This document shows positions 1 through 64,000 of a stretch of DNA of 64,000 nt, in pieces. The notes beneath the pieces were generated by a model. That model made no database searches and had not been told where the DNA came from. It saw only the letters and a program-made list of their open reading frames with translations. A program made the position numbers and the translations under genes. The DNA is taken from positions 14,917-78,916 of the forward strand of contig CBFHXB010000004.1 of the NCBI GenBank assembly GCA_965659685.1. The letters are read 5' to 3'. Origin of the DNA: Candidatus Poseidoniaceae archaeon. GTDB taxonomy: Archaea; Thermoplasmatota; Poseidoniia; Poseidoniales; Poseidoniaceae. Positions within the stretch are counted from its first letter, which is position 1, and every line of letters starts with the position of its first letter.

Positions 1-503
1 ATCCGATGCTGGTCCTCGACGACGCATCGTTGGACGTGGCCCTTGGACGATGGGGGTTTACCTCCAATCAACATCCGGTCAAAGCCCCGATCAACGCTCG
101 CGTTGAAACCGTTGCTGAGAAACCCATGTTCAGGGAAGCGATGCGGACCGGCCGCATGGCCGCACCCGCCACGGGATGGTACGAATGGATGGCCTCCCCT
201 ATGGGACGTCACCCCTACCACCACGCGTTGGCCTCAGGAGGCATCATGTGGCTTGCCGGTGTGCTCCATCCAGAGGGATTGCAAGGCTTTGCCTTGCTGA
301 CCCAAGATGCTGGTTCAGCCGTGTCCCATGTTCACCCGAGAATGCCCGTCGTGCTGACCTCTGAACACGTCCACGCCTGGCTTGAGGACGGTACCCTGCC
401 CTCCTCTCCGCCATTGATCGAGGCTTGGCCGGTGGGCATGGATGTCAACCGGACGGGAAACGAAGGACCGCATCTCGCCGAGCGTATCCCGACCTTGTTC
501 TAG
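1..503 (+). CDS. SRAP family (SOS response-associated peptidase / HMCES-YedK-like abasic-site protein), 5'-truncated by window edge
   Basis: Motifs RWG, INARVETVAEKPMFR, PATGWYEW, HPRMPVVL, WPVGMDVN. The catalytic N-terminal Cys (MCGR) is not in the window. Confidence 0.85.
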   Translation, partial: PMLVLDDASLDVALGRWGFTSNQHPVKAPINARVETVAEKPMFREAMRTGRMAAPATGWYEWMASPMGRHPYHHALASGGIMWLAGVLHPEGLQGFALLTQDAGSAVSHVHPRMPVVLTSEHVHAWLEDGTLPSSPPLIEAWPVGMDVNRTGNEGPHLAERIPTLF

Positions 504-523
504 AGGGACAACGCGACGACGAC

Positions 524-529
524 TTGAAG
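524..529 (+). promoter_or_regulatory. Putative TATA-like box (TTGAAG) for the 553 gene
   Basis: 23 nt upstream of ATG 553; same spacing as several other boxes in the window; GGTGA RBS-like motif at 544-548. Confidence 0.4.
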
Positions 530-552
530 CCCCACCTGTGATTGGTGAACGC

Positions 553-2838
553 ATGCGAGCAGCCTCCATCGTGCTGCTTCTCCTCTTGAGCACCGCACCC
601 CTTCACCATGCGGCCGCCTCGTCGGGTGGGCCTTTGGCTTGCCCCGAGACCTTGCCACTCCTTCCCGGACAACCGACCGAGGTGATGCTGATTCAGCACG
701 GCGTGGACAACACCACGCTTGACGTGCAAAACTCCACGGACGTCGAGGTTCGAAACGTCGAGAGCGTGGTCATGGATGGAAACCGAACGTGGACCATGAC
801 GCTCGTGGCGTCCCTTTCTTCACCCAGCGGACACGTTGACATGACGGTCGAGTTGCTTGATGGCGCGTCCATCGGTTCCTGCACCATTGACCTCTGGATT
901 CGGCCTGCATCCGCCCTCGTTTTGGGATCATCAGGACAATCCACCCTGACCGTCAACGAGGGCGTGACCACGCAGGTGGCGGTGAACCTGACCAACGTGG
1001 GATCGGAATCCGAAGACGTTCACTTCACCCTCGAAACCGCAAGCGACTGGGCGTGGGGATGGACCCTCAATGGCGTGAAGGTGGACGATCCAAACGTCAC
1101 CGTCGAGCCGGATGAGCTCATCTACATCGGGGCGTGGATCGACGTGGGTGTGGTCGGTGACGACGGACAACCCCTCTTTGGCACTGGACCCGCGTTCACC
1201 CTCACTGCTTCATCGAGTTTCGACGGACGAGGTGACACCTGGAGCTTTGTCCTCGCGATGGAAGAGGTCCGTCGCGTAGATCTTCGTCTTGAGGAGCCAA
1301 CCCAACCCGTGGCTCCAGGAACCGACGAACGGGTGCAAGTCGTGGTGACGAATCGGGGCAACGTACCGTCGACGGTGAACCTCGGATTGGTGGCCCTTCA
1401 GGAGGACGGATCGGTCGTCGAAGGCTTTGACGCCATCGACCGGTTCCAACGCGACGGGTGGACCTTGGCGTTGTTCGGCGCTTTGCCTTCTGTGGCCATT
1501 GAACCCGGCGCATCACGAACGTTCGAAGTCGGTTTGTTGGCCCCTTGGGCCAGCGAGGGCAGGATGGACGTCCGTGTTCAAGCGAAGATTGGCTCTGCCA
1601 CGGATTCCGTTGACCTCACGGGCATCATCGACCTCCAACGCGCGTTCGACGTGCAAGACGTTACCGTCCGATGTCCTGACCTCGACATGGACCAAGCGTG
1701 TGAGGTACGAGCAAACGTACGGAACGCTGGGACCTATGACGACGTGGCCGCCATCGACCTTCTCCTCAACGAAGCATCCGACGGCATCGTCAACCTTACC
1801 CAGCAAACCGAACGCGTGGTGCTCAACCACGGCCAAGACAAGGACGTGGTGATCGCGCTGTTGAAGGCACATCCCGACGCATTGGCTTTCCAGGCCGCGA
1901 CCTTGGAGGTCCATGTCGGCCCCGAGGGAGGGGACATGGTCAGCATCACGACCTACGACCTGCGCATCGCACCACGTGTGGAGTGGGTGTTCGAATCCGT
2001 GGTCCAGGAAGAGGATGCACGCCAGCGTGTGTCGGTCACGGCAACCCTCCGCAACGATGGAAACGTTGTGGATGGCCTCGTGGTGAGCATGAAAGCATCC
2101 CACGGCATGGACATGGGGCTCGTTCCGCCTGCAGGTGCGCTGGTTGAAGATGAGGCAGAACCTGTTCGGTCCTTCGAAGTGGAAGGGCTTCCGATTGGAA
2201 GCAACGTCACGTTGCGGGCATGGTTCGACCTGCCGAGCGACGAAACCGTCAACGGGACGGTGTTCGTCAACCTGAGCGTTCGTTCAAGGTACGTGCCCGA
2301 ACAAACCTTCCAACACACCGTGGTCGCTCCATACCTTGGCATTCCCTGGCAAGAGTCGGCCACGGAGGACCGGTTTGATCTCGGTGATTTGGCAGGGCAA
2401 GCTTGGGGACTGGTGCAGGTCACGTGGCACATCGTGCTCGCCGTCGGCCTTGCCACGATCATCCTCAATCGGGCCGTCGTCCGCCGGAGTGAACGACGAC
2501 CAACGGGCATGAACGATGCCCAAACGAAGAAGCCAAACGAAACGGCAGAGGATTGGATGGCAGGGTTCCAAACCGGGCAGCAAGCACCACGTCCCGTCGA
2601 GAGCCCGAGCGTTAACTCACAAGCATTCGAACAAGCGTTCCGGAACCGCTCAACACCAAGTCCTGCTCCGACCCCTTCACCGCCAACCGAGCTGACCGAA
2701 GCCGCCAGCGTGGTGTTGGATGTGCGAACAGGTCAAGCAGCAGCCGAGCGGCTTGACGCCCTTGCAGCACATTTGCCACCGGTGAAAGCACCCAAATCAG
2801 AACTTGACTCCTTGCTTGATGACCTTGACTTGGGGTGA
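553..2838 (+). CDS. Secreted, membrane-anchored surface protein with tandem Ig-like (NEW3/CARDB-like) beta-sandwich repeats
   Basis: Signal peptide MRAASIVLLLLL at ATG 553; repeated V-x-V-x-N-x-G-N/S motifs; N-x-S/T sequons; C-terminal TM followed by Pro-rich acidic tail ending ELDSLLDDLDLG. Confidence 0.7.
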   Translation: MRAASIVLLLLLSTAPLHHAAASSGGPLACPETLPLLPGQPTEVMLIQHGVDNTTLDVQNSTDVEVRNVESVVMDGNRTWTMTLVASLSSPSGHVDMTVELLDGASIGSCTIDLWIRPASALVLGSSGQSTLTVNEGVTTQVAVNLTNVGSESEDVHFTLETASDWAWGWTLNGVKVDDPNVTVEPDELIYIGAWIDVGVVGDDGQPLFGTGPAFTLTASSSFDGRGDTWSFVLAMEEVRRVDLRLEEPTQPVAPGTDERVQVVVTNRGNVPSTVNLGLVALQEDGSVVEGFDAIDRFQRDGWTLALFGALPSVAIEPGASRTFEVGLLAPWASEGRMDVRVQAKIGSATDSVDLTGIIDLQRAFDVQDVTVRCPDLDMDQACEVRANVRNAGTYDDVAAIDLLLNEASDGIVNLTQQTERVVLNHGQDKDVVIALLKAHPDALAFQAATLEVHVGPEGGDMVSITTYDLRIAPRVEWVFESVVQEEDARQRVSVTATLRNDGNVVDGLVVSMKASHGMDMGLVPPAGALVEDEAEPVRSFEVEGLPIGSNVTLRAWFDLPSDETVNGTVFVNLSVRSRYVPEQTFQHTVVAPYLGIPWQESATEDRFDLGDLAGQAWGLVQVTWHIVLAVGLATIILNRAVVRRSERRPTGMNDAQTKKPNETAEDWMAGFQTGQQAPRPVESPSVNSQAFEQAFRNRSTPSPAPTPSPPTELTEAASVVLDVRTGQAAAERLDALAAHLPPVKAPKSELDSLLDDLDLG

Positions 2839-2842
2839 CCAT

Positions 2843-3580
2843 GTGCGCGTGGTGGGTGTCGATGAAGCAGGGCGCGGCCCCTGCATCGGACCGCTCTTTG
2901 TTGGAGCAGTGGCGCTTCCTTCGGCTGACCTGCACATGTTGGAACTGCTCGGCGTCACCGATTCCAAACGCCTGAAACCGGCCCAACGTGAAGCCATGGC
3001 TGCAGAACTCCGAAGGTTGGGTGAAGCACGTGATTGGGGGCTGATCGTCCACCCGTTAACGCCACCACGCATCGACGCCGCCGTGGAGCAAAAGGGGCTG
3101 AACCGCCTCGAAGTGGAGGGCTTCGTCGCGGTCATCGACGCCCTTTGGAGGGAAGGAACTGACCATCATCTTGTGCTCGATGCATGCGACGTGGACGAGG
3201 TGCGATTCGGACGGAACGTCGAAACTGGACTTTTGGCGCGAGGGCGGCAACCGGCGAACGTCTTGGCCAAGCACAAGGCCGATGCCGACGAGCGCATCGT
3301 CGGTGCTGCCAGCATCGTTGCGAAGGTGGAACGTGACCGCTGGGTCAGGTCCTTCATCGAAGCATCCGGCATCGACATTGGTTCAGGCTACCCGAGCGAC
3401 CCGAAAATGATGCAAGCGCTCTCAAGCTTGGTGGAAGGCCCACAGCCTCACGTAGACCTCCGTTGGTCATGGGCAACGACGAAACGGGGATGGGAGGCAC
3501 AGCACCCCACCCCTGTCCCCGTCCGAACCGAGGCAGGTACCTCCGTGCAACGGCGCTTGTTCGAGCCACCATCCTCATGA
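2843..3580 (+). CDS. rnhB: Ribonuclease HII (archaeal type)
   Basis: GVDEAGRGP, DSK, DACD, KAD, AASIVAKVERD and GSGYPSDP motifs; GTG 2843 preceded by GGGGTGA RBS that contains the upstream stop codon. Confidence 0.96.
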   Translation: MRVVGVDEAGRGPCIGPLFVGAVALPSADLHMLELLGVTDSKRLKPAQREAMAAELRRLGEARDWGLIVHPLTPPRIDAAVEQKGLNRLEVEGFVAVIDALWREGTDHHLVLDACDVDEVRFGRNVETGLLARGRQPANVLAKHKADADERIVGAASIVAKVERDRWVRSFIEASGIDIGSGYPSDPKMMQALSSLVEGPQPHVDLRWSWATTKRGWEAQHPTPVPVRTEAGTSVQRRLFEPPSS

Positions 3581-5316
3581 ACGAACTCCCGCAGGTCCGC
3601 CCGAGACCGATGACTTGGAACCCCGATGAGGAGACCCTCGCTTTCCTTCGCCTTGTGGCCTTGCAGAACGCGGTGGAATATGCCGGCCAGGCCGTGGCCG
3701 GTTCGGTCGTCGGCCGAATCATGGGCATGCGTGCGGATCTCCGACCGCACGGTCGTGTCCTTGCACCGGCCATCGCCACGGCCGTCGCGGAGGCGAACGC
3801 CTTTGTCGCCGAGGAAGGCTTGGAGGCCGCCCAAGAGGAACTCGCTTCCTTGGCTCCAGAGTTGCTCGAATCCCGCCCAAAGGCCGAACGACGGGTGGGC
3901 TTGCCCGATTTGGAGGGTGCCAAAGAGGGGGAGGTCGTCTTGCGGTTTGCACCAAATCCCAACGGCCCACTCTCCTTTGGACACGCCCGTGGCTTGGTCA
4001 TCAACGGAGCTTATGCAGAACGGTACAAGGGCATCCTGATCCTTCGATTTGACGACACGGACACCGTCGTCAAGCCGCCGATGCCCGAGGCCTACGACAC
4101 CATTCAGCAGGAAATGGAGTGGCTCCTTGGTCGACCCGCCGATAGGGTGGTCATCGCCAGCGACCGGATCGAACTGTACCACGCCCATGCCACGACGATG
4201 ATCGAGCGTGGATTTGGCTACGTGTGCACCTGCAGTGCAGAAGCCTTCCGAGAATTCCGGGTTGCACAGCAGGATTGCCCGTGCCGTGACGGGACCACCG
4301 AAGTGCACGTCACCCGTTGGGAAGGCATGTTGAACGGAGCGTACCGACCTGGTGATGCCGTGGTTCGCGTCAAAACAGGCATGAATCAGCGCAATCCTGC
4401 CCTCCGTGATTGGCCGGCACTTCGCTTGCAGGACACCGTGGCCAATCCCCATCCGCGGCCAGAAGTGGGCTCCAAGCACCAAGTTTGGCCGCTCCTCGAC
4501 TTCCAAAGCGCCATCGAGGACCACCTCCAAGGCGTGACCCACATCATCCGTGGCAAGGACCTGATGGATTCCACGAGAAAGCAAACGCTGCTCTACGAAC
4601 ACTTTGGATGGACCTATCCGAAAACGATGTATTGGGGCCGTGTGAAAGTCCATGAGTGGGGCGGATTCTCCACCTCAGCGATGCGAAAGGACATCGAAAG
4701 CGGTCGCTACGAAGGGTGGAATGACCCTCGCCTCCCGACGCTGTCAGCCCTTGGTCGTCGCGGAATTCAGCCCGAAGCCCTCCGGACGTTTTGGCTTGAA
4801 CTTGCCATCACTCAGAAGGACATCTCTGTGCCTCTGACGAGCCTCTTTTCTCACAACACGAAAGCCGTGGACAGCACTGCACCACGCCTTGCTTTTGTCC
4901 GCGACCCGATCCGGCTTCCGTTGAAGGACGGACCCGCATCAGCGACGTTGGTGCGCTATCCCGATGAGCCAGAAAAGGACCCCAGGCAGCATGACCTCGC
5001 CTCGGGTCACGTGCTTATGGAATCCGAAGATGCCGAGAAATCCGCTTTCCGATTGAAGGATTTGGTGGACGTTGACCTTGAGGACGGCGTGCTGCATGCC
5101 GGAAGCAGGGAGCGTCAGGACAACCGGCCCATCGTCCACTGGACCGTGGACGCCGCACTTCCGACGACGCTTGTGGTCGCTGAAGACGACGAACTTCACG
5201 ACGTCGAAGGACGGTTGGAACCACACGACCATCCAATCGGCACGGTCTTCCAGTTGGAACGGGTGGGATACGCCATCCTGTTGGACGACGGTCGCCTCCT
5301 GATGACCCACGAATAA
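3577..5316 (+). CDS. gltX: Glutamate--tRNA ligase (archaeal, probably non-discriminating)
   Basis: RFAPNPNGPL, LRFDDTD, Zn-binding CTC...CPCR, DWPALR, GVTHIIRGKD, WNDPRLPTL, FQLERVGY; ATGA overlap with rnhB (alternative start 3610). Confidence 0.97.
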   Translation: MNELPQVRPRPMTWNPDEETLAFLRLVALQNAVEYAGQAVAGSVVGRIMGMRADLRPHGRVLAPAIATAVAEANAFVAEEGLEAAQEELASLAPELLESRPKAERRVGLPDLEGAKEGEVVLRFAPNPNGPLSFGHARGLVINGAYAERYKGILILRFDDTDTVVKPPMPEAYDTIQQEMEWLLGRPADRVVIASDRIELYHAHATTMIERGFGYVCTCSAEAFREFRVAQQDCPCRDGTTEVHVTRWEGMLNGAYRPGDAVVRVKTGMNQRNPALRDWPALRLQDTVANPHPRPEVGSKHQVWPLLDFQSAIEDHLQGVTHIIRGKDLMDSTRKQTLLYEHFGWTYPKTMYWGRVKVHEWGGFSTSAMRKDIESGRYEGWNDPRLPTLSALGRRGIQPEALRTFWLELAITQKDISVPLTSLFSHNTKAVDSTAPRLAFVRDPIRLPLKDGPASATLVRYPDEPEKDPRQHDLASGHVLMESEDAEKSAFRLKDLVDVDLEDGVLHAGSRERQDNRPIVHWTVDAALPTTLVVAEDDELHDVEGRLEPHDHPIGTVFQLERVGYAILLDDGRLLMTHE

Positions 5317-5736
5317 TCACGAGCGTGCTCGGTCAAGCGACCGCAGCAGCTTCACTTTCGCCCGAGCGGATGCCAAGTCTGCAGGCGAGAACCAACCAAG
5401 GAAGGTCCCGTCTTCGTCCACACCAACCACCGCGTCAGGTTGTCGGCGGTCGATGGTGGCCACCACTTCGTCGAGCGGTGTATCGACCGGCACGCGAAGC
5501 ACGTCGGAAAGCATCACGTCTCGGCAGACCGATGCGCGCAATTCCGTACCACGCAGCACTTCACGAAACAGGTGGTCGGGACGAATCAGGCCCCTTGGTT
5601 GCCCTTCATCATCGAGCACCACCAACACCCCGCCGGGAACATCGATCAAACGATGTGCGGCTTCCTCAAGGCTGTCCTCAAGACCGATGGTGACGTGTTC
5701 GTCTTCAAGGTCCAAATCACCGAGAACACCGACCAA
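5317..5736 (-). CDS. CBS-domain pair protein
   Basis: Two CBS-like units (LEEAAHRL...VLVVLDDEGQPRGLI; RDVM...VPVDTPLDEVV...VVGVDEDGTFLGWFSPADL). Confidence 0.8.
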   Translation of the reverse strand: MVGVLGDLDLEDEHVTIGLEDSLEEAAHRLIDVPGGVLVVLDDEGQPRGLIRPDHLFREVLRGTELRASVCRDVMLSDVLRVPVDTPLDEVVATIDRRQPDAVVGVDEDGTFLGWFSPADLASARAKVKLLRSLDRARS

Positions 5737-5740
5737 TGCG

Positions 5741-7783
5741 TCACCCCTGAATGGTGATGCCGCGTTGGCAACCTTGGCACACGATCCGCAGCGGTCGTTC
5801 GTGCGATGGAACGTCGTTCACCGTGCCGCATGCAGGGCAGGCAAAGGTCGGCAGCGGAAGGTTCCGGTTCACCTTGGCAGACGAAGACGTCGCCCGGTGG
5901 CGCGAGGCGCGTGGGGACACCAAGGCCGTGACGCCCCAAATGAACGCCGACGATCCTGCTGCACCAAACACGAACATCGAGGGATAGGCGAAAAGAAACA
6001 TGGCCATGACGATGATGGAAAGCAACACGACTTCCGTCATCAGCAACGATCTGCGGCGCTGGCGGGAAACACGCCATCCCAACGCAAGGCCTCCTGCGAG
6101 GACTCCAAGCGTCCCGATCAGCACGAGAAGGGGAGCGTAAAGCGGGGCGCTGGTCGGCGCTGCAATCAACTCGAACGTGATGCCTTGATCCAGGTCTTCT
6201 CCGCTGAGAACGGCGGATTCACCCATTGGCATGCGGCGATGGTTCAGCGTCAATCCCTCGGCCTCGCCCACGTCCAAGCCAACCAAGGAAGTCAAACCGG
6301 AGGTCTTGAGGGTGAGGTCAATCGACCAATCGGACCAGAATGGAACCGGCTGGACGACGATGAAATCCCGTACCAAATCGATCAGCGTGCCGTCCGCAAC
6401 ACGTTCACGGGAGCGAATGGTGATGGTGACGGGGTGACTGATGACGCGCTCGTCACCGTGGAGGTCCAGCGAAACACCCACGGTGTCAAACTCGCCTGAA
6501 TCACCGATCAATTCGTCCGGCTTAAGTCCCAAACCATTGGACAGGAACGAGACGTGGAGCTTGCCCATTTGTTGTTCAAACTCCTGCCGCTCGATGGATT
6601 CAATCATCCTGCTTTCGCGTTCTTCGTCACCGACCCCGCCTGCCCTGAACGACCTGATGGTGGGAGAGAGCGCGAGGTCTTCGCTGCCGAGATGATCGAG
6701 GCTCCAACGCATCCAGAACGACATTTCCCCGTCCAGCGTGATGGCCGTCTGCCGCTCAAGCACCAGTTCACCTCGGTCTTGTGAGAGTTCCATGCTGCCC
6801 ACAACGACCAGCGAAGATCCAGCTCCAGTGGTTCGAAGCGGTTCTTCTGAGGGATAGTAGCTCCCACCGCCACCTTCGCCGTCTTCTGTGGTGAACGTCA
6901 CTTCCGTGGGCTCGCTTGTGATGGAGGATCCTCCACTCTGGAGGCGGATGGTGACCTCAACGGACATGGTTTGTTCACCTGGATCGTCGTCGGTGTACGT
7001 CCACGTGACTCGAATGCCGTCCGCCGATTGTGTTTCGACCGGGTCGCCGGAAACAACGCTCCCATCGAGACGCAGGCTGAGGTCGTCGCTGAACGCGAGC
7101 AGATCGGTCCCAAAGGGCGAGGACAACACCACACCAATGTACGCGTCTGCGCCGTCCGTTTCAACGTCGAGCAAGCGCATTTCGATGGCAGAGAATTCGC
7201 CAGAGATGGAAGCCTCGGCGCCATCGGCCCCCCACAGCACGGAGAGTTGTGAACCGCTCTGAGGGACTGAGAACACCACCGTGCGAGCCAGCAGCACCAC
7301 CTCGAGGTCCCAACCATCACCCACGGTGGACTCCTCGATTGGAACATCGAAGGTGATTGTGCTCTCGCCCGTCCCAACAAAGGTCGAGGGAGCGGGGAGA
7401 GCTCCTGTGTAGACGTTTGAACCGATGGCGACTTCCACGGTAAAGTTGACCTGAGCCCCACCTGCGTTCTCGACCAAAACGGGTAGGCTGATGGTCCACG
7501 TCCCGTCCGGCACCGTCCCGGCATAGAGGTCCTGCAGCCGCCATGTGGCCACGACTTCTTCGGAGGTGACCGCATTCGCAATGACCGCGCTTTCTGGGTC
7601 GTCACCAAGACGTTCTGAGAACGGACTGAGCGAACCGCTGTCTGCGGAGCCCAACATGAACAGCTCGACGTCCGCCGCTGGACAGCAAATGATCTCCGAG
7701 GTCGAGCGACCCTCGGCTGCGGTGGCCGTTGGAACGAACACCAACGGCGCAAGCATCAGCAGCGCCACGAAGACTTGCCGCAC
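5741..7783 (-). CDS. Secreted/membrane protein: large acidic extracellular region, 3 C-terminal TMs, cytoplasmic zinc ribbon
   Basis: Signal peptide MRQVFVALLMLAPLVF; hydrophobic helices near the C-terminus; terminal CPAC-x15-CQGC. Confidence 0.7.
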   Translation of the reverse strand: MRQVFVALLMLAPLVFVPTATAAEGRSTSEIICCPAADVELFMLGSADSGSLSPFSERLGDDPESAVIANAVTSEEVVATWRLQDLYAGTVPDGTWTISLPVLVENAGGAQVNFTVEVAIGSNVYTGALPAPSTFVGTGESTITFDVPIEESTVGDGWDLEVVLLARTVVFSVPQSGSQLSVLWGADGAEASISGEFSAIEMRLLDVETDGADAYIGVVLSSPFGTDLLAFSDDLSLRLDGSVVSGDPVETQSADGIRVTWTYTDDDPGEQTMSVEVTIRLQSGGSSITSEPTEVTFTTEDGEGGGGSYYPSEEPLRTTGAGSSLVVVGSMELSQDRGELVLERQTAITLDGEMSFWMRWSLDHLGSEDLALSPTIRSFRAGGVGDEERESRMIESIERQEFEQQMGKLHVSFLSNGLGLKPDELIGDSGEFDTVGVSLDLHGDERVISHPVTITIRSRERVADGTLIDLVRDFIVVQPVPFWSDWSIDLTLKTSGLTSLVGLDVGEAEGLTLNHRRMPMGESAVLSGEDLDQGITFELIAAPTSAPLYAPLLVLIGTLGVLAGGLALGWRVSRQRRRSLLMTEVVLLSIIVMAMFLFAYPSMFVFGAAGSSAFIWGVTALVSPRASRHRATSSSAKVNRNLPLPTFACPACGTVNDVPSHERPLRIVCQGCQRGITIQG

Positions 7784-7792
7784 GCCATCACC

Positions 7793-8143
7793 TCAGAGAG
7801 CACGCTCAAGGAGGGTTCCAAGTTCTTTCTCGAAGAGACCGACCAATGCGGTCCCAATTTCGCCTTGCAATTCGTCGGGGAGCATGCGCAGTCCAAGACG
7901 CGTCGCGGCTCGGCTGGCCTTGAGTTCGGCATACACGGAACGTGCCTTGGCTTGGAAATAGTAGCCCACGGCCTCCTTGATTTCCGCCTTCAACTCAGGA
8001 TCGTCGTCGATGACGTTCCTGATGTGTGCCTTGAGTTCGTCCTTCACCAAGTCCCGGAACGTTTCCAAGACGAGGTCTTCGGTGGCCATCAAGTCCTGAA
8101 TTTGGTCACGGATGCCGCCCGTCAACAAACGCTCGATGGCCAT
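7793..8143 (-). CDS. Conserved helical hypothetical protein
   Basis: Clean ORF in operon context; amphipathic helices (LVKDELKAHIRNVIDDDPELKAEIKEAV); start moved to ATG 8143. Confidence 0.6.
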   Translation of the reverse strand: MAIERLLTGGIRDQIQDLMATEDLVLETFRDLVKDELKAHIRNVIDDDPELKAEIKEAVGYYFQAKARSVYAELKASRAATRLGLRMLPDELQGEIGTALVGLFEKELGTLLERAL

Positions 8144-8183
8144 GCCATGCCATCGGCACGGGTTCCTTGAAGCCATTGGTGCT

Positions 8184-9095
8184 TCACTTCGGTTCAACCA
8201 ATGCCCCTGACGTCAGCAGGAGGTCCATTCGTCGGCTCATGGACAGTTGACCTTGGGCGCTGTCGACATGAACTTCGTCCGCGAGGCGAGAGGCCTGTTC
8301 CAGCACGTCGAGGGGTTGCCCGGGAAGCACCGGCCGGTGCCAGATCATCTCCTCGAGACGAGCTGAAGCGACGTTGGTTCGGCGCAAGGCAGGCAAGACC
8401 GCTTCTGAGAACCCTCGGGCGCGAGCCTCATGGTCCATTCGAGGCCATGCCTTGCGAAGCCGATTCAGGAGTGAGGCGGAAAGACCGTCTGGAAGCGAAC
8501 TCGGCATGGTTTCCACGTCCGCGAGGTTGGCCACGCGCAGGCTCCCTTCTTCGCAGAGGTGGTCTCGGAGCACCGTGTACCACGGGTCGTAACTCGCGTC
8601 CAAGGCCCCCCGGCCCCACTGTGCCAACAAGGCCCATGGCCGCACGCGTCGAACCCGTGGTCCGGCAGGAGCCATCTGCTCGGCCACCAAGGCACAGAGC
8701 AAGGCCGGACTCAAGGCCCCGGTCCGGGAACGTTGTTCCCGCCCAAGGTCCACGGATGCGCCAACGGAAACAAAGCGATGCAACGGGCCTGAGGTGGACG
8801 GCAACGAGGGATGAGCCTCCTCTTCGTCAAGCACCACGCACCGGAGTTCACCAGGAGCGACGTCGGGTGGAAGGCGTTCTGTGGAGGGCACAAAATGTGT
8901 GGAGGGGGAGAGCGCCCTCCGGTACGGAAGTCCACGGTCCAACATGGCCGCTTCAAGTTGAACCAGACCGAGCACGACGTTCAGATCTGCTGCTCCATCG
9001 AGCACGACGTGGTTCCCAGCGGATAGGGTCGTGGCCACGTCCTTGGCCCATGCCGCGGCCTCCGTGAGGCCGTCGATGGATGACAAGGGTGACAT
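8184..9095 (-). CDS. Degenerate DHH/RecJ-like phosphoesterase-fold protein (catalytic motifs apparently lost)
   Basis: Directly downstream of rps15, where archaea usually encode a DHH protein. Segments resemble DHH motif I (VVLDGAADLNVVLGLVQLEAAMLDRGLPY) and the SGAG...LALVGAVGD region (LSPALLCALVAE...WALLAQWGRG), but DADG and DHH are absent. Confidence 0.5.
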   Translation of the reverse strand: MSPLSSIDGLTEAAAWAKDVATTLSAGNHVVLDGAADLNVVLGLVQLEAAMLDRGLPYRRALSPSTHFVPSTERLPPDVAPGELRCVVLDEEEAHPSLPSTSGPLHRFVSVGASVDLGREQRSRTGALSPALLCALVAEQMAPAGPRVRRVRPWALLAQWGRGALDASYDPWYTVLRDHLCEEGSLRVANLADVETMPSSLPDGLSASLLNRLRKAWPRMDHEARARGFSEAVLPALRRTNVASARLEEMIWHRPVLPGQPLDVLEQASRLADEVHVDSAQGQLSMSRRMDLLLTSGALVEPK

Positions 9096-9138
9096 CGTTC
9101 CGCCTCAACAGCGGGGACACATCAACCTGCGCCAGCGT

Positions 9139-9594
9139 TCACTCGACCATGAGGCGGAGTTGGTCACGCTTGTAGCGCCAGTCGGCAGGCAGTCGACCTT
9201 CGCCGGCGTAATAACTCGCCAGGCGGCGAATCTTGGCTTCGGTGAGTTCGAGCGCACGGCGGTTGTGCAAATCCTTGTGGTTGCTTCCCATGTGGTCGAT
9301 GAGACCGGCGGCGCGGCGCATGAGGTTCATCATGTCCTCGGGGTAGGTGCCGGTCAATTCGGCCTCGGCGAGCACCGCACCGATGCGGCGGCCGAGGACG
9401 AGGCGAGCGTTGGGGACCGCGTGACGGTCGCGGAGGAGGGTGCCGATCTGAGCACTGGAGTGGCCGGCCTTGGCGTAGTCCAAGATGAGGGCTTCAACGG
9501 CCGCCTTGTCCGTGTTGGACCATGCAGGAGCTTCGGTCACGTGAGGCTTCGACGAGCCACTGATACCTTTGCGGGACGAGTACATCCTTGCCAT
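9139..9594 (-). CDS. rps15: 30S ribosomal protein S15 (uS15/S13e)
   Basis: MARMYSSRKGISGS, SSAQIGTLLRD, YPEDMMNLMRRA, HKDLHNRRALELTEAKIRRLASYY, WRYKRD; GGAGG RBS before ATG 9594. Confidence 0.97.
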   Translation of the reverse strand: MARMYSSRKGISGSSKPHVTEAPAWSNTDKAAVEALILDYAKAGHSSAQIGTLLRDRHAVPNARLVLGRRIGAVLAEAELTGTYPEDMMNLMRRAAGLIDHMGSNHKDLHNRRALELTEAKIRRLASYYAGEGRLPADWRYKRDQLRLMVE

Positions 9595-9662
9595 GCATGG
9601 GCCTCCGAACGGTCCGGCGACCTGCTCCCCCCTCTTAACCGCATCGCCGCGGGCCTCCGGTC

Positions 9663-11447
9663 TCAAAGACGCTGGTGTGCTTTGGCAAGGCGGCCCGGCG
9701 TGCCTGCCCACTCCCATCCGGGTGCGAGGGCGCGAGCAAGTCCGACCGGGGCTCCGTCCTGCATGACCAGAAGATCGGAGCCAACGCGGACGTCACCTTC
9801 CAGACGTTCGACGATGCCAACGTGAAGGTCGCCTTTCCAAGACACGTCCGAAACCAAGTGAACCTGCGGGAGGTGTGCGCCTTCGGCCAGACGGAGCACC
9901 GCGGCCTTCGACAAGGCGAAACCACCGCGGTCGGGAGACCATTGGCCGATTTGGTCGGCACCGTTCATGATGCGAAACCTTGGGGGTCGACCGCGGACTT
10001 CTGCACCGTCCAACCATGCATCACCGCCCAAAAGACGACGCGAGGCGCTCTTCCATTCGTCCATGTGGAGGGCGTCCCTCGATCGGCGTCGAGCACCGTG
10101 CGTCCGCACGGCATCACGCACCGCTTCTCCGAGCCGCTCCAAGGCAGGGCGTGATCCTGCGGAGTCGCCTTGCCGCGTGTCCACACGGGGCAAGCCTCCG
10201 TAACACGACTCGGGCAAGGTCAGTCCAGAGTGATCCACGATGCATTGGTAGTCATGGGCTTCGATAAGAGCAGCCAGCATCTCACCGATTCGATTCACTT
10301 CATCGGCGCTCCACCGGCCGGTCACCGCCAAATCGTAGTGCTGGGCGGGCCACGTCTGTTCCAAATCCCGAGGAACCAAGCCGAGCGGGGAGGTCACCAT
10401 CACTTCGTGCACGGCGTTGGTTCCAATCGCTTCGATGAACCGTCGGTGGGATTTGGAGAACCGGTAGGGCTTCCGTGCCGAGCATGGAAGCAGCACAAGC
10501 AGACGATCAAGGCCCTCTGGCGCCCTGTAATCGGTGCTCATCCATCGGACCCAATCGGCCACAGCAGGCTCGTGGAGGCTGGTCTCGGCCATGCACATGA
10601 GGCGACGGGTGCGGGGCACGTGACGTTCGAGCAGGCCTTTCTGAGACGCACAGGCCTCGTCATGATGGCGAAGTTGAGCCACGGTGGTGGGCGCGACCAG
10701 GGCTTGCCGGTCGACCACCTGCCGAAGGGTACCGGCAGCGAGGTGTTCTCGGACTTCAGCGATGGCGGACCGCCATGCGCTCAGTTGATGCTCCATGGCT
10801 TCGGATTCTCCGAGATCGAGGGCAGGCGTCCGAGGACCACCACGGTCCAGGAGCATGCCCGATGCCGAGGCTTGTCGCGAGCGAGCAAGGTCGAACAGAT
10901 CAACTCCAAGCCACGTCAGCAACGCAAGGTTGTCCGGCCCACCGATGCCCGGCGCCCACAGCAAGGCCCCTGGAAAGCGTCGCTTGATGGCCACGAGGGC
11001 GTCGATGAAGCGACGAGGAGAACTGGTCAACGCCAAGGCATCGATCAACACGACCACCTGAGGAGCAAGGTCGGGGTCCATCAGCGCTGGATCATGCATC
11101 ATGCGCTGCCATGACACAGGGAGAAGCGGCCCTGTTCCAGCCGCTTCTCCGGCGTCCGCTTCCTCCATTTCAGGCGGCAGCACGTGCCCAAGCCCAACCG
11201 ACCACTGCGGTCCGGGGGCATCGAAGGCAGGGACCTCAAAACAGCCCCGAGAGGTCAACGTAAGGGTCGCAGGAAGGGTTCGTGTGGTGCGTGCCTCGAA
11301 GGGTGCCAAGACGACGTCCGTGGAAGGGTCGCCCTCCAACAGCACAAGCGCCGGCGTGCGCGACTGCGGCGACGCGCGGTCACCCAAGCCCCAACTTCGA
11401 GCAAACCGGTCCCTGAACTGGACGGTTCGCCCAAGCACACCGTCCAT
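9663..11447 (-). CDS. arcS: Archaeosine synthase subunit alpha (ArcS/TgtA2) with C-terminal PUA domain
   Basis: TGT-like N-terminal half (LTWLGVDLFD); LLPCSARKPYRFSKSH, HEVMVTSPLGLVPRDLE, YDLAVTGRWS; PUA-like C-terminus; start moved to ATG 11447. Confidence 0.88.
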   Translation of the reverse strand: MDGVLGRTVQFRDRFARSWGLGDRASPQSRTPALVLLEGDPSTDVVLAPFEARTTRTLPATLTLTSRGCFEVPAFDAPGPQWSVGLGHVLPPEMEEADAGEAAGTGPLLPVSWQRMMHDPALMDPDLAPQVVVLIDALALTSSPRRFIDALVAIKRRFPGALLWAPGIGGPDNLALLTWLGVDLFDLARSRQASASGMLLDRGGPRTPALDLGESEAMEHQLSAWRSAIAEVREHLAAGTLRQVVDRQALVAPTTVAQLRHHDEACASQKGLLERHVPRTRRLMCMAETSLHEPAVADWVRWMSTDYRAPEGLDRLLVLLPCSARKPYRFSKSHRRFIEAIGTNAVHEVMVTSPLGLVPRDLEQTWPAQHYDLAVTGRWSADEVNRIGEMLAALIEAHDYQCIVDHSGLTLPESCYGGLPRVDTRQGDSAGSRPALERLGEAVRDAVRTHGARRRSRDALHMDEWKSASRRLLGGDAWLDGAEVRGRPPRFRIMNGADQIGQWSPDRGGFALSKAAVLRLAEGAHLPQVHLVSDVSWKGDLHVGIVERLEGDVRVGSDLLVMQDGAPVGLARALAPGWEWAGTPGRLAKAHQRL

Positions 11448-11471
11448 GCCCGTCGGCAGCAGGACCTGCAC

Positions 11472-11502
11472 TTCAAAGCGGTGCCAAGACGAGGGCTTCA
11501 AA
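11472..11502. promoter_or_regulatory. Back-to-back TATA-like boxes of the divergent arcS / surface-protein promoter
   Basis: TTCAAA at 11497-11502 lies 23 nt before ATG 11526 (+); TTTGAA on the minus strand at 11477-11472 lies 24 nt before ATG 11447. Confidence 0.5.
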
Positions 11503-11525
11503 CGATGTTGGGGGACCCGGGAACC

Positions 11526-13700
11526 ATGGCGAAGCGAGGGGCGGCCGCGCTGCTCGTCCTCCTCATGTGCAGTCTCCCATTTGCGAGCGCATCGGCCGAC
11601 ACAACCCTCGTCACCCATGACGAGGAACGCTTGGTGGTCCAAGGGAACGCAGGTGCAACATGGTCAACGACGCTCAACCTCGACGCAACCCAACGAGGTC
11701 TCTTCGTGGTTGCATGCGGAAGTTGCGAGGCAAGCGTCGAGGATGCGGCAGGAACCGCCCTCGCCTCCGGCGTAGGTGGCTTGGACCTCACCCACCGACC
11801 CGAAGTAGCCGGCACTTTGACCCTGCAGGTCACCTTCGTCGTGGAGGAAAGCGCCACCGTGCTCCTCCTCGCATCGACGATGACGGAGGTCCCCAACCGC
11901 CCCGCTCCGGGCGAGGACGTCATCTCGACCGTCCTTGCCCCGTCCGGAGCGGGGGATGCATGGTGGACGGGAACCGACCACGTCCGTCTGAACGGTGGAT
12001 GGCAAGGCGCAGCGACGGCGGTGGTGAACGTCTCAGCGGATTCAACCGCATACGTCCTTGCAGAAACCGAAGAACCCGCATGGGTGGACGTGCTGGTGCA
12101 GCACGCCTCGAGCGAAATTGACCTCCGACTCATCCTCCAAAACAACACTGTGGAAGTCACGCACGCAAGTTTGACGCTGACGCAAGACGACCTTCCGTTC
12201 AGCCATCGGATGTTCTTGGACGCAGATCAGCGGGCGATGATGCTCATCGAAGGTACGGCCCCAAACACAGGAGCCGCCGTGGCCATGGCGTCCCACCCGA
12301 CTTCGGGGGCCATGGATGAAGTGGCGGGAGAGGATTCCAAGCGGGTCGTGGGACACGGTGGTCAAATCAAGGTCTACGACGTCAACGACACTGATGCCTT
12401 GCGGGTCACACCGGCCTTAGGAACAGAATTTCGAGCCGAGCATCTGGTTCAGGGCACATGGGTGGCAACGTCGAACGCAACCTCCACCCAACCGAGGACG
12501 GTGTGGGCCCTTCCAGGCGCCGTTGCGCTTCGGTTGACGTGCATCAGCCCGACCTGCTCCGCGGACGTGGCGCTCACCGAAGCCTCTGACCTCCGCAGCG
12601 GCGAGGACGCGCAAGGTTACGTGGACCTGAGCGATGAACTCCTTCGCCAAGGAGGAAGTGCAGGGTACCTTCCGTTGAATGGAAGCGCAAACGGCCACCT
12701 CGTGCGCGCAACGCTCGACGTGGCCGACGTCTTCCCGTTCCAGATCGATGCTTGGGAAGATTCCATCCATTTGGTCAAGGTCACCGTATGGACCTCTGAA
12801 CCGGTCATGCTGGAACTGATTCCAATCGATCCAATCACTGGCACCGTCGACGAGGACGAGCGCAAGCACGAGGTGGTCAGCGGCCAAGGCGAGAGCCTCA
12901 GTGCGCAATTCGGCCGGGGTGCGCACCTCGTTCGCATCAGTTTGGTCAACCCGGATGAGGTGCTGAACGGCACGTGGGGCAGCGATTTGGCCACGCTCAA
13001 TTACACCTTGGAAATGGCCCATGGCGTGGTGGATGAAGGCGATGAACCGTGGTTTGAACCGGACGAGGCTTCTCAAATTTGGGGCGCAAGGGTCCGTTGG
13101 ATCCTCGGGTTCTGTTTCTTGATCCCTGTGGCCTATCTTGCACGCATGCAGCGCAGGCGAACCTTGCTTGCAAACACCTTGCGCGCACAGCGTGAGCGCC
13201 TTCGACAGATCGTCGCTCGCCTTGACGAGGGCCGCCCAGTGGCTCAGGAACGACGGGACCTCCACCTCGCCCTCGATGCCGTGGCCACCTTGGATTTCGA
13301 AGACGCGTGCTTGAGTTGGGGGCAACCCGACCTGCAACATCGAACCGACGAACTTGCCTTTGCCGCCTGGCGTCTCGACCGACGCTTGGCACAGCACGGG
13401 GCGCATGTCGTGCTCGTTGGATTGGCTGCTGGCCCACGAACTTGGGAAGCGACGGCCTTGCGCTTCGACGCTCCCATCGGTGCGGCGTGTGAGGTCAAAG
13501 CGGTGGAACCGCGCTTCATGCATCACGGGGAGGACGTCTTCCTGGACACCATTCGAGCGGGGACGGTCGTGTTCCTGACCGTAGAACTGGACGGAGCGAA
13601 CACCTTGGTGGACCTCGAAGTCAACGGCCTTGTGGACGCGAAACCAAGGGCAGCACGCGCAAGTGCACCGCTCGAACTCGTCTCCACCGAAGAGGCGTGA
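11526..13700 (+). CDS. Single-pass membrane protein: large extracellular beta-rich region, TM, ~190-aa cytoplasmic domain
   Basis: Signal peptide MAKRGAAALLVLLMCSLPFASASA; TM WILGFCFLIPVAYL; charged helical segment then beta-rich C-terminal domain. Confidence 0.7.
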   Translation: MAKRGAAALLVLLMCSLPFASASADTTLVTHDEERLVVQGNAGATWSTTLNLDATQRGLFVVACGSCEASVEDAAGTALASGVGGLDLTHRPEVAGTLTLQVTFVVEESATVLLLASTMTEVPNRPAPGEDVISTVLAPSGAGDAWWTGTDHVRLNGGWQGAATAVVNVSADSTAYVLAETEEPAWVDVLVQHASSEIDLRLILQNNTVEVTHASLTLTQDDLPFSHRMFLDADQRAMMLIEGTAPNTGAAVAMASHPTSGAMDEVAGEDSKRVVGHGGQIKVYDVNDTDALRVTPALGTEFRAEHLVQGTWVATSNATSTQPRTVWALPGAVALRLTCISPTCSADVALTEASDLRSGEDAQGYVDLSDELLRQGGSAGYLPLNGSANGHLVRATLDVADVFPFQIDAWEDSIHLVKVTVWTSEPVMLELIPIDPITGTVDEDERKHEVVSGQGESLSAQFGRGAHLVRISLVNPDEVLNGTWGSDLATLNYTLEMAHGVVDEGDEPWFEPDEASQIWGARVRWILGFCFLIPVAYLARMQRRRTLLANTLRAQRERLRQIVARLDEGRPVAQERRDLHLALDAVATLDFEDACLSWGQPDLQHRTDELAFAAWRLDRRLAQHGAHVVLVGLAAGPRTWEATALRFDAPIGAACEVKAVEPRFMHHGEDVFLDTIRAGTVVFLTVELDGANTLVDLEVNGLVDAKPRAARASAPLELVSTEEA

Positions 13701-14816
13701 TCAACCGCCGCGCCTTCGCGTGTCGGCCTCTTCCCGAATTCTTTCGTGCAGGTCGCTCGGGGCCAAGTCCTCGCGCAACTCCTCGAGGGCGGTGCGGATT
13801 TTTCGAGAAAATTTGGTCGGCATGTGGAGCTTGAGCAGAACGATGACGTCACCACGCCCACCGCCACGCAACCGGGGGAATCCCCTGCGAGGGATGTCGA
13901 TGGTGTCGCCTGCGGTCGAACCTTTTGGCACTCTGATTTCGAGGGGAGACCCGTCGAGGTGATCCAAAGTGATCGTGGTGCCGAGCGCCAAGTCCGCATA
14001 GCCGAGAGGAAGGGACATGATGAGGTCGCTCCGGCTCCGCTCAAACCAAGGATGTGGGGAGACTTCGAGTTCGACCAGGAAATCCCCTGCGGGTTGGCCG
14101 TCTCGGCCAGGTTCGCCTTTCCCACGCAGCCGAAGTCGTGTCCCGTCCTCCGCTCCGGCTGGAATGCCAAATCGGACGGTGGTGGTCCGCTCAACACGGC
14201 CTCGGCCCTTGCAGGCTTTGCAGGTGGTTCTGGGGATTTTCCCACGCCCATCGCATGACGAACAGGTGCGGTTTTGTTGCGTTTGGAACGGTCCCATCTG
14301 CACCACACGGGAAATGACACCCCGTCCAGAGCAGTCTGTACAGGTGTCCAGCACCCCCCCTTCTGCCCCGGTGCTTGAGCATGGAGAACAAGGCGCTGGT
14401 AGGTCCAGTTCAATTTCTTCCTCGGTGCCGTTCATCACGTCTTCACTCGACACGGTGTGCCGGTAGAGGATGTCGCTGCCACGGCCGGAGCGTTGCCCAC
14501 CGCCACCTCCTCCACCAAAGAAGGCTGAGAAAATGTCCGAACCACCGAAGAGGTCGCTCAAATCAACGTTGAAACCGCCACCAAAACCGCCGCTGGGTCC
14601 ATCGTGGCCAAAGCGGTCGTATTGCCCCCGCTTCCCGGGGTCGGAGAGGACCGCATACGCTTCCTGAATCTCCTTGAAGCGGTCTTCGGCATCGGGCTCA
14701 TCGCTTCGATCCGGGTGGTATTTGCGTGCCAGCCGTCGAAAGGCGTTCTTCAGCGCCTTCTCATCGGCATCGCGATCGAGGCCCAACACCTCGTAGTAAT
14801 CGCGCTTCCCGCTCAT
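13701..14816 (-). CDS. dnaJ: Chaperone DnaJ (type I)
   Basis: J-domain with HPD, G/F-rich linker, four CxxCxGxG-type zinc motifs, C-terminal domain. Confidence 0.97.
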   Translation of the reverse strand: MSGKRDYYEVLGLDRDADEKALKNAFRRLARKYHPDRSDEPDAEDRFKEIQEAYAVLSDPGKRGQYDRFGHDGPSGGFGGGFNVDLSDLFGGSDIFSAFFGGGGGGGQRSGRGSDILYRHTVSSEDVMNGTEEEIELDLPAPCSPCSSTGAEGGVLDTCTDCSGRGVISRVVQMGPFQTQQNRTCSSCDGRGKIPRTTCKACKGRGRVERTTTVRFGIPAGAEDGTRLRLRGKGEPGRDGQPAGDFLVELEVSPHPWFERSRSDLIMSLPLGYADLALGTTITLDHLDGSPLEIRVPKGSTAGDTIDIPRRGFPRLRGGGRGDVIVLLKLHMPTKFSRKIRTALEELREDLAPSDLHERIREEADTRRRGG

Positions 14817-14873
14817 CTCGGCCCCGGCTTGTCGGCTCGGGGGGCCGCCTTCAACCCAACGCCCCTGCGAAGG

Positions 14874-15635
14874 TCAGACGGAGACGGGTGGAAGGACCGT
14901 TCCACATTGGGGACAAAAGCGGTCCTCGGGCTCATGCCGGGCTCCACAAGCCCCGCAAGCATACACCGGTTCAGGTGGTGGCGCCATCTGGACCGGTGCA
15001 GCAGGGAACTGGGGGTCGTACGTCTCAGATGCACCGGGAATGGGCGCAACGGGCCGTGTGGCGATCAGCGGGTCATTTTCCGCCCGTTGGGTCAAGGCCG
15101 CACGCCTCCGCTCTTCGCGGAATTGGGCAAGGTCATCCCCACGACGAAAGAAGCGACCGAGGGCATCCAAAAAGCGGTCCATTCCAGACGCCTTGCCTGA
15201 AGCACCCACGGTACGCTGAACACCATCAGTGGGCTGTAGGCGCATTCCGTGCACCGTTTCGACGTCCACTTCCATCTCGATGTTGAGTTCGCTGCCCTCG
15301 CGCGTCAAGCCTCCAACCTTGGCGCCGGCATCGATGCTGAGTGGACGTGATTCGGGAGGTGCATCGTTTCGGTCCCACAAACCCTGTTCTTCGGCTTTGA
15401 ACACGGTCTTCAAGCCCTTCAAGGAGGCCGAGCGTCGATGCTCGTGGTCACGCTCCACCCTGGCTCGACGAAACAGGAGAAAACCCGCCGCGGCAAGCGC
15501 ACCGTAGAAGACCCAGCGAAACCAAGGCGACACGTCAAGCATCGCATTGAGGGGTGTCACGGTCACGTCAAGCCCGATACCAATGACGACCGGGGTCACC
15601 AACAGCCCTTGCGAAATGCCGCCACGAGCCGCCAT
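14874..15635 (-). CDS. Membrane protein (2 N-terminal TMs) with C-terminal zinc ribbon
   Basis: Hydrophobic N-terminus; terminal CGAC-x10-CPQC. Confidence 0.65.
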   Translation of the reverse strand: MAARGGISQGLLVTPVVIGIGLDVTVTPLNAMLDVSPWFRWVFYGALAAAGFLLFRRARVERDHEHRRSASLKGLKTVFKAEEQGLWDRNDAPPESRPLSIDAGAKVGGLTREGSELNIEMEVDVETVHGMRLQPTDGVQRTVGASGKASGMDRFLDALGRFFRRGDDLAQFREERRRAALTQRAENDPLIATRPVAPIPGASETYDPQFPAAPVQMAPPPEPVYACGACGARHEPEDRFCPQCGTVLPPVSV

Positions 15636-15683
15636 GGGTTCACCACCCTCACCGTTCAGGCATAGAGGTTCGTCCGGGATGTT

Positions 15684-16706
15684 CTATCGGTCGCGCTTCT
15701 TGGGAGGCCCCAAAACAAGCGAACGAAGCAAACCGAGGCTGAACCCTGAGTGGAGCATCACCAAACAGAATGGAACGCCAAACACGTGGGACAGCTTTCC
15801 AGCGGTGAAGGTCGAAGCGAGGCCCGCGCCCAAAAGCACAACGAGGTATGCGCCGACGGGCACAGGCAACCACCAGGGTGCAGTCGCCATTAGGAGGCAA
15901 CACAACACCGCACCAAAGAGCGGTGCGAATTCCCGAGGATCTGCACGGCTAGGATGCGACCGGAGCAAGCGGCCGCGCCAATAGCCGTACCTGACCGCCA
16001 TGCGCCAATGCCCACGGAGGGAAGCCCTGCGGTGCATCCGAACCGTCACCGATGGATCCCGTTCAATGACCCCTCCATGCGCAAGAAGACGCATCGACAG
16101 ATCGCTGTCTTGGCTGGTGGCATAGGATGCATCCCAACCTCCCACCGCTTCCACAGCACTGCGCAGATGTGTTGCGAAGGCGGGAACTTTCGTTGGTCCG
16201 GCTTTGGAGAAGGCAGCAAATTGACCGCCACCGCGTCCGAACCGTGACCGCAAAGCCCCGTCCACCCAACCTTCCACCATGGTGGTCGGCCGTTCAGGGC
16301 CGAGCACGCGCACCCCGAGCGCCACCAAGCGCTCATCGTGGCGTCCCTCGGCGTCGGACCATGCTTGCCGCCGTGAGGAAAGGTGGTCGGATGGAATTCG
16401 AAGATGGCCAATGAGCTCCACCAAAAGGCCAACGTCGTCGGAAAGATACTTCATGGCCAGATTTCGTGCGTGAGGCACGGTCCGTTTTGGGTTGTCGAGC
16501 ACCAAAAAACCGTGACCGCTTTTGGGAACATGACACGACAGAATGTCCTGCGTACCGTCGGTGGAGCCACCGTCGAGCACGATGACCTCAAACTCGGACG
16601 CAGGCAAATCCTGTGCATCGAGGTCGGCGAGCAAATCCGCGAGGTGGGCAGCCTCGTCAAGGACGGGTATGACCACCGCCATCCGGGGGGTTGTGGGACC
16701 GCTCAC
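15684..16706 (-). CDS. GT2 family glycosyltransferase (ExoA-like) with C-terminal TMs
   Basis: VVIPVLDE, VLDGGSTDGT, ARNLA, SQDSDLSMRL, YGYWRG; hydrophobic C-terminus; GTG 16706 after GGAGG. Confidence 0.88.
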   Translation of the reverse strand: MSGPTTPRMAVVIPVLDEAAHLADLLADLDAQDLPASEFEVIVLDGGSTDGTQDILSCHVPKSGHGFLVLDNPKRTVPHARNLAMKYLSDDVGLLVELIGHLRIPSDHLSSRRQAWSDAEGRHDERLVALGVRVLGPERPTTMVEGWVDGALRSRFGRGGGQFAAFSKAGPTKVPAFATHLRSAVEAVGGWDASYATSQDSDLSMRLLAHGGVIERDPSVTVRMHRRASLRGHWRMAVRYGYWRGRLLRSHPSRADPREFAPLFGAVLCCLLMATAPWWLPVPVGAYLVVLLGAGLASTFTAGKLSHVFGVPFCLVMLHSGFSLGLLRSLVLGPPKKRDR

Positions 16707-16791
16707 GACCTTTCCTCCCCACCTTCTGACTTGATGATGTCCCCCGTCATTGGCCCGATGGCTTGAGAACCGTGACCACGTCGGAGAAGCG

Positions 16792-17313
16792 ATGACCGCC
16801 CCACGTGTTCGCCTCACCGGCGTCGACGAAGGGATGCACGTCACGGTGCGGACGCGAATCAGGGGGGCGGAGGACGGCGCGCGTGTCGGCGAAGCCTTTG
16901 CCGTGCTCTTCCCAGATGCTCCTCATGTGGACTGGCCAGGTTCACCGACGTACCCCAATCAGCAGGACGTGACCCTCGAGGTCGCCAATGTCCCACTGGA
17001 CACCTTTCTGAGGAAACTCCACGACCAACGCATCCTCGACACGGCCTTGGACGCCATGGGTTCCAACCTCGAAGGGCACACCGTGATGTTCTCCATCGAA
17101 CGGGTTGCGGCTTTGGCCGGAAAGGTCACCTTTGGCCTGCCCGGCCACACCTCACTCGGCGGCGTGTTTGACGTCGAAATCACCGGCGAGGGGGTGGAGG
17201 ATTGGTTGCTTGCAGCCACCCATCACCAAGGGCGTGCTCACGTGCCTCGCAAACTTGGTGACGAACGAGCCATGGACGAAGACGGAGAAGCCGTCACGTG
17301 GTTTGAGCGGTGA
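16792..17313 (+). CDS. DUF54/COG1931-like predicted RNA-binding protein
   Basis: AEDGARVGEAFAVLFP, KLHDQRILDTA, VAALAGKVTF, SLGGVFDVEI; TTGAGA box 23 nt upstream of ATG 16792. Confidence 0.7.
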   Translation: MTAPRVRLTGVDEGMHVTVRTRIRGAEDGARVGEAFAVLFPDAPHVDWPGSPTYPNQQDVTLEVANVPLDTFLRKLHDQRILDTALDAMGSNLEGHTVMFSIERVAALAGKVTFGLPGHTSLGGVFDVEITGEGVEDWLLAATHHQGRAHVPRKLGDERAMDEDGEAVTWFER

Positions 17314-18306
17314 TCAACCGGTCGCTACGAGCGTCAAAATGACGTCGCGATCGGGTCCAAGCCACTCGAAGGCATCGACCTCATCAGTCGGGCCAAACCA
17401 TCGAAGGGCGTCGTGGGCTTCAGAAGAGAAGGCATCGGGGAGGGCCGTCACGGGGTGCACGTCGATGACGTTGATGCGGTAGCGACGCCACGTTTGCATG
17501 CCCCACCACGCTCCCCGGCGTGCTCCGGGCGTGACCTCAAGGCCAAGTTCTTCCATCCACTCGCGGACTACGGCCTCTTCGAGGCCTTCACCGGACTCGA
17601 ATTTGCCCCCTGGCAGTTCCCATTGTCCTGCCGCTGCCTCCTTCGCTCCACGCCGGGCAATCAAGACCCGTGGGCCATCGAACAGGGCCCCTGCTGCAAC
17701 CTCGACCACGGGAGGAAAGAGCATGCGTTCAAGCACGGAAACGACGGCTTCACGGCTTCGATCAAGCGACCAATGCTCCTCGGACGGGAGGTGGAGAAAG
17801 AGGACGGGAGGAGCATCGTCAAGGGAGACGGTCGCGGCAAGCGTCCGATGGAGGGTTTCGTTGCAGACGTACCCCCCTGCATCGTCGGACCACGACAAGT
17901 CAGGATCACATGCAGGGAGATCGAAGCGAACACGGTCCACGCCTGCCGCGTGGTCTCCGGAACCTGTGATTGGACCACGTTCCACCTGCCGACCGGCATT
18001 GTCGGGAACCCGCATGGTCATCTCGTCGCGGCCCATCCACTCCAACCGGGCATTGGTGCAGGTGCCACAGAGGCCGAGGTGCAACACCGCGTCCCACCGT
18101 TCGCCTTCCAACAGCCGTTTGGCGGTTTCGGAAGCCCCCACTTCGTCGACAGAAAGGACCCGAGGCTCCACCGTCACGTCTTCGGATGCATGGCTCCAAG
18201 GATCGTGTACCTTCATTGCGTTCGGCCACGTTTCGACCAAGGCTTCCGTGGGGTTGACAGAATGGGAAGCAAAGGCACCAAAGCCCGTGATCAGCACCCG
18301 CCTCAT
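17314..18306 (-). CDS. Fusion: pyroglutamyl-peptidase I (peptidase C15) + MutT-like NUDIX hydrolase
   Basis: VLITGFGAF...NPT, LHLG, RLE (Glu), AGGYVCN (Cys), FLHLP (His); then intact Nudix box GGKFESGEGLEEAVVREWMEELG; start ATG 18306. Confidence 0.88.
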   Translation of the reverse strand: MRRVLITGFGAFASHSVNPTEALVETWPNAMKVHDPWSHASEDVTVEPRVLSVDEVGASETAKRLLEGERWDAVLHLGLCGTCTNARLEWMGRDEMTMRVPDNAGRQVERGPITGSGDHAAGVDRVRFDLPACDPDLSWSDDAGGYVCNETLHRTLAATVSLDDAPPVLFLHLPSEEHWSLDRSREAVVSVLERMLFPPVVEVAAGALFDGPRVLIARRGAKEAAAGQWELPGGKFESGEGLEEAVVREWMEELGLEVTPGARRGAWWGMQTWRRYRINVIDVHPVTALPDAFSSEAHDALRWFGPTDEVDAFEWLGPDRDVILTLVATG

Positions 18307-18388
18307 GGTTGGCGCTACCGTCGAAGGAACATGATGTCGTCGCCCGCAACGCCAACACGTTGAGAAGGAAGCAGGTCTCCATTCGGGC

Positions 18389-18724
18389 ATGGGTGAGGAC
18401 TTGGTGGTGTCCTTACCGGTTGAGGCCCCCCGTCGCGTGGGCCCCTTGACCCTCATGAAGGAGATTTGGCGCGAGATCACCTTCGGCATCGGCGTGTGGG
18501 GTTCTGCACGGCCGTTGTTCACCGTGCTCCTCGCCGCCGTTCCCTTCCTCTTCCTCGGTCAACACCTCAACAGGGAACACCGCAAAGGCATCGACTACGG
18601 CTTCCTCCAAATCCCGTTGGCCCTGACCGTTGTGCTTTGGATTGGCCTCTATCTGTGGTCCATTTTCGATGCCTGGCGCTCGGCCACGGCCATCGTGGCC
18701 CGCGGAGGGTTGGCGTCCGATTAA
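18389..18724 (+). CDS. Small membrane protein (2-3 TMs)
   Basis: Hydrophobic helices, ends WSIFDAWRSA; TTGAGA box 23 nt upstream. Confidence 0.6.
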   Translation: MGEDLVVSLPVEAPRRVGPLTLMKEIWREITFGIGVWGSARPLFTVLLAAVPFLFLGQHLNREHRKGIDYGFLQIPLALTVVLWIGLYLWSIFDAWRSATAIVARGGLASD

Positions 18725-19509
18725 GGACGCCAGAGTTGTTGCTCAGCGTCCAAATCTCCGGACGCCAAATCGGACAAATCGGCCCGGTCATCGTCGTCAA
18801 AGTCGTTGGGCAATTGGCCACTAAAGATCGCTCCGAGGGATGAGGATTCCACCGCCCAGTACATCACGGAATCTTCGTTCGAGGAATGGCCTGGATGGTC
18901 AGCATCCTCGTGATCACGTGGCGAGGTGTAGACGAGGTTGACAAGGCCCAAGAGATGACCGACTTCGTGCAAGGTGACGCTGTTCTCAATGTCTTCTGCA
19001 CTCGGCCGACGAAGGACGTTCTCAGCATCGTCGATGCTGTCCCGGAACACCGCCACATCGGCCGCGTTCACGGCGACGCCGAGAACGCTGTCATCATCGT
19101 AGCCTCCGGAAGGGAACAGCACGTGCCACCGTAGGGTGGTGCCGTCCATCGGGGGTGATTCCCGGTGTTCAAGGGCTTGCGCGCGCACGTCGTCAGCACT
19201 CCAGTCGCCGGTTGAAGCAAACTCGGTCTCGGTGATGTCCGCACGGATGCCGTCCGGCTTGTCGCAGACCTCCTCAAGCCGGTCGATCAGCAGGTCAACC
19301 GTGGTGGCCTCAGGTGCATAGCCTGGGGCGTGATCAATCTCGATGACCATGTCTGTGAACTGGGCGGAGGAAAGGCAAGCCAACGTGAGGCCACCCGGGA
19401 CTCCACGTTGCTCAGGCAGGGCGTCAACGATGCCATCACGGATTCCTCCGAGGCATCCTTGCAGCAGCATGAGGCTCGCCAGAAAGAGCGCCAACATCAC
19501 CCGCTGCAT
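18721..19509 (-). CDS. Lipoprotein zinc metallopeptidase (metzincin-like)
   Basis: Lipobox LLQGC; HEVGHLLGL zinc motif; His-rich HEDADHPGH; Met-turn SVMY; TTCAAA box 23 nt upstream. Confidence 0.75.
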   Translation of the reverse strand: MQRVMLALFLASLMLLQGCLGGIRDGIVDALPEQRGVPGGLTLACLSSAQFTDMVIEIDHAPGYAPEATTVDLLIDRLEEVCDKPDGIRADITETEFASTGDWSADDVRAQALEHRESPPMDGTTLRWHVLFPSGGYDDDSVLGVAVNAADVAVFRDSIDDAENVLRRPSAEDIENSVTLHEVGHLLGLVNLVYTSPRDHEDADHPGHSSNEDSVMYWAVESSSLGAIFSGQLPNDFDDDDRADLSDLASGDLDAEQQLWRP

Positions 19510-19545
19510 GGTTGTGGCTCTCCTGCGATTGATTTGAACCCGCGC

Positions 19546-19989
19546 TCAGAAATCTTCGGGGATGTCCAACGGTGAAAACAAGCGGCCTGGACCGTTGGCT
19601 GCAGCCAGTTGGGTTCGAACGAGGTGTTCCCAAGGACGCAAGGCCAAGATGCCGTGCATCAGGTCCGCGTCGACTTCCTGCAGGGTCACACGAATCAAGG
19701 TGTCAAGGATGTCCATCCGGTCACCGTCAACGTGATCCAACAGGCGATCCAAGGTGAACGCAGAGCTGGCTTCGGAGGATGGGCCGCCTTCGAGGGGCCA
19801 CGGAGCGCCAACCTTGTCGTCCAAGTCGATGCCTTGCTCGTTGGCCCACGATTGAAGTGGCGTCAACATCGAGGTGATCCGTCGCTGCAGCACGATGGCA
19901 ACCTCGACGATGGGCATGCCGAGTTGGCCAATGAGGTGGACCATGCGCTCGGTCAGCGTCACCATGCCGTCAACGTCGTTGGCCGCCAT
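19546..19989 (-). CDS. Hypothetical protein
   Basis: 147-aa ORF filling the gap between co-oriented genes; no motif recognised. Confidence 0.55.
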   Translation of the reverse strand: MAANDVDGMVTLTERMVHLIGQLGMPIVEVAIVLQRRITSMLTPLQSWANEQGIDLDDKVGAPWPLEGGPSSEASSAFTLDRLLDHVDGDRMDILDTLIRVTLQEVDADLMHGILALRPWEHLVRTQLAAANGPGRLFSPLDIPEDF

Positions 19990-19998
19990 GCGACCGCC

Positions 19999-22900
19999 TC
20001 ACAGAGCTTCGAGGTACGACCAGCCGTAATGCGCCCACTGCTCTTCCGTCCACCCGTCTGGAAGACCGGTCGGAGGTTTGGGCGGCAGGCCTCGTGGGTC
20101 GTCCGTGGTCAACGGCGCAGGAGCAGGTGCCTCGGCAGCGACCGGCTCCGCGGCTGGGACGACAAGTCCGGGCGGCACCGGCGTGCTTTCAGCCAGATCC
20201 AGTCCGGGTGGTGGCGGCAAGTCCGCAAGGTCAGGAAGGGCCTTCACGGGGGCCGCCATGGAAGCCATCACGGCTTCTGTCTGGTCCTCGGTCGCGACTT
20301 CGTCTTCCCCGTACATCACCCTGCGGTAGAGCACAAGCATCCAAACCGCCGCCGAGAGCGAAATCATGGTGATGACGTAGAGGAAGAGGCTGAACCGCTG
20401 TTCTCCGATGTCTTCTCGAAGCGCGTCACCGTCACGAGCGACCTCTTCGGTCACCAAGAGCGGCGCCAATGGCATGCGTTCGGATTCGACCCCGTCCACC
20501 AAGAGGAGGAGGCGGTGTTCGAGGCGGTCGCCTACCTCGCCGTCTGCGTTGACATCGAGCTGCACCTGCACCTCAGAGTTCGCGCTTGCCGTGAGGTCCT
20601 CACGGGCGATCTCAGCCCAGAAGCCGGCGTCTTGACGTCGTTGTAGGACAAAGGACACATCGCCTGTCCCGCCCTCGTTGGAGGCTTGAATGTCAAGCAC
20701 CGTGGCCTGACCAGGGGACGGACTTGGGTCGTCCCACAACGCCACAGTGGTGTCGAGGTCGATGGAAGGCCCGAGCAAGGACAAGGGCCACGTCGCGAAG
20801 GGCGTATCCATGGTGTTCGAAGACGTGTCGAAGGGGTTCCCAGCAGCGTCGCTTCCCGAGACCCAGACGTCGACCATGTAGGTGGGGAGCAGCGTGGTTG
20901 CTCCGGCGTCGGTCAAATCAAGGGTGCCGCTCCAGAAGAACTGCTCTCCGAAGGGCGTCGTGTCCGGCAATTCCAGTGCTCCACGAGAGATTTCAGCCTC
21001 TCCGGCACGAACGCGGTAGTGAAGCACGGCGGATTCGCCCGTGTCGAAGCCATGATCGTCAAGGGTTTCGAGTTGAACCAACAAATCATGCGCCTGTCCA
21101 ATCGGGAGGTCTTGGCCTGCTTCGATCCTCGAAAGGCTGACCGCCGCCAAGGTCGGCGAAGAACTGTCCACGATGAAACGGACACGAGGCACCACGTCCG
21201 TTTGATCTTCGGCCAAGCCAGGAAGGTCATTCAGGCCCAGCTTCAGGTCGAGGAAACCGGATCGGATGGCTGGAACCAAGAGATCGAGCGAGAATTCACC
21301 GTCGGCGCGTGGACTTGTGGTCCAGACGTAATCGTAGTCGCCAAAGGTCACGTCGAAGGCACCTGCGGGGGCAGGAGTTTCGTCCTCTGAAAAGAGCACG
21401 CGGCCGGTGACCCGAAGCGCTTGTCCGGCCCCGATAATGGTCTCGTCGAAGTCTTCGTTGTAGTGGTTGGTCCCGTCGCGCAATTCGACCGCCCGGATGT
21501 GCCCGCTTTCGGTGTCAAAGCGGAAGTCGTTGTCGAGGCTCCACCAGTTGTTCCCTAGGCTGGATTCGACCTCAAAGCACGGGACGCCGGGCTCGAGTCC
21601 GCAGGGCTGATCGGTCACGCTGATCTTGGGGCGAACAAAGGACGCCCCATCGGTGTCGAAGGATTCAGGGAAACTCCAGGTCAATTGGAACAATGCACTG
21701 ATGACGATGAGGTTCGGGTCTTCTGCATCAAGTTGCACGCTGGAGTAGAGGTTGCTCACCGCGAGGAATTCTCCACCGGTCGTCATCTGGGCCACGGGTT
21801 GTCCGTCAGCGTCCGGTGCGAGGGTGATGAAAATCGATGTGTCGTCGTCGTCAAAGTCCCCGCCGAGGGCAAACTGCACCTGCTGGATGTCTTCCCACCC
21901 GTTGCCGTCTGAGAGGCTGATTTGAGCCGTGTAAGGGATGCCGGGGTGCAACGGTGCTTCGTCGTCGTGTCCAACGATGGTCGAGTTCGCCGCGTCGAGT
22001 TGAGGTTGGAACTCTTCACGGACGGTGTAGGTCACCAAATCCGCGGACCAGTCAGGCGGGATTTCACCCGGCCGGGTGCCGCACAGCGAGGAACCCAAGT
22101 CCTCGGGGCACACAGGACCACCGCCCATGGCCACGACGTTGTCTTGTGCGTCCTTGCCGCTGATGTAGAAGGACACGCGTTGTCCGTGCACGAGCATGGA
22201 GTCGTCGATGCTGGTTTCGAAGATGTTCAGCCCACCGGCCCGAACCTCGGGAGAAGACACCGTCTTCAACTCGTATTCTTCGGCCTGTGGCAAACCGTCG
22301 AAGTTGTAGTCGGTGCAACCGATGGCTTGGCTGGCTTTGCACCCGAGCCAGTAGTGGAGGCTGACTTGGTTGGGGGGATCCACCGAATCTTGAATGACGA
22401 GGCTGATCGGTTGGGCCGTCGCCGCATGCAATTCGACGCCGTCCATCGGGTCCGAGGAGAGGACCAGCGGGGAGTTACCGTCGAGGGTCAATCGAATCGT
22501 GTTGTACCCTGGATTGGAGAAGGTCGAACCGTTTTCCATGTCGATGGCTTCAACGTAGAAAACCATGCCACCTGGTGCGCTCTCGATGGGCGACTGGAGG
22601 GTGATGTTGTATTCTCCGAAGGCAGGATTCGTGGTCGTGGCCAAGATGACCGGCTCGTCGATGGGGTCGCCGTCGTACGTGACGTTTTGACCGAGCACGC
22701 GCAGATTGAACTCGCCACCAAGCGGGCTCAATTGGCTGCCCTGAAAGTGAATCTTCCCGGAGAAACTCAAGTTGTATCCGCCACGGACCCAATCCAAGGG
22801 GTACAGTTCCCGTCCAGTCTCGTCAAAGACTCGCAGACCGTCCAGTTGGATGTCGTTTTCGACACGGACGTCGAGGTCCGATGTCGTCCAGTCGGTGACC

Positions 22901-25434
22901 TGTTCGCCAATGGGATCGATCACCGTGATGTTCGCTTCCATGGAGGCCTCGTCGTCCCAGGACCAATCCACAAGCGTTGGAATCCTGATCCTCGTGATGC
23001 TGTCCGAGACGGCGCTTGAGGTGCAGTTTCCGACGTCGAAGTGGACGATGCCACCTGCATCGTCGACCACGCTGCATTGATCACCACGCGACCAGCGCAC
23101 GGTCGGGTCGTCACCGTAGGAATGCTGGAGGGCCACGTCAACCTGATTGACGCGCGTCACGTCGTCGCCCCGGGCAACATCGACGACAAGGTCGCGATGT
23201 GCACCGTCAGGGGCCAACATGCCCCCTTCGAGCGAGGCGCCGATGGCACGGGTTTGCATGACGTAGGCGACGTCGAGGTTTGTGATCTTGATGCGACCAG
23301 GGGAGGCGGCTTTCACCGCAAGGGTCACGTCAACCGTCCCGTCGCCGTTGTCAGGGATGGCGTCGTTGAACGCGGAGACCAACGTGGGCGGATTCTTGAC
23401 TTCGAGACCCACCATGCTGTCGTCGCTGGCGTCCACCGAGGATTCGTTGAGGAAGAGCACGGATTCCCAGTCGAAGCTCCCGTCGTTGCCGATGTCAATT
23501 CGGGGGCGGTCCGGGTAGCCTTCCTCGTACTCAAGGGTGAACGCGCTCACGCTGGGTGTGGCGGTGACGTCGGTCGTGTCCATCTGAATGGAATACCGGA
23601 GGGCAGATCCAGCCGATTCGGTGGGGAATCCAACTTCCTGACCGTTGCTGGCTTCGTACCAATCCGTTCCGTTGTTGTTGGACACGTACACGGTGATGGA
23701 CGTACCTGAGGGTTCGGTGCCGACCCAGGTCGGACGGACCTTGCCGACCTTGGTCCCGGTTGGAATCGGAGGCGAGGTCCACGAGCCGACGGTGGTGTAT
23801 TCGGTGTCGTGCTCCAAGCCGACCCACCAAGACACGGCAGAGGACCCGATCATCTGGGCCTTCCACACGAGTTCCTTGCCCGGATGTGCGAAGTGAATGG
23901 TTTCGTTTGCGGTGACCGCAGACCAGTGCGTTCCGTTGTCAGCGGACACCCAATGGTCGACACGATCGCCGATGGATGCAGCGGACCATCCGACACGTGC
24001 GTTCACCGAGAGGACATCGTCGGCGGAGGTAGTGACCGGTCCGTACCACGTGGTCGTTCCAGGTGCTGCGATGGTTTCGTACATCCATCCCGTCCCGAAT
24101 TCGCGGTAGTAGAGCGTTTTTCCGCTCCACGTCGAATACCCACTGTCCACGGTGACGAAGCGGTTTCCGTCCCATTGCAACCCATAGCCAAGGCTCGAAA
24201 TCTCCCTGATGCCTGATTGCGGCACGAGCGAGGTGGACGTTCCGCTTACGGCCCAAGCCTCGAGCGTGTCACGATCGTTGTAGTAACTGTCCTTCTGGCA
24301 ACGCATGTAGAAGGTGTTCCCTTCCACTTCCAGTCCACGAACCATCTGTCCGGTGGTGCCGCACTCCCATGCGGAGGAGGCCGAGGAAGAGAACGTGAAC
24401 ATCTCGCTGTTCCTGCTCCAACTGCCGTCGACCAGGTTGTATTCGACCAATCGGCGCTGGCTGTTGTGGGCCACCCAGAAGGTGCCGTCTTCGCGATCGA
24501 AGGCGATGCCGGTGTAGTCACCGTATTGCGGTGAAATGTCGTACGAGGCGGTGCACACCCAGACGTCGTCGCTGGAAACGTCGAGTTCGAGGACACGATG
24601 GTACTGGGTCGGGGCGGTTGAACCGTAGAAGTACTTGTAGCCAGAAAGGATGGCAAGGAGACGCTCGTCGTCGGCCAAGGCCCAATCCCTGAAGCCGTAT
24701 TGTCCGTAGTAACTGGAACTGTGGGTTTGCGGCAAAACGCACGCAGCGGCCGTTGAATCGATGGACACGCCCCATGCACGGGTGAGGTTGTTGGGGTAAT
24801 GCGCCTTGACGACGTTGTTGAGGTTGTTCGAATTCCACGTCGAGACAAAGAGCCAATCATGGTGCTTCAACACCGCGCCCTGCCCCTGCGGGGTGAGGGC
24901 ACTGTTCGTACGCTGAAGTTGCTGAGAAAAGCGCGTTTCCGTCGAATTCGAGGTGTGAGGCTGACGGACCGCGTAGGACCCGTTGTCGTGCCACGCCGTC
25001 GAGGAAGGGTCGACCACCGTGTCCATGCCGTGCGGGAAGAACTCCGTGGTCGGTGAGGCTTGTGCAAGGGTGAGGACCGGCGATCGTGCGTCGACGCCTG
25101 CGCCATCGCCTTCGAGCCATTCTTCGGTCGTGGACGAGGAGGTGGAGGACCACCCGGTCGAACTTGCACCAGACAGGGTCATGCTGACGTCCACGACCTC
25201 AGCACCGACCGGCAAGCGAACCGATGCGCCCGTGTCTGGGCTCGCACCTTGGTAGAGCGCCACGTATTCGGTCGAGCCGTCGCTGAAACCGTACGCGTGG
25301 CGGGCCACGCCAGATGCTTCAGCGTTCGGTGCAAAAGAGGTCAACACTGGAGATGCGGACATCAACACCATCAACAGGGTCAGCATCACCGCGGAGGTGA
25401 GCGATTCGCGCGACGGCATGCGGACGTCCTGCAT
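19999..25434 (-). CDS. Giant (1811 aa) membrane-anchored surface protein
   Basis: Signal peptide; propeller-like W/Y-rich region; many Ig-like beta-sandwich repeats; many sequons; TM (FSLFLYVITMISLSAAVWMLVLY); Pro-rich linker; terminal LPDGWTEEQWAHYGWSYLEAL. Confidence 0.8.
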   Translation of the reverse strand: MQDVRMPSRESLTSAVMLTLLMVLMSASPVLTSFAPNAEASGVARHAYGFSDGSTEYVALYQGASPDTGASVRLPVGAEVVDVSMTLSGASSTGWSSTSSSTTEEWLEGDGAGVDARSPVLTLAQASPTTEFFPHGMDTVVDPSSTAWHDNGSYAVRQPHTSNSTETRFSQQLQRTNSALTPQGQGAVLKHHDWLFVSTWNSNNLNNVVKAHYPNNLTRAWGVSIDSTAAACVLPQTHSSSYYGQYGFRDWALADDERLLAILSGYKYFYGSTAPTQYHRVLELDVSSDDVWVCTASYDISPQYGDYTGIAFDREDGTFWVAHNSQRRLVEYNLVDGSWSRNSEMFTFSSSASSAWECGTTGQMVRGLEVEGNTFYMRCQKDSYYNDRDTLEAWAVSGTSTSLVPQSGIREISSLGYGLQWDGNRFVTVDSGYSTWSGKTLYYREFGTGWMYETIAAPGTTTWYGPVTTSADDVLSVNARVGWSAASIGDRVDHWVSADNGTHWSAVTANETIHFAHPGKELVWKAQMIGSSAVSWWVGLEHDTEYTTVGSWTSPPIPTGTKVGKVRPTWVGTEPSGTSITVYVSNNNGTDWYEASNGQEVGFPTESAGSALRYSIQMDTTDVTATPSVSAFTLEYEEGYPDRPRIDIGNDGSFDWESVLFLNESSVDASDDSMVGLEVKNPPTLVSAFNDAIPDNGDGTVDVTLAVKAASPGRIKITNLDVAYVMQTRAIGASLEGGMLAPDGAHRDLVVDVARGDDVTRVNQVDVALQHSYGDDPTVRWSRGDQCSVVDDAGGIVHFDVGNCTSSAVSDSITRIRIPTLVDWSWDDEASMEANITVIDPIGEQVTDWTTSDLDVRVENDIQLDGLRVFDETGRELYPLDWVRGGYNLSFSGKIHFQGSQLSPLGGEFNLRVLGQNVTYDGDPIDEPVILATTTNPAFGEYNITLQSPIESAPGGMVFYVEAIDMENGSTFSNPGYNTIRLTLDGNSPLVLSSDPMDGVELHAATAQPISLVIQDSVDPPNQVSLHYWLGCKASQAIGCTDYNFDGLPQAEEYELKTVSSPEVRAGGLNIFETSIDDSMLVHGQRVSFYISGKDAQDNVVAMGGGPVCPEDLGSSLCGTRPGEIPPDWSADLVTYTVREEFQPQLDAANSTIVGHDDEAPLHPGIPYTAQISLSDGNGWEDIQQVQFALGGDFDDDDTSIFITLAPDADGQPVAQMTTGGEFLAVSNLYSSVQLDAEDPNLIVISALFQLTWSFPESFDTDGASFVRPKISVTDQPCGLEPGVPCFEVESSLGNNWWSLDNDFRFDTESGHIRAVELRDGTNHYNEDFDETIIGAGQALRVTGRVLFSEDETPAPAGAFDVTFGDYDYVWTTSPRADGEFSLDLLVPAIRSGFLDLKLGLNDLPGLAEDQTDVVPRVRFIVDSSSPTLAAVSLSRIEAGQDLPIGQAHDLLVQLETLDDHGFDTGESAVLHYRVRAGEAEISRGALELPDTTPFGEQFFWSGTLDLTDAGATTLLPTYMVDVWVSGSDAAGNPFDTSSNTMDTPFATWPLSLLGPSIDLDTTVALWDDPSPSPGQATVLDIQASNEGGTGDVSFVLQRRQDAGFWAEIAREDLTASANSEVQVQLDVNADGEVGDRLEHRLLLLVDGVESERMPLAPLLVTEEVARDGDALREDIGEQRFSLFLYVITMISLSAAVWMLVLYRRVMYGEDEVATEDQTEAVMASMAAPVKALPDLADLPPPPGLDLAESTPVPPGLVVPAAEPVAAEAPAPAPLTTDDPRGLPPKPPTGLPDGWTEEQWAHYGWSYLEAL

Positions 25435-25458
25435 GGCCCCAAGACGCTCGGCTGAGCA

Positions 25459-25465
25459 TTTGAAT
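25459..25465 (-). promoter_or_regulatory. Putative TATA-like box (ATTCAAA) of the 1811-aa gene
   Basis: 24 nt upstream of ATG 25434. Confidence 0.4.
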
Positions 25466-25483
25466 GATGCCCCGTCGCGGCAG

Positions 25484-28400
25484 TCACGAGGTCAAGCGTG
25501 AATCGTAGCGGAGCGGAGAGGAATCGCCCCTCGCCCCGTCGCGTTCGTCGTCGTTCACCTCGAACCAGTCGACGACCCAATCGCCGTCCGTGTCCCAATT
25601 CATCGGATCGCTGCCTTCGGCGACGTGGTCGTCGTCCAAGTCGACAAGGTACCAACCGAGTTCGTGTTCGCCCACCGACCGGACCGGACTTGTTTGTGGC
25701 GACCCGGTGTAGAAGATGTCCCACGCGTCCGTTCGGTTGCCTGCAGCGAGCACTTCATCGTCGCTTTGGTCAATGATGAGGAAGTCCTGATCCTTGTCGT
25801 CCAAGATGTAGACAAAACGCTGATCGGAGTTTCCAAGCTGGTCCATCTTGAGGTAATTCCGGACGTTTTCGTCCCAAGCACCAAGCCCGAGCAAATGTGC
25901 CCTCAATTGCCACCCTTCGGTGATGCCTTCACCGTTGTGAACCAAGCCGGCCAAGCGCACGGCGTTGGGTGAGGAGAGCACCGGGTCAGTGATGGCGTAG
26001 AATTCCTGGAAGGCCGTGTATGGCGTGTACACACAACCCGCCCCAGAACAGTCCCAGTTTCCGTCCTGATCGTGGTCCTGATTGGCATCAGCGGCGTCCC
26101 TCGGATCCATCGTGAACCAGGTAAAGGCAAGATTCGGGCGAGCCAGCGAACCGCTGTCGATCGACAGCGGTCGGCAGGAATTGGTATCGGTATTGCACGC
26201 ACCACCCGTGGTGGTGTCGATCCATTGCACACGGATTTCAAGCCACGAAGAGTAGTTGTCGTTGGTTTCGTTCCACCCCTTGGCGTGCTCGTACCAGTCA
26301 GGAATCATGTCCCCGTCCGTGTCGTTGTCCATTGGGTTGGTGCCGTACTTGAACACCTCACGGCCGTCCGTCAAGTTGTAATCCCGTTCGTGCCAAACCA
26401 CCTGTCCGTTTTCGACCGTCGTGAGGTAGGCCACGCTGTCCCCGTCGGTGTCGTTTAAGTCCGGTCTGGTTCCGTTTTCGTACTCCATCCAATTGGTGAA
26501 GGGAAGGTCGCCCACACCTTGTTGCACGGTTTCACCGGTTGCGGTGAAGGCGCGGTCGGACCACGAACCCAGCGGAGCAGGGATGTCGAAGGAAGTGCGG
26601 TCGTACCAACCGTCGCTGTCACCGTCATGGTGAACGTCGAAGGGGTTGAGCGGATTGGCGGCCCAACGCAGCGCAGTGGAAGGATCGGGCATGTCGTACC
26701 GTGCGTAGCAATACTCCCAACCGTCGGGCAAACCGTCGCTGTCGGAATCGGGGTGCGTCGGATCGGCCACGCCGAGGAGGGTCCGATTGAAATTGTTTGA
26801 ATCCAGGCTGTTGATGGCCAACATCCGATCAGCACTTTCAGGCCCTTTGGCGACGAAATCGTCGTAGAGGGCAGCGCGTGCAAAGAACGCGGAAAGGCCC
26901 GCTTCGGACATGTAGGCCGACATGGCGTCTTCGCCAAAAGTCACGACGCCGACCTCGACCGGTACGGTGAACCTCGCGTTGTATTTGCCCCATGTGCTGG
27001 ATTCCCATTCACGAAGGTTGCTGAAGGTCTCGTTCAGGTCGATGAGGCCATCGCCGTTGCAATCCCAACTGTCACCGTCCGAATCCAAATTGACGTCTGA
27101 ATCGATGAGCGGGTTCATGCCCCATCTGTTCTCCTCCAGGTCCCATGAGGTGAACCAATACTCGAAGCCGTCGTGCATTCCGTCGTCGTCCGTGTCGCTG
27201 TTGGTCGGATCGCTCAACCCCATCAGGAAGGAGATGAATTCGGAGGGAACCTCCCCTTGTTGCCAGCTGTTGAAGTCAGCGAGGTAACGCTTCCCACGTG
27301 TGTCCTTGTCGATGAGGATTCGGAAGATCCGTTGCCCCTTTTCCGTGGGTTGCTGGTTGTCCCCGTCAATGTGGAACAGCGGGGCATCGGCAGGGTGAAC
27401 CTCGCCGTTGTCCGGCTGCTCGAAGGCGAGGGCCAATTCCTGCCGGTCGAGAAGGCCGTCTCCATCGGCATCGAAATCACCGTCGTCAGGGACCAGAGGG
27501 TTGAGCGTCCAGGTCTGAGCCGACGTGTTCCACGCGGTGAAGAGGACCTCCATGCCGTCGATGATGCCGTCCCCATCGGTGTCCGGGTTGTTCGGGTCCG
27601 CCGTGGGACCGCTGGCGTTCAGGACCGCGTCCGAGACAAAGGAGCCGAAGGACTCGCTGACGATGATGATCGGCCACTGTTGCAAAGCAGGGGCCGTACC
27701 GATGGTGGTCACAAAGAACTGCGGGCTGGATTGGATGGCGTCCAATTCGTTCAGCGCAGGATCGATGGCGTTGTATTCCTCCCAGTTGGTCATCCCATCA
27801 GCGTCAGCGTCGAGGAACCGGTCCGTCCGGTCGATGGGGTTCAGGGTCCATCGGTCGTCGAGGACCGCCCATCGGGCGAAGTGAATTTCCCAGCCGTCCG
27901 GCATACCGTCGTCGTCGCTGTCCGTGTCGAGGGGGTCTGTGGAACCCACGGCGGTGGGCACGGCGGTGGCCAGGGTGGCCAAGTCAGCATCGTCAATGAA
28001 GCCGTGAGCCGGCTCGTCACCGAGCAGCATGCCTTCGAGGAGCGAGAGGTTCAGTCCTTCAGGCACCACGAATTCACCGAAGGTCACGGCACCGTTGACG
28101 ACGTCCAAGTCCTTCAGGTGGAATTCAAGCCAATTGACGTACGCCTCGCCTGGGCTCAGCACGCCGTCCAAGTTGACGTCGAATCCATCGCCGTCAGGGT
28201 TGCCAAGCGCATCGCTGCCGTTCAGGGGGTTGACACCGACGCGAGTGGCGTCGTAGCTGCACAAGCCACCGGCTTCCCAGCCGTCGGTCATCGTGTCACC
28301 GTCGGAATCGGGGTTGTTTGGATCGGCATCCACCCAAGACGCTGCGGCTTCGGGCGATTCGCCGTGCGTGTCCACGAGATCACCATTGAGGGCGAAGTTT

Positions 28401-31237
28401 CGCATGATGCCCCATTGGTACTCGCAAATGTTGGCCAGACCGTCACGGTCTGCGTCCCAAAGTGCGTCCTCGGCCCGCATTGGGTCGAGCGTCCAGTTGT
28501 TGCCTCCGTCGAAGGTGGTGCCGACCCAACGTCGGTGTTCAATCTCCCAGCCGTCCGGCATACCGTCTCCGTCTGAATCTGGATTGGTTGGGTCGGTGGA
28601 AGCATCCGTGGGTGCATTCTGGACGTACGTGAGGTTGGCCGCTGCGCCGACGTCGCTGTCGCATTGGTAGACCATTTGGAAGTCATAGTGGCACCACAAG
28701 GTGGTCGTGGAAAGGTGGAACGCGTGCACTTCAGCACCGTCGGTGGCCCCGTCCATGTCCGTGTCGGGGTTCGAAGGATCGGTGCTGTCGTAGCCGTCTT
28801 CGGTCAGGGCGATGTAGCGGTATTCGTCGAGGTTGCTCCAAAGGCGGTCGTCAGCAAATCCGTCGAGATCCTTGTCGAGGCCGTCTCCGTCAGGATCCAA
28901 CACCGCGTCCCAAGGATCGGTCGGGTCCAACCCGTAGATCAACTCCCACCCGTCGGTCATCCCGTCAAAGTCAGAGTCGTTGCTTACAGGCGACATCAGG
29001 GCTTGGTTGGAAAAGCGGCCGGGTGCCGCGCCACCAAGGACGCGCAACACGCCGTCCACTTCGACGGTGGCCAGCGAAGCGAGTTCTCCCGGAAGCAAGG
29101 CTTGGTCGCGAGCGCCGTAGGTGGCATCGCGACCGCCGTCGACGACCCACAGGCCCCATGCGCTGCCGATCAAGATGGCATCGTCGAGCACGAGCACGCT
29201 GTGAACGTCGTCAGCCCCGACGACAGAGCGACCGTCTTCTCCCGGATGAACCAAATCACTGCCGTGGGAAATCGTCAGGGTGCGGAGATCCATCCGATGC
29301 AGGCCTGAGGGCATCGCCATCCACATGGTGTCGAGTTGGTCAGGACCTGCGCCATCGAGCACGAGGTCACGGACCTCGGCTGGCGCATCACCGACGTTGG
29401 CTCCAATCGGGCGGAGTGGGTCGAGGTTTCGTTCCACCACCGTCGCTTCAAAGGCGAAGTGGAAGAGCCATGTTCCGTTGAGAACCGGGTCACGAGCAGA
29501 GGCCGTTTCAAAGACGACCAGCCCGCGGTCGGTGCCCACGAAGAGGGTCGGGACACCGTCGATGCCAGGGGCTTGTGCGAGGGACGTAACCGTCGCGTTG
29601 GTGCTCGAGAGGGAGGCTTCGATGCCGGGACTGAGGCCCCCAAGAACGTCGCCGGTTGGACGCAGGTCAGTCCCGATGGTCCAGACGCCACCTTCACCGT
29701 TGGTGCCGAGGGCAAGCACGTGAAGGCTGGAACCGTCAAGGTCCAAGACCAGCGCTCGCTCAAGGCTCGGTCCGCCCAAGGAGCTCCACGTTTCCATGGG
29801 AGCAAGGCTGCCGTCTTGGAGAAGTGGAACGATCTGAAGGCCGTCGTTGGACGTCACTGCAAAACCGGCCAACGCTCCGTCGACAAAGAGGGGTTCCATG
29901 TCCGTCAAGCGGGTCGCGTGAGGCCACCACACGTCGGTGCTCGTGTCCTCGTCCACCGCCCAATGCGTGATGCCGTGGCGCATCAGCACGTAGACGTCCT
30001 GATCGTTCACGTGCAAGCCTCGCACGTCGTGGTGCAAGGTCGCCACGTTGGCCGTCGGAGAGGCCAAACGCACAGGGACTTCGACCCATGTGTCGTCGTC
30101 TCCAAAGGCGACGTGCTTCAAACCGGAGCGGACGACGTTACCGTCGTCGTTGTAGACGAGGTACTCCTCGTAAGAAGAAAGCGCCTCGCCAAGGGACACA
30201 CCGGTCTCGGTCGTCACCGGATCGCCGGTGACGAATCCGTCGCGGTCTTCGTCCCATCCGTCCTGATCAACGTCAATGAGCGCGTTTGAACGGTTGAGCG
30301 GATCGAGGCCGAAATGAACTTCCCAACCGTCCGGAAGGCCGTCACCAAAGGAGGGGAAGGTCCTCCCGAGGCTGACACCGTTCCATGCGCGATGGTCGCT
30401 GTCCCCGTTCATCGGGTTCGTGCCGAGCCAAAGGTCCTCGTCAAAGGTCCCGGTGCTGTTCGTCGTGCACGCAGCGAGGAGGTTGGCAAAAGTCATGTTG
30501 GCCGACGTCGAGATGTACGGCCAATCGTCGAAGGGACCGCCATCGGGGAGGCTTGCAACGCACCACAAGCCGTCCAACTCGTCCACGTGGAAGGGTGGCA
30601 TCCCATGCCGGTATTCTTCCGCCGAGGTGTACCGTTCGTTCTCGTCGATGATGCCGTTCCGGTCGACGTCAAACCCGTCTTCATCGGGATCTTCGTCCGC
30701 TTCACTGGCGTTGAGCGGGTCAAAGCGGGGGCATCGGAAGACCAGGTCATTGGCGTTGAATCCGCCGGTCTGCAAGCACATCCATGCCTCAAAGCCGTCT
30801 GGAAGACCGTCGCCGTCGGTATCGGACACGCGAGGATCGAGGTACTTGCGCTCACCGTTTTCATCAAGCAAACCGGTCAGGCCACGAGGGAAGCCCGGTT
30901 GGGTGCAGTTCGCGGGATACGGCCAACAATATTCCTCGGTGGCGTTCAAGCCGTCCCGGTCCAAGTCATACTTTGCATCGCGAGCATCGTCACGATCAAG
31001 GCCGGGGATGACGATGTTTCGGCCGTCCGCCGTGGTCTGGTTCACCCAGTCCTCGAAGAGGTTCTCGTGGACGTCGGGAATGAAGTCACCGTCGCTGTCG
31101 GTCACAGGCGGCGCCTCACCGGTGGCTTCGTTCGGGTTGTTGGAGGCCACCGGGGACAACGCAGGAAACTGCGACATGAAAAGGAGACCAGCAACCACGG
31201 CCAAGGTGATGAGCAGGGTGCTCTGACTTCGACGCAT
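25484..31237 (-). CDS. Giant (~1917 aa) calcium-binding repeat protein (bacterial TSP3-like DxDxDG repeats) with beta-propeller-like insert
   Basis: N-terminal hydrophobic anchor; at least 12 DxDxDGxxDG[WF]E units alternating with DxDxDG...EY units; repeat-free propeller-like block at ~29000-30110; start ATG 31237 or GTG 31258. Confidence 0.8.
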   Translation of the reverse strand: MRRSQSTLLITLAVVAGLLFMSQFPALSPVASNNPNEATGEAPPVTDSDGDFIPDVHENLFEDWVNQTTADGRNIVIPGLDRDDARDAKYDLDRDGLNATEEYCWPYPANCTQPGFPRGLTGLLDENGERKYLDPRVSDTDGDGLPDGFEAWMCLQTGGFNANDLVFRCPRFDPLNASEADEDPDEDGFDVDRNGIIDENERYTSAEEYRHGMPPFHVDELDGLWCVASLPDGGPFDDWPYISTSANMTFANLLAACTTNSTGTFDEDLWLGTNPMNGDSDHRAWNGVSLGRTFPSFGDGLPDGWEVHFGLDPLNRSNALIDVDQDGWDEDRDGFVTGDPVTTETGVSLGEALSSYEEYLVYNDDGNVVRSGLKHVAFGDDDTWVEVPVRLASPTANVATLHHDVRGLHVNDQDVYVLMRHGITHWAVDEDTSTDVWWPHATRLTDMEPLFVDGALAGFAVTSNDGLQIVPLLQDGSLAPMETWSSLGGPSLERALVLDLDGSSLHVLALGTNGEGGVWTIGTDLRPTGDVLGGLSPGIEASLSSTNATVTSLAQAPGIDGVPTLFVGTDRGLVVFETASARDPVLNGTWLFHFAFEATVVERNLDPLRPIGANVGDAPAEVRDLVLDGAGPDQLDTMWMAMPSGLHRMDLRTLTISHGSDLVHPGEDGRSVVGADDVHSVLVLDDAILIGSAWGLWVVDGGRDATYGARDQALLPGELASLATVEVDGVLRVLGGAAPGRFSNQALMSPVSNDSDFDGMTDGWELIYGLDPTDPWDAVLDPDGDGLDKDLDGFADDRLWSNLDEYRYIALTEDGYDSTDPSNPDTDMDGATDGAEVHAFHLSTTTLWCHYDFQMVYQCDSDVGAAANLTYVQNAPTDASTDPTNPDSDGDGMPDGWEIEHRRWVGTTFDGGNNWTLDPMRAEDALWDADRDGLANICEYQWGIMRNFALNGDLVDTHGESPEAAASWVDADPNNPDSDGDTMTDGWEAGGLCSYDATRVGVNPLNGSDALGNPDGDGFDVNLDGVLSPGEAYVNWLEFHLKDLDVVNGAVTFGEFVVPEGLNLSLLEGMLLGDEPAHGFIDDADLATLATAVPTAVGSTDPLDTDSDDDGMPDGWEIHFARWAVLDDRWTLNPIDRTDRFLDADADGMTNWEEYNAIDPALNELDAIQSSPQFFVTTIGTAPALQQWPIIIVSESFGSFVSDAVLNASGPTADPNNPDTDGDGIIDGMEVLFTAWNTSAQTWTLNPLVPDDGDFDADGDGLLDRQELALAFEQPDNGEVHPADAPLFHIDGDNQQPTEKGQRIFRILIDKDTRGKRYLADFNSWQQGEVPSEFISFLMGLSDPTNSDTDDDGMHDGFEYWFTSWDLEENRWGMNPLIDSDVNLDSDGDSWDCNGDGLIDLNETFSNLREWESSTWGKYNARFTVPVEVGVVTFGEDAMSAYMSEAGLSAFFARAALYDDFVAKGPESADRMLAINSLDSNNFNRTLLGVADPTHPDSDSDGLPDGWEYCYARYDMPDPSTALRWAANPLNPFDVHHDGDSDGWYDRTSFDIPAPLGSWSDRAFTATGETVQQGVGDLPFTNWMEYENGTRPDLNDTDGDSVAYLTTVENGQVVWHERDYNLTDGREVFKYGTNPMDNDTDGDMIPDWYEHAKGWNETNDNYSSWLEIRVQWIDTTTGGACNTDTNSCRPLSIDSGSLARPNLAFTWFTMDPRDAADANQDHDQDGNWDCSGAGCVYTPYTAFQEFYAITDPVLSSPNAVRLAGLVHNGEGITEGWQLRAHLLGLGAWDENVRNYLKMDQLGNSDQRFVYILDDKDQDFLIIDQSDDEVLAAGNRTDAWDIFYTGSPQTSPVRSVGEHELGWYLVDLDDDHVAEGSDPMNWDTDGDWVVDWFEVNDDERDGARGDSSPLRYDSRLTS

Positions 31238-31368
31238 GCTGAACCCTCTGCCGAGCACGCTCGACGCTTTGTTTCCCCTCTGCGACGCTTAAGAGGGTGG
31301 TGGAGCGGTGTTCCGACGATGCCACGACCGCGAGGTTCATTGACGCCCGCCGACGGCCCAACCAAAGC

Positions 31369-32205
31369 ATGAGCCTCCGCATCACACACCTTGGTTCAGG
31401 GAGCAAGGGGAATTCCACCTTGCTCGAGACCGAGCACGTGCGCGTGTTGGTCGACCAAGGGTTCAGCGGTGCGTCCCTTGAACGCAGGCTGAAGTTGCTC
31501 AACCTTCACCCAACCGACGTGGACGCCATCCTCGTGACACATCACCATGGCGATCACGGCGGTGGCGCGCTCATCGCTCAACGTCGCTGGGGCTTGTGCG
31601 TCCACGCCAACGATCGCACTGCAGACGAATTGGGCTTGATCCACGACCTCTGGCAACCCTTCGTTTCCCTCGAAGCCATCCAACTCGGACCAGATCTGGC
31701 GGTCCTTCCCGTCCCGGTCCCTCACAGCGGTGCGGACAACGTCGCATTCATTGCCAGCCACCAGGGCCAGCGTGCAGCCTTCATCACCGACCTTGGTTCG
31801 TGGACGGACGAACTCGTGCGCTATGTCCGGGGTTGCGAACACATTTCGGTCGAGGCGAACTACGACGACCGATTGCTGCAAGGCGGCCCCTATCCGCGAC
31901 GCCTGAAAGAGCGAATCAGCGGCCGAGGAGGTCACCTGTCCAACGACCAAACGGGTGCTTTCCTGGCCGAAGTCGTCACCGAGGCGACCACGTCCATCAC
32001 CCTCACCCACCTTTCGGACATGAACAACCGGCCCCACCTGGCCGAATCCACGGTGCTGTACCACCTCGACGAACGATTCCAAGGCGACATTCGACTTTCG
32101 CTTCAAGACGGGCCTGAATTCAGCATCTTTCTCGGTGATGCCGCGACGGTCAACAAGGATGCAGAAGGCCATCCCACGCCCAGCCTGCAACGTGAAGGCT
32201 CATAG
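31369..32205 (+). CDS. MBL-fold metallo-hydrolase (YycJ/WalJ/PhnP-like)
   Basis: LGSGSKGNST, VDQG, THHHGDH, PVPH, TDLG, EANYD, GHLSN, HLSDMNN. Confidence 0.9.
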   Translation: MSLRITHLGSGSKGNSTLLETEHVRVLVDQGFSGASLERRLKLLNLHPTDVDAILVTHHHGDHGGGALIAQRRWGLCVHANDRTADELGLIHDLWQPFVSLEAIQLGPDLAVLPVPVPHSGADNVAFIASHQGQRAAFITDLGSWTDELVRYVRGCEHISVEANYDDRLLQGGPYPRRLKERISGRGGHLSNDQTGAFLAEVVTEATTSITLTHLSDMNNRPHLAESTVLYHLDERFQGDIRLSLQDGPEFSIFLGDAATVNKDAEGHPTPSLQREGS

Positions 32206-32228
32206 ACGGATGCAGCGGTCCTCCGTCC

Positions 32229-33281
32229 ATGGACGCCCGCCTCCGACGTGCGGACCGTCCGTTCCGGGACGAGCACGCGGTCAGCGAAGTCCTCGGCGTC
32301 ATCATGCTGCTCGCCATGGTGATGACCATCATGGCTGGCGTCATTGCCTTCCTCCAGCCCTACCTCACCGATTTTGAGGACAACGTCAACTGGAAGAGCG
32401 CGAACGGCATCGCCGACCGGCTCGACGACAGGCTGGCCGTCGCCGGAGCCTCCCCAGAAGACGTTGGTGTGCGCACCACCTTTGCCATGCAATCCACGGA
32501 AATCCAGCCGCTCGACTTCATCGAGACGTGGAAGATTGAGGCCGACCTTTCCCCGAACGACGCCATCGTCATCGATCGCGTGGATGAATCGTCCTTCACC
32601 GTGAGCATGCAAAACGGCACCGCTCGCTCCGTGAGCATCACGACACCCCTCGGGACGCAATCTCACGTGGTGAGTTTGGCCAACGCGACCGAACCAATTG
32701 AGCACGACGTCGGTTCCGAGCACTGGTCGATCATCACCGTCTACGACGCGGACGACCGGCCCATCCATCGTTCGGTCACGTGGATCCTCTCTGGTTTGGA
32801 AGTCAGCACCGAACTTGGTCAGGGCGACCACAGCATTGCGATGGTGAACCACGGGCGTGCAGAACGCTTTGGCGATCAGTCGTGGGACCTTCAGCAGACC
32901 CCACTCGTTCACCTTGACACCCTCGTCAACGGCGAAGTGCGCCTGACCATGGCCTTGCGGGACGTGACCACCACGGGAAGCATCGGCAGTGGACGGGTTC
33001 CGTTGGACTTCGTCTCCCTTGGCGGCCTCACGGTGTTCTCAGAGGAAGTGTGGAACCTGAGGTTCACCATGCGCAACATCGTCGATCAAATCGTCACACC
33101 ACAAATCCACGACGCGTGGTTGACCGATTACACCCTGAACCGCGCCGCAGGCACCCTTGACGAACACGTTGGCATCAGCCCGTGGTTGCGTGCCTCTGGC
33201 ACCGATGGATTCACCGTGGAAACGGCGGGTGCCCCCTTGCACTTCGAACTCGATGTCGCTCGTGTTGAGGTGAGGCGTTGA
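32229..33281 (+). CDS. Type IV pilin-like protein (class III signal peptide), 350 aa
   Basis: RDEHA|VSEVLGVIMLLAMVMTIMAGVIAF: charged leader, A|VS cleavage-like site, hydrophobic helix. Confidence 0.7.
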   Translation: MDARLRRADRPFRDEHAVSEVLGVIMLLAMVMTIMAGVIAFLQPYLTDFEDNVNWKSANGIADRLDDRLAVAGASPEDVGVRTTFAMQSTEIQPLDFIETWKIEADLSPNDAIVIDRVDESSFTVSMQNGTARSVSITTPLGTQSHVVSLANATEPIEHDVGSEHWSIITVYDADDRPIHRSVTWILSGLEVSTELGQGDHSIAMVNHGRAERFGDQSWDLQQTPLVHLDTLVNGEVRLTMALRDVTTTGSIGSGRVPLDFVSLGGLTVFSEEVWNLRFTMRNIVDQIVTPQIHDAWLTDYTLNRAAGTLDEHVGISPWLRASGTDGFTVETAGAPLHFELDVARVEVRR

Positions 33282-35452
33282 ACCTTCAGCGTGAAGACGA
33301 GGCCGTGTCCTCGACGATCGCCACCGTCCTCCTCTTCGGAGGTGTGGTCAGCATCATTGGCATGATGATGGCTTCGATGATGCCCGTCATCCTCGAAATG
33401 CAGGGCTCCATCGAGCGCAACGACATGGCCTCGCAGATGGGGCTGTTGGCGCAGCGGGCGGATTCCCTTGCCGAAACCGGCATGCCTGGCGATGCAGCCC
33501 ATGTTGAAATCCGACCGATTGACGGTGAACTCCGCTGGGACGAAACCGCCAGCGGCATGTGGTACTCCGCAACGTGGGCAGAATCGCACACGCTGCGTTC
33601 GCGCGGGCTGTTGGACTTTGATGCTGAATTCGACGTCCGCCATCAAGAATCCGAGACCACGGCGGTGTGCTTGGACGACTTGAGGCTCGGCGCAGATCGC
33701 CCCTTCCACTACACGACCCCTGCATGGGTCGAAGCGATGGTCATCACCGTCACCCCTGGTGTTGCTGAAACACTTGGACCGGTCAAGGTCAAACCGACGG
33801 ACGGAGGGAGCGACCTGGCCTTGCGGGCCGGGGATGTCGTGACCTTGGACCCCGCCCCCGCAGGCTTGGCCGCCAACGCCGCACTGACCGTCCTCTACCT
33901 TCGAGGCGACGGCGGAGCTTTCCTGGCAACACCAAGCGACGAGGACCCCATCGACGGCACGGGCCGTGCTTGGACTGTACCCTTGCCTCAGGGCCTCCAC
34001 GAGGTGCACATGAGTTCCTCTGAACGTTCGATGATCGATTGGGACATCGCTGGCGAACGCGACCGCGTCATCATGAGCGAGACGTCCCAAGCAGAAGTCG
34101 CGCATGGGGCGACGCTGACCCTCAACCTCACGGCCCCTTCCCTCTTGCACCTCACCAGCAGCGCACCGGCGGACATGGTGGTTCACCTCGACCACGAGCA
34201 AGCACACGGGCGCGTCCCGCTCAACGCCCATGCCGGTCCACTGATGGGCACACGCTTCCTACCACCTGACGCCCATGGCAGCCTGCTCTTGACCAACCCT
34301 GGCACCGAACCCGTGACCGTCACGTGGCGAGGCGACGGGCGGACGGTCACCGGAGGAAGCCACGTCAGCGTGGACTGGCCGCCAGCAGGCGCCCAAGGAC
34401 CGGCTTGGCTGACGGCACAAGCCAACATCGCAGTCACGTGGATTGCTGGAAACGGTACGGCCGACGGCGTTCGGCTTCTTCCTGCAGGCGACACGGGTGG
34501 GCCTTCCGGATCCTTCTTCGACGTGCAGGACTCGGCGTTCACCCAGCACGAAGTGCTGCTTTCTGGCGTCCGAAGCACGGTGCACGCAAACAACAGCAAC
34601 ACCTCGCTCGACGTGGAGGCGAACACGTCCTTCGTCATCGACACGGTACAAAGCGCCAGAATCAACGCGACGGAGCACGGCATCCGCGCGACCGAAATCG
34701 TCGGCGCCCACGGCGCATCCATCGCGCTTCACGACGGCGAAGGACGCTGCATGGCCGTCGGGGTCGAAGCCAGCGGATGGGTTCGCTTGGACCTACCGTG
34801 GAGCCCCACCGTTGGATTTGAACCGCAAGATCAAGCCGCTTCATGGCGATCAGGCGTGCATCCCTCAGGAATCGAAATGCGCGTGTATGGTATGGTCGAC
34901 ACCGACGAACTCCACCCCATCGGTAGCGTCTACGCCGTTCACCTCTCTCGTTTGCAATACGCCTTCCAATCGTCCATCATTGGCATGGAAGTGGCCTACG
35001 CGGGCGGCGCGGTCATGACCAACCATCCTGAGTTTGAGCCCCTCGTGTTGCGTGCTCCGGCAGACCGGGGAGGACCGGGTCCTCGGTTTGCGGCCACAAT
35101 TCCGGCCATGCATCCAAGCGTCAACAGCCCGGAAGGATCGGGGGCAGTGGACCTGACCATGACCCTCCAATCCCGTGACGTCATGGCCTCAGCCCCCGCC
35201 CATGAGGTTCGACGAGGGTGGACCGGACCGTACGGAGCTGCGGTCGCTGAAGGTGGCTCATACGCGCTCGAAGGAAGTGCAGATTGGACCGTGTACCCCG
35301 GCCGACTCGACCTGCTCAACGACTACGTGGGTTGGGTCCCAGACCCTGCCCTTGGCACCACAGAATCCGTGTGGCACACCGGTGGGGAAGCCGTTCAGTT
35401 CTCCTTGCAGATTGCCCTCATCGAAGTCAGCATGCGGGAGGTGAACGTGTGA
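33278..35452 (+). CDS. Large type IV pilin-like / adhesin protein (class III signal peptide), 724 aa
   Basis: REDEA|VSSTIATVLLFGGVVSIIGMMM; TTGA overlap with the upstream gene; beta-rich body. Confidence 0.7.
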   Translation: MNLQREDEAVSSTIATVLLFGGVVSIIGMMMASMMPVILEMQGSIERNDMASQMGLLAQRADSLAETGMPGDAAHVEIRPIDGELRWDETASGMWYSATWAESHTLRSRGLLDFDAEFDVRHQESETTAVCLDDLRLGADRPFHYTTPAWVEAMVITVTPGVAETLGPVKVKPTDGGSDLALRAGDVVTLDPAPAGLAANAALTVLYLRGDGGAFLATPSDEDPIDGTGRAWTVPLPQGLHEVHMSSSERSMIDWDIAGERDRVIMSETSQAEVAHGATLTLNLTAPSLLHLTSSAPADMVVHLDHEQAHGRVPLNAHAGPLMGTRFLPPDAHGSLLLTNPGTEPVTVTWRGDGRTVTGGSHVSVDWPPAGAQGPAWLTAQANIAVTWIAGNGTADGVRLLPAGDTGGPSGSFFDVQDSAFTQHEVLLSGVRSTVHANNSNTSLDVEANTSFVIDTVQSARINATEHGIRATEIVGAHGASIALHDGEGRCMAVGVEASGWVRLDLPWSPTVGFEPQDQAASWRSGVHPSGIEMRVYGMVDTDELHPIGSVYAVHLSRLQYAFQSSIIGMEVAYAGGAVMTNHPEFEPLVLRAPADRGGPGPRFAATIPAMHPSVNSPEGSGAVDLTMTLQSRDVMASAPAHEVRRGWTGPYGAAVAEGGSYALEGSADWTVYPGRLDLLNDYVGWVPDPALGTTESVWHTGGEAVQFSLQIALIEVSMREVNV

Positions 35453-35931
35453 ACCGTCTTCGGCATGACGAGGCGGGCGCGGCCACCGAAATTGGCTATG
35501 TCTTCACCTTCCTGCTCGGCGTCGTGTTGTTGTCCGTGTTCGGTGTGTGGGCCTATGGCATCGAGACCGCCACGCGCGAGCGTTGGAACAACGCCGCCAT
35601 TCAGGCCAACCTCGACGACGTCGCCGAAGCGGTGGAACGTGCAGACGACGCCGCACGCCTCGACCCAGGGATGCGCTATGTTGAGCGGGTGGATTGGCGT
35701 CCCTCCGAAGCCGATGAGACGACGATGACGCTCGTGCTCCAACAAGACCTGTTGCGGCTTGACCACGCGACGGGAGATCTCGATGCCGAAGTCCTGCTCT
35801 CTGGCCTTGGACCTGCGGTGCACGAGGGCGAACTGACGCTCGCAGGCACCAACGCGGTGTGGGTCATCTACGATGCCGGCACAACGTCGATCGCGTTGAT
35901 CCCGCCTTTGGACACGCTCAGCGGTTCATGA
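35449..35931 (+). CDS. Small type IV pilin-like protein (~160 aa)
   Basis: GTG 35449 (GTGA overlap, GGAGGTG RBS): RHDEAG|AATEIGYVFTFLLGVVLLSVF. Confidence 0.65.
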   Translation: MNRLRHDEAGAATEIGYVFTFLLGVVLLSVFGVWAYGIETATRERWNNAAIQANLDDVAEAVERADDAARLDPGMRYVERVDWRPSEADETTMTLVLQQDLLRLDHATGDLDAEVLLSGLGPAVHEGELTLAGTNAVWVIYDAGTTSIALIPPLDTLSGS

Positions 35932-38446
35932 CCGCGGCGTGGACCTGCCCCTGAACGTCCCGCATTCGGGACTTGGCGCCCAACTCCCGGAACACGGTCA
36001 AAGCGCGTTGGAGGTATTCCATGCGTCGCTGCTTGTCGGGCGTGACGCCACCGAGTTTCGAGAGGAGTTCACCGATTTGCATGCGAAGGTCGTTGGCTTC
36101 GGCGATGACCAGGGCTTGGCGGTACTGTTCGGTGGCCTCCTCCACACGACCACCGTCTTCGTGGACCTCACCGAGGAGAATGCTGATCTCGACCGTCGCG
36201 AGCACGTCCCCACCTTGCGTCAGGGCCTCCACAGCGCTGGAATAGTGGTGAAGCGCAAGTTCGGTGTCCTTCATCTTCGCATAGAACCGTCCGAGCACGG
36301 CTTGGGCACGAGCGTGAAGCATCGCTTCCTCGGTTTCGCTCGTGCTCTCGAAGGCCTTGATGGCGTGGTCACGTGCGCGGTCGACCTCACCGAGGTCGAG
36401 GAAGGCTCGGGCCAAACTGATCCGCGAACCGACCAATTCGTCGGGAGACGCGCTGGTGGCGAGGATGGTTTCCACTTGGGCGTAGGCTTCCAGAGCGGCT
36501 TTCTGGTCGTTCTTTCGCCTCAGGAGGTAGCCCATGTTGTTGTACGTGCGGGTGGCCCCTTGCTCGTCTTCCAAGGCAATGAATCCCTTCAGGGCTTCCC
36601 GGTGCAATTCCAAGGCCTCGTCAGGTTGGCCTTGCTTGAGGCACACGTCGGCCAGGGTCGAACGAACTTCAGAGGCGGTTCGGTGGTCGTCTGCGCCCAT
36701 AGCGCCGTCAAGCGCCAAGGTCAGGGATGCTTGGGCTTCGTCCAACCGTCCCTGCAGGGCGAGCACTTCTCCTGAGAGTTGGTGCAACCGTGCCCCTTCG
36801 GACCCTTCCAAATCCTCGAAGGGAACCCGTTCCAGCAGGGTCAAGACCTCCATGTGTCCCTTGCTGACCAAGCCACGACCCTCGTGGGTCAACAGATGAA
36901 CGGCATCCTCGAGTTCCTCGCATTCAAGCAGGTGATGGATGTACTCGACCAATTGCTCCGCCGTCGCGTGATGCTCGGAATACCAGGCAATGCAGCGACG
37001 GTGGAGGTCCTGCCGCTGTTGTTGGTCCAGACTGCGCAGGAGGAATTCTCGGATCAAATCGTGCACGTCGAAGGTCTTGCTGTCCGCTTGACGGGCCAAG
37101 CCTTGGTCCACCAAGGAATCCAACACGTCGAGGTCCAGATCCTGCTGGCCAAGAGCGTCGATCGAAACGGACTCACGGAACACGGAGAGGGCCGCCAAGA
37201 CACGCTTCTCTTCCGCGGTCAGCTTTGAGAAAATCTCCACAGAGACGTAGGTCTCCAGGGATTCGTGGTAAGCACCGGCCGAGGCTCCGCGGTTGATGAG
37301 TTCCAACACGAGCGGGTGACCGCGGGACAAACCGTGGATGTGAAGCCACTGCTCGTCCGAGAGGTCCTCGAAACTGCTCAGGAGTTGCCGCGTGGCCTCC
37401 GGGTCGAGTCCGTCGAGCGGCAAGACGAAACTGGAAATCCTTCCTTCGGCGTCCTTCGCGGCAACAACGGGTTTGAACGAACGCGAAAAGAGCACCAAAC
37501 CAACGAGGTCCTCGGCTTCGATGAGGTTCAACGCAACCGCCTGAATGGTTTGGTGAAGGACAGCATCCGACACCTTGTGGTAGTCGTCGAGGATGAGCAG
37601 CGAAGGTGTACCGGAAAGCGCATCGACGATCAAACGGGCGGCGTCGGAGGGTTGGGGGACCGGTGTCGCCGCTAGGTAGTCCGAGAAGGAGGCGTCACCC
37701 ATGTTCGCAAGCCATTCAGCGATCGACTCCAAGCACGCACGGGCGCTTTCCCAATCCTGACAACGGTGGTAGAGCATGTTCCGACGGTGCGTGAACCGCT
37801 CAACCAACTTCCCCGCCACGGTCGTCTTGCCAATGCCGGCGATGCCAGGCACAAGCAAGGTGGTGGCCCGAGCGTCAAGCAGGCTGACGATGTGATCGAG
37901 TTCACGTTCGCGACCGTAGAATCGCCTGACGCGGGGAAGGTCCGCAAAGGAGGTCACCAGTTGCTTCTCGACGTGCTTCGAGAGGTCACGGTCGACCAAA
38001 TCAGGAGAAAGGCCACGGACGTCCAAGACACCGTTGTCGTCCATGTACCGAATGACGTCCACGGGTCGCATGGGGAAGGGGAGAACCTCGTGCACCGATC
38101 CAAGGTCGCTTCGCTTCGAAGAACCGTCTTCAAGCAAACAATGCACAGGGTGGCTTCGCAACCGCTGCCACGTTTCTTCCGCACCGGTGATGCCGGTGTC
38201 GGTCAAGAAGTACGCCTTGCGTTTTCTGGCAACACCGGAAACGTGGGCCTGCCGTTCAACCAGCAAACCGGAATCCTTCAACGAGGCAATGGCCCGGGGC
38301 ACGTTCGATCGTGCGATGGCCACGGCGTTGGCGATTCCCATTTGCGACAGGGCGAACGGGACTTCAACGCTCGACTTGTAGTCGACGTAGTCGCGGAGGT
38401 GAAGCAGGATGCGTTCCTGCACACCCGGTTTTGGATTGCCGCTCAA
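35918..38446 (-). CDS. Winged-helix + STAND NTPase + TPR repeat protein
   Basis: N-terminal wHTH (LSQMGIANAVAIARSNVPRAIASL...YFLTDTG); Walker A GIAGIGKT; Walker B LLILDDYH; GHPLVLEL; VHDLIREF; about 7-8 TPR-like repeats; TTG start with GAGGT RBS overlapping the upstream stop. Confidence 0.85.
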   Translation of the reverse strand: MSGNPKPGVQERILLHLRDYVDYKSSVEVPFALSQMGIANAVAIARSNVPRAIASLKDSGLLVERQAHVSGVARKRKAYFLTDTGITGAEETWQRLRSHPVHCLLEDGSSKRSDLGSVHEVLPFPMRPVDVIRYMDDNGVLDVRGLSPDLVDRDLSKHVEKQLVTSFADLPRVRRFYGRERELDHIVSLLDARATTLLVPGIAGIGKTTVAGKLVERFTHRRNMLYHRCQDWESARACLESIAEWLANMGDASFSDYLAATPVPQPSDAARLIVDALSGTPSLLILDDYHKVSDAVLHQTIQAVALNLIEAEDLVGLVLFSRSFKPVVAAKDAEGRISSFVLPLDGLDPEATRQLLSSFEDLSDEQWLHIHGLSRGHPLVLELINRGASAGAYHESLETYVSVEIFSKLTAEEKRVLAALSVFRESVSIDALGQQDLDLDVLDSLVDQGLARQADSKTFDVHDLIREFLLRSLDQQQRQDLHRRCIAWYSEHHATAEQLVEYIHHLLECEELEDAVHLLTHEGRGLVSKGHMEVLTLLERVPFEDLEGSEGARLHQLSGEVLALQGRLDEAQASLTLALDGAMGADDHRTASEVRSTLADVCLKQGQPDEALELHREALKGFIALEDEQGATRTYNNMGYLLRRKNDQKAALEAYAQVETILATSASPDELVGSRISLARAFLDLGEVDRARDHAIKAFESTSETEEAMLHARAQAVLGRFYAKMKDTELALHHYSSAVEALTQGGDVLATVEISILLGEVHEDGGRVEEATEQYRQALVIAEANDLRMQIGELLSKLGGVTPDKQRRMEYLQRALTVFRELGAKSRMRDVQGQVHAAVMNR

Positions 38447-38455
38447 GTTCCAACC

Positions 38456-41400
38456 TCATTCAGTGGAAGGGACGTAATCGGGGTCTGGGACCCACTGGTT
38501 GGTTTCAGCGTCCCAGATCCATCCAGGGTGCTGTGAACTCGCAGCCGCAGCCGGCGAAGCAACCGCCGTCTGTTGGGCGGGGATCTCCGGAGCGGATTTC
38601 TTGGCCCAAGCGTAGGGATCTTCCTCCACCTGTGCTTCCGCTCCTTCGACCTCTTCCTCGAATTCTTCGTACTCGACAAAGAAGGTCAGAACCAGGGCTG
38701 CCAACACCACCACGACAAGCAAGGCGCCGACAATGACCCAAATCATGGAAAGGCCGCTCTCGGCCGCAGAGGCCGGCGTGAGGGTGTAGTCGCCACCGCT
38801 TCGGGCTTCTTGGCCGTTCATCTCGAAGTAAATGCCCGTTGCCTTGTCGCTGTTGAGCTGGTTCACGGTGATGTCCATCGCCCACGTACCGTCGGAAAGG
38901 ACGCGCGTGGTGTTCAGCCGCAGGTTACCCGATTCGGTCCTTGCTGACACGGTGGAGCCGGGAAGACCGGTGCCCGAGAAGGAGGCGGAAACGTCGGTGT
39001 CAAGGTACGCCTCGTTGCTGACCTTTTGCACGTCGAACTCGACGGCCCGGACCAGGAAGTTGACCCGGAAGGAATACGCCACGGAGCCGTACTCGTCTTG
39101 CGCTTCAAACATCACCTGCTCAAGGGACCACTCGCTGATTTCTGTCGTGGTCTGTGCCATGCCGTCCATCGGGTTGTAGGTCGCCACACCGCGGGCGTTG
39201 ATCGTGATGTATGCAGGGTAGTCGTCGTCTTCAAAGGTCGCTGGATCGTCAAACACGTCGTAGATCAGGAGCGTGGAATCCACGTCCAAGTCGCTGAAGA
39301 AGGCCGCCAAATCGATGCTTTGGCCAGAGCCACATCGGTCGATGCTGTTCGAGTATTGGTCGCAGAAAATCGTCAGCGTCTGAGGCCAGTCCAAGCCGTT
39401 GAACACCGGTGCGTTGTTCTCACGGTCAACCGGGTTGTCGATGCGGACACGACGGCGGACTTCTTCGGAGTAATCCTCGCCGTCGTAGGCTCGAACGATG
39501 ATTTCGTATTGTTGGTCGTGGATGTATTTCGAGGTGTCCCAGGTCACCTGCCATGCACCGTTGGACAGGAATTGGGTGACGATGAGTTCCTCGTCAGACA
39601 TCAGGATGCTGGAGGCGAGGTCCAACACTTGGACCTCAACACGCGTTACTTGACCGTCGTTGTCCAACGCACCGCCTTGGAGGTAGGAGGAATCGCTCGC
39701 ACGAAGGATGCCTCCGTCGATGACGAGGTCGCCTTCAGCAGTGTAAGCATCCACGGTCACGAAGGGTGGTGTGTTGTCGTTCTCAATGATGAGGGTACGT
39801 CGCTCGACGGTGCAACCGTCCGGCCAATCGATGCAGAAGTCGGAGTCGGCTGCCCAGACCTCGAAGGTGTATTCCCCACTGGGCAGGTCTTCGAAGTTCC
39901 ACTGGTATTCCCAAGCGGTCTGACCAGGCGTGTACAGGTGTGAGAAGTAGTCGTTGGGCCCGGTGATGTTGAACCAAATCTGTTGGATGTCTGAGCCCTG
40001 CACGCCCGAGTAAGGGTCGGAAGCCGTCCCTGTGAACAGCACCTTGCCGTTGCGGTGCGTCGAACCGTCGAGTGGCTCGTTGAGGATCAACGACGGAGCC
40101 ACAAGGTTGAGTTTGTACTTGCGTGTTTCTTGAGGCGAGGTGTCCAAACCGTCGAAGGCACGAACGCGGAAGGTCACGTCGCTTTCGCCTTCAGGGTGTC
40201 CGGACAGGTCCCATTCAAACGACCACGTCTTGAACGGATGGTTGTTCTTGGTGATCTCTCCGTTTGCCCCAGAGGTGTCCGTGGCCGAATACCACGACTG
40301 GCTGCCGGGTGGCTGGATCTCAACACGCTTGACGATGCCGAACTGCTTCTCGTAGGCGATTTGGTCGAGCGCATATTCACCGGGGCTACCGCTTCCCGCG
40401 ATGCCGTCCCAAGCCGCTCCAGTCAGGGTCACCGTGGTCGCAAAAGATGCTCCATCGAGTTGATCCACGACCACGCTTGGTCGAAGGTTGTCGAGGTTGA
40501 TGACGTCGTCCACGCCACCGGTCAAGGTAAACGAGAAGGTTTTCTCGCCCTTGCCGAACTTGTAGGCTTCCACGGTGTAGAAGGCCTGCTCACGTCCGTT
40601 GACGCAATCTTCGTCAGCCGTGTCGACCTTGGTGTCACCGTCGTTGTCGTAGCCGTCCGCGCAGGAGTTCTCATCGATGGATTCGACGGTTGGCGTTCCG
40701 GGGACGTCCACCGCGGTGTCCCCGACGATGTGGTTCCAGTTTCGGTCGATCAGGAAGTCACTGGGGAGGGAAACGAAATCGGTGAATCCGAACGCATCGG
40801 TTTCCAATTCGTACAACGGAAGACCGACCGAGTCACGGATGACCACCGTGGCGTCGGCGACGTTGGAACCTGCCGCCTTCACTTGGTAACGAACAAGTTC
40901 ACCTTGGCGCACTTGCGTGCCCCACTCGGAGTTTTGATTCTGAACGAAAATCTTCGACGTGTCGAAGTTTTGGAGGTCCGCGTAAGAGAAGACGGTGGAG
41001 TTGGTCACCAGCTCGATGGCGAGTGGCATGTCGCGTGGCGGCAATTCTGCCGAGACGGGAAGTTGCAGGCACTCGTCCGTTACGTAGGGGCACTCCGCGC
41101 CTTCCCAGGCGAGCATCACGGGATAACCGGAGGACACATCGGGAATGAACTCGGATTGCACCGTGATTCGGGATTCTGTGACGTTGTACACTTGGGTGGC
41201 GTTGGTCCACGTGTTGCCTGAGAAGTAACCAATGGAACCGTACTTGTTGCCGTAATTGTCGTCGAATTGGAAGATGCGGACGGCGAAGTCACCGGTCTCC
41301 ATCTCGTTGTCCTGAACGTTCACGATGCCACCGTTGACGCGGAGCGCATCGCCCATGTTGTTGGCCACACGGTTGTTTTCGATGGTCGCGCTGGCCATGA

Positions 41401-42802
41401 ACACGTGGATGGCAGGGCAAGCGAAGTCACCGCCGTACATCCAGTTCGAGTTGCAGGTGCCGGAGTTGTTCTCGATGATGTTGTTGGCGAAGTACATCCG
41501 GTTCGCACTTGGCGAGGGCACGCTCCAACCTTGGTCGCGGTAGTGGTATTCTCCGAGAACCACAGGCTCGCGGGCCGTGTCGTGAATCGTGTTGTTCTCC
41601 GCGATCACGTCAGAGGAGCCGTAAATCCAGAATCCATTGTACCCCTCGATCGGCCCGATGTCGTTGTTGTACGCTTCGACCACCGACGAGCGGATACCAA
41701 AGCCGGAACCGCTGGTGGCTCCGGAAATGGAGTTCCCTGTGGCGGAAACGCGGGCACCGTCGTACGCGGTGATGCCGGCACCTTCGCCGGTGGTGATGGT
41801 GTTGTCGTCGATGTAAAGCGTGTGCTCAATGTCACCGGTTTGCTTGAACGAGTTGGTGTCGATGGCGTTGCACAGGACGTCGACGGTGGAGTTGGTCAGC
41901 CAGCCCGAGGTGCCGCGCATGAAGACACCGTAGGCGTTGTCGCTGATGCTCAAGCGTTCCAAGCGGATGTAGGAATCCTCGGTGTAAATGACCGAGAATC
42001 CGCCGCCTTGGTTGCCGCACTGAGCTTCGGTGTCACCAGTAAAACTCGAGTCCAAAACACGCATGGTGGAAAGAATTCCGAGGCCGGCTCCGTACGCCTG
42101 GATGGATGCAGCCTTGTACGACTGTTCGTCGACGCCGAGGGAAAACTCGGAGTTGGTGATGGTCGGGGAAGCCGCGTTGAGGGCGATGACGTTGCTGGTG
42201 TTGATGTCCGAGAAGGACAGCCCGTTCGCGTCGAAGCTGGAGCCGTCGAAGATGAGTGCTCCATAGAGGTACTTCTGAGCGTTCACGGAATAAATCGGGA
42301 AGCCGTAGGCCTTTTCGAAGTGAACATAATTCAGGCTGGTGATCGCTTCGTCAATGGTGTTGCGGAAGATCACGCCACCACCGCAAGAAGCATCGGTGTT
42401 GTAGAGCGGAACTTGCGCATTGGGGCTGTAGCATCGCCCGGTGGCAGACGCGTTGGCAGGGTTGCCCCAGAGGAAGCGAACTGGGGAGCTTTGGCTTCCT
42501 TGGGTGGCGCCGCAGGAAGCATCACCAGCGCAGATGGCGCCCTTGACGTTCACGAACGTACCGGCAGGAACGTTGACCGTGGTTCCTGCGTTGATGATGA
42601 GCTTGGCACCTTCGGCCACCTCAACGTCGCCCGTCAGGGTATGGGTGCCCGACCAGGTTTCAGTACCAACGACGATGCCAGATTTCGTCTCGTTGTTGGC
42701 CGAGACGGTCGGGACGGTCACCATGCCGACCATGAGCGACATGAGAAGGAGGGTCACGAGGGAGATGCTGCTGAGGGGACGTGTCTTGGTCACGGTATCC
42801 AC
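38456..42802 (-). CDS. 1448-aa surface protein: right-handed parallel beta-helix (pectin-lyase/NosD-like) region, Ig-like domains, C-terminal TM and aromatic tail
   Basis: Signal peptide; repeated GIxx/NxIxxN beta-helix coils; CADGYDNDGDTKVDTADEDC motif; GxAxD-NDG-V-RVEV Ig-like repeats; TM; tail HPGWIWDAETNQWVPDPDY. Confidence 0.78.
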   Translation of the reverse strand: MDTVTKTRPLSSISLVTLLLMSLMVGMVTVPTVSANNETKSGIVVGTETWSGTHTLTGDVEVAEGAKLIINAGTTVNVPAGTFVNVKGAICAGDASCGATQGSQSSPVRFLWGNPANASATGRCYSPNAQVPLYNTDASCGGGVIFRNTIDEAITSLNYVHFEKAYGFPIYSVNAQKYLYGALIFDGSSFDANGLSFSDINTSNVIALNAASPTITNSEFSLGVDEQSYKAASIQAYGAGLGILSTMRVLDSSFTGDTEAQCGNQGGGFSVIYTEDSYIRLERLSISDNAYGVFMRGTSGWLTNSTVDVLCNAIDTNSFKQTGDIEHTLYIDDNTITTGEGAGITAYDGARVSATGNSISGATSGSGFGIRSSVVEAYNNDIGPIEGYNGFWIYGSSDVIAENNTIHDTAREPVVLGEYHYRDQGWSVPSPSANRMYFANNIIENNSGTCNSNWMYGGDFACPAIHVFMASATIENNRVANNMGDALRVNGGIVNVQDNEMETGDFAVRIFQFDDNYGNKYGSIGYFSGNTWTNATQVYNVTESRITVQSEFIPDVSSGYPVMLAWEGAECPYVTDECLQLPVSAELPPRDMPLAIELVTNSTVFSYADLQNFDTSKIFVQNQNSEWGTQVRQGELVRYQVKAAGSNVADATVVIRDSVGLPLYELETDAFGFTDFVSLPSDFLIDRNWNHIVGDTAVDVPGTPTVESIDENSCADGYDNDGDTKVDTADEDCVNGREQAFYTVEAYKFGKGEKTFSFTLTGGVDDVINLDNLRPSVVVDQLDGASFATTVTLTGAAWDGIAGSGSPGEYALDQIAYEKQFGIVKRVEIQPPGSQSWYSATDTSGANGEITKNNHPFKTWSFEWDLSGHPEGESDVTFRVRAFDGLDTSPQETRKYKLNLVAPSLILNEPLDGSTHRNGKVLFTGTASDPYSGVQGSDIQQIWFNITGPNDYFSHLYTPGQTAWEYQWNFEDLPSGEYTFEVWAADSDFCIDWPDGCTVERRTLIIENDNTPPFVTVDAYTAEGDLVIDGGILRASDSSYLQGGALDNDGQVTRVEVQVLDLASSILMSDEELIVTQFLSNGAWQVTWDTSKYIHDQQYEIIVRAYDGEDYSEEVRRRVRIDNPVDRENNAPVFNGLDWPQTLTIFCDQYSNSIDRCGSGQSIDLAAFFSDLDVDSTLLIYDVFDDPATFEDDDYPAYITINARGVATYNPMDGMAQTTTEISEWSLEQVMFEAQDEYGSVAYSFRVNFLVRAVEFDVQKVSNEAYLDTDVSASFSGTGLPGSTVSARTESGNLRLNTTRVLSDGTWAMDITVNQLNSDKATGIYFEMNGQEARSGGDYTLTPASAAESGLSMIWVIVGALLVVVVLAALVLTFFVEYEEFEEEVEGAEAQVEEDPYAWAKKSAPEIPAQQTAVASPAAAASSQHPGWIWDAETNQWVPDPDYVPSTE

Positions 42803-42826
42803 CGTATCTCCCGTACTTCGGACGAG

Positions 42827-42832
42827 ATATAA
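42827..42832 (-). promoter_or_regulatory. TATA box (TTATAT) of the beta-helix/STAND operon
   Basis: Near-consensus archaeal TATA, 24 nt upstream of GTG 42802 (leaderless spacing). Confidence 0.65.
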
Positions 42833-42835
42833 CGC

Positions 42836-42870
42836 TGTGGGCCGAATTGTGTGCCGGATTGTGTCGAAAT
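42836..42870. repeat. Three imperfect tandem 12-bp direct repeats immediately upstream of the TATA box
   Basis: TGTGGGCCGAAT (42836-47), TGTGTGCCGGAT (42848-59), TGTGTCGAAAT (42860-70). Confidence 0.7.
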
Positions 42871-42899
42871 GGCGCCCGTTGTATCAAACAAAAGGGCCA

Positions 42900-44084
42900 T
42901 CAAAACGCGGTCGAGCAGGTCGGATCGACGGCCTCAAACCACGCCATGGCGTCCAAACCACCGTACCCTGTTCGATCGTCATGAACGCCCCCCAAGGAAC
43001 TTCTCAGGGCTTCTTTCACATGCGTCACGCACCGGTCGTCTCCAACGCGCATGTCTGGATGAGCCTCCAAAATCATCGCCAAAGCGGACGTGACGAGGAC
43101 GGTTGAAACCGAAGTTCCACTGGATGAAAACCAAGCGTCATCAGCACCCGTTGAAATGACGTTGACGCCCGGAGCATGAACTTCTGGCTTCATGTTCGGA
43201 TCTTCACCAAGTCCACTTCCGCTGGAGGAATTGGTCCAAATTTCACCCGATTCGTTGGAGGCGGCCACAGAGATGACCCGAGGCAAGAAAGCAGGGGATG
43301 CCACACGCCCGTCGTCGTCAGGACCACCGTCGTTGCCGGCCGCAGCGACCACGAAGATGCCCGCATCCAGCGCCCGCCGGACGGACGAAACGACCACGTC
43401 GCGTTGACTTTCGACCTGTTCCCCCCCCAAGGAGAGGGAAATGAGGTCGGCCTCGAAGCCCGTTCTGCACCAATCGATGGCCTCGGCACCGACGGCGTCG
43501 TCGCCCGTGTTTTCACCCTCGTCGTCGCCAGAGAGGGCTGCTGCAACCCCCAAGGTCACGCCTGGCGCGGCCCCTTTCTGATGGCCGTCGGCCATCATCA
43601 GCCCCACCATCATCGTGCCGTGGGCGGTTGCTCCCCGATCGAGAGGAGCGGTTGAACCTCCGATGAAATCACGAAACACCACGTCGATGTCGGACAACGC
43701 AGAGTGGCTGGTGTCCACCCCTGTGTCCACCACGCAGACCCGAACACCCGAGCCATCGTAGCCTTCGTCTGCGAGATCTCGAAGGCCGGTGCTTTCGAAG
43801 GCCCATTCAGAATCGTCAAGCGGGATTTCAACGAACAGCCACCCCTGAGAGGCGATCAAACCTGCAAGGATAACAAGCACCACCAATCCGAGCGAAGAAC
43901 GGGCGACGCGCCGGCGTCGATGCGGTACTGCGCTGACCAGCGTTGGAGCCCAGCCCATGACCTCAGAGCGCCATTCAGCTTCGTGCTCCACCGCGGATGG
44001 GTCCACGGCGGTCAGCATACGCGGTTCTCCCGGCTCCGGGAGGAACTCCATGCCTTCCAGCGCCGACGGCCTCACGGCTGACAT
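42900..44084 (-). CDS. Membrane-anchored S8 (subtilisin-like) serine peptidase
   Basis: Triad motifs VVDTG, HGT, GTS; oxyanion AAGNDG; ISLSLG; N-terminal TM; GGAGG RBS. Confidence 0.9.
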   Translation of the reverse strand: MSAVRPSALEGMEFLPEPGEPRMLTAVDPSAVEHEAEWRSEVMGWAPTLVSAVPHRRRRVARSSLGLVVLVILAGLIASQGWLFVEIPLDDSEWAFESTGLRDLADEGYDGSGVRVCVVDTGVDTSHSALSDIDVVFRDFIGGSTAPLDRGATAHGTMMVGLMMADGHQKGAAPGVTLGVAAALSGDDEGENTGDDAVGAEAIDWCRTGFEADLISLSLGGEQVESQRDVVVSSVRRALDAGIFVVAAAGNDGGPDDDGRVASPAFLPRVISVAASNESGEIWTNSSSGSGLGEDPNMKPEVHAPGVNVISTGADDAWFSSSGTSVSTVLVTSALAMILEAHPDMRVGDDRCVTHVKEALRSSLGGVHDDRTGYGGLDAMAWFEAVDPTCSTAF

Positions 44085-44118
44085 TGGAGTCCCTCCGCAT
44101 TTGAAGGCGTGTTGCTCA

Positions 44119-47100
44119 TCAGAAGCGACGGCTGCCGGAACGGGACAGGTTCAGTCCACCCCAAATCACCAAGCCAACGATGGCGATCACCAGTCCAGCC
44201 AGGACCGTCTGACCGATGCCGTTGTTGTCTGTGTTGGTTTCGATGTTGAAGCGGATTTGGAAGTCCACTGGCTCGTCACCCGTTCCACGGGTGTCCTCGG
44301 CGATGACAGCAAAGTCGCCGTCGTCGCCCGTCACCTCAAGGTAGAATTCGAACCGCTTGTTTCCGTTCGTCATCGTGCCCACGTCGAATTCCGCATCCAC
44401 GGTTTCGCCTGCGGGAACGGAGAGGGTCACCTGCTGGTACACCTCGTCAACCCCTTGTTGCCGTGCGTAGACAATGACGGAATTGATCGCGTCGCGCTCA
44501 CCGCTGTTGGTCACCGGAATGACGAGCGTCGTCACGGCTTGCTCAGCGGTGTTGTCTGAGCGTTGAACCGCCAAAGACTGGTTCACGCTGAGCGAAATTT
44601 CCGCATAGACCACGGTCATCAACAGACTGTCGCTGCTGCCGTCGAGTTCGGAAACACCGACGGTGACGTCGAGTTTTCCACTGTCGAAGGACTCGTCCGA
44701 GCGCACCGTGAAGGCTTGTGTTCGGGTGTCACCAGCAGCCACGGTGATGGTGCTCGTCGCAGGAGTGATTGCCCAGAGCGTGGCGTCGTAATTCTCGACG
44801 ACTTCGAAGGTGTACGTGGCGTCACCGTTTCCGGTGTTCGTAATCGTCGTGGTGAGGGTTTGAGCGTCTCCGCTGCCAATCCCCACTCGTGCGTCGTCGG
44901 CTTCCACCTCAAAGCCACGGATTACCGGCACGCGCACGGTCATCGAGCGCTCGGTGAACTCACCGGTTTCAGCGGCCAGGAGCACGTTCACGCTGTGTCC
45001 GTTTTGGAGCGCAAGCGACGTGTTTTGATCGGGCAGGTTGACCCTGACGTTCAGCGTGGCGGTCATGGGCACGTCATCCGTCGAGGCGTTTTCACCGATG
45101 CCGAGGCGAATCTCGAGCGATGTTTGCCACGCTTCCGACGTGCTGTTCCAGAATTCAACGCTCCAATCGGCTGCGTCGGGTGCGTTCCCCGCGTTTCCGG
45201 TCGCGGTGTACACGTCTTCGAACTCCGTGCCGTCGTAGGTCACGTCCACGGTGAATTCCACCGAGGTGTGCTCGTATTCTCCGTCTTGCTTGGCTTGGAT
45301 GTCCACACCGCTCTCGTCGTTGGTGAACGCGTCCACGGTCAGTTCATCGACGGTACCGACCTCGATGATGAGGTCACGGTCCGCACGGCGGTCCAAGGTG
45401 AGCGTCAATTCCTGACGGTCTGCGGCGACGTTGGTGAAGGTGCTGCCTTCGTAGCTCATGTTGAGGGCAAGGGCGTGTTGCACCGTGACCATGTCAGCAG
45501 CAAAGGAGACGCGACCGGATGGCACGAGGAGGCTCAGGCCGCCGTCGTCGTCCAAGGTCACGTCCCATGAGATGTCCTCGTCAAGGTCCACGGTGACCGT
45601 GGGGCCCTCGCTGATCATCGAGGCGCCGTCCGAGGCGCTGCCCAAATGGTATTGGACGAGGTCGATGCCCGTCCACGCGGTCTGAAGGTCGATGAAACCG
45701 CCAATGGCCATGGTCTGGTTGATGTGACCACCAGAGCCGACGCTTGCGTCAAGCAAATCGATGGCTACGGCGCCGTCGTTCTCGCCAAGGTTGGCCTGTT
45801 GAACGACAACGACCCACGCACCCGGTTCGACTTGTGCATCCCATGTCAGGGTGGTGCCGTCGAAGGACGTGCTGGTCACGGTGATGGAATCACGGGCCAA
45901 TCCAGAGGCGGGGTGAAGGACGACAGAAGCGCCGTCAAGACGGGTCGCATCCACGTCATCCGTGATGGCACCGCTGACGTCGACCAGGCCCACAGAGACC
46001 TCGAGGTCTTCGGACATCGCACTGTCATTGACGACGTAGGATCCGTTTCCATCAAGGTCGTAGGCCATGTTGGCGAATCCTTCCTTGCTGCCTTCCACGA
46101 TGTACGACGTGCGGACAGGCACGAAGAGTTCCCAGACACCGTCGTCGTTGGAGGTGACGTTGGCCGCAAAGGTCGTGCCGTCGAGGCTCGTCACGTTCAC
46201 CACGACCCCTGCAACGCCTTCGTCGGCGTCCGGCGAATCGTCGGCGTCAAGGTCCCAGTAGAGCCGCCCACCGATTTCCACCTCGTGGTCGGCGAACAGA
46301 TTCGTCACGTTCACCGACGCCCCGGAGGAGGCGGTGAAGGGGCTCGACGACGTGTCGAGCGTCCAGCGGTCTTGGGCGTCTTCGCGCTCCATGTGAACCG
46401 ACCACGTGCCGGGCATCATGGGCTCGCTGACGTGGCCTTCATCGTCGGTCAGGTCGAGGGAAACGTTGCCAAGACCGTCCGCAGAAACGAGGGTCATGCG
46501 GAAGCCAGAGAGGTTCTTCTCGCTGAGTGCTTCACGGAGGTGAAGGTGCACATCGGCAGCATCCACCGTCGCCAAGGCGAGGTCAATGCGAGCGCTGTTC
46601 TCGTTCACCGCCAAGGCGTGGCGGAGGATTTCCGTGCCGTCCTCTCCGTCGAAGGCCCCGACCACGGCGATCCAATCGCCGCTTGGGACGTAATCCGCGA
46701 AGGTTCCGTTCTGGTCCACGGCGACGTTGCGGTAATCGGTGCCGTCGGAGGAAACCAACAGCACGCTGTCGCCTTGAGGCTGCAACGCAGTCCCGTTCGC
46801 GTCCACGAGCGAACCGGTCATCCGCCAGTCGTCCACAAGGGCCACGTCAATGGCCTCGATGGGCTCGGGGATGCCAATGACGATGGCCGCGAGCGGTGAC
46901 ACCGGAACGAGGGCGTAATCGCTGGCGTTCTCCGAGGAGGCGTCTTGGTCAGCGAATTCGATGACGTAGGAACCGATGGGCATCTCGACGGTGAGGCTGC
47001 CGTTGGCGGCATACATGTCGGAGGTCACGTTGAGTCGTTCACCGTGAACCGTTGTGGGCACGAGGGCGAAGGCCGGAGTCACCATGCTTCCGTTGGAGGC

Positions 47101-50100
47101 GTTGCCGTCACCGGCCACGTCTTGGAAGACTTGGAAGGTCATGGCATGGCCGCCAGGGTTCAGGTAGAGGCTTGCGGGTTCCGGCATCTCCACAGGGTTG
47201 CGCACCACGAGGACGTCGTCGTCCGACGTCGCGTTGTACATCTCATCTTCCACGACGCTGATGTCGTAGATTCCTGCAGGGAGGTTGAACAGGAAACCGC
47301 CGTCTTGGTTCGACGAGGCTTGCCACACAACACCGTCGGATGACATCGCGGTCATCTCGACCGGCATCCAACCAGGGATTTCGCTGTCCCAGGTGGTGGC
47401 GTTGTCGATGTGGAACAAGGTCCCGCTGACCATCTCTGTTGGTTCAAGAACGATGCTCAAATCCTCCATCCCTTCGGTGACGGTCACAAGGCTGCCGTTT
47501 CCGTAATCGATGGTGTTCTTGACCATGGTGACGGAGTAGGTGTTGCCGATCGGCACACGCATCGAGAAGTGACCCGTGTCGTTGGTGGTCGCCGTGAACG
47601 TAAGGTCGTCAAAGCCGGTGGCCACAACTTCGAGTTGAGTCACGGGCTCCGTCTCACGGCCTGTGTCCTCGATCCACGCTTCGTAGTTCTCAAGGAGGAG
47701 CGGCGAAGCAACGGTCCCGTTGAGCCAAGTCGATGCAGCGTAGGTCATCGTGGTGGAGAGGTCCTCTTCACCGACCTCAACGCGGGCAAGGAGCAAGTGG
47801 TCTTCGTCCGCATCATCGGACACCGTGTAGACGCCCATGGGCAGTTCGACGTAGACCACACCGTTTTCATCGCTGACCACCACGTATGGTTCGAGTTCTG
47901 GAGCGTCGTTGACGAAGGTCACCGTGCGTCCAACCACGTCAACCGTTGGCTGGCCGTCGTTTCCAAACGGAGCCTCCAACTGGACGGTCAGGTCGGTCAT
48001 CGGTGGCAGCGGGTAGGCCAACGTGATGTTCACAGGCTCGTCTTGGACGGTGAAGGTTTCGTTGATTTCGTACCATCCGTCGTTGTCGACGTCCACGCGG
48101 TAGAAGTACTCACCAGAAGGAATCGGTCCTTGGCTGAAGCTTCCGTTCTCGTCGGTGACGATGGTGACGGCGTGATCGAGGCCGAGGACCGTGTCCACGA
48201 GTTCGATGGTGGTGTCTGGAAGCATGTTGCCCTCCATGTCCTCAAGCACGTCAGCAAAGACGGCCCCTGGCATGGTCATCGCAAGGTCGTAGGACGCTTC
48301 GACGCCGACAACAACGGGGTCAGGAAGCAACACTTCCCGACCGTTTGGCAACACACCAATCATGTTGTAGACACCAGGCATCAGGCCCGTCTTGTAGAAG
48401 GAGCCGGGCTGGACCATCGGTCCAGAGAAGTCACCTTGTCCGGTGAACAATCCGGTCCCGTTGAGGGTCCCAGTGCCCTCGAAGACACCTGCGCCTTCGA
48501 AGGTCTGACCGACCACGTCCCGGACCACGACGGTGGGCGAGAGCGTTTCGACACGACCGCTGGCTTCAACGGTGCCCTCGAAGAGGTACTTGGTCGCGTT
48601 TTCAGCACCGGTGAGCATGCACACCGAGGTGTTGGCAGGCGTTGCGGTGTTGTTGTCCAAACAATCCGAGGCGTTCACGAGGTCAGATTCACTGACCCAA
48701 CCGTCGATGATGCCGCGGCCGGTCCACGTGCCGTTGGCGGTGTGGATGCGATCTCCGGTCAACTGACGGGTGTAGGTACCGGTGAACCCGCGGGCAACGG
48801 CCACGCCGTCGGACTCGAAGGTTCCATTTTCGGTGAAGGTCACCTCACCCGTACCTTGGAGAATCCGGGTTTCGTCGCTGGTGAAGGAACCGTTGTTGGT
48901 GACCACAGTGTGGTTGTCGGTGTAGGACCAGATGTCCCGAAGGATGAAGGTCGTGTCCACGAGGGGTTCACCGGCGAAGGATTCGTCACCGATCCAGGTC
49001 ACGACACCGCTCACACCGCTGGAGGCGACGGACACGTCGGCCGCGCGGTCAAGGGCGACCACGCGGTTGGCTTCATCACCGCTGACGTTGAGGTGGGATT
49101 CACCGACCCACGTCATGTTCGCCACCTGTCCGAGGACGGCGGTGATCTCGTTGATGGTGCGGTCATCGTTGTATTCGGTCAAGATGTCACCGAGGTTTTC
49201 GGTGAACGAACCGTCTTGGATGCTGTTGCGCGCACCCGTGGGTTCGTATTCGCCGATGAAGGCGCTCACACGGATGTGACCTGCGGGGGCAAGGAAGCTG
49301 TAGCGTCCTTCGTCGTCGGTGTCCACGAATCCGATGGGGATCCAGTAGGTGTCGGCATCGAGGTCTTCTCCGGACTCGCCAGAGAAGGCGTCGCGCTCGA
49401 TGAGGAGGCGGACGTTTTCGAGCGGCTGGCCGTCGTCGGCAAAGGTCACCTGACCGGTCATTTCAGCACCGGGGTAGAACTTGAGGATCTTGACCATCGA
49501 GTTGGCTTGTCCGTAGCTGTTGGTCTCCGTGATGTCGTCGTTGTAGTTGGCGAGGACGAAGTGGTTCATCATCGCACCAGGGAGCGGCAGAGCCTGCGAC
49601 AGGAAGGTGCCCGGCGAACCGCTCTGACCGAAGTGCTGAGCAGGTTGCGGGTTCACGCCATCGCTGTCGACGCCGAGCGTCGATGCGCCGTAACCGACGT
49701 AGGCGCGCGCCACCATGGTGTCGAAGAACTGAGCCGTATGGTCGGCCCGCACGTCGAGGATTTGGACAGGATCGATTTCTGCTCCGGCCTGCTGATTCAG
49801 CACGTCTTGACGGATCGCCTCATCCACCTCTTCTCGGGTCATCTCGTCGGAGAATGCGCCACGTTGGGTTTCGTAGACTTCCGTCAGGAAGGTGGTCGGG
49901 TCTTGACCAGAAAGGATGGTCGGAGCCGCAAAGATGCCCATGGGCTGCCCGCTGTTGTACTGTGCGTCCGCAGTGTAGCGTCCGGCACGGGGGTACAAAC
50001 GGTTGTCCACGGCGAAGTAACGGATTTCATGGTCGCGGTCCACGGTTTCGCCGGGCGCACCGTTGTAGTCCTGCACGGTGTAGGCCTTCTCAAGTCCGAT

Positions 50101-53100
50101 CACGTCGGCGTACAGGTCCATGACCTGGGCCTCTTCAAGGCCGTTGACGAGCAACTGGACCGTCATGGCGAGACGGGCGTTGGAACGGTGGATGTGGGTC
50201 GAAACCGAATTGAACTCCTCTGCGAGGTCGGCGGTGTACCAATACGCGCCAAACACGTAGTGCGTGACTTCGAATTGCGTGTCGGTGGTGAGCCTCACGT
50301 TGTTGTTGAAGGAGCGGTTCGCGTCTTCTTGGGAGGTGAAATCGCTTCCGTCGCAGCCGCTGGCCAGGCTCTCAACACAGGCGAGGATGGCACCGTCCTT
50401 CCAGAGGCGCCAGCGCTCATCGCTGCTGGTGGTGCCGTCGTCGTTGAGCTTGTAGCCCTGCGTCATCACGGTGTCGCGGTTGGTCTGAATCACGCGGAAC
50501 GAGGCGTCCAACACCTCGATTGGAAGGCTCAATTCCTTCTCTTCTCCTTCGACGATGCGGGTCGCGTCCGTGAACTCCGTTCCGTCGTTGATGTCGAGCA
50601 ATGCGTCGTACTGAGCGTCGGAAAGGTGAGCCCTCAGCACCGCGTCAAAGGACGGGGTGAAGGTGGTCTCGTAGCCACGATCGGCCGCATACATACGGTC
50701 GCCTTCAGCGAGTTGCCAAAACCACATGGCCGCGAGGTCGGCTTCACCGCGGGCAAGGAGCATGTTTCCGGTCGCAGGGATACCCGACTGGAAGTTGTCC
50801 GAAACCGAGGGGTGGTCACCGGAGGTCAAGGCTTGGAAACCGTAGTCCCACCATGAGACGAAGGCGGGCTTTTCGGAATACGAATCGTTGCTGTCCTGTG
50901 CGGCAAGCCACGCGTAGGCGTCATTCCAACCCTGTTGGTTGAAACTGCTGCCAAAGGAACCGAGGTAGCGCATCCCACCGTCTTCGTAGTTGGTTGGGTT
51001 GAGCACGGAGAAGCCGGCGAGTTGGTCCCAACGAAGGATGTCAGGAATGACGTTGTACAAGGTCTCGTCAATGTCGTCCTCAGCGGGTGAGGAGCCGGGG
51101 ATTCCGGCGTCGAGACCGTAGGTCATGTGCTGGCCACCGAGCATGATCATGACGAGCATGATCGCACTGAACTGTGGCGTACGCCACACGGCCTTGCGGG
51201 TCGCAGCAATGCGGTCTGCAGGTGTTCGAACACCGTGGCGACGCATCTTTCGCGACATTTCCTTGGTGCCGGACCAGCCCCAGAGGCCGACGGCGCCCCA
51301 AGCGCCGAGCACGGCCATGGCCGGCGTGGCGTTGAAGATGAAACGAGCCGCGGTCCACGACATAAAGATGGCAAGAAGGATCCAGGTGGCCATGAAGATG
51401 TGCTCATGACGTCGCTGGCGGGTCCCGCGCCAAAGCGCGATGATGCCCATGCTCAGGGCGAGGATGAACACAATCGGGCCAAAAGACGCGAAGAGCAAAC
51501 CTCGGTCTGGCGCGTTTGCTTCAGCAACCGTTCCGAAAATCTTGGTCTTGGTGAAGTAGCCTGCTCCGGTGAACAACACGTTGAACGCGTTGGATTGCTC
51601 AAAGAATTGAAGCAACCAAATCACGGCCACGAACACCACGGCGGCTCCCGTCAAGGAACCGAGCACGAGGAGCCACGGCTTGTCGCGGAATCCGGTGGTC
51701 ACGTACGCGATGGCCACCGTGAAACCGAGCACGAAGAGCAAGGGCTGCAATCCGGTGCCGCTGAAGACGAGGTCCATGCCGGGGTAGGCGTAGAAGGGCA
51801 TCGAGAGGAGCAACGTGGTCCCCAACATCGTCAGCATGAGCATGCTCAGCGTCGTGCTGTCCTTGTTCCGGAACATGTTGGTGGCCACGATGTACACGTA
51901 GCCCACGAACAGGATCGACGGTGCGACGACGAATCCCTTCCAACCGAGCGCCACAACGCCAAAGGCAACGCCGGCCAGTGCAGCGTTTGCAACGGCAAAG
52001 CGGCGATGGGTTGCCACGTCGCCAAAGGCGCGAAGCACGCTGTAGGGGCGGGCGTCGGTGGAGCGGGTCAGGCGTTCGTCGCCGCCCGAGGCCATGGCGC
52101 GAAGGAACCACATGAAGCCGAGCGCCATGAAGAACATCACGAAGGCGTCGTGGTCCGCGTTGGCCCACGTCGAGCGTGAGATGTGACCGGGCATCATGGC
52201 GATGAGCCATGCGGCGACGACGGCAGCGGGCTTGCTGACGTGGTCACGAGCGATGGCGGCCACAGGGAACACGGTCAGGGCACCAAAGATGGCGGGGATG
52301 GACACCATCGCCCACCACACGGCGTCCTCGGGGGTCGTGAGGAAGGGTTCGAGGATCATCGCCAACAGGGCGATCGACCAAACGAACAAGGGTGGACGCG
52401 GGTTGATGCCACCGAGCGGGTAGAAGCGATCTGCGTCAAAGACCAGGTGCGCGTTTTGCATCATGATGTAGTCCACAACGCGCTTCATGTACCATGGGTC
52501 AGAACCCCCGGTGAGGTCCCAATCGCCGGTACCGTACCCGTTCATGGCGGGAATGATGTACCACTGGCTTCGGATGACGAAGGCCACCAAGAAGGCCGCC
52601 GCGATCATGACCTGCGACCAGTGTGCGGACCAGAAGGTGCGGGCGCCACTTGGCGCGTCATCGGAACGGTTGGACCAACCGCCCCAGGAATTGTGGGTGG
52701 CGATGGAGTAGATGCCGAGGCCGATGAAGAACGTGATGCCGAACCAAACCACAGCGCCCCAGGAGCCGTCGAAATTGTCGTTGGTCCACATGCCCATCTC
52801 AAAGGCTGCGGAAACGAGGTACAGCACCCACATCGAGGCGAGGGTCATCGCACGGGTCAACCAGCGTTCCGCGACCATGCTGGCCACGGCGAGCGCGACG
52901 ATGCCGGTCAGCACCGCTGCCCACACAGAAAAGTGGCCGTGGTAACCTTCGACGCCGCTCAGGGCGAGTCGGTCATGGAGTTCAACGCGGTGGAATTGCA
53001 CCAGCGCAAGTGCATGGGCGGCGACCCAGGTCAGAAGACCGAGCTGCAAAGGCAGGCTGTTGCGGTCCCAAGGACCGTCGAAATCGGACAGGTGCCCAAA

Positions 53101-53712
53101 CCAGCCCTCGCCGGGCTCGCTCAACACGCCACGTGCCAACACGGCAACCAGCGCACCAAGCACGGTGAACATGATCCAGGCGTTGAAGAAAACGAAACCG
53201 AGGGCCTCTCGGTATTCGTTGAGCGTCGGGGCGGTCTGCCCTTCGAAGGTGTATTCCGTGGTCACAAGGCCACTGGAGCCGGTGGTCGCTGCGGCGATCA
53301 AGCCGAGCAGCAGGCCGACGCTCGAGAAGACGAGGACGGTCGCCCACTCTGCGCGCTCCGACGTCATCAAAACGTGTGCGCCGACAAGGTTGACGGCGAA
53401 GAGCAAGCCGACGAGTGCGCCAACGCCAGCGGCGGGAAGCGCGACCAAGCCGAGGGCCGCACCGGCGACGATCGTCCCGAGAGAGAGGGTGGACGTCGAC
53501 GCGGGAATGACCTCGCGCTCAGCGAGGAGGCTCGGCACGCGGCCGAGCATGGCGCCCGCGGCCACAATCAGCAGCGGGTACAGGTCGTTCTCGAATCCGA
53601 GGCCGAAGCCTCCGATTTGGTCGGTGAGCATCGCCAAAAGGACGGAAATCGGCGCAAGAAGCAGGCCGAGCAACGCCTTTGACGACACGGTCGTCTCGTT
53701 CGTGGTGTTCAT
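44119..53712 (-). CDS. aglB: Giant oligosaccharyltransferase AglB/STT3 (3197 aa) with N-terminal membrane extension and C-terminal beta-sandwich repeats
   Basis: DPWY (52489-52500), RPPLF, DHD, TVAE, WWDYG (50839-50853), DNFQ; then ~1750 aa of carboxypeptidase-regulatory-like/Ig repeats (T-TD-NG-F) and a terminal TM. Confidence 0.92.
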   Translation of the reverse strand: MNTTNETTVSSKALLGLLLAPISVLLAMLTDQIGGFGLGFENDLYPLLIVAAGAMLGRVPSLLAEREVIPASTSTLSLGTIVAGAALGLVALPAAGVGALVGLLFAVNLVGAHVLMTSERAEWATVLVFSSVGLLLGLIAAATTGSSGLVTTEYTFEGQTAPTLNEYREALGFVFFNAWIMFTVLGALVAVLARGVLSEPGEGWFGHLSDFDGPWDRNSLPLQLGLLTWVAAHALALVQFHRVELHDRLALSGVEGYHGHFSVWAAVLTGIVALAVASMVAERWLTRAMTLASMWVLYLVSAAFEMGMWTNDNFDGSWGAVVWFGITFFIGLGIYSIATHNSWGGWSNRSDDAPSGARTFWSAHWSQVMIAAAFLVAFVIRSQWYIIPAMNGYGTGDWDLTGGSDPWYMKRVVDYIMMQNAHLVFDADRFYPLGGINPRPPLFVWSIALLAMILEPFLTTPEDAVWWAMVSIPAIFGALTVFPVAAIARDHVSKPAAVVAAWLIAMMPGHISRSTWANADHDAFVMFFMALGFMWFLRAMASGGDERLTRSTDARPYSVLRAFGDVATHRRFAVANAALAGVAFGVVALGWKGFVVAPSILFVGYVYIVATNMFRNKDSTTLSMLMLTMLGTTLLLSMPFYAYPGMDLVFSGTGLQPLLFVLGFTVAIAYVTTGFRDKPWLLVLGSLTGAAVVFVAVIWLLQFFEQSNAFNVLFTGAGYFTKTKIFGTVAEANAPDRGLLFASFGPIVFILALSMGIIALWRGTRQRRHEHIFMATWILLAIFMSWTAARFIFNATPAMAVLGAWGAVGLWGWSGTKEMSRKMRRHGVRTPADRIAATRKAVWRTPQFSAIMLVMIMLGGQHMTYGLDAGIPGSSPAEDDIDETLYNVIPDILRWDQLAGFSVLNPTNYEDGGMRYLGSFGSSFNQQGWNDAYAWLAAQDSNDSYSEKPAFVSWWDYGFQALTSGDHPSVSDNFQSGIPATGNMLLARGEADLAAMWFWQLAEGDRMYAADRGYETTFTPSFDAVLRAHLSDAQYDALLDINDGTEFTDATRIVEGEEKELSLPIEVLDASFRVIQTNRDTVMTQGYKLNDDGTTSSDERWRLWKDGAILACVESLASGCDGSDFTSQEDANRSFNNNVRLTTDTQFEVTHYVFGAYWYTADLAEEFNSVSTHIHRSNARLAMTVQLLVNGLEEAQVMDLYADVIGLEKAYTVQDYNGAPGETVDRDHEIRYFAVDNRLYPRAGRYTADAQYNSGQPMGIFAAPTILSGQDPTTFLTEVYETQRGAFSDEMTREEVDEAIRQDVLNQQAGAEIDPVQILDVRADHTAQFFDTMVARAYVGYGASTLGVDSDGVNPQPAQHFGQSGSPGTFLSQALPLPGAMMNHFVLANYNDDITETNSYGQANSMVKILKFYPGAEMTGQVTFADDGQPLENVRLLIERDAFSGESGEDLDADTYWIPIGFVDTDDEGRYSFLAPAGHIRVSAFIGEYEPTGARNSIQDGSFTENLGDILTEYNDDRTINEITAVLGQVANMTWVGESHLNVSGDEANRVVALDRAADVSVASSGVSGVVTWIGDESFAGEPLVDTTFILRDIWSYTDNHTVVTNNGSFTSDETRILQGTGEVTFTENGTFESDGVAVARGFTGTYTRQLTGDRIHTANGTWTGRGIIDGWVSESDLVNASDCLDNNTATPANTSVCMLTGAENATKYLFEGTVEASGRVETLSPTVVVRDVVGQTFEGAGVFEGTGTLNGTGLFTGQGDFSGPMVQPGSFYKTGLMPGVYNMIGVLPNGREVLLPDPVVVGVEASYDLAMTMPGAVFADVLEDMEGNMLPDTTIELVDTVLGLDHAVTIVTDENGSFSQGPIPSGEYFYRVDVDNDGWYEINETFTVQDEPVNITLAYPLPPMTDLTVQLEAPFGNDGQPTVDVVGRTVTFVNDAPELEPYVVVSDENGVVYVELPMGVYTVSDDADEDHLLLARVEVGEEDLSTTMTYAASTWLNGTVASPLLLENYEAWIEDTGRETEPVTQLEVVATGFDDLTFTATTNDTGHFSMRVPIGNTYSVTMVKNTIDYGNGSLVTVTEGMEDLSIVLEPTEMVSGTLFHIDNATTWDSEIPGWMPVEMTAMSSDGVVWQASSNQDGGFLFNLPAGIYDISVVEDEMYNATSDDDVLVVRNPVEMPEPASLYLNPGGHAMTFQVFQDVAGDGNASNGSMVTPAFALVPTTVHGERLNVTSDMYAANGSLTVEMPIGSYVIEFADQDASSENASDYALVPVSPLAAIVIGIPEPIEAIDVALVDDWRMTGSLVDANGTALQPQGDSVLLVSSDGTDYRNVAVDQNGTFADYVPSGDWIAVVGAFDGEDGTEILRHALAVNENSARIDLALATVDAADVHLHLREALSEKNLSGFRMTLVSADGLGNVSLDLTDDEGHVSEPMMPGTWSVHMEREDAQDRWTLDTSSSPFTASSGASVNVTNLFADHEVEIGGRLYWDLDADDSPDADEGVAGVVVNVTSLDGTTFAANVTSNDDGVWELFVPVRTSYIVEGSKEGFANMAYDLDGNGSYVVNDSAMSEDLEVSVGLVDVSGAITDDVDATRLDGASVVLHPASGLARDSITVTSTSFDGTTLTWDAQVEPGAWVVVVQQANLGENDGAVAIDLLDASVGSGGHINQTMAIGGFIDLQTAWTGIDLVQYHLGSASDGASMISEGPTVTVDLDEDISWDVTLDDDGGLSLLVPSGRVSFAADMVTVQHALALNMSYEGSTFTNVAADRQELTLTLDRRADRDLIIEVGTVDELTVDAFTNDESGVDIQAKQDGEYEHTSVEFTVDVTYDGTEFEDVYTATGNAGNAPDAADWSVEFWNSTSEAWQTSLEIRLGIGENASTDDVPMTATLNVRVNLPDQNTSLALQNGHSVNVLLAAETGEFTERSMTVRVPVIRGFEVEADDARVGIGSGDAQTLTTTITNTGNGDATYTFEVVENYDATLWAITPATSTITVAAGDTRTQAFTVRSDESFDSGKLDVTVGVSELDGSSDSLLMTVVYAEISLSVNQSLAVQRSDNTAEQAVTTLVIPVTNSGERDAINSVIVYARQQGVDEVYQQVTLSVPAGETVDAEFDVGTMTNGNKRFEFYLEVTGDDGDFAVIAEDTRGTGDEPVDFQIRFNIETNTDNNGIGQTVLAGLVIAIVGLVIWGGLNLSRSGSRRF

Positions 53713-53820
53713 GGGGTATCCCTCTCAGGTGCAACAGCATGGCTGAAGCATTCTCGCGACCTATGATGTCGTTATAACCGGTTCGGCCATCAACGGCCAC
53801 GCAGTCACCCGAGCGAGTGT

Positions 53821-55110
53821 TCAATTCATCTCCGGGTGCTGAACACCCGCCTTTGCGGCTATGTCGCGGCGGTGGTGAGCGCCTTCCAAATCGATGGACG
53901 CAAGGCGTGCGTAGGCCAAATCAGCGGCGGCTTGCAGGGAATCGCTCATCCCCGTCACGCTGAGAACTCTGCCGCCGCTGGAGATCGGCGTCCCGTCGTC
54001 GTCTTCCTTCACGCCAGCCAAATTGACCCATGCGTGACCCTGTCCGGTTACCGCCGGAACGTCGAGTTCAATGCCACCGATCGGTCGACCCGTGACCGCG
54101 CTGGACGGGTATCCCTCGCTGGCCAGCACCACGGTGAGCAGGGAGCATGACGTCAAAGGATGGGTCACGCCGGACAGCTCGTCCTTCGCGACCGCGGTGA
54201 ACCAATCCAGCGCATGGTCTCCGAGGAAGGGCATGGTCACCTGGCACTCCGGGTCACCAAAGCGTACGTTGAATTCGACCACGTACGGGTCCTGATGTTC
54301 GTCGATCATCAGACCGACGTACAACACGCCACGGTAGGGCACGTCTTGGGAGGACAGGTGGGCGTGCATGGGCGCAACGATCCGTTCTTCCACCTTCGCC
54401 TGCACCTCTGGCGTGACGACAGGAGCGGGACAATAGGCCCCCATGCCCCCGGTGTTTGGACCCGCGTCGCCTTCTCCGACACGCTTGTGGTCTTGGCTTG
54501 CGGGAAGGCACCGGTACCCGGAAGCGTCCATCAACACGAGCATGCTGGCTTCCTCCCCCGGCAAGAAGGCCTCGATGACGACGGAACCGGCAGTGGAAAT
54601 CGCGCTAAGGGCGAAGGCCTCGGCTTGCTCACGGTCTTCACTGACCAGCACGCCCTTGCCCCCGGCCAATCCGTCCTGTTTGATGACCCATGGCGCACCT
54701 GCAAAGCGGTCGAGCGCCTCACCAAGTGCACCTGCTCGGCGGACGATGACGTGCTCGGCCGTTGGAACCCCTGCGGCTTCCATCGTGGTCTTGGCAAAGG
54801 ATTTCGATCCCTCCAACGCAGCATGTGCGGCGACGGGGCCGAAGCAGAGACGGTCGCCCAAGGCGTCGGCGAGGCCGTCGCACAGTGGGGCCTCTGGCCC
54901 GACCACCACGAGATGGACGTCGAGTTCCGTGGCCAGATTGAGCAGACCCTGCACGTCTCCGGAACCCACCTGATGGTTGGTGCCCAAGCGAGCCGTACCT
55001 GGATTGCCTGGAGCCGTATGGAGCTCGACGCTCGCGTGGCGGCTCAGCGCCATGGCCAAGGCGTGTTCACGACCACCGGAGCCGACGAGAAGGACGCGAC
55101 GCGTGTCCAT
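53821..55110 (-). CDS. purD: Phosphoribosylamine--glycine ligase
   Basis: LLVGSGGREHAL, APGNPG, VVGPEAPL, LEGSKSFAK, KQDGLAGGKGV, SQDHKR, NTGGMGAY, EFNVRFGDPECQ, SGGRVL; start ATG 55110 (or 55128). Confidence 0.97.
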   Translation of the reverse strand: MDTRRVLLVGSGGREHALAMALSRHASVELHTAPGNPGTARLGTNHQVGSGDVQGLLNLATELDVHLVVVGPEAPLCDGLADALGDRLCFGPVAAHAALEGSKSFAKTTMEAAGVPTAEHVIVRRAGALGEALDRFAGAPWVIKQDGLAGGKGVLVSEDREQAEAFALSAISTAGSVVIEAFLPGEEASMLVLMDASGYRCLPASQDHKRVGEGDAGPNTGGMGAYCPAPVVTPEVQAKVEERIVAPMHAHLSSQDVPYRGVLYVGLMIDEHQDPYVVEFNVRFGDPECQVTMPFLGDHALDWFTAVAKDELSGVTHPLTSCSLLTVVLASEGYPSSAVTGRPIGGIELDVPAVTGQGHAWVNLAGVKEDDDGTPISSGGRVLSVTGMSDSLQAAADLAYARLASIDLEGAHHRRDIAAKAGVQHPEMN

Positions 55111-55190
55111 GCGCTGAGGTCGTGACATGAGGACCATAAGCCCAACGTAGGACGCGGGCAGGTTCATGGGCCATACCGACATCAACCGTC

Positions 55191-55844
55191 ATGGAAGGCG
55201 CCATGTGGGGAACCTGCGAGGAAAGCCTTGGCCTGGCGGGAATGACCCTCCTCGTGCTGTGGATTTTCCTACCTGGTTTCCTTGTGAACACCTTTGCCAT
55301 GATGTGGGGCAAGTGGCTTCCGAAGACCGGATACGGCCCTTGGCCCATCGACGGAGGGCGCAACGCTTGGGACGGCAACCGTTTGTTCGGTGATGGGAAA
55401 ACGTGGAACGGACTCATCGGGGGGAGTTTGACCTCAGGCTTGCTCATGGTGCTGATGGCCTCCACCGTGCAAGAAGGTCAAGCCTGTGGCATCTTTGTCG
55501 ATCCGCTGCTCGACCACGACCCGTCCATGTCCCGGGGGCTATGGGCGATGATCGTCGGGACCTTGCTGGGCTTCTTTTCGCTGCTCGGAGACATCACAGG
55601 GTCCTTCTTCAAGCGTCGACGTGGTTTGAAGCGGGAAGGCGACATCTCCTCCAAGGCGCCCCTCCTCGACACCTTGCCGTTCGCAATGATGGTGTTCTTG
55701 CTCGGTTGGCTCCTGCTGCCTGGCATTCACGGATCCTCGGATCTGTTGGCACCGATCGCGGTGATGCTGGTCGCGACACCCGTCCTTCATCGCTCGTTCA
55801 ACATGCTCGGCTACGCCATCGGATGGAAGGACGTTCCGTACTGA
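55191..55844 (+). CDS. carS: CDP-2,3-bis-(O-geranylgeranyl)-sn-glycerol (CDP-archaeol) synthase
   Basis: PIDGG...DGNRLFGDGKTWNG, GDITGSFFKRR, PLLDTL, N-x-L-GYAIGWKDVPY; multi-TM. Confidence 0.92.
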   Translation: MEGAMWGTCEESLGLAGMTLLVLWIFLPGFLVNTFAMMWGKWLPKTGYGPWPIDGGRNAWDGNRLFGDGKTWNGLIGGSLTSGLLMVLMASTVQEGQACGIFVDPLLDHDPSMSRGLWAMIVGTLLGFFSLLGDITGSFFKRRRGLKREGDISSKAPLLDTLPFAMMVFLLGWLLLPGIHGSSDLLAPIAVMLVATPVLHRSFNMLGYAIGWKDVPY

Positions 55845-55888
55845 GTCCTTCGGCGCGACCTTGATGGTCCACACGCCGTACGACGACC

Positions 55889-57715
55889 ATGGCACGCACG
55901 CCCACAGCACTCCTCATGTTGGCCCTCCTCCTCTGCGCACCCCTCGTTTCGGCGGTGGATGCGCGCGACGCCGACGTGATCGACGCCGATCAAACGCTCA
56001 CGGAGGACACGGCCTTTGACGACGGGTTCACCGTCACCAACGGCGCCACGATGACGGTGGACGCGAACATCACGCTCGGCGACGACGCCGTGGTTCGCAT
56101 CGACGAAGGAGCGACATTGAACCTCGTGGGCGGCCACATGATTGGTTCAGACATCCAGGCCTACATGGCCCTCGCCGGCGGGGCTTCGACGATCGAACTC
56201 CCGGTGCAGGGCATGACGGGAACCGCCACGGTTCGCCTGATGATGTCCAAGACCCTCAACGGCAGCGAATTGCTGAACGTGACCGCATCAACGGGCGAAC
56301 GCGTCAATGAGGCCACCGGCGACGACGTCAGCCTTCAGGTCAACCTTGGGGACGGCGTCGATGTCCTGACGCTCGACCTGACGCACAACCACCCCTTCCC
56401 CTTCGGGCCCGTCGCCGTGGAAGTGGTGGATTCCTCCGCCCAACAACAGCGTCATGAAGCATGGGACTTGGCCGGAACGAACCTCGTCTTGACCTGGGGT
56501 GACGCCGCCTTCAGCATCGACGTTCAAGGCACACTCACCATCGCAGACGCCATGGTGCGAGGCGCCGACCTGCGATGCTCAGGCACCTGCTCCATCGAAC
56601 GATCCACCATGGAAGGGAGCGCGCCCATCATCGCCGAGGCAGGCGCAAGCCTGAGCGTTCGAAGCTCCATGATCCTCGGCAGCCGAACGGACGAAGACGT
56701 GGTGGCCGTTGACGATGCGGACCTGGTGTACGAGGACAGCACCGGAACCGGAGGCTGGACCGACGCATGGATCCGTCGCCTCAGCGCCCGCACCGTGACA
56801 ACGAACATGCCCGGAGCATTGGTCAGCGGCGCGGACCTTGGCTACAAGGGCACCAAATCCCCCAACGCATTCGCCGACACGCTGGGCGACGGTGTTGGGG
56901 TCGAACTTGGCAACAGCGAAATGACCCGCATCGTCGAATGGGTGACCGGCGACGGTATTTACGGCAAGGAAGAGGGCACCTTCACCGTGACCGCAACCAC
57001 GGGCTGGGGCACCTTCACCACGACGGTCCCTGCCGTCTGGGCGCCGATCACCAACGTTGACCTCCAACTCCCCGTCATCGAGGTCGTGGCCATCGAAGTC
57101 CAAGACCGCACCGCAACGGTGAACGAAAGCTTGGGCGTGATGTTGACCGTCGCAAACAGCGGTACGGCCGACGCGCCCTCGCCTGTGCTCGAATGCACGG
57201 TGGGCGGAGAAGCGGCCGACACTTCGCCAAGTTACATTCAGCTCTCCACCTACGGCGGTTTGGCCGCGGGATCTCAGATGGAGATTCCTCTGACGTGGCG
57301 GATGCCTTCCGACGGTGCGCACGTTTTGGCCTGTGGCGTCATTGACCTCAGCGGAACCCCATTGGAGGCCGTTGAGGATATGGTGACCAGCGACACCGGG
57401 GTGACCGGAGCCGAAGTGTCCTGGACCTACGCCGAAGAAGTCGAAGAAGCGCCGTGGGTGACCGTGCTCATCGCATTGACCGTTTTCCTTCTCGGCGTGG
57501 CCGGAATCGCACGTGTTGCAGGAGCCCGTGCCAACGTTGAGGACGAAGAGGATGAAGAGGCCGCATCCAGCCCTGAGGACGACGTCAAGCAGTACCCCGA
57601 AACGGTGGTTGATGCACCTTCTGAGGAGGCTACCGAAGAGGAGCCGTCCGATGTGGAGGCAACGTCAGGTGAAGACGAGGAAGCCACCGAAGTGGCCCCT
57701 TGGGACGAAGCCTGA
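55889..57715 (+). CDS. Secreted, C-terminally anchored surface protein (beta-helix-like N-region, CARDB-like domain, acidic tail)
   Basis: Signal peptide; LTVANSGTADAP CARDB-like motif; TM WVTVLIALTVFLLGVAGI; Glu-rich tail. Confidence 0.7.
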   Translation: MARTPTALLMLALLLCAPLVSAVDARDADVIDADQTLTEDTAFDDGFTVTNGATMTVDANITLGDDAVVRIDEGATLNLVGGHMIGSDIQAYMALAGGASTIELPVQGMTGTATVRLMMSKTLNGSELLNVTASTGERVNEATGDDVSLQVNLGDGVDVLTLDLTHNHPFPFGPVAVEVVDSSAQQQRHEAWDLAGTNLVLTWGDAAFSIDVQGTLTIADAMVRGADLRCSGTCSIERSTMEGSAPIIAEAGASLSVRSSMILGSRTDEDVVAVDDADLVYEDSTGTGGWTDAWIRRLSARTVTTNMPGALVSGADLGYKGTKSPNAFADTLGDGVGVELGNSEMTRIVEWVTGDGIYGKEEGTFTVTATTGWGTFTTTVPAVWAPITNVDLQLPVIEVVAIEVQDRTATVNESLGVMLTVANSGTADAPSPVLECTVGGEAADTSPSYIQLSTYGGLAAGSQMEIPLTWRMPSDGAHVLACGVIDLSGTPLEAVEDMVTSDTGVTGAEVSWTYAEEVEEAPWVTVLIALTVFLLGVAGIARVAGARANVEDEEDEEAASSPEDDVKQYPETVVDAPSEEATEEEPSDVEATSGEDEEATEVAPWDEA

Positions 57716-57721
57716 GCCTGT

Positions 57722-58993
57722 TCAGCAGGTGGGTGCATCCCAGTTAGAATTGTACTCGTCACCGTCTTCGAAGTCGAGGTTCCAACAGACGTCGCTGTGG
57801 GTGATGACCGTGCCACCGCTGCTGGTGCCCACGTCGAGGACGACTTCGAAGGTGTAGGCACCGTTCTCGTAGTCAAGCGCCGATTTGGACACGTACTCTC
57901 TGAAGTTCTCTTCGGTATCACCGCTCAGGGCAAGCCACCCGTTCATGTCGCCGCTGCGGGTTCCGCTGACGCTTGAGGACCAAGAGGCGTCAAGGCCGTC
58001 AACGGTGATCAACGGGTGGGTCCACACGGTCGAACTGCCTTTCTTGATGTTCACCGTCAAGGTGTAGTCACCCTGCACGGTTCGAATGTCGTCCGACGTG
58101 GTATGGTCGGCGCCGTCCACGTGCCGGTGGCTGTCGGGCAACAGACCGGCCATGACTTCGATGGTGATGCCTTCGAAGGTGGTGGTGGTGGTTTGCTGCT
58201 GAGCGTTGTTGGTGGTCTCAAACACCGGCGCGATGCGCACACCGCTCTCCAGTGGCGTGCGCGTCATCTCGCTGGAATCCAGTTCGAAGGACGCGGACAT
58301 GTCGGCACCATCGGTGGCGGTCACCGTGTAGGTGCGGATGACGTTGTTGACAGCGTCGTAGGCGTTGCCGCAGAAGAAATCTGAGAGCATCGGTTTGACG
58401 TTGACGTAATCCCGGTCCAAAGACAGCGTCTCCTGCCAGACGACTTCACCCGTGTCGCCGGCCGTGCCGTCACAATTTGGTGCGGTGGTGATCGTCACCG
58501 TGGTCGCGTCAAAACTCCCGCGGACCTTGAATTCCAGGCGGTCGTTGGCTTCGTCAAGCGAGACCTCCGAAATCACCAGGGCTTCACCGTCGGGAGCCAC
58601 CACGCCTGCGGTGTAGGGAACGATGGCGATGAGCACCGCCAGCACCACGGCACCTCCGGTTTTGATGACGTTGAGGTCCTTGCCCTGGACCTGATCGGAC
58701 AAGACGATGGCTCCGACCGCGACCAGAAGGACGGCCCCGGTGACGATGAAGGGGATGAAGCCCCCTTGGAGGCTGAGCAGAAGGCCGACGAACAGGCCAA
58801 TTCCACCCACGGAGGAGAGGATGGCGGGAAGCGGCAAGCCCTCGTCGGCTCCGCCGGCGCCCACTGCTTTCGCTGCGGCTGGCGTTGGCGTCATCGTCTC
58901 CGCCTTGACCGGAGCTGGCGTTGCGGAGGCTGCGGCCTCTTCTGCGCTTGCTTGTTGGGCGACCGTGTTGGCTTTGTCGAGCAGTCCACTCAT
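57722..58993 (-). CDS. Membrane protein with N-terminal TM bundle and beta-rich C-terminal domain
   Basis: Ala/Pro-rich N-terminus, 3 TM segments, C-terminal domain with Cys pairs. Confidence 0.65.
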   Translation of the reverse strand: MSGLLDKANTVAQQASAEEAAASATPAPVKAETMTPTPAAAKAVGAGGADEGLPLPAILSSVGGIGLFVGLLLSLQGGFIPFIVTGAVLLVAVGAIVLSDQVQGKDLNVIKTGGAVVLAVLIAIVPYTAGVVAPDGEALVISEVSLDEANDRLEFKVRGSFDATTVTITTAPNCDGTAGDTGEVVWQETLSLDRDYVNVKPMLSDFFCGNAYDAVNNVIRTYTVTATDGADMSASFELDSSEMTRTPLESGVRIAPVFETTNNAQQQTTTTTFEGITIEVMAGLLPDSHRHVDGADHTTSDDIRTVQGDYTLTVNIKKGSSTVWTHPLITVDGLDASWSSSVSGTRSGDMNGWLALSGDTEENFREYVSKSALDYENGAYTFEVVLDVGTSSGGTVITHSDVCWNLDFEDGDEYNSNWDAPTC

Positions 58994-59081
58994 GAGATAA
59001 CCTCGCTCAATACCTCACGCTCGTGGACATATGAAGGCGACGGCAGACCTGCGTCACGAAGACGCGATTGCAGGAGGTACG

Positions 59082-60017
59082 TCAGAGACCCGGCGCGGCT
59101 TCCCTGAGCACAGGGACGCCTTCCTCTTCTTCGGTCCGAATCAGACTCCGACCTGCCATAGCTGCGGCCAAGGCGACCATGGAAAGGGTCGGGACGACTT
59201 CGAAGCCGGGGAGGTACACACCGCGGACGTAGATGGTGATCATCTGGGATTCGCGCTCACAACCGCCGTTCTTGCAGGAGAATTCCGACTCGGCGTAGAA
59301 GTTCATGGTGTAGTAGTGGTCGGTCCATCCCCAGTCCTTGGGGGTGCGGACGAGGACGCGAACGTTCTGGCCGGCGGGGTTGTTCTCAATCTGAGACTTG
59401 ACGGCGGGCAGGTTGACGGTGAAGCCGTCCTCTTCCAACTTCTCACGGGAGTCGTCGGTGATGCCAATGCGCATGAAGTCAATCTGGTTGCCAAGGTTGA
59501 ACACCTTGAATTCAAAGGGCTTGTCGGTCTTCGGCATGAGTTGAACGAAGGGTTCGACGGCTTCGACCTGAACCAGCGAGAACTGCATGATGTTGACCAT
59601 CACGTTGGTCTGGGAGCTGGCCACGTTGACCGGGGGAACGCTGTTGATCTCGGTGACGGTTCCGGTCACGGAGAGTTGGCGGCTTTGCATCGCCATGTAT
59701 GGGTCAGCACGCACCACGACCTGGAAGTCCACGTCTTGTCCGGCGCCGACGTAAACGTCACCGGCGTGGGCGACGGCAAGGCCGTCGGAGGTGACTTGGA
59801 TGTTGACCTTCTCGATGTAGGTCGTGGGGTTGGTCACCGTGCATGTGGTGTATCCAGAGTAGGACGAACCAGGCTTCACTTCAACACGAACTTCACCAGG
59901 AGAACAGTTCATCGACACGGCGGCCGCAGGAATCTGTGCCTCGGCAGGAGCCGCGACGATCAGCAGGGAAAACAAGTACAGGCCAACGAGGAACGCGACA
60001 CGACCGAAGGACTTCAT
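59082..60017 (-). CDS. Secreted beta-sandwich protein with PGF-CTERM-like sorting signal
   Basis: Signal peptide MKSFGRVAFLVGLYLFSLLIVAAPAEA; two Ig-like domains; LPGFE + hydrophobic helix + R-S-L-I-R near the C-terminus. Confidence 0.7.
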   Translation of the reverse strand: MKSFGRVAFLVGLYLFSLLIVAAPAEAQIPAAAVSMNCSPGEVRVEVKPGSSYSGYTTCTVTNPTTYIEKVNIQVTSDGLAVAHAGDVYVGAGQDVDFQVVVRADPYMAMQSRQLSVTGTVTEINSVPPVNVASSQTNVMVNIMQFSLVQVEAVEPFVQLMPKTDKPFEFKVFNLGNQIDFMRIGITDDSREKLEEDGFTVNLPAVKSQIENNPAGQNVRVLVRTPKDWGWTDHYYTMNFYAESEFSCKNGGCERESQMITIYVRGVYLPGFEVVPTLSMVALAAAMAGRSLIRTEEEEGVPVLREAAPGL

Positions 60018-60081
60018 GCGGACACCTACACCGGGCCGTCCATTCGGACCCTCATAACCATGTCGTCTCACTGCGGGAGAA

Positions 60082-60155
60082 TGGACCCGAAGGGCATCGA
60101 ACCCCTGACCTCCCGGTTATGAGCCGGGTGCTCTACCCGTCTGAGCTACAGGTCC
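60082..60155 (-). tRNA. tRNA with CAU anticodon, most likely tRNA-Ile2 (agmatidine-modified) rather than Met
   Basis: GGACCTG/CGGGTCC-A acceptor stem; CCCGG-CTCATAA-CCGGG anticodon arm (CAT at 60121-60119); AGGGG-TTCGATG-CCCTT T arm; G1-C72, G2-C71; no intron; CCA not encoded. Confidence 0.9.
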
Positions 60156-60193
60156 AATCCTTCGTGAAGGCCCGCAACCATGAGGTTGCCGCC

Positions 60194-61528
60194 TCACATG
60201 AAGCGGTCGAGGGAGGCCTGTTCGGGTTTGATGCGCTCCCTGACCAGCCCTTCCGCGGCATCGCGAACGGATGCCGGCACGAACACCAACACCCGGTCCG
60301 CCGCCTCGCTGAGGGCTCGGACGATGGGGGAGTGTTCCGCAACGTCACGGCCGTCCTCCAGAAGGATGCCTTGCATGTAGGGCAGGTAACCGCGCTTTCG
60401 AACGGCGGCGACGATCAAATCCTGCTCTGGATCGGCCCCTGCCTCCACGATGATGGCCGCCAATTCGTCCTTCACCGTCGCCACGTTTTCGCGGGTCAGG
60501 TCTCGGATGCGGATCGACTTGTGGTAGCCCCTGCGGGACAGCAACCGGCTTGCGTCAGCCGAAAGAGCGGGGTCCGGGTGATCGGCCCACGACGGCAATT
60601 CAACCAGAACGTGAGCGTCGTGAAGGGAGGCATAGGTGGAGGCGTCAAGTTCCTCGTCGAGCAGCATGGAGGTCAGGGCCGGAGAGAGGTCGAGGTCACC
60701 GGCTTCCGCCAAAGCTCGGGCGCGGGCCAGCATGCGCACAAGGTAGGTTTGCGTGAGCATGTTCACCTTGTGGAAGTACACCTGCAGGTACATGTGGTAC
60801 CGGGTGACCAGGTAGGCTTCGATGGCGGGAAGGCCCCATCGCTTGACGTGGAGGCCACCCTCTGGCGCGATTCGAAGGGCACGCATCACCCGGTCGATGT
60901 CAAAACCACCGATCTGTGCCCCGGTGTTGGCTTGGTCTCGCACAAGGTAGTCCATCCTGTCGACGTCCAATTGGCTTGACACGATTTCCTTGAGCACCTT
61001 TGGGATGGGGACGCCGTCATGTTCCTCGGCTCCGTCAAACAAGGCCAAAAGACGTTGAAAGCGCTGGGTTTCCAAGACGTTGCGCACCGCAGCACCCACT
61101 TCGGTGGTGTCCGAGGTCAGCATCTCTCGGCCCCACGACTCGTGATGGCGGAACGTAGCGAACACATCCGGGGTTTCCAAGAGGTGAGAAAAGGGCGGGT
61201 GGCCGATGTCGTGAAGCAGGGCCGCGAGTTGCACCAATTCAGCGTCGTCGGCATCGATGCGCCCGGGGTGAGCCTCGTCCAGCGCTGCAAGCAACCGGCC
61301 TGCGAGGTGGTACGCTCCAAGGGAGTGCGCGAATCGGTTGTGGGTGGCGCTCGGGAACACGAATTCGCAGGTCGCCAACTGCTTGACGTACCGCAGGCGC
61401 TGAAATTCGCGCGTGTCGAGGATGGAGGCGTGAGCGGCCGGCACGAGGACATCCCGGTGCACTTCGTCACGGATGACCCGGTCAGGTGGGCCTGTCATCG
61501 GTGTTGGGGGGTCGCCGGTGCTCATCAA
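60194..61528 (-). CDS. HD-domain phosphohydrolase (SAMHD1/COG1078-like dNTP triphosphohydrolase family)
   Basis: FQRLRYVKQL, ATHNRFAHSLG, LLHDIGHPPFSH, SSQLDVDRMDYLVRD, RYHMYLQVYFH. Confidence 0.9.
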   Translation of the reverse strand: MMSTGDPPTPMTGPPDRVIRDEVHRDVLVPAAHASILDTREFQRLRYVKQLATCEFVFPSATHNRFAHSLGAYHLAGRLLAALDEAHPGRIDADDAELVQLAALLHDIGHPPFSHLLETPDVFATFRHHESWGREMLTSDTTEVGAAVRNVLETQRFQRLLALFDGAEEHDGVPIPKVLKEIVSSQLDVDRMDYLVRDQANTGAQIGGFDIDRVMRALRIAPEGGLHVKRWGLPAIEAYLVTRYHMYLQVYFHKVNMLTQTYLVRMLARARALAEAGDLDLSPALTSMLLDEELDASTYASLHDAHVLVELPSWADHPDPALSADASRLLSRRGYHKSIRIRDLTRENVATVKDELAAIIVEAGADPEQDLIVAAVRKRGYLPYMQGILLEDGRDVAEHSPIVRALSEAADRVLVFVPASVRDAAEGLVRERIKPEQASLDRFM

Positions 61529-61593
61529 CCCCTCACCTGACTCAGCAGATTTTGGCAGGAACGCTCATCCCCTACCGACTCGACGGTTGAGCC

Positions 61594-63309
61594 ATGGTGG
61601 AACCCAGCCCGACCCCCGACCTTGTGATGGGGCAACGATTGTGGGCGATGTTCGGTGTGGCCATCCTCCTTGTCGCTGGCATGAACGCCTATGCCGTGAT
61701 GCGTGAGCCCGATGTTGTGGGCATTGGCAACCTCATTGAACACACCAACGAGGTGGTCCGCGTCGAGGGCACCCTGACCACGTGGATGCGCGATCCGTAC
61801 GGAACGGGTGAAAACCGCGTGGACCTCATCATCGAAGACGACACCGGCGTCGTCGAACTCCGGTGGTTCCGGGCCACGGACCTGCCGCCGGTGGGCACCA
61901 AAGTCACCGCCACGGGTGACGTCATCGAATGGGACGGACGCATCTACATGCAAGCCCTCGGTTCCGGTGCGGTCAGTTGGAAGCAATCCGACCTCCCAGA
62001 CGTGGTGACCACCTCCTTGGCCGACGTGGCTGCGGACCCGGTCAACCACAGCGACCGCGTGCTTCGGTTGACCGGATACATCGGAGAAGCCGTATCACCG
62101 GACGCCAGTTGGACCTCCGCGATGCTCAACGATCACCCGACGTACAGCAACGCGGAGCACCACATGAAACTCATCATCACCTCGGCTCCGGGGCGATGGA
62201 TCGAACACGGCGCACGCATCCAAGTGGACGGGCTGCTCCAATACGACGCCTCGGACCTCGTCTGGGCCTTCCACGTTACGGGCCCTGAAGTCCGTGTGGA
62301 CGACAGCCACACGCCAGCCATCGACACCTTGGATTGGGACGACCAAGAAACGTGGGCCTACCGAAGCGGTGCCATCGTCCGCCTTTCCGGCGACCTGACC
62401 GCGGAGGGCGACGACCTCTTCCTTTCCCACGACGGCACGAAGGTGTGCTTCATCCCCGGTGAAGGCGACAAGGACGCTGCGGCCTCCCTCGTCAATTCCA
62501 CGACCACCGCATCAGGCCGTTTGCTCTGGTCCACCTCCAGGGCCATGTGGTGCCTCGACGCGAGCACCTCCGATGACCTCGATCTGATCGACCCGACCGA
62601 GGTGGCCGATCTTCTCGGCCTCCTCGAAGTGGCGCCCACGGACCTCATCGAGGACGGTCAGCGCCACACGGTCCGCCTCTACGCCCGATACGCCATCGCG
62701 CCGGGCGTGGAAGATTCCAGCACATCCTTCGCCGATTCGGCCTCCTACCGCCCGGGTTGGAGGACCGTCACCGCGACGGTCCCCGGGCCGCGCTCGGATT
62801 GGATCGAGGCCGGCCAAGCCATCGTCGCCGAAGTCAGCGTCGCGTGGGACGGCGCAGCGATGCGCGCACGTTTGATGGTCCACGAAATGTCGCTCGACGG
62901 CGATGCGCCTGACCCGGTCCAGTTGCTGTGGGACGACGGTGCCCAACAGTGGAGTTACAGCCGCGACATGCAGGTTGCCCTCAGCGGAGTGCTGACGCCC
63001 GACGACAACGGAGGCTACCGCTTGCATGAAGCAGGTGGCGAGCGCTCGATTGAACTTGAGCCGCTTCCCACGAGCCTCGCTTTGGACGAGCTCCACGCCA
63101 ACACCACCTTGCGTTTCATCGGACGTTGGTCGCAAGTGCAGTCGGACGACGGCCTGACCATGGGGTACCGGCTTGCCGCAGCGGACGTCAACGACAGGGA
63201 CGGCGACGGTTTGGCCGATGGGTTGGAGGCCGTCTTGGGCACCAATCCTAACGACGAAGACAGCAACGACGACGGCGTCAGCGACCGCCAGGAATTGACG
63301 GAGGCGTGA
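61594..63309 (+). CDS. Membrane-anchored multi-OB-fold protein with C-terminal Ca-binding DxDxDG repeat
   Basis: N-terminal TM; about 5 OB-like units (V-x-V-x-G...; PPVGTKVTATGDV; DPVNHSDRVLRLTG); terminal DRDGDGLADGLE...DSNDDGVSD. Confidence 0.65.
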   Translation: MVEPSPTPDLVMGQRLWAMFGVAILLVAGMNAYAVMREPDVVGIGNLIEHTNEVVRVEGTLTTWMRDPYGTGENRVDLIIEDDTGVVELRWFRATDLPPVGTKVTATGDVIEWDGRIYMQALGSGAVSWKQSDLPDVVTTSLADVAADPVNHSDRVLRLTGYIGEAVSPDASWTSAMLNDHPTYSNAEHHMKLIITSAPGRWIEHGARIQVDGLLQYDASDLVWAFHVTGPEVRVDDSHTPAIDTLDWDDQETWAYRSGAIVRLSGDLTAEGDDLFLSHDGTKVCFIPGEGDKDAAASLVNSTTTASGRLLWSTSRAMWCLDASTSDDLDLIDPTEVADLLGLLEVAPTDLIEDGQRHTVRLYARYAIAPGVEDSSTSFADSASYRPGWRTVTATVPGPRSDWIEAGQAIVAEVSVAWDGAAMRARLMVHEMSLDGDAPDPVQLLWDDGAQQWSYSRDMQVALSGVLTPDDNGGYRLHEAGGERSIELEPLPTSLALDELHANTTLRFIGRWSQVQSDDGLTMGYRLAAADVNDRDGDGLADGLEAVLGTNPNDEDSNDDGVSDRQELTEA

Positions 63310-63311
63310 GC

Positions 63312-64000
63312 ATGCTGGAGCTGTACTTCAGCACGCTGTCGTGGTCCCTTGCGGCCTTGATCATCGGCATTTTGCTGGGTACGCTGACCGGGCTGATCCC
63401 CGGTTTTCACGTCAACAACGTGGCCCTCATCCTGCTGGCCCTCTCGCCTGCGCTTCTCGAACTCGGCATCCCGCTCTACGCCGTGGCCGCCATCATCGTC
63501 TCCACCGGTACGGTCCACACCTTCCTGAATTACATCCCATCCGCCCTGATTGGGGCGCCGGACGGTGACACGGCGCTGTCCTTGCTGCCTGGCCACCGCA
63601 TGCTCCTGACCGGACACGCGACCCGTGGCGTGGCGTGGTCGGCACGGGGCTCCCAACTTGGGATGTTGCTCTCCTTGCCGTTGATCATCGTCGCCCGCTT
63701 CGCCTTTGGACCGGAACTTGGCCTCTACGACGGCCTGCGCTCCATCTTGCCCTTCGTCCTCCTCACGATCTCCTTGCTGCTTCTGGCCACGGAAACCACG
63801 CGTCTGGACTGGCCCGACCCGATTCAGCGCATGACCCGCGGCTATCTTGGTGAGAGCAGCCGTCTCGCCGGATTCATTGTGGCCACCGCCTTCTTCCTCC
63901 TTGCAGGCATGTACGGCTGGGCGGTGTTCGAACTGCCCGCCACCTCACCCGTTGGCATGCCCGACGCCTCGTTGTTGCTCCCAAGTTTGGCAGGACTGTT
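63312..64000 (+). CDS. TctA-like tripartite tricarboxylate transporter permease (archaeal DUF112/COG1784 type), 3'-truncated by window edge
   Basis: Translated by hand from ATG 63312 (absent from the ORF track): GILLGTLTGLIPGFHVNN, HTFLNYIPSALIGAP, LSLLPGHRMLLTG. Confidence 0.88.
   Translation, partial: MLELYFSTLSWSLAALIIGILLGTLTGLIPGFHVNNVALILLALSPALLELGIPLYAVAAIIVSTGTVHTFLNYIPSALIGAPDGDTALSLLPGHRMLLTGHATRGVAWSARGSQLGMLLSLPLIIVARFAFGPELGLYDGLRSILPFVLLTISLLLLATETTRLDWPDPIQRMTRGYLGESSRLAGFIVATAFFLLAGMYGWAVFELPATSPVGMPDASLLLPSLAGL

Follow-up and report, generated by a model that had tools for sequence, protein, structure and literature searches.

TGATAY direct repeats as a candidate upstream activating site for giant surface-protein genes and a STAND regulator gene in Poseidoniales

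The 97-nt spacer that separates a subtilase gene from a beta-helix surface-protein gene in a Marine Group II archaeon is read here, with slightly better than even confidence, as an activator-dependent promoter whose upstream activating site consists of direct TGATAY hexamers, would be bound by a co-transcribed STAND protein and would belong to a small surface-protein regulon. The parts of this reading differ in strength. We have little doubt that the TGATAY array is a true regulatory element that has been conserved, and it probably activates rather than represses. That the STAND protein encoded downstream is the factor binding the array is a proposal we rate a little below even.

Gene order and core promoter

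The window analyzed, the whole 64,000-nt stretch of DNA, comes from a Candidatus Poseidoniaceae archaeon (Marine Group II), and all genes around the spacer lie on the minus strand. The host assembly comprises 1.89 Mb in 35 contigs, and the G+C content of the genus is 61%. The spacer interrupts a conserved four-gene surface module (Table 1). Its first gene encodes a giant protein in which the STT3/AglB domain is followed by long CarboxypepD_reg-like repeats; next come the S8 subtilase, the beta-helix protein (N-terminal signal sequence; 1448 aa in its longest ORF) and the STAND protein, the gene of which starts 9 nt beyond the beta-helix stop codon in the window and after a gap of 9–11 nt throughout the genus. 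This gene order is kept in all three Poseidoniales families sampled, and the beta-helix gene is syntenic in all Poseidoniales sampled.

Table 1. Features of the beta-helix promoter and of the genes around it (positions in the window).
Feature	Position	Strand	Basis
STT3/AglB-domain protein, 3197 aa	44119-53712	-	STT3/AglB oligosaccharyltransferase domain, residues ~404-664
S8 subtilase gene	42900..44084	-	Pfam Peptidase_S8, E 7.6e-33
Distal box TGATAC	42881..42886 (42886-42881)	-	Matches the order-wide motif perfectly; 54 nt upstream of the TATA start
Proximal box CGACAC, degenerate	42861..42866 (42866-42861)	-	Ungapped alignment with relatives' TGACAC, CGATAC, TGATAC
Three 12-bp units of the sequence-only reading	42836..42870	+	Repeat matching and shuffles
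Promoter-proximal block GGCxCAAxxxGGCCCACAGCG	42833..42855	-	TATA-anchored alignments; conserved in the genus
TATA box TTATAT	42827..42832	-	TTATAT or TTATAC invariant, same place in orthologues
GGTG ribosome-binding site (42803-42800) and likely true start GTG (42793-42791)	42791..42803	-	Orthologues
Beta-helix/Ig-like surface-protein gene	38456..42802	-	Pfam Beta_helix, E 1.5e-11; Big_7
wHTH-STAND(NOD)-TPR gene, 842 aa	35918..38446	-	Pfam AAA_16, TPR_12

Read on the coding strand, the spacer runs from the subtilase stop codon through CCCTTTTGTT, TGATAC, AACGGGCGCCATTT, CGACAC and AATCCGGCACACAATTCGGCCCACAGCG to TTATAT, which is followed by 23 nt, a GGTG overlapping a first GTG, a further 6 nt and a second GTG. 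The subtilase stop TGA (42902-42900) is followed by a T-rich tract, CCCTTTTGTTT, which may serve as a terminator. The conserved block next to the TATA box corresponds to the BRE region plus about 15 nt, and its counterpart at the level of the family, ..GGCGCAGTR, also adjoins the TATA box. A distance of 24 nt between TATA box and start codon had been given from the sequence alone; it is right for the longest ORF, which begins at GTG 42802, and the orthologues favor GTG 42793. Because the orthologues have ATG at this second position, the GGTG ribosome-binding site lies 6 nt upstream of it and one clade (that of L022) has a stop codon in the frame of the upstream start codon, GTG 42793 is probably the true start and the longest-ORF start wrong. 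The spacer was also considered as an RNA element, a reading that we rejected: it has no Rfam match at E values up to 1, and its fold z-score is -1.0.

Conserved TGATAY boxes and the 12-bp repeats

Footprinting of 88 unique orthologous spacers from the Poseidoniales brings out direct TGATAY hexamers, and not 12-bp repeats, as the conserved element upstream of the core promoter. The boxes are spaced by 19 (at times 20) nt within a pair and mostly by 23 nt between pairs (19-23-19). A promoter carries two to six of them, usually as two pairs 42 nt apart, and the spacer sequence around them cannot be aligned between genera. In an unbiased 6-mer count over the 88 spacers, TGATAC ranks first, ahead of TTATAT, occurring in 73 regions against 6.1 expected and a shuffle maximum of 13; of 99 orthologous spacers, 83 (among them 73 distinct sequences) have a [TC]GA[TC]A[CT] hexamer that starts 32–34 nt before the TATA box. 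As orthologous promoters are related by descent, these counts are not independent and overstate the independence of the evidence. The boxes lie in an A/T-rich context (wwTGATAYtw), and not even the G+C-rich genus of the window departs from G at position 2 and C/T at position 6. The array shows the hallmarks of an archaeal upstream activating site of the EarA/Ptr2 type: short boxes in several copies, placed at a constant position before BRE/TATA and recurring from one orthologous promoter to the next.

The window itself carries a weak version of the site: one of its boxes is perfect, the other has two mismatches. The position of the distal box is filled in all 11 promoters of the genus. The proximal CGACAC, with a spacing of 20 nt to the distal box and a distance of 34 nt to the downstream TTATAT, falls within the third of the 12-bp repeats discussed below. 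In five relatives (L022–L024, L033 and L038) the subtilase stop codon TGA doubles as the beginning of a TGATAT box, which makes coding sequence and regulatory site overlap.

The array is missing from most beta-helix promoters of the small-genome genera (third family), namely in L041, L042, L044, L045, L047, L048, L049 and L051, yet the STAND gene still lies downstream; autoregulation through the array is therefore not universal. Inverted GTATC..GATAC arrangements are seen in some of these promoters; L047 has a palindrome GTATC-N4-GATAC, and L049 has GTATCATGATAC. The gap between the beta-helix and STAND genes is about 65 nt in the small-genome genera and includes a conserved ACATTCTTGA(A/G)TG, which is possibly part of a separate STAND promoter. 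With the array absent and the gap before the STAND gene longer, the wiring of the module varies within the order.

The sequence-only reading had singled out another element of the same spacer, three phased 12-bp direct repeats abutting the TATA box, and had taken it for the operator of the co-transcribed STAND protein. The sequence and the position of these repeats were given correctly (Table 1). In the frame proposed, TGTGGGCCGAAT (42836-42847) and TGTGTGCCGGAT (42848-42859) match at 10/12 positions, whereas the third unit, TGTGTCGAAAT (42860-42870), is an 11-nt, weak copy that fits only with a 1-nt gap. The best frame is found on the minus strand, where ACACAATCCGGC (42864-42853) and ACACAATTCGGC (42852-42841) match at 11/12. 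When the 97-nt spacer was subjected to 5000 dinucleotide shuffles, an equal two-copy tandem (periods 9–14) appeared in 0.04% of them (p about 4e-4) and an equal three-phase score in 1.3%; two copies are thus non-random, and to speak of three is generous. The repeats do adjoin the TATA box, as they stop 3 nt upstream of TTATAT (42832-42827), and the phased array is, as had been supposed, unique: genome-wide scanning of the 1.89-Mb assembly found neither a phased array nor TGTG arrays beyond the locus. Within the window, TGTGNGCCGRAT has just two sites, both in the array, and single matches occur at chance level. The scan that had been proposed for delimiting a regulon, with TGTGxGCCGRAT over the 1.89 Mb, returned one extra single match and defines none.

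Comparison with the orthologues does not bear out an operator role for the 12-bp repeats, for which lack of conservation had been named beforehand as part of the refuting outcome. The period-12 score is 11/12 in the window and, in the same register, in L016; it falls to 9/12 in L018 and L021 and to 8/12 in L014, and no such periodicity is seen in L017, L019, L020, L022, L023 and L024 of this genus or in any other genus or family. The similarity is thereby confined to one subclade of the genus, where it is patchy. A metagenome scan with the 15-nt string CCCACAGCGTTATAT gave chance matches, the real locus being absent among the at least 120 loci listed. The repeat is seen only in the subclade where mutation has turned the proximal box into TGACAC or CGACAC. 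The first two of the units as originally drawn occupy otherwise variable spacer together with the BRE-proximal block. Compared with L016, the window has changed in corresponding places of the two copies (AAAA to AATC/AATT). Such concerted change was set aside as evidence of function because it is within chance expectation: about 0.8 parallel pairs are expected and 2 are seen. The 12-bp repeats are best seen as a young, subclade-specific periodicity between the proximal box and the TATA box, not as the conserved operator, and as having arisen where the decayed proximal box came to resemble the neighboring conserved 12-mer; their origin is probably local slippage or conversion.

The eye-catching repeat led to the right promoter, though the functional element is probably another. 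What stands is the general idea of a regulated archaeal promoter with direct-repeat sites upstream of BRE/TATA and with the co-transcribed STAND protein as best candidate binder; the repeat that is conserved is TGATAY and not the 12-bp unit. Nor are the conserved sites about one helical turn apart, as had been suggested, since the TGATAY spacing of 19–20 nt amounts to about two turns and the boxes lie further upstream.

Further target promoters and the candidate regulator

Over 41 genomes, the pattern TGATAY-N13/14-TGATAY was found 91 times and its reversed control 26 times. On the complete Marine Group II chromosome CM001443.1 (2.06 Mb) it occurs three times, at two promoters only: two hits fall in the beta-helix promoter and the third upstream of the gene of a giant Ca-binding surface protein, with equivalent sites in other genomes. 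The latter protein is signal-anchored and DxDxDG-rich, has 2687 aa in CM001443 and ends in a C-terminal DUF4129; its gene is unlinked to the module. Boxes precede it at 24 loci in at least 23 genomes, covering all three families, with a spacing of 19 nt in 21/24 loci and of 20 nt in 3/24, and a TATA-like box (TTGATATA, TTCAAATA or TTGATAAG) follows about 26 nt after the proximal box. The layout TGATAY-N13-TGATAY-N26-TATA is therefore common to both promoters. In the window's genus the giant Ca-binding promoter carries perfect TGATAC pairs. The window genome itself encodes, on contig C20 (40012-41472), the C-terminal 488 aa of the protein, 71% identical to that of CM001443; its promoter could not be read because the contig ends inside the gene.

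A third target was found in two Poseidoniaceae genera (L159 and L160; G013:C153 and G016:C112), where the gene of a secreted, Cys-rich protein (at least 477 aa) is preceded by four TGATAY boxes. We propose a small surface-protein regulon because the same layout precedes the giant Ca-binding gene and this third secreted-protein gene. The window genome has a 31%-identical homologue of the third target (C5, ~11685-13073), upstream of which no boxes were found, and a relaxed scan of that genome for TGAYAY pairs returned only the beta-helix promoter in a promoter context. Neither upstream of the STT3-giant gene, in the window or in CM001443, nor in the promoters of the other large surface genes of the window were TGATAY boxes found. 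In the sister order the pair motif barely exceeds the control (31 vs 16), and arrays are lacking. A recurrent TGATATyTGrCCrTCATCrTGATAy, probably a conserved coding segment, inflates the pair counts of the sister-order genomes G043, G047, G051, G058, G065 and G067.

By its place in the operon and its domain make-up, the co-transcribed wHTH-STAND-TPR protein is the best candidate for binding the array. The STAND gene is the sole transcription-factor-like gene found adjoining any array promoter; no regulator genes were seen among the ORFs checked around the giant Ca-binding gene of CM001443. The protein is single-copy in all 41 relatives (47–95% identity). Every Poseidoniales genome sampled has an orthologue and the sister-order genomes sampled have none; as protein and motif are both universal in the order, their co-occurrence carries no information within it. 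Two contigs with this archaeal locus bear bacterial names: L082 (CAXRAI010000019.1; STAND 94% identical) is deposited as "Salinimicrobium sp." and L140 (NZEQ01000036.1; 65% identical) as "Verrucomicrobiales bacterium." Both are probably mis-binned or mislabelled MAG records.

The wHTH domain spans residues ~1–100 (38147-38446, minus strand). Pfam gives only weak HTH_Crp_2 and PadR hits for it, and a PDB sequence search with the N-terminal 170 residues returned no match. The AF2 model of these 170 residues (pLDDT 85.9, pTM 0.82) shows a wHTH followed by a small alpha/beta module, and Foldseek relates it with probability 1.0 to ZitR, MepR, PadR and the pNOB8 centromere-binding wHTH. On the strength of this model we are confident that the predicted domain is MarR/PadR-like and matches DNA-bound regulators. 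In the recognition helix and wing (VPFALSQMGIANAV.IARSNVPRAI...ERQAHV.GV.RKRKAYFLT) there is little or no variation across the order, whereas the protein as a whole drops to about 47–50% identity. The NTPase domain (Pfam AAA_16, E 3e-10) has the Walker A motif GIAGIGKT and the Walker B motif LLILDD, and the NOD aligns with that of PH0952 (PDB 6MFV; phmmer E 2.1e-22, residues 169–486 against 8–305). The C-terminal sensor matches TPR_12 (E 7e-27) and, below threshold, TPR_MalT (E 4e-11; 43.1 bits against a cut-off of 45 bits). The domain features of a PH0952-like protein, namely a homologous NOD with Walker A and B motifs, an N-terminal wHTH and C-terminal TPRs, are thus present.

Membership in three other groups was considered and rejected. 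Against the MalT family (NCBIfam NF003420) the protein scores 47.5 bits, the cut-off being 537; it has no GerE/LuxR hit, and its HTH is N-terminal. Against SARP/AfsR it scores 38.5 bits, compared with 1430, and only the TPR region aligns; Trans_reg_C and BTAD hits are lacking, and the fold is MarR/PadR-like. An anti-phage (Avs-like) STAND does not fit either: the only PADLOC hit was a generic TPR one (E 6e-6), and the gene occurs throughout the order as a syntenic single copy, without a patchy, island-like distribution.

Alternative readings, proposed mechanism and related systems

The most serious competitor of the proposed reading accepts TGATAY as a genuine activator site and assigns it to another, unlinked transcription factor, the STAND protein having a different target or a non-transcriptional role. 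Only adjacency and parallel conservation tie the STAND protein to the motif, small-genome lineages keep its gene behind a promoter without the array, and archaeal genomes encode many small wHTH proteins, paralogous wHTH proteins being present here as well. Against this, the motif is limited to two or three promoters per genome, as is typical of a dedicated local regulator, the sole regulator gene found beside any array promoter is that of the STAND protein, and the DNA-reading elements of this protein are invariant; we therefore consider an unlinked factor rather unlikely, while giving it real weight. That the boxes are instead TATA-like decoys or alternative TBP sites, forming multiple weak promoters, we judge very improbable. 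Their A/T-rich context and the fact that TTGATATA itself serves as TATA-like box of the giant Ca-binding gene in several lineages would agree with it; the strict retention of G2 and C/T6 in a genus of such high G+C content would not, and neither the fixed 19-23-19 spacing nor the fixed distance to a single downstream TTATAT would be expected of decoys.

Two other alternatives start from the 12-bp repeats. Were these repeats themselves, as TGTGxGCCGRAT units about one helical turn apart, the operator of the STAND protein, one would understand why the two-copy tandem exceeds chance and has no counterpart elsewhere in the genome, why L016 has it at 11/12 in the same register, and why the units share a ..ACACA 3′ half with TGATACA; the changes at equivalent positions of both copies could hint at a concerted constraint. 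These changes fit chance, however, and the repeat decays to 8–9/12 in three close relatives and is absent from six genomes of the same genus and from all other genera. The motif is also missing at the giant Ca-binding promoter, where the same genus keeps perfect TGATAC pairs, and the TATA-proximal unit coincides with the BRE, a place where a bound protein would more likely be a repressor. We regard this explanation as improbable. Only slightly better placed, and still doubtful, is the idea that the periodicity is a second, lineage-specific element, either the site of another factor or an extended BRE, which compensates for the decayed proximal box. It would account for the restriction of the repeat to the subclade with a TGACAC or CGACAC proximal box, and the TATA-adjoining block is strongly conserved in the genus; but repeat strength differs among very close relatives (11, 9, 9 and 8 of 12), there is no other copy in the genome, and no protein is implicated.

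Under the preferred reading, in which the STAND protein activates from the TGATAY array, the TPR sensor would switch on the PH0952-type STAND protein, ADP would be exchanged for ATP, and multimerization would follow. The N-terminal MarR/PadR-like wHTH domains would dock head-to-tail on the TGATAY repeats, and the docked multimer would help to recruit TBP/TFB, activating the surface-protein genes and the operon of the STAND protein itself (positive autoregulation). STAND proteins are known to multimerize on binding inducer and ATP (PMC6468293), and binding upstream of BRE/TATA, with recruitment of TBP or TFB, is typical of archaeal activators (PMC5512572). The distance of 26–28 nt from the proximal box to the TATA box exceeds that of many characterized archaeal activator sites.

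The nearest known relative in architecture is PH0952 of Pyrococcus horikoshii, in which wHTH effector, NOD NTPase, arm and TPR sensor follow in the same order. Its authors present PH0952 as a predicted transcription factor in which the DNA-binding effector is N-terminal and TPRs form the sensor, and their paper gives no DNA target or regulon (PMC6468293). The Poseidoniales protein, in contrast, belongs to a different archaeal order, comes with a candidate operator and candidate target genes, and has a wHTH predicted from its modeled fold to be MarR/PadR-like. MalT of E. coli and AfsR/SARP of Streptomyces are ligand- and ATP-gated multimerizing NTPases with a repeat sensor, and they activate promoters carrying several asymmetric direct-repeat boxes; the TGATAY array is also a direct repeat, and the STAND protein has weak HMM similarity to MalT and AfsR. 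GutR of B. subtilis is a STAND transcription activator of the same kind. MalT differs in that its HTH is C-terminal and of LuxR type, the one described here being N-terminal. SARPs combine an OmpR-type wHTH with BTAD and bind the bacterial −35 region, whereas the present sites, spaced by about 19 nt, precede an archaeal TATA box.

Among archaeal regulators, EarA (Methanococcus maripaludis fla) and Ptr2 (Methanocaldococcus jannaschii) likewise use several short boxes upstream of BRE/TATA. EarA has four 6-bp sites, and repeated copies of its 6-bp box are needed for activation of a cell-surface structure operon (PMC5512572). The EarA sites are located directly upstream of the BRE; here, 26–28 nt separate the proximal box from the TATA box, and the motif, the 19-23-19 spacing and the candidate regulator (an 842-aa STAND protein) all differ from those of EarA and Ptr2.

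Marine Group II, which has no cultured member, counts among the most abundant archaea of the surface ocean; papers on its promoters or regulators were not found in the literature searched. A precisely spaced motif, limited to two or three promoters and kept in three families, together with an invariant STAND wHTH, makes up a concrete regulator-operator hypothesis. In its widest form, which we put forward more tentatively than the binding of the array by the STAND protein, a PH0952-type STAND protein would be the ligand-gated master activator of an order-wide giant-surface-protein regulon acting through TGATAY-N13-TGATAY sites placed 26–28 nt before the TATA box, and would positively regulate its own synthesis in most Poseidoniaceae. 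If true, this would be, to our knowledge, the first operator and regulon for this class of archaeal STAND transcription factor. The arrangement suggests signal-dependent, and not constitutive, expression of the giant surface proteins, whose role is probably to mediate contact with particles or polymers, and it would then open a way to learn how cell-surface proteins that serve attachment or act on glycans are switched in the most abundant planktonic archaea.

What the first reader, a model, noticed from the sequence alone, without database searches (positions are those of the whole stretch)
44119..49470. AglB of 3197 aa with a ~1750-aa beta-sandwich stalk and a second C-terminal membrane anchor
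Seen: all core OST motifs in aa ~400-1000, then many carboxypeptidase-regulatory-like/Ig repeats and a terminal TM, so the extracellular part is tethered at both ends. Established: characterised AglB/PglB/STT3 proteins are roughly 600-1000 aa. Enlarged Thermoplasmata AglBs may already be in databases. Inference: the single-subunit OST carries its own scaffold, for substrate capture or folding of giant surface proteins or as a structural envelope element. This would parallel eukaryotic accessory OST subunits.
Basis: partly seen in the sequence, partly recalled or inferred. Interest (0 to 1): 0.68.

Follow-up and report, generated by a model that had tools for sequence, protein, structure and literature searches.

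The report
Giant double-anchored archaeal oligosaccharyltransferase (AglB)
The only N-glycosylation enzyme of this Marine Group II archaeon is a real 3,197-residue protein whose catalytic core is fused to extra membrane helices and to a long, sugar-site-rich chain of about 17 beta-sandwich domains that re-enters the membrane; this layout is conserved across the order, and I found no paper describing it.

Summary
Window 44119-53712 (-) is one intact 3197-codon gene; the finding's coordinates cover only its C-terminal 1783 residues. It is the only STT3/AglB gene in the 1.89-Mb genome.

- **Catalytic motifs:** the four I could place are present (GGSDPWY, ADHD, TVAE, WWDYG). I could not place the DK/MI motif.
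- **Architecture:** 8-10 extra N-terminal helices; a lineage-specific proximal ectodomain (aa 1151-1900) as conserved as the core; about 1250 aa of divergent but length-constant beta-sandwich domains; one C-terminal helix with a conserved basic tail ending in Phe.
- **Not a chimera:**
  - 114 of the 121 listed protein clusters are full length, 3181±16 aa.
  - 148 of 151 Poseidoniales genomes have one copy.
  - The sister order has about 2350-aa forms.
  - At least 16 other Thermoplasmatota families have 2080-2850-aa forms; the six of these I read end to end are tail-anchored.
- **Stalk properties:** very acidic, no sequence repeats, four invariant Cys, sequons enriched 2.7-fold and half of them positionally conserved. 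It looks like the genome's other giant surface glycoproteins.
- **Fold matches:** generic (BaTIE, pilins, S-layer, macroglobulin domains). There is no match to ribophorin or OST48.

My best reading (about 45%) is that the enzyme is a built-in, self-glycosylated part of the cell coat whose length is under selection. Substrate handling and proteolytic maturation remain open. I found no paper describing this architecture.

The parts
44119..53712 (-). Whole aglB gene, 3197 codons plus stop; the only STT3 gene of the genome
   Evidence: ORF list and translation; single STT3 match in the genome; 114 full-length orthologous clusters of 3181±16 aa
52630..53712 (-). N-terminal extra membrane module, aa 1-361, 8-10 hydrophobic helices. 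Specific to the order; no Pfam family.
   Evidence: Hydropathy; no Pfam hit. Found only in Poseidoniales loci and not in 12 other Thermoplasmatota AglB loci. WWDYG lies at about 935-970 here, against 577-709 in the relatives that lack an N-terminal extension; two other families have it at 805-822.
51223..52629 (-). STT3/AglB transmembrane catalytic core, aa 362-830. Carries GGSDPWY (402-408), ADHD (519-522) and TVAE (728-731).
   Evidence: Pfam STT3 and TIGR04154; alignment to 3WAJ/5GMY; motif positions; motif residues at least 90% conserved in 50 sequences
50698..51222 (-). First part of the external catalytic domain, aa 831-1005, with WWDYG at aa 954-958 (nt 50839-50853)
   Evidence: weak AglB_core-like Pfam match at aa 941-991; PDB 3vgp/3vu0 AglB C-terminal domains match aa 927-992
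50263..50697 (-). Variable insert, aa 1006-1150. The least conserved stretch after the core, with indels. Holds invariant Cys1112 and Cys1120.
   Evidence: Conservation profile 0.28-0.38 with 27% gaps; length 139±5 aa; invariant Cys
48013..50262 (-). Conserved proximal ectodomain, aa 1151-1900, as conserved as the catalytic core. aa 1228-1590 are shared with most of the other Thermoplasmatota AglBs compared. No Pfam or PDB sequence match before aa 1800; weak SpaA and NOMO1-like Pfam matches at aa 1828-1886.
   Evidence: Identity 0.56-0.76 and median 0.66 against 0.64 for the core. BLASTP to 11 of the 12 other Thermoplasmatota AglBs compared. An exhaustive search finds only 169 representatives, all giant AglBs or fragments. 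No Pfam or PDB hit. AF2 shows helices plus beta, with low-confidence but conserved loops.
48424..48888 (-). Gly/Thr-rich module of unusually long beta strands, aa 1609-1763 (GTGxFxGxG motifs). Contains a variable sequon-rich loop between invariant Cys1684 and Cys1698.
   Evidence: AF2 strands of 14-26 residues at segment positions 610-764; invariant G/F/C columns; sequence
44233..48012 (-). Distal stalk, aa 1901-3160, about 12-13 beta-sandwich (Ig-like or CarboxypepD_reg-like) domains. Divergent in sequence, constant in length, acidic and sequon-rich.
   Evidence: AF2 pLDDT 86, all beta. Pfam CarboxypepD_reg, SdrD_B, PLipase_C_C and FixG_C. Foldseek matches to BaTIE, hydin, macroglobulin and integrin legs. 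Length 1251±13 aa at median 37% identity. 25 sequons against 10.4 expected.
44152..44214 (-). C-terminal transmembrane helix, aa 3167-3187, ending in the conserved (Y/W)GG
   Evidence: Hydropathy 2.42; AF2 helix 3167-3191; conserved in orthologues, and present in all nine giant AglBs of other families that I read end to end
44122..44151 (-). Short basic cytoplasmic tail NLSRSGSRRF. The Arg and the terminal Phe are at least 90% conserved. No other protein of the genome has this tail.
   Evidence: no CTERM sorting-domain match
42900..44084 (-). Membrane-anchored S8 subtilase gene, 34 nt downstream with a GGAGGG ribosome-binding site. Its position after aglB is conserved in all three families of the order. 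It may belong to the same unit.
   Evidence: Pfam Peptidase_S8, E 8e-33; signal-anchor at aa 56-85 and intergenic sequence; synteny purD-aglB-S8-beta-helix protein in L014, L015 and L016

Best explanation
**Shown**
- This is the housekeeping N-oligosaccharyltransferase (AglB, GT66/STT3) of a Marine Group II (Poseidoniaceae) archaeon, made as one 3197-residue polypeptide.
- Order of parts: 8-10 extra helices, an STT3 membrane core with the four placed catalytic motifs intact, an enlarged and strongly conserved external domain (to about aa 1900), about 1250 residues of beta-sandwich domains, one transmembrane helix, and a short basic tail.
- Hydropathy and charge fit an N-in topology, with the whole ectodomain outside and the tail back in the cytoplasm.

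**Inferred**
- The proximal conserved part is an accessory extension of the catalytic domain.
- The distal part is a heavily N-glycosylated arch or spacer, modified by its own or a neighbouring catalytic site. It is selected for its length and domain number, not its sequence.
- The enzyme would therefore be a fixed constituent of the glycoprotein coat that this S-layer-uncharacterised lineage builds from giant C-terminally anchored proteins. That places the glycosylation site inside the coat and holds it at a set geometry.
- Like NOMO-type Ig rods, it would work as a membrane-anchored ruler. It is not a member of that family.
For: - **Intact single gene, sole STT3:**
- **Catalytic motifs aligned to 3WAJ and conserved:**
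- **Architecture conserved:**
  - 114 clusters of 3181±16 aa.
  - 148 of 151 genomes in 22 genera carry one copy, with frames of 3124-3542 aa unless cut by contig ends.
  - Forms of 2290-2380 aa in the sister order, and 2080-2850 aa in at least 16 further Thermoplasmatota families. The nine forms outside this family that I read end to end all have a terminal helix plus basic tail.
- **Length selected, not sequence:** the distal stalk is 1251±13 aa and nearly gap-free at a median 37% identity.
- **Sequons:** 39 observed against 14.5 expected in the stalk (z 7.2). Orthologues average 44 against 19. 21 of 46 are positionally conserved, several in all sequences.
- **Same character as other surface proteins of the genome:** acidic, 2-3-fold sequon-enriched, C-terminal helix.
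- **Confident all-beta models ending in a helix:**
- **Fold matches to rod-like Ig strings** (BaTIE, pilins, SdrD, the H. volcanii S-layer protein), with no enzyme domain.
- **Precedent for a ruler:** BaTIE-like NOMO rods set membrane spacing in proportion to Ig-domain number (PMC8327139).
- **Transcription:** aglB of a related MGII genome is transcribed in the sea (PMC9723583 supplement).
Against: - Nothing here measures abundance, glycosylation, oligomerisation or the shape of the stalk.
- pTM values of 0.42-0.49 mean the domain arrangement (extended or compact) is not predicted.
- A mere spacer would not need the proximal 750 residues to be as conserved as the active site, nor a conserved cytoplasmic tail. 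These point to additional specific interactions.
- An arch with both feet in one membrane is an odd ruler.
- The envelope of Marine Group II cells has not been imaged, to my knowledge.
Confidence: 0.45

Rival explanations
1. Substrate-handling scaffold. The ectodomain would recruit, hold or chaperone nascent giant surface proteins, or dock the enzyme next to the Sec translocon. The C-terminal helix would pack back on the STT3 membrane domain, as the single helices of Ost1/ribophorin I and Wbp1/OST48 do in eukaryotic OST.
For: - The proximal 750 aa are as conserved as the core and occur only in this enzyme lineage.
- Conserved loops at aa 1217-1271 and 1336-1412 are modelled with low confidence, as expected if their partner (the core) is missing from the model.
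- The helix end and tail are conserved.
- The genome encodes dozens of giant sequon-rich substrates.
- The layout of beta-sandwich domains plus one helix is that of the eukaryotic accessory subunits (my knowledge of PDB 6S7O and 6EZN).
Against: - No sequence or fold match to any OST accessory subunit.
- The active site sits at the membrane surface, so about 1250 residues of distal, poorly conserved domains are not needed for capture there.
- The distal part evolves like an exposed surface, not like a binding site.
Confidence: 0.2
2. Polyprotein. The chain would be cut outside the cell, for example by the membrane-anchored S8 subtilase encoded 34 nt downstream. That would release a normal-sized AglB and a separate C-terminally anchored surface glycoprotein. 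The fusion would then ensure co-translational glycosylation and 1:1 delivery.
For: - The S8 gene follows aglB in all three families of the order. It has a signal-anchor that puts the protease outside.
- Poorly conserved stretches with indels at aa 1006-1150 and 1651-1750 could be linkers.
- The stalk looks like the genome's free-standing type I surface proteins.
Against: - No split genes were seen. All shorter frames I checked were contig ends or masked bases.
- The fusion also persists in lineages without the adjacent S8 gene: nine other Thermoplasmatota loci read over the same span, including the sister order, gave no S8 match.
- The first candidate linker lies upstream of a region shared with the 1411-aa AglB (L013), so it is inside the enzyme.
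Confidence: 0.15
3. Trans-envelope tether. The C-terminal helix would insert not in the cytoplasmic membrane but in a second, outer membrane or in a neighbouring cell or vesicle. The stalk would then bridge two membranes at a fixed distance.
For: - The length is conserved and the Ig string is rod-like.
- A NOMO-type precedent exists for membrane spacing.
- From my own knowledge, unchecked here: double membranes have been reported for some wall-less Thermoplasmatota.
Against: - The basic tail after the helix fits ordinary positive-inside insertion in the cytoplasmic membrane.
- No machinery for inserting a helix in an outer membrane is known.
- There is no evidence that Marine Group II cells have two membranes.
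Confidence: 0.05
4. Assembly or gene-calling artefact joining an AglB gene to a surface-protein gene.
For: The source is a metagenome-assembled genome (35 contigs, 87% complete).
Against: - The same continuous frame occurs in hundreds of independent assemblies from several data sources, including single-contig genomes.
- G+C is uniform along the gene.
- There is no stop or frameshift.
Confidence: 0.01

Closest known systems
Archaeal AglB, long type: Archaeoglobus fulgidus AglB-L (PDB 3WAJ, 3WAK, 5GMY, 7E9S; 868-875 aa)
   Same: - The STT3/GT-C membrane core aligns over about 420 residues (E 1e-12).
- It has the first-loop Asp motif, the D-H motif, a TIXE-type motif and WWDYG.
- The external C-terminal domain follows the last helix.
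   Different: - It is 3.7 times longer.
- 8-10 extra helices lie in front.
- About 2240 residues follow WWDYG, against about 320.
- It has a second membrane anchor.
- The TIGR04154 score is far below that family's cut-off (168 against 450 bits).
- I could not locate a DK/MI motif.
   Same: - The core is 31-34% identical.
- 8 of the 9 share the region corresponding to aa 1228-1590 (L008 is the exception).
- All have a long beta-rich ectodomain, a single terminal helix and a basic tail.
   Different: - They lack the N-terminal module.
- They have about 350-750 fewer stalk residues.
- Their tails differ and lack the terminal Phe.
- No adjacent S8 gene was found in the nine loci read over the full span.
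- A 1427-aa form in another family lacks the anchor altogether.
NOMO (BOS complex, eukaryotic ER) and Bacillus anthracis BaTIE (PDB 6FWV)
   Same: - A string of prealbumin-like or CarboxypepD_reg-like Ig domains ending in a single C-terminal membrane anchor.
- BaTIE is the top Foldseek match (E 4e-13), and the NOMO paper names it as NOMO's closest structural relative.
- NOMO acts as a length-dependent membrane spacer.
   Different: - The Pfam NOMO1-like match is below its cut-off (18 against 27 bits).
- The array is fused to an enzyme and is not a free type I protein.
- No nicalin or TMEM147 context.
- TM-scores are low (0.08-0.23), so the likeness is at the level of domain type only.
Eukaryotic OST accessory subunits (ribophorin I/Ost1, OST48/Wbp1, ribophorin II/Swp1)
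   Same: Luminal or external beta-sandwich domains joined to one or a few helices beside STT3. This is a topological parallel only, drawn from my knowledge of PDB 6S7O and 6EZN.
   Different: - No Pfam match and none among the top 50 Foldseek matches.
- Here the domains are covalently part of STT3 and about ten times more extensive.
Archaeal S-layer glycoproteins, e.g. Haloferax volcanii csg (PDB 7PTP)
   Same: Acidic, N-glycosylated, multi-Ig-domain, C-terminally tethered surface protein. 7PTP is Foldseek rank 5 for the proximal model (E 2e-8).
   Different: - No PGF-CTERM or other sorting domain, and no archaeosortase homologue was detected.
- No evidence of lattice formation.
- It is fused to the enzyme.

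Membership tests
AglB / STT3 / PglB oligosaccharyltransferase (GT66, GT-C fold) | STT3 membrane domain scoring above the Pfam PF02516 cut-off | tested here: met
   55.1 bits against a cut-off of 24.5 for aa 404-664; 67.3 bits in the six-frame genome search
AglB / STT3 / PglB oligosaccharyltransferase (GT66, GT-C fold) | Acidic residue in the first external loop (Asp of GGxDPWY; D47 in AfAglB) | tested here: met
   GGSDPWY at aa 402-408 aligns to GGNDPWY of 3WAJ; at least 90% conserved in 50 sequences
AglB / STT3 / PglB oligosaccharyltransferase (GT66, GT-C fold) | Second metal-binding motif (DxD / DxH; D161 and H163 in AfAglB) | tested here: met
   ADHD at aa 519-522 aligns to NDHH of 3WAJ; conserved
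AglB / STT3 / PglB oligosaccharyltransferase (GT66, GT-C fold) | TIXE/SVSE motif in external loop 5 | tested here: inconclusive
   TVAE at aa 728-731 fits the pattern and is at least 90% conserved. The phmmer alignment to 3WAJ did not put it on TIAE.
AglB / STT3 / PglB oligosaccharyltransferase (GT66, GT-C fold) | WWDYG motif in the external C-terminal domain | tested here: met
   WWDYG at aa 954-958, aligned to 3WAJ 550-554
AglB / STT3 / PglB oligosaccharyltransferase (GT66, GT-C fold) | DK or MI motif forming the Ser/Thr pocket | tested here: inconclusive
   I could not place a DxxK or MxxI pattern with confidence, either after WWDYG or in the conserved region aa 1228-1400. No structural superposition was possible.
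AglB / STT3 / PglB oligosaccharyltransferase (GT66, GT-C fold) | Transfer of a lipid-linked glycan to Asn in N-X-S/T | not testable with these tools
   Needs an enzyme assay or genetics
NCBIfam TIGR04154 (archaeo_STT3, archaeosortase A system-associated subfamily) | Score above the curated cut-off of 450 bits | tested here: not met
   167.8 bits for aa 369-991. No archaeosortase homologue was found in the genome (the control search was weak).
NOMO / BOS-complex Ig rod | NOMO1-like beta-sandwich domains above the Pfam cut-off | tested here: not met
   PF22902 scores 18-18.7 bits against a cut-off of 27. The likeness is at fold level only.
Eukaryotic OST accessory subunits (ribophorin I/II, OST48) | Sequence or fold match to those families | tested here: not met
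   No such Pfam family at E<=0.1 in any piece; none among the top 50 Foldseek PDB matches of either model
C-terminal protein-sorting signals (PGF-CTERM and other CTERM domains) | Match of the tail to a CTERM sorting-domain model, plus a cognate sortase in the genome | tested here: not met
   No NCBIfam CTERM hit for the last 150 aa; no exosortase-family match in the genome

The most novel reading that the evidence does not exclude
Enzyme and coat may be one molecule. In Poseidoniales, and in shorter form across much of Thermoplasmatota, the stalk of AglB would be a principal, self-glycosylated structural element of the cell envelope. It would be an arch or tether of fixed length that sets envelope geometry. 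The downstream subtilase might mature it. N-glycosylation and envelope construction would then be physically coupled in some of the most abundant archaea of the surface ocean.
Probability: 0.25. Interest if true: 0.8.

Novelty: new variant of a known kind. Interest (0 to 1): 0.6.

Why it matters
AglB/STT3 is the central enzyme of N-glycosylation in archaea and eukaryotes. The characterised examples are single catalytic subunits of about 700-1050 residues.

Here the sole enzyme of a globally abundant, uncultured plankton lineage is three to four times that size. Its accessory parts are under strong selection: a proximal domain as conserved as the active site, a stalk of fixed length, and a conserved tail.

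- If the stalk is structural, it gives a first molecular handle on the unknown envelope of Marine Group II archaea.
- If the stalk handles substrates, it is an independent, covalent solution to the problem that eukaryotes solved with accessory OST subunits.
- Shorter tail-anchored forms occur in many other Thermoplasmatota, including lineages with complete small genomes. The question may therefore be open to experiment in cultured relatives.

Tried and rejected
- **Chimera or artefact:** rejected by conservation in hundreds of assemblies.
- **Shorter frames in relatives as evidence of gene fission:** G003 is a masked run of N. G103 and G101 are contig ends.
- **Internal sequence repeats:** none by BLASTP at E<=1, so there was no recent duplication.
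- **Sortase-type C-terminal signal:**
  - One relative (L010) ends in a PGF-like tail but does not reach any CTERM model's cut-off.
  - The window's tail matches none, and no exosortase homologue was found.
  - That search's control missed Haloferax, so its sensitivity is limited.
- **A shared tail motif in other surface proteins of the genome:** none. The WGG...RRF tail is unique to AglB.
- **Homologues of the N-terminal module** in other Thermoplasmatota AglB loci, or an origin as a duplicate of the STT3 core: none found.
- **Pfam or PDB sequence identity for the conserved aa 1000-1800:** none.
- **Ribophorin, OST48 or malectin likeness:** none.
- **DK/MI motif:** not located.
- **Literature:**
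  - No paper combines AglB with Marine Group II.
  - The only Poseidoniales paper that discusses an oligosaccharyltransferase reports only its transcription.
  - I searched a 2024 review of archaeal N-glycosylation for terms that would flag oversized AglBs (AglB sequence, amino acid, multiple AglB, domain). None of the 12 of 15 passages shown concerns them.
  - One broad search was uninformative.
  - The subscription paper of Nikolayev et al. 2020 on AglB evolution is not in the library, so I could not check it.

Full report
**Observation**

The minus strand of the window carries one uninterrupted frame, 44119..53712, of 3197 codons. The upstream stop lies only four codons before the ATG. G+C is even along the gene, 0.60-0.635. 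The finding's coordinates (44119-49470) cover only aa 1415-3197. Residue 1415 is exactly where the first CarboxypepD_reg-like beta-sandwich begins.

- **STT3 identity.** Pfam places STT3 at aa 404-664 (55 bits, cut-off 24.5). NCBIfam's archaeal STT3 model matches aa 369-991 (E 4e-49) but stays below its subfamily cut-off.
- **Catalytic motifs.** Against solved structures the best match is A. fulgidus AglB-L (3WAJ/5GMY, E 1e-12). GGSDPWY aligns on GGNDPWY, ADHD on NDHH, and WWDYG on WWDYG. The motifs lie at aa 402-408, 519-522, 728-732 (TVAE) and 954-958. They are at least 90% conserved in 50 orthologues. I could not place a DK/MI motif.

**Topology**

- Hydropathy shows 8-10 hydrophobic helices (aa 13-340) before the helix that aligns with STT3 TM1 (aa 362-387). 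The STT3 helices then run to about aa 793.
- No convincing membrane segment follows until a single strong one at aa 3169-3187, followed by NLSRSGSRRF.
- An even number of extra helices keeps the STT3 orientation. In that case everything from about aa 830 to 3166 is outside, and the basic tail returns to the cytoplasm.
- The outside part is very acidic. In aa 1450-3150 there are 282 Asp+Glu against 60 Lys+Arg.
- The whole protein has only four cysteines (1112, 1120, 1684, 1698). All four are invariant, which suggests two disulfide loops.

**Not an artefact, and not rare**

- A homologue search restricted to long proteins found 830 clusters. The 120 listed are all from Marine Group II or Poseidoniaceae-type assemblies from several archives. 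The 114 full-length clusters (this protein included) measure 3181±16 aa.
- The genome holding the window (1.89 Mb, 35 contigs, 87% complete) has this one STT3 gene only.
- In 151 genomes of the order (3 families, 22 genera), 148 have exactly one copy. Frames are 3124-3542 aa, except where a contig ends or bases are masked.
- The sister order of the class has 2290-2382-aa forms.
- At least 16 other families of the phylum have forms of 2080-2850 aa. Other families have 1150-1450 aa or about 900-1000 aa.
- I fetched 15 of these loci. All nine giant forms outside this family that I could read end to end finish in one hydrophobic helix and a basic tail; the others were cut by a contig end or by masked bases, and L014 belongs to this family. 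A 1427-aa form does not have this ending.
- The N-terminal helices are confined to the order.
They carry generic names there.

**Anatomy of the extension**

Conservation along 38 full-length orthologues divides the extension into three parts.

- **aa 1006-1150, variable insert.** Identity is 0.28-0.38, with indels.
- **aa 1151-1900, proximal ectodomain.**
  - It is as conserved as the catalytic core (median identity 0.66 against 0.64).
  - Part of it (aa 1228-1590) aligns with most of the other Thermoplasmatota AglBs compared.
  - It has no Pfam or PDB sequence match before aa 1800. aa 1828-1886 give weak SpaA and NOMO1-like Pfam matches.
  - An exhaustive search of 1.8 billion representative proteins found it in only 169, all of them giant AglBs or their fragments.
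- **aa 1901-3160, distal stalk.**
  - Identity is only 37%, yet it is nearly free of gaps (1251±13 aa).

AlphaFold2 with a 50-sequence alignment gave the following.

- **Proximal model, aa 1000-2150 (pLDDT 75.5):**
  - Helices and sheets first.
  - Two conserved but low-confidence loop regions, probably lacking their partner in the model.
  - A first beta-sandwich at aa 1416-1486.
  - A striking Gly/Thr-rich module of 14-26-residue strands at aa 1609-1763.
- **Distal model, aa 2100-3197 (pLDDT 86):** about 11 beta-sandwich domains, then a helix at aa 3167-3191.

In all there are roughly 17-18 beta modules. They are not sequence repeats.

Foldseek against the PDB returns only generic strings of Ig-like domains:

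- BaTIE (E 4e-13)
- Gram-positive pilins
- SdrD B domains
- the H. volcanii S-layer protein
- hydin
- alpha-2-macroglobulin MG domains
- integrin legs

There is no enzyme domain and no OST accessory subunit among them. TM-scores are low and pTM is 0.42-0.49, so the overall shape is not predicted.

**Signs of glycosylation**

- N-X-S/T sequons are not enriched in the membrane parts or in aa 830-1450.
- In the stalk there are 39 against 14.5 expected (z 7.2). Orthologues average 44 against 19.
- 21 of the 46 sequons are at the same column in at least half of 38 orthologues. Five stalk sequons (N1532, N1542, N1694, N1751, N2416) are in all of them.
- This is not peculiar to AglB. The genome encodes many giant, acidic, signal-bearing proteins (5511, 4577, 3050, 2982 aa and more). 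Most have 2-3-fold sequon excess, and many have a C-terminal helix.
- The stalk therefore looks like one of the organism's own surface glycoproteins, welded to the enzyme that modifies them.

**The tail and the neighbour**

- The end of the helix and the tail are conserved. The pattern (Y/W)GG...R...[KR]F-COOH holds within the family, and the final Phe holds in all three families.
- No other protein of the genome ends this way.
- The tail matches no CTERM sorting domain, and I found no exosortase homologue (that control was weak).
- Thirty-four bases downstream, behind a GGAGGG ribosome-binding site, lies an S8 subtilase with an N-terminal signal-anchor. It is therefore an extracellular, membrane-bound protease.
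- The order purD - aglB - S8 - beta-helix surface protein is kept in all three families of the order. No S8 match was found in the nine other Thermoplasmatota loci, including the sister order, that were read over the same span.

**Interpretation**

What is shown:
- a single, intact AglB with the four catalytic motifs I could place, which is the cell's only one;
- an external extension of about 2200 residues, tethered at both ends by topology.

What is inferred:
- The proximal, core-like conserved part most likely belongs functionally to the catalytic domain.
- The distal part behaves like an exposed, glycosylated spacer in which domain number, not sequence, is selected.
- I therefore favour (about 45%) the reading that the enzyme is a fixed component of the glycoprotein coat, acting as a membrane-anchored ruler or arch.
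- The NOMO/BaTIE literature gives a precedent for Ig rods that set a distance in proportion to their domain number.
- The conserved tail and proximal domain are not explained by a pure spacer.

The rivals stay open:
- **Substrate-handling scaffold** whose terminal helix docks on the core, about 20%.
- **Polyprotein** matured by the adjacent subtilase, about 15%.
- **Trans-membrane tether**, about 5%.
- **Artefact**, 1% or less.

**Comparison and novelty**

- It is a member of the AglB/STT3 family by every sequence feature I could test, except the unplaced DK/MI motif.
- It is not a member of TIGR04154 by that model's cut-off.
- It is not a member of the NOMO family, the OST accessory subunit families or the CTERM-sorted protein families.
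- Literature searches:
  - No paper combines AglB with Marine Group II.
  - The only Poseidoniales paper that discusses an oligosaccharyltransferase reports only that the gene is transcribed in the field.
  - I searched a 2024 review of archaeal N-glycosylation for relevant terms. None of the passages shown concerns oversized AglBs.
  - The library lacks some subscription papers, notably Nikolayev et al. 2020. 'Undescribed' therefore means undescribed in what I could search.
- Earlier notes of this scan on other genomes describe the same architecture and reach the same conclusions. They are not independent evidence.
- I rate it a new variant of a known kind. It is of real interest to archaeal glycobiology and to marine microbiology, with the function still open.

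Noticed in passing
window 42900-44084 (-): A membrane-anchored S8 subtilase (signal-anchor aa 56-85) lies 34 nt downstream of aglB with its own GGAGGG ribosome-binding site. Its position after aglB is conserved in all three families of Poseidoniales. It may be a maturation protease for AglB or for surface glycoproteins.
   Followed up: partly
window 44122-44214 (-); loci L015, L016: The AglB C-terminus carries a conserved signature, (Y/W)GG at the helix end and a basic tail ending in Phe. It is found on no other protein of the genome and matches no known CTERM sorting domain. Its function is unexplained.
   Followed up: partly
window 48424-48888 (-): A highly conserved Gly/Thr-rich module (GTGxFxGxG motifs) is modelled as beta strands of 14-26 residues. 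A variable, sequon-rich loop sits between two invariant cysteines. It has no Pfam or PDB match and could be an oligomerisation or binding element.
   Followed up: partly
whole genome G000 (e.g. contigs C22, C5, C8, C3): This 1.89-Mb genome encodes an unusually large set of giant, acidic, signal-bearing proteins (5511, 4577, 3050, 2982, 2836 aa and more). Most have 2-3-fold excess of N-X-S/T sequons and many have a C-terminal helix. A few smaller proteins end in PGF-like tails.
   Followed up: partly
locus L010 (genome G184, another Thermoplasmatota family): Its 2357-aa AglB ends in ...GMPGFEALGLVSSLAAAALLLGRRRRWAG, which resembles a PGF-CTERM tail. It scores only weakly (below cut-off) against the Heimdall-CTERM and Loki-CTERM models. 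In that lineage the second anchor might be a sortase substrate.
   Followed up: partly
window 47410-50856 (+): A 1148-codon open frame lies antisense to aglB. It is the kind of long shadow ORF expected in 61% G+C coding DNA, not a gene.
   Followed up: no
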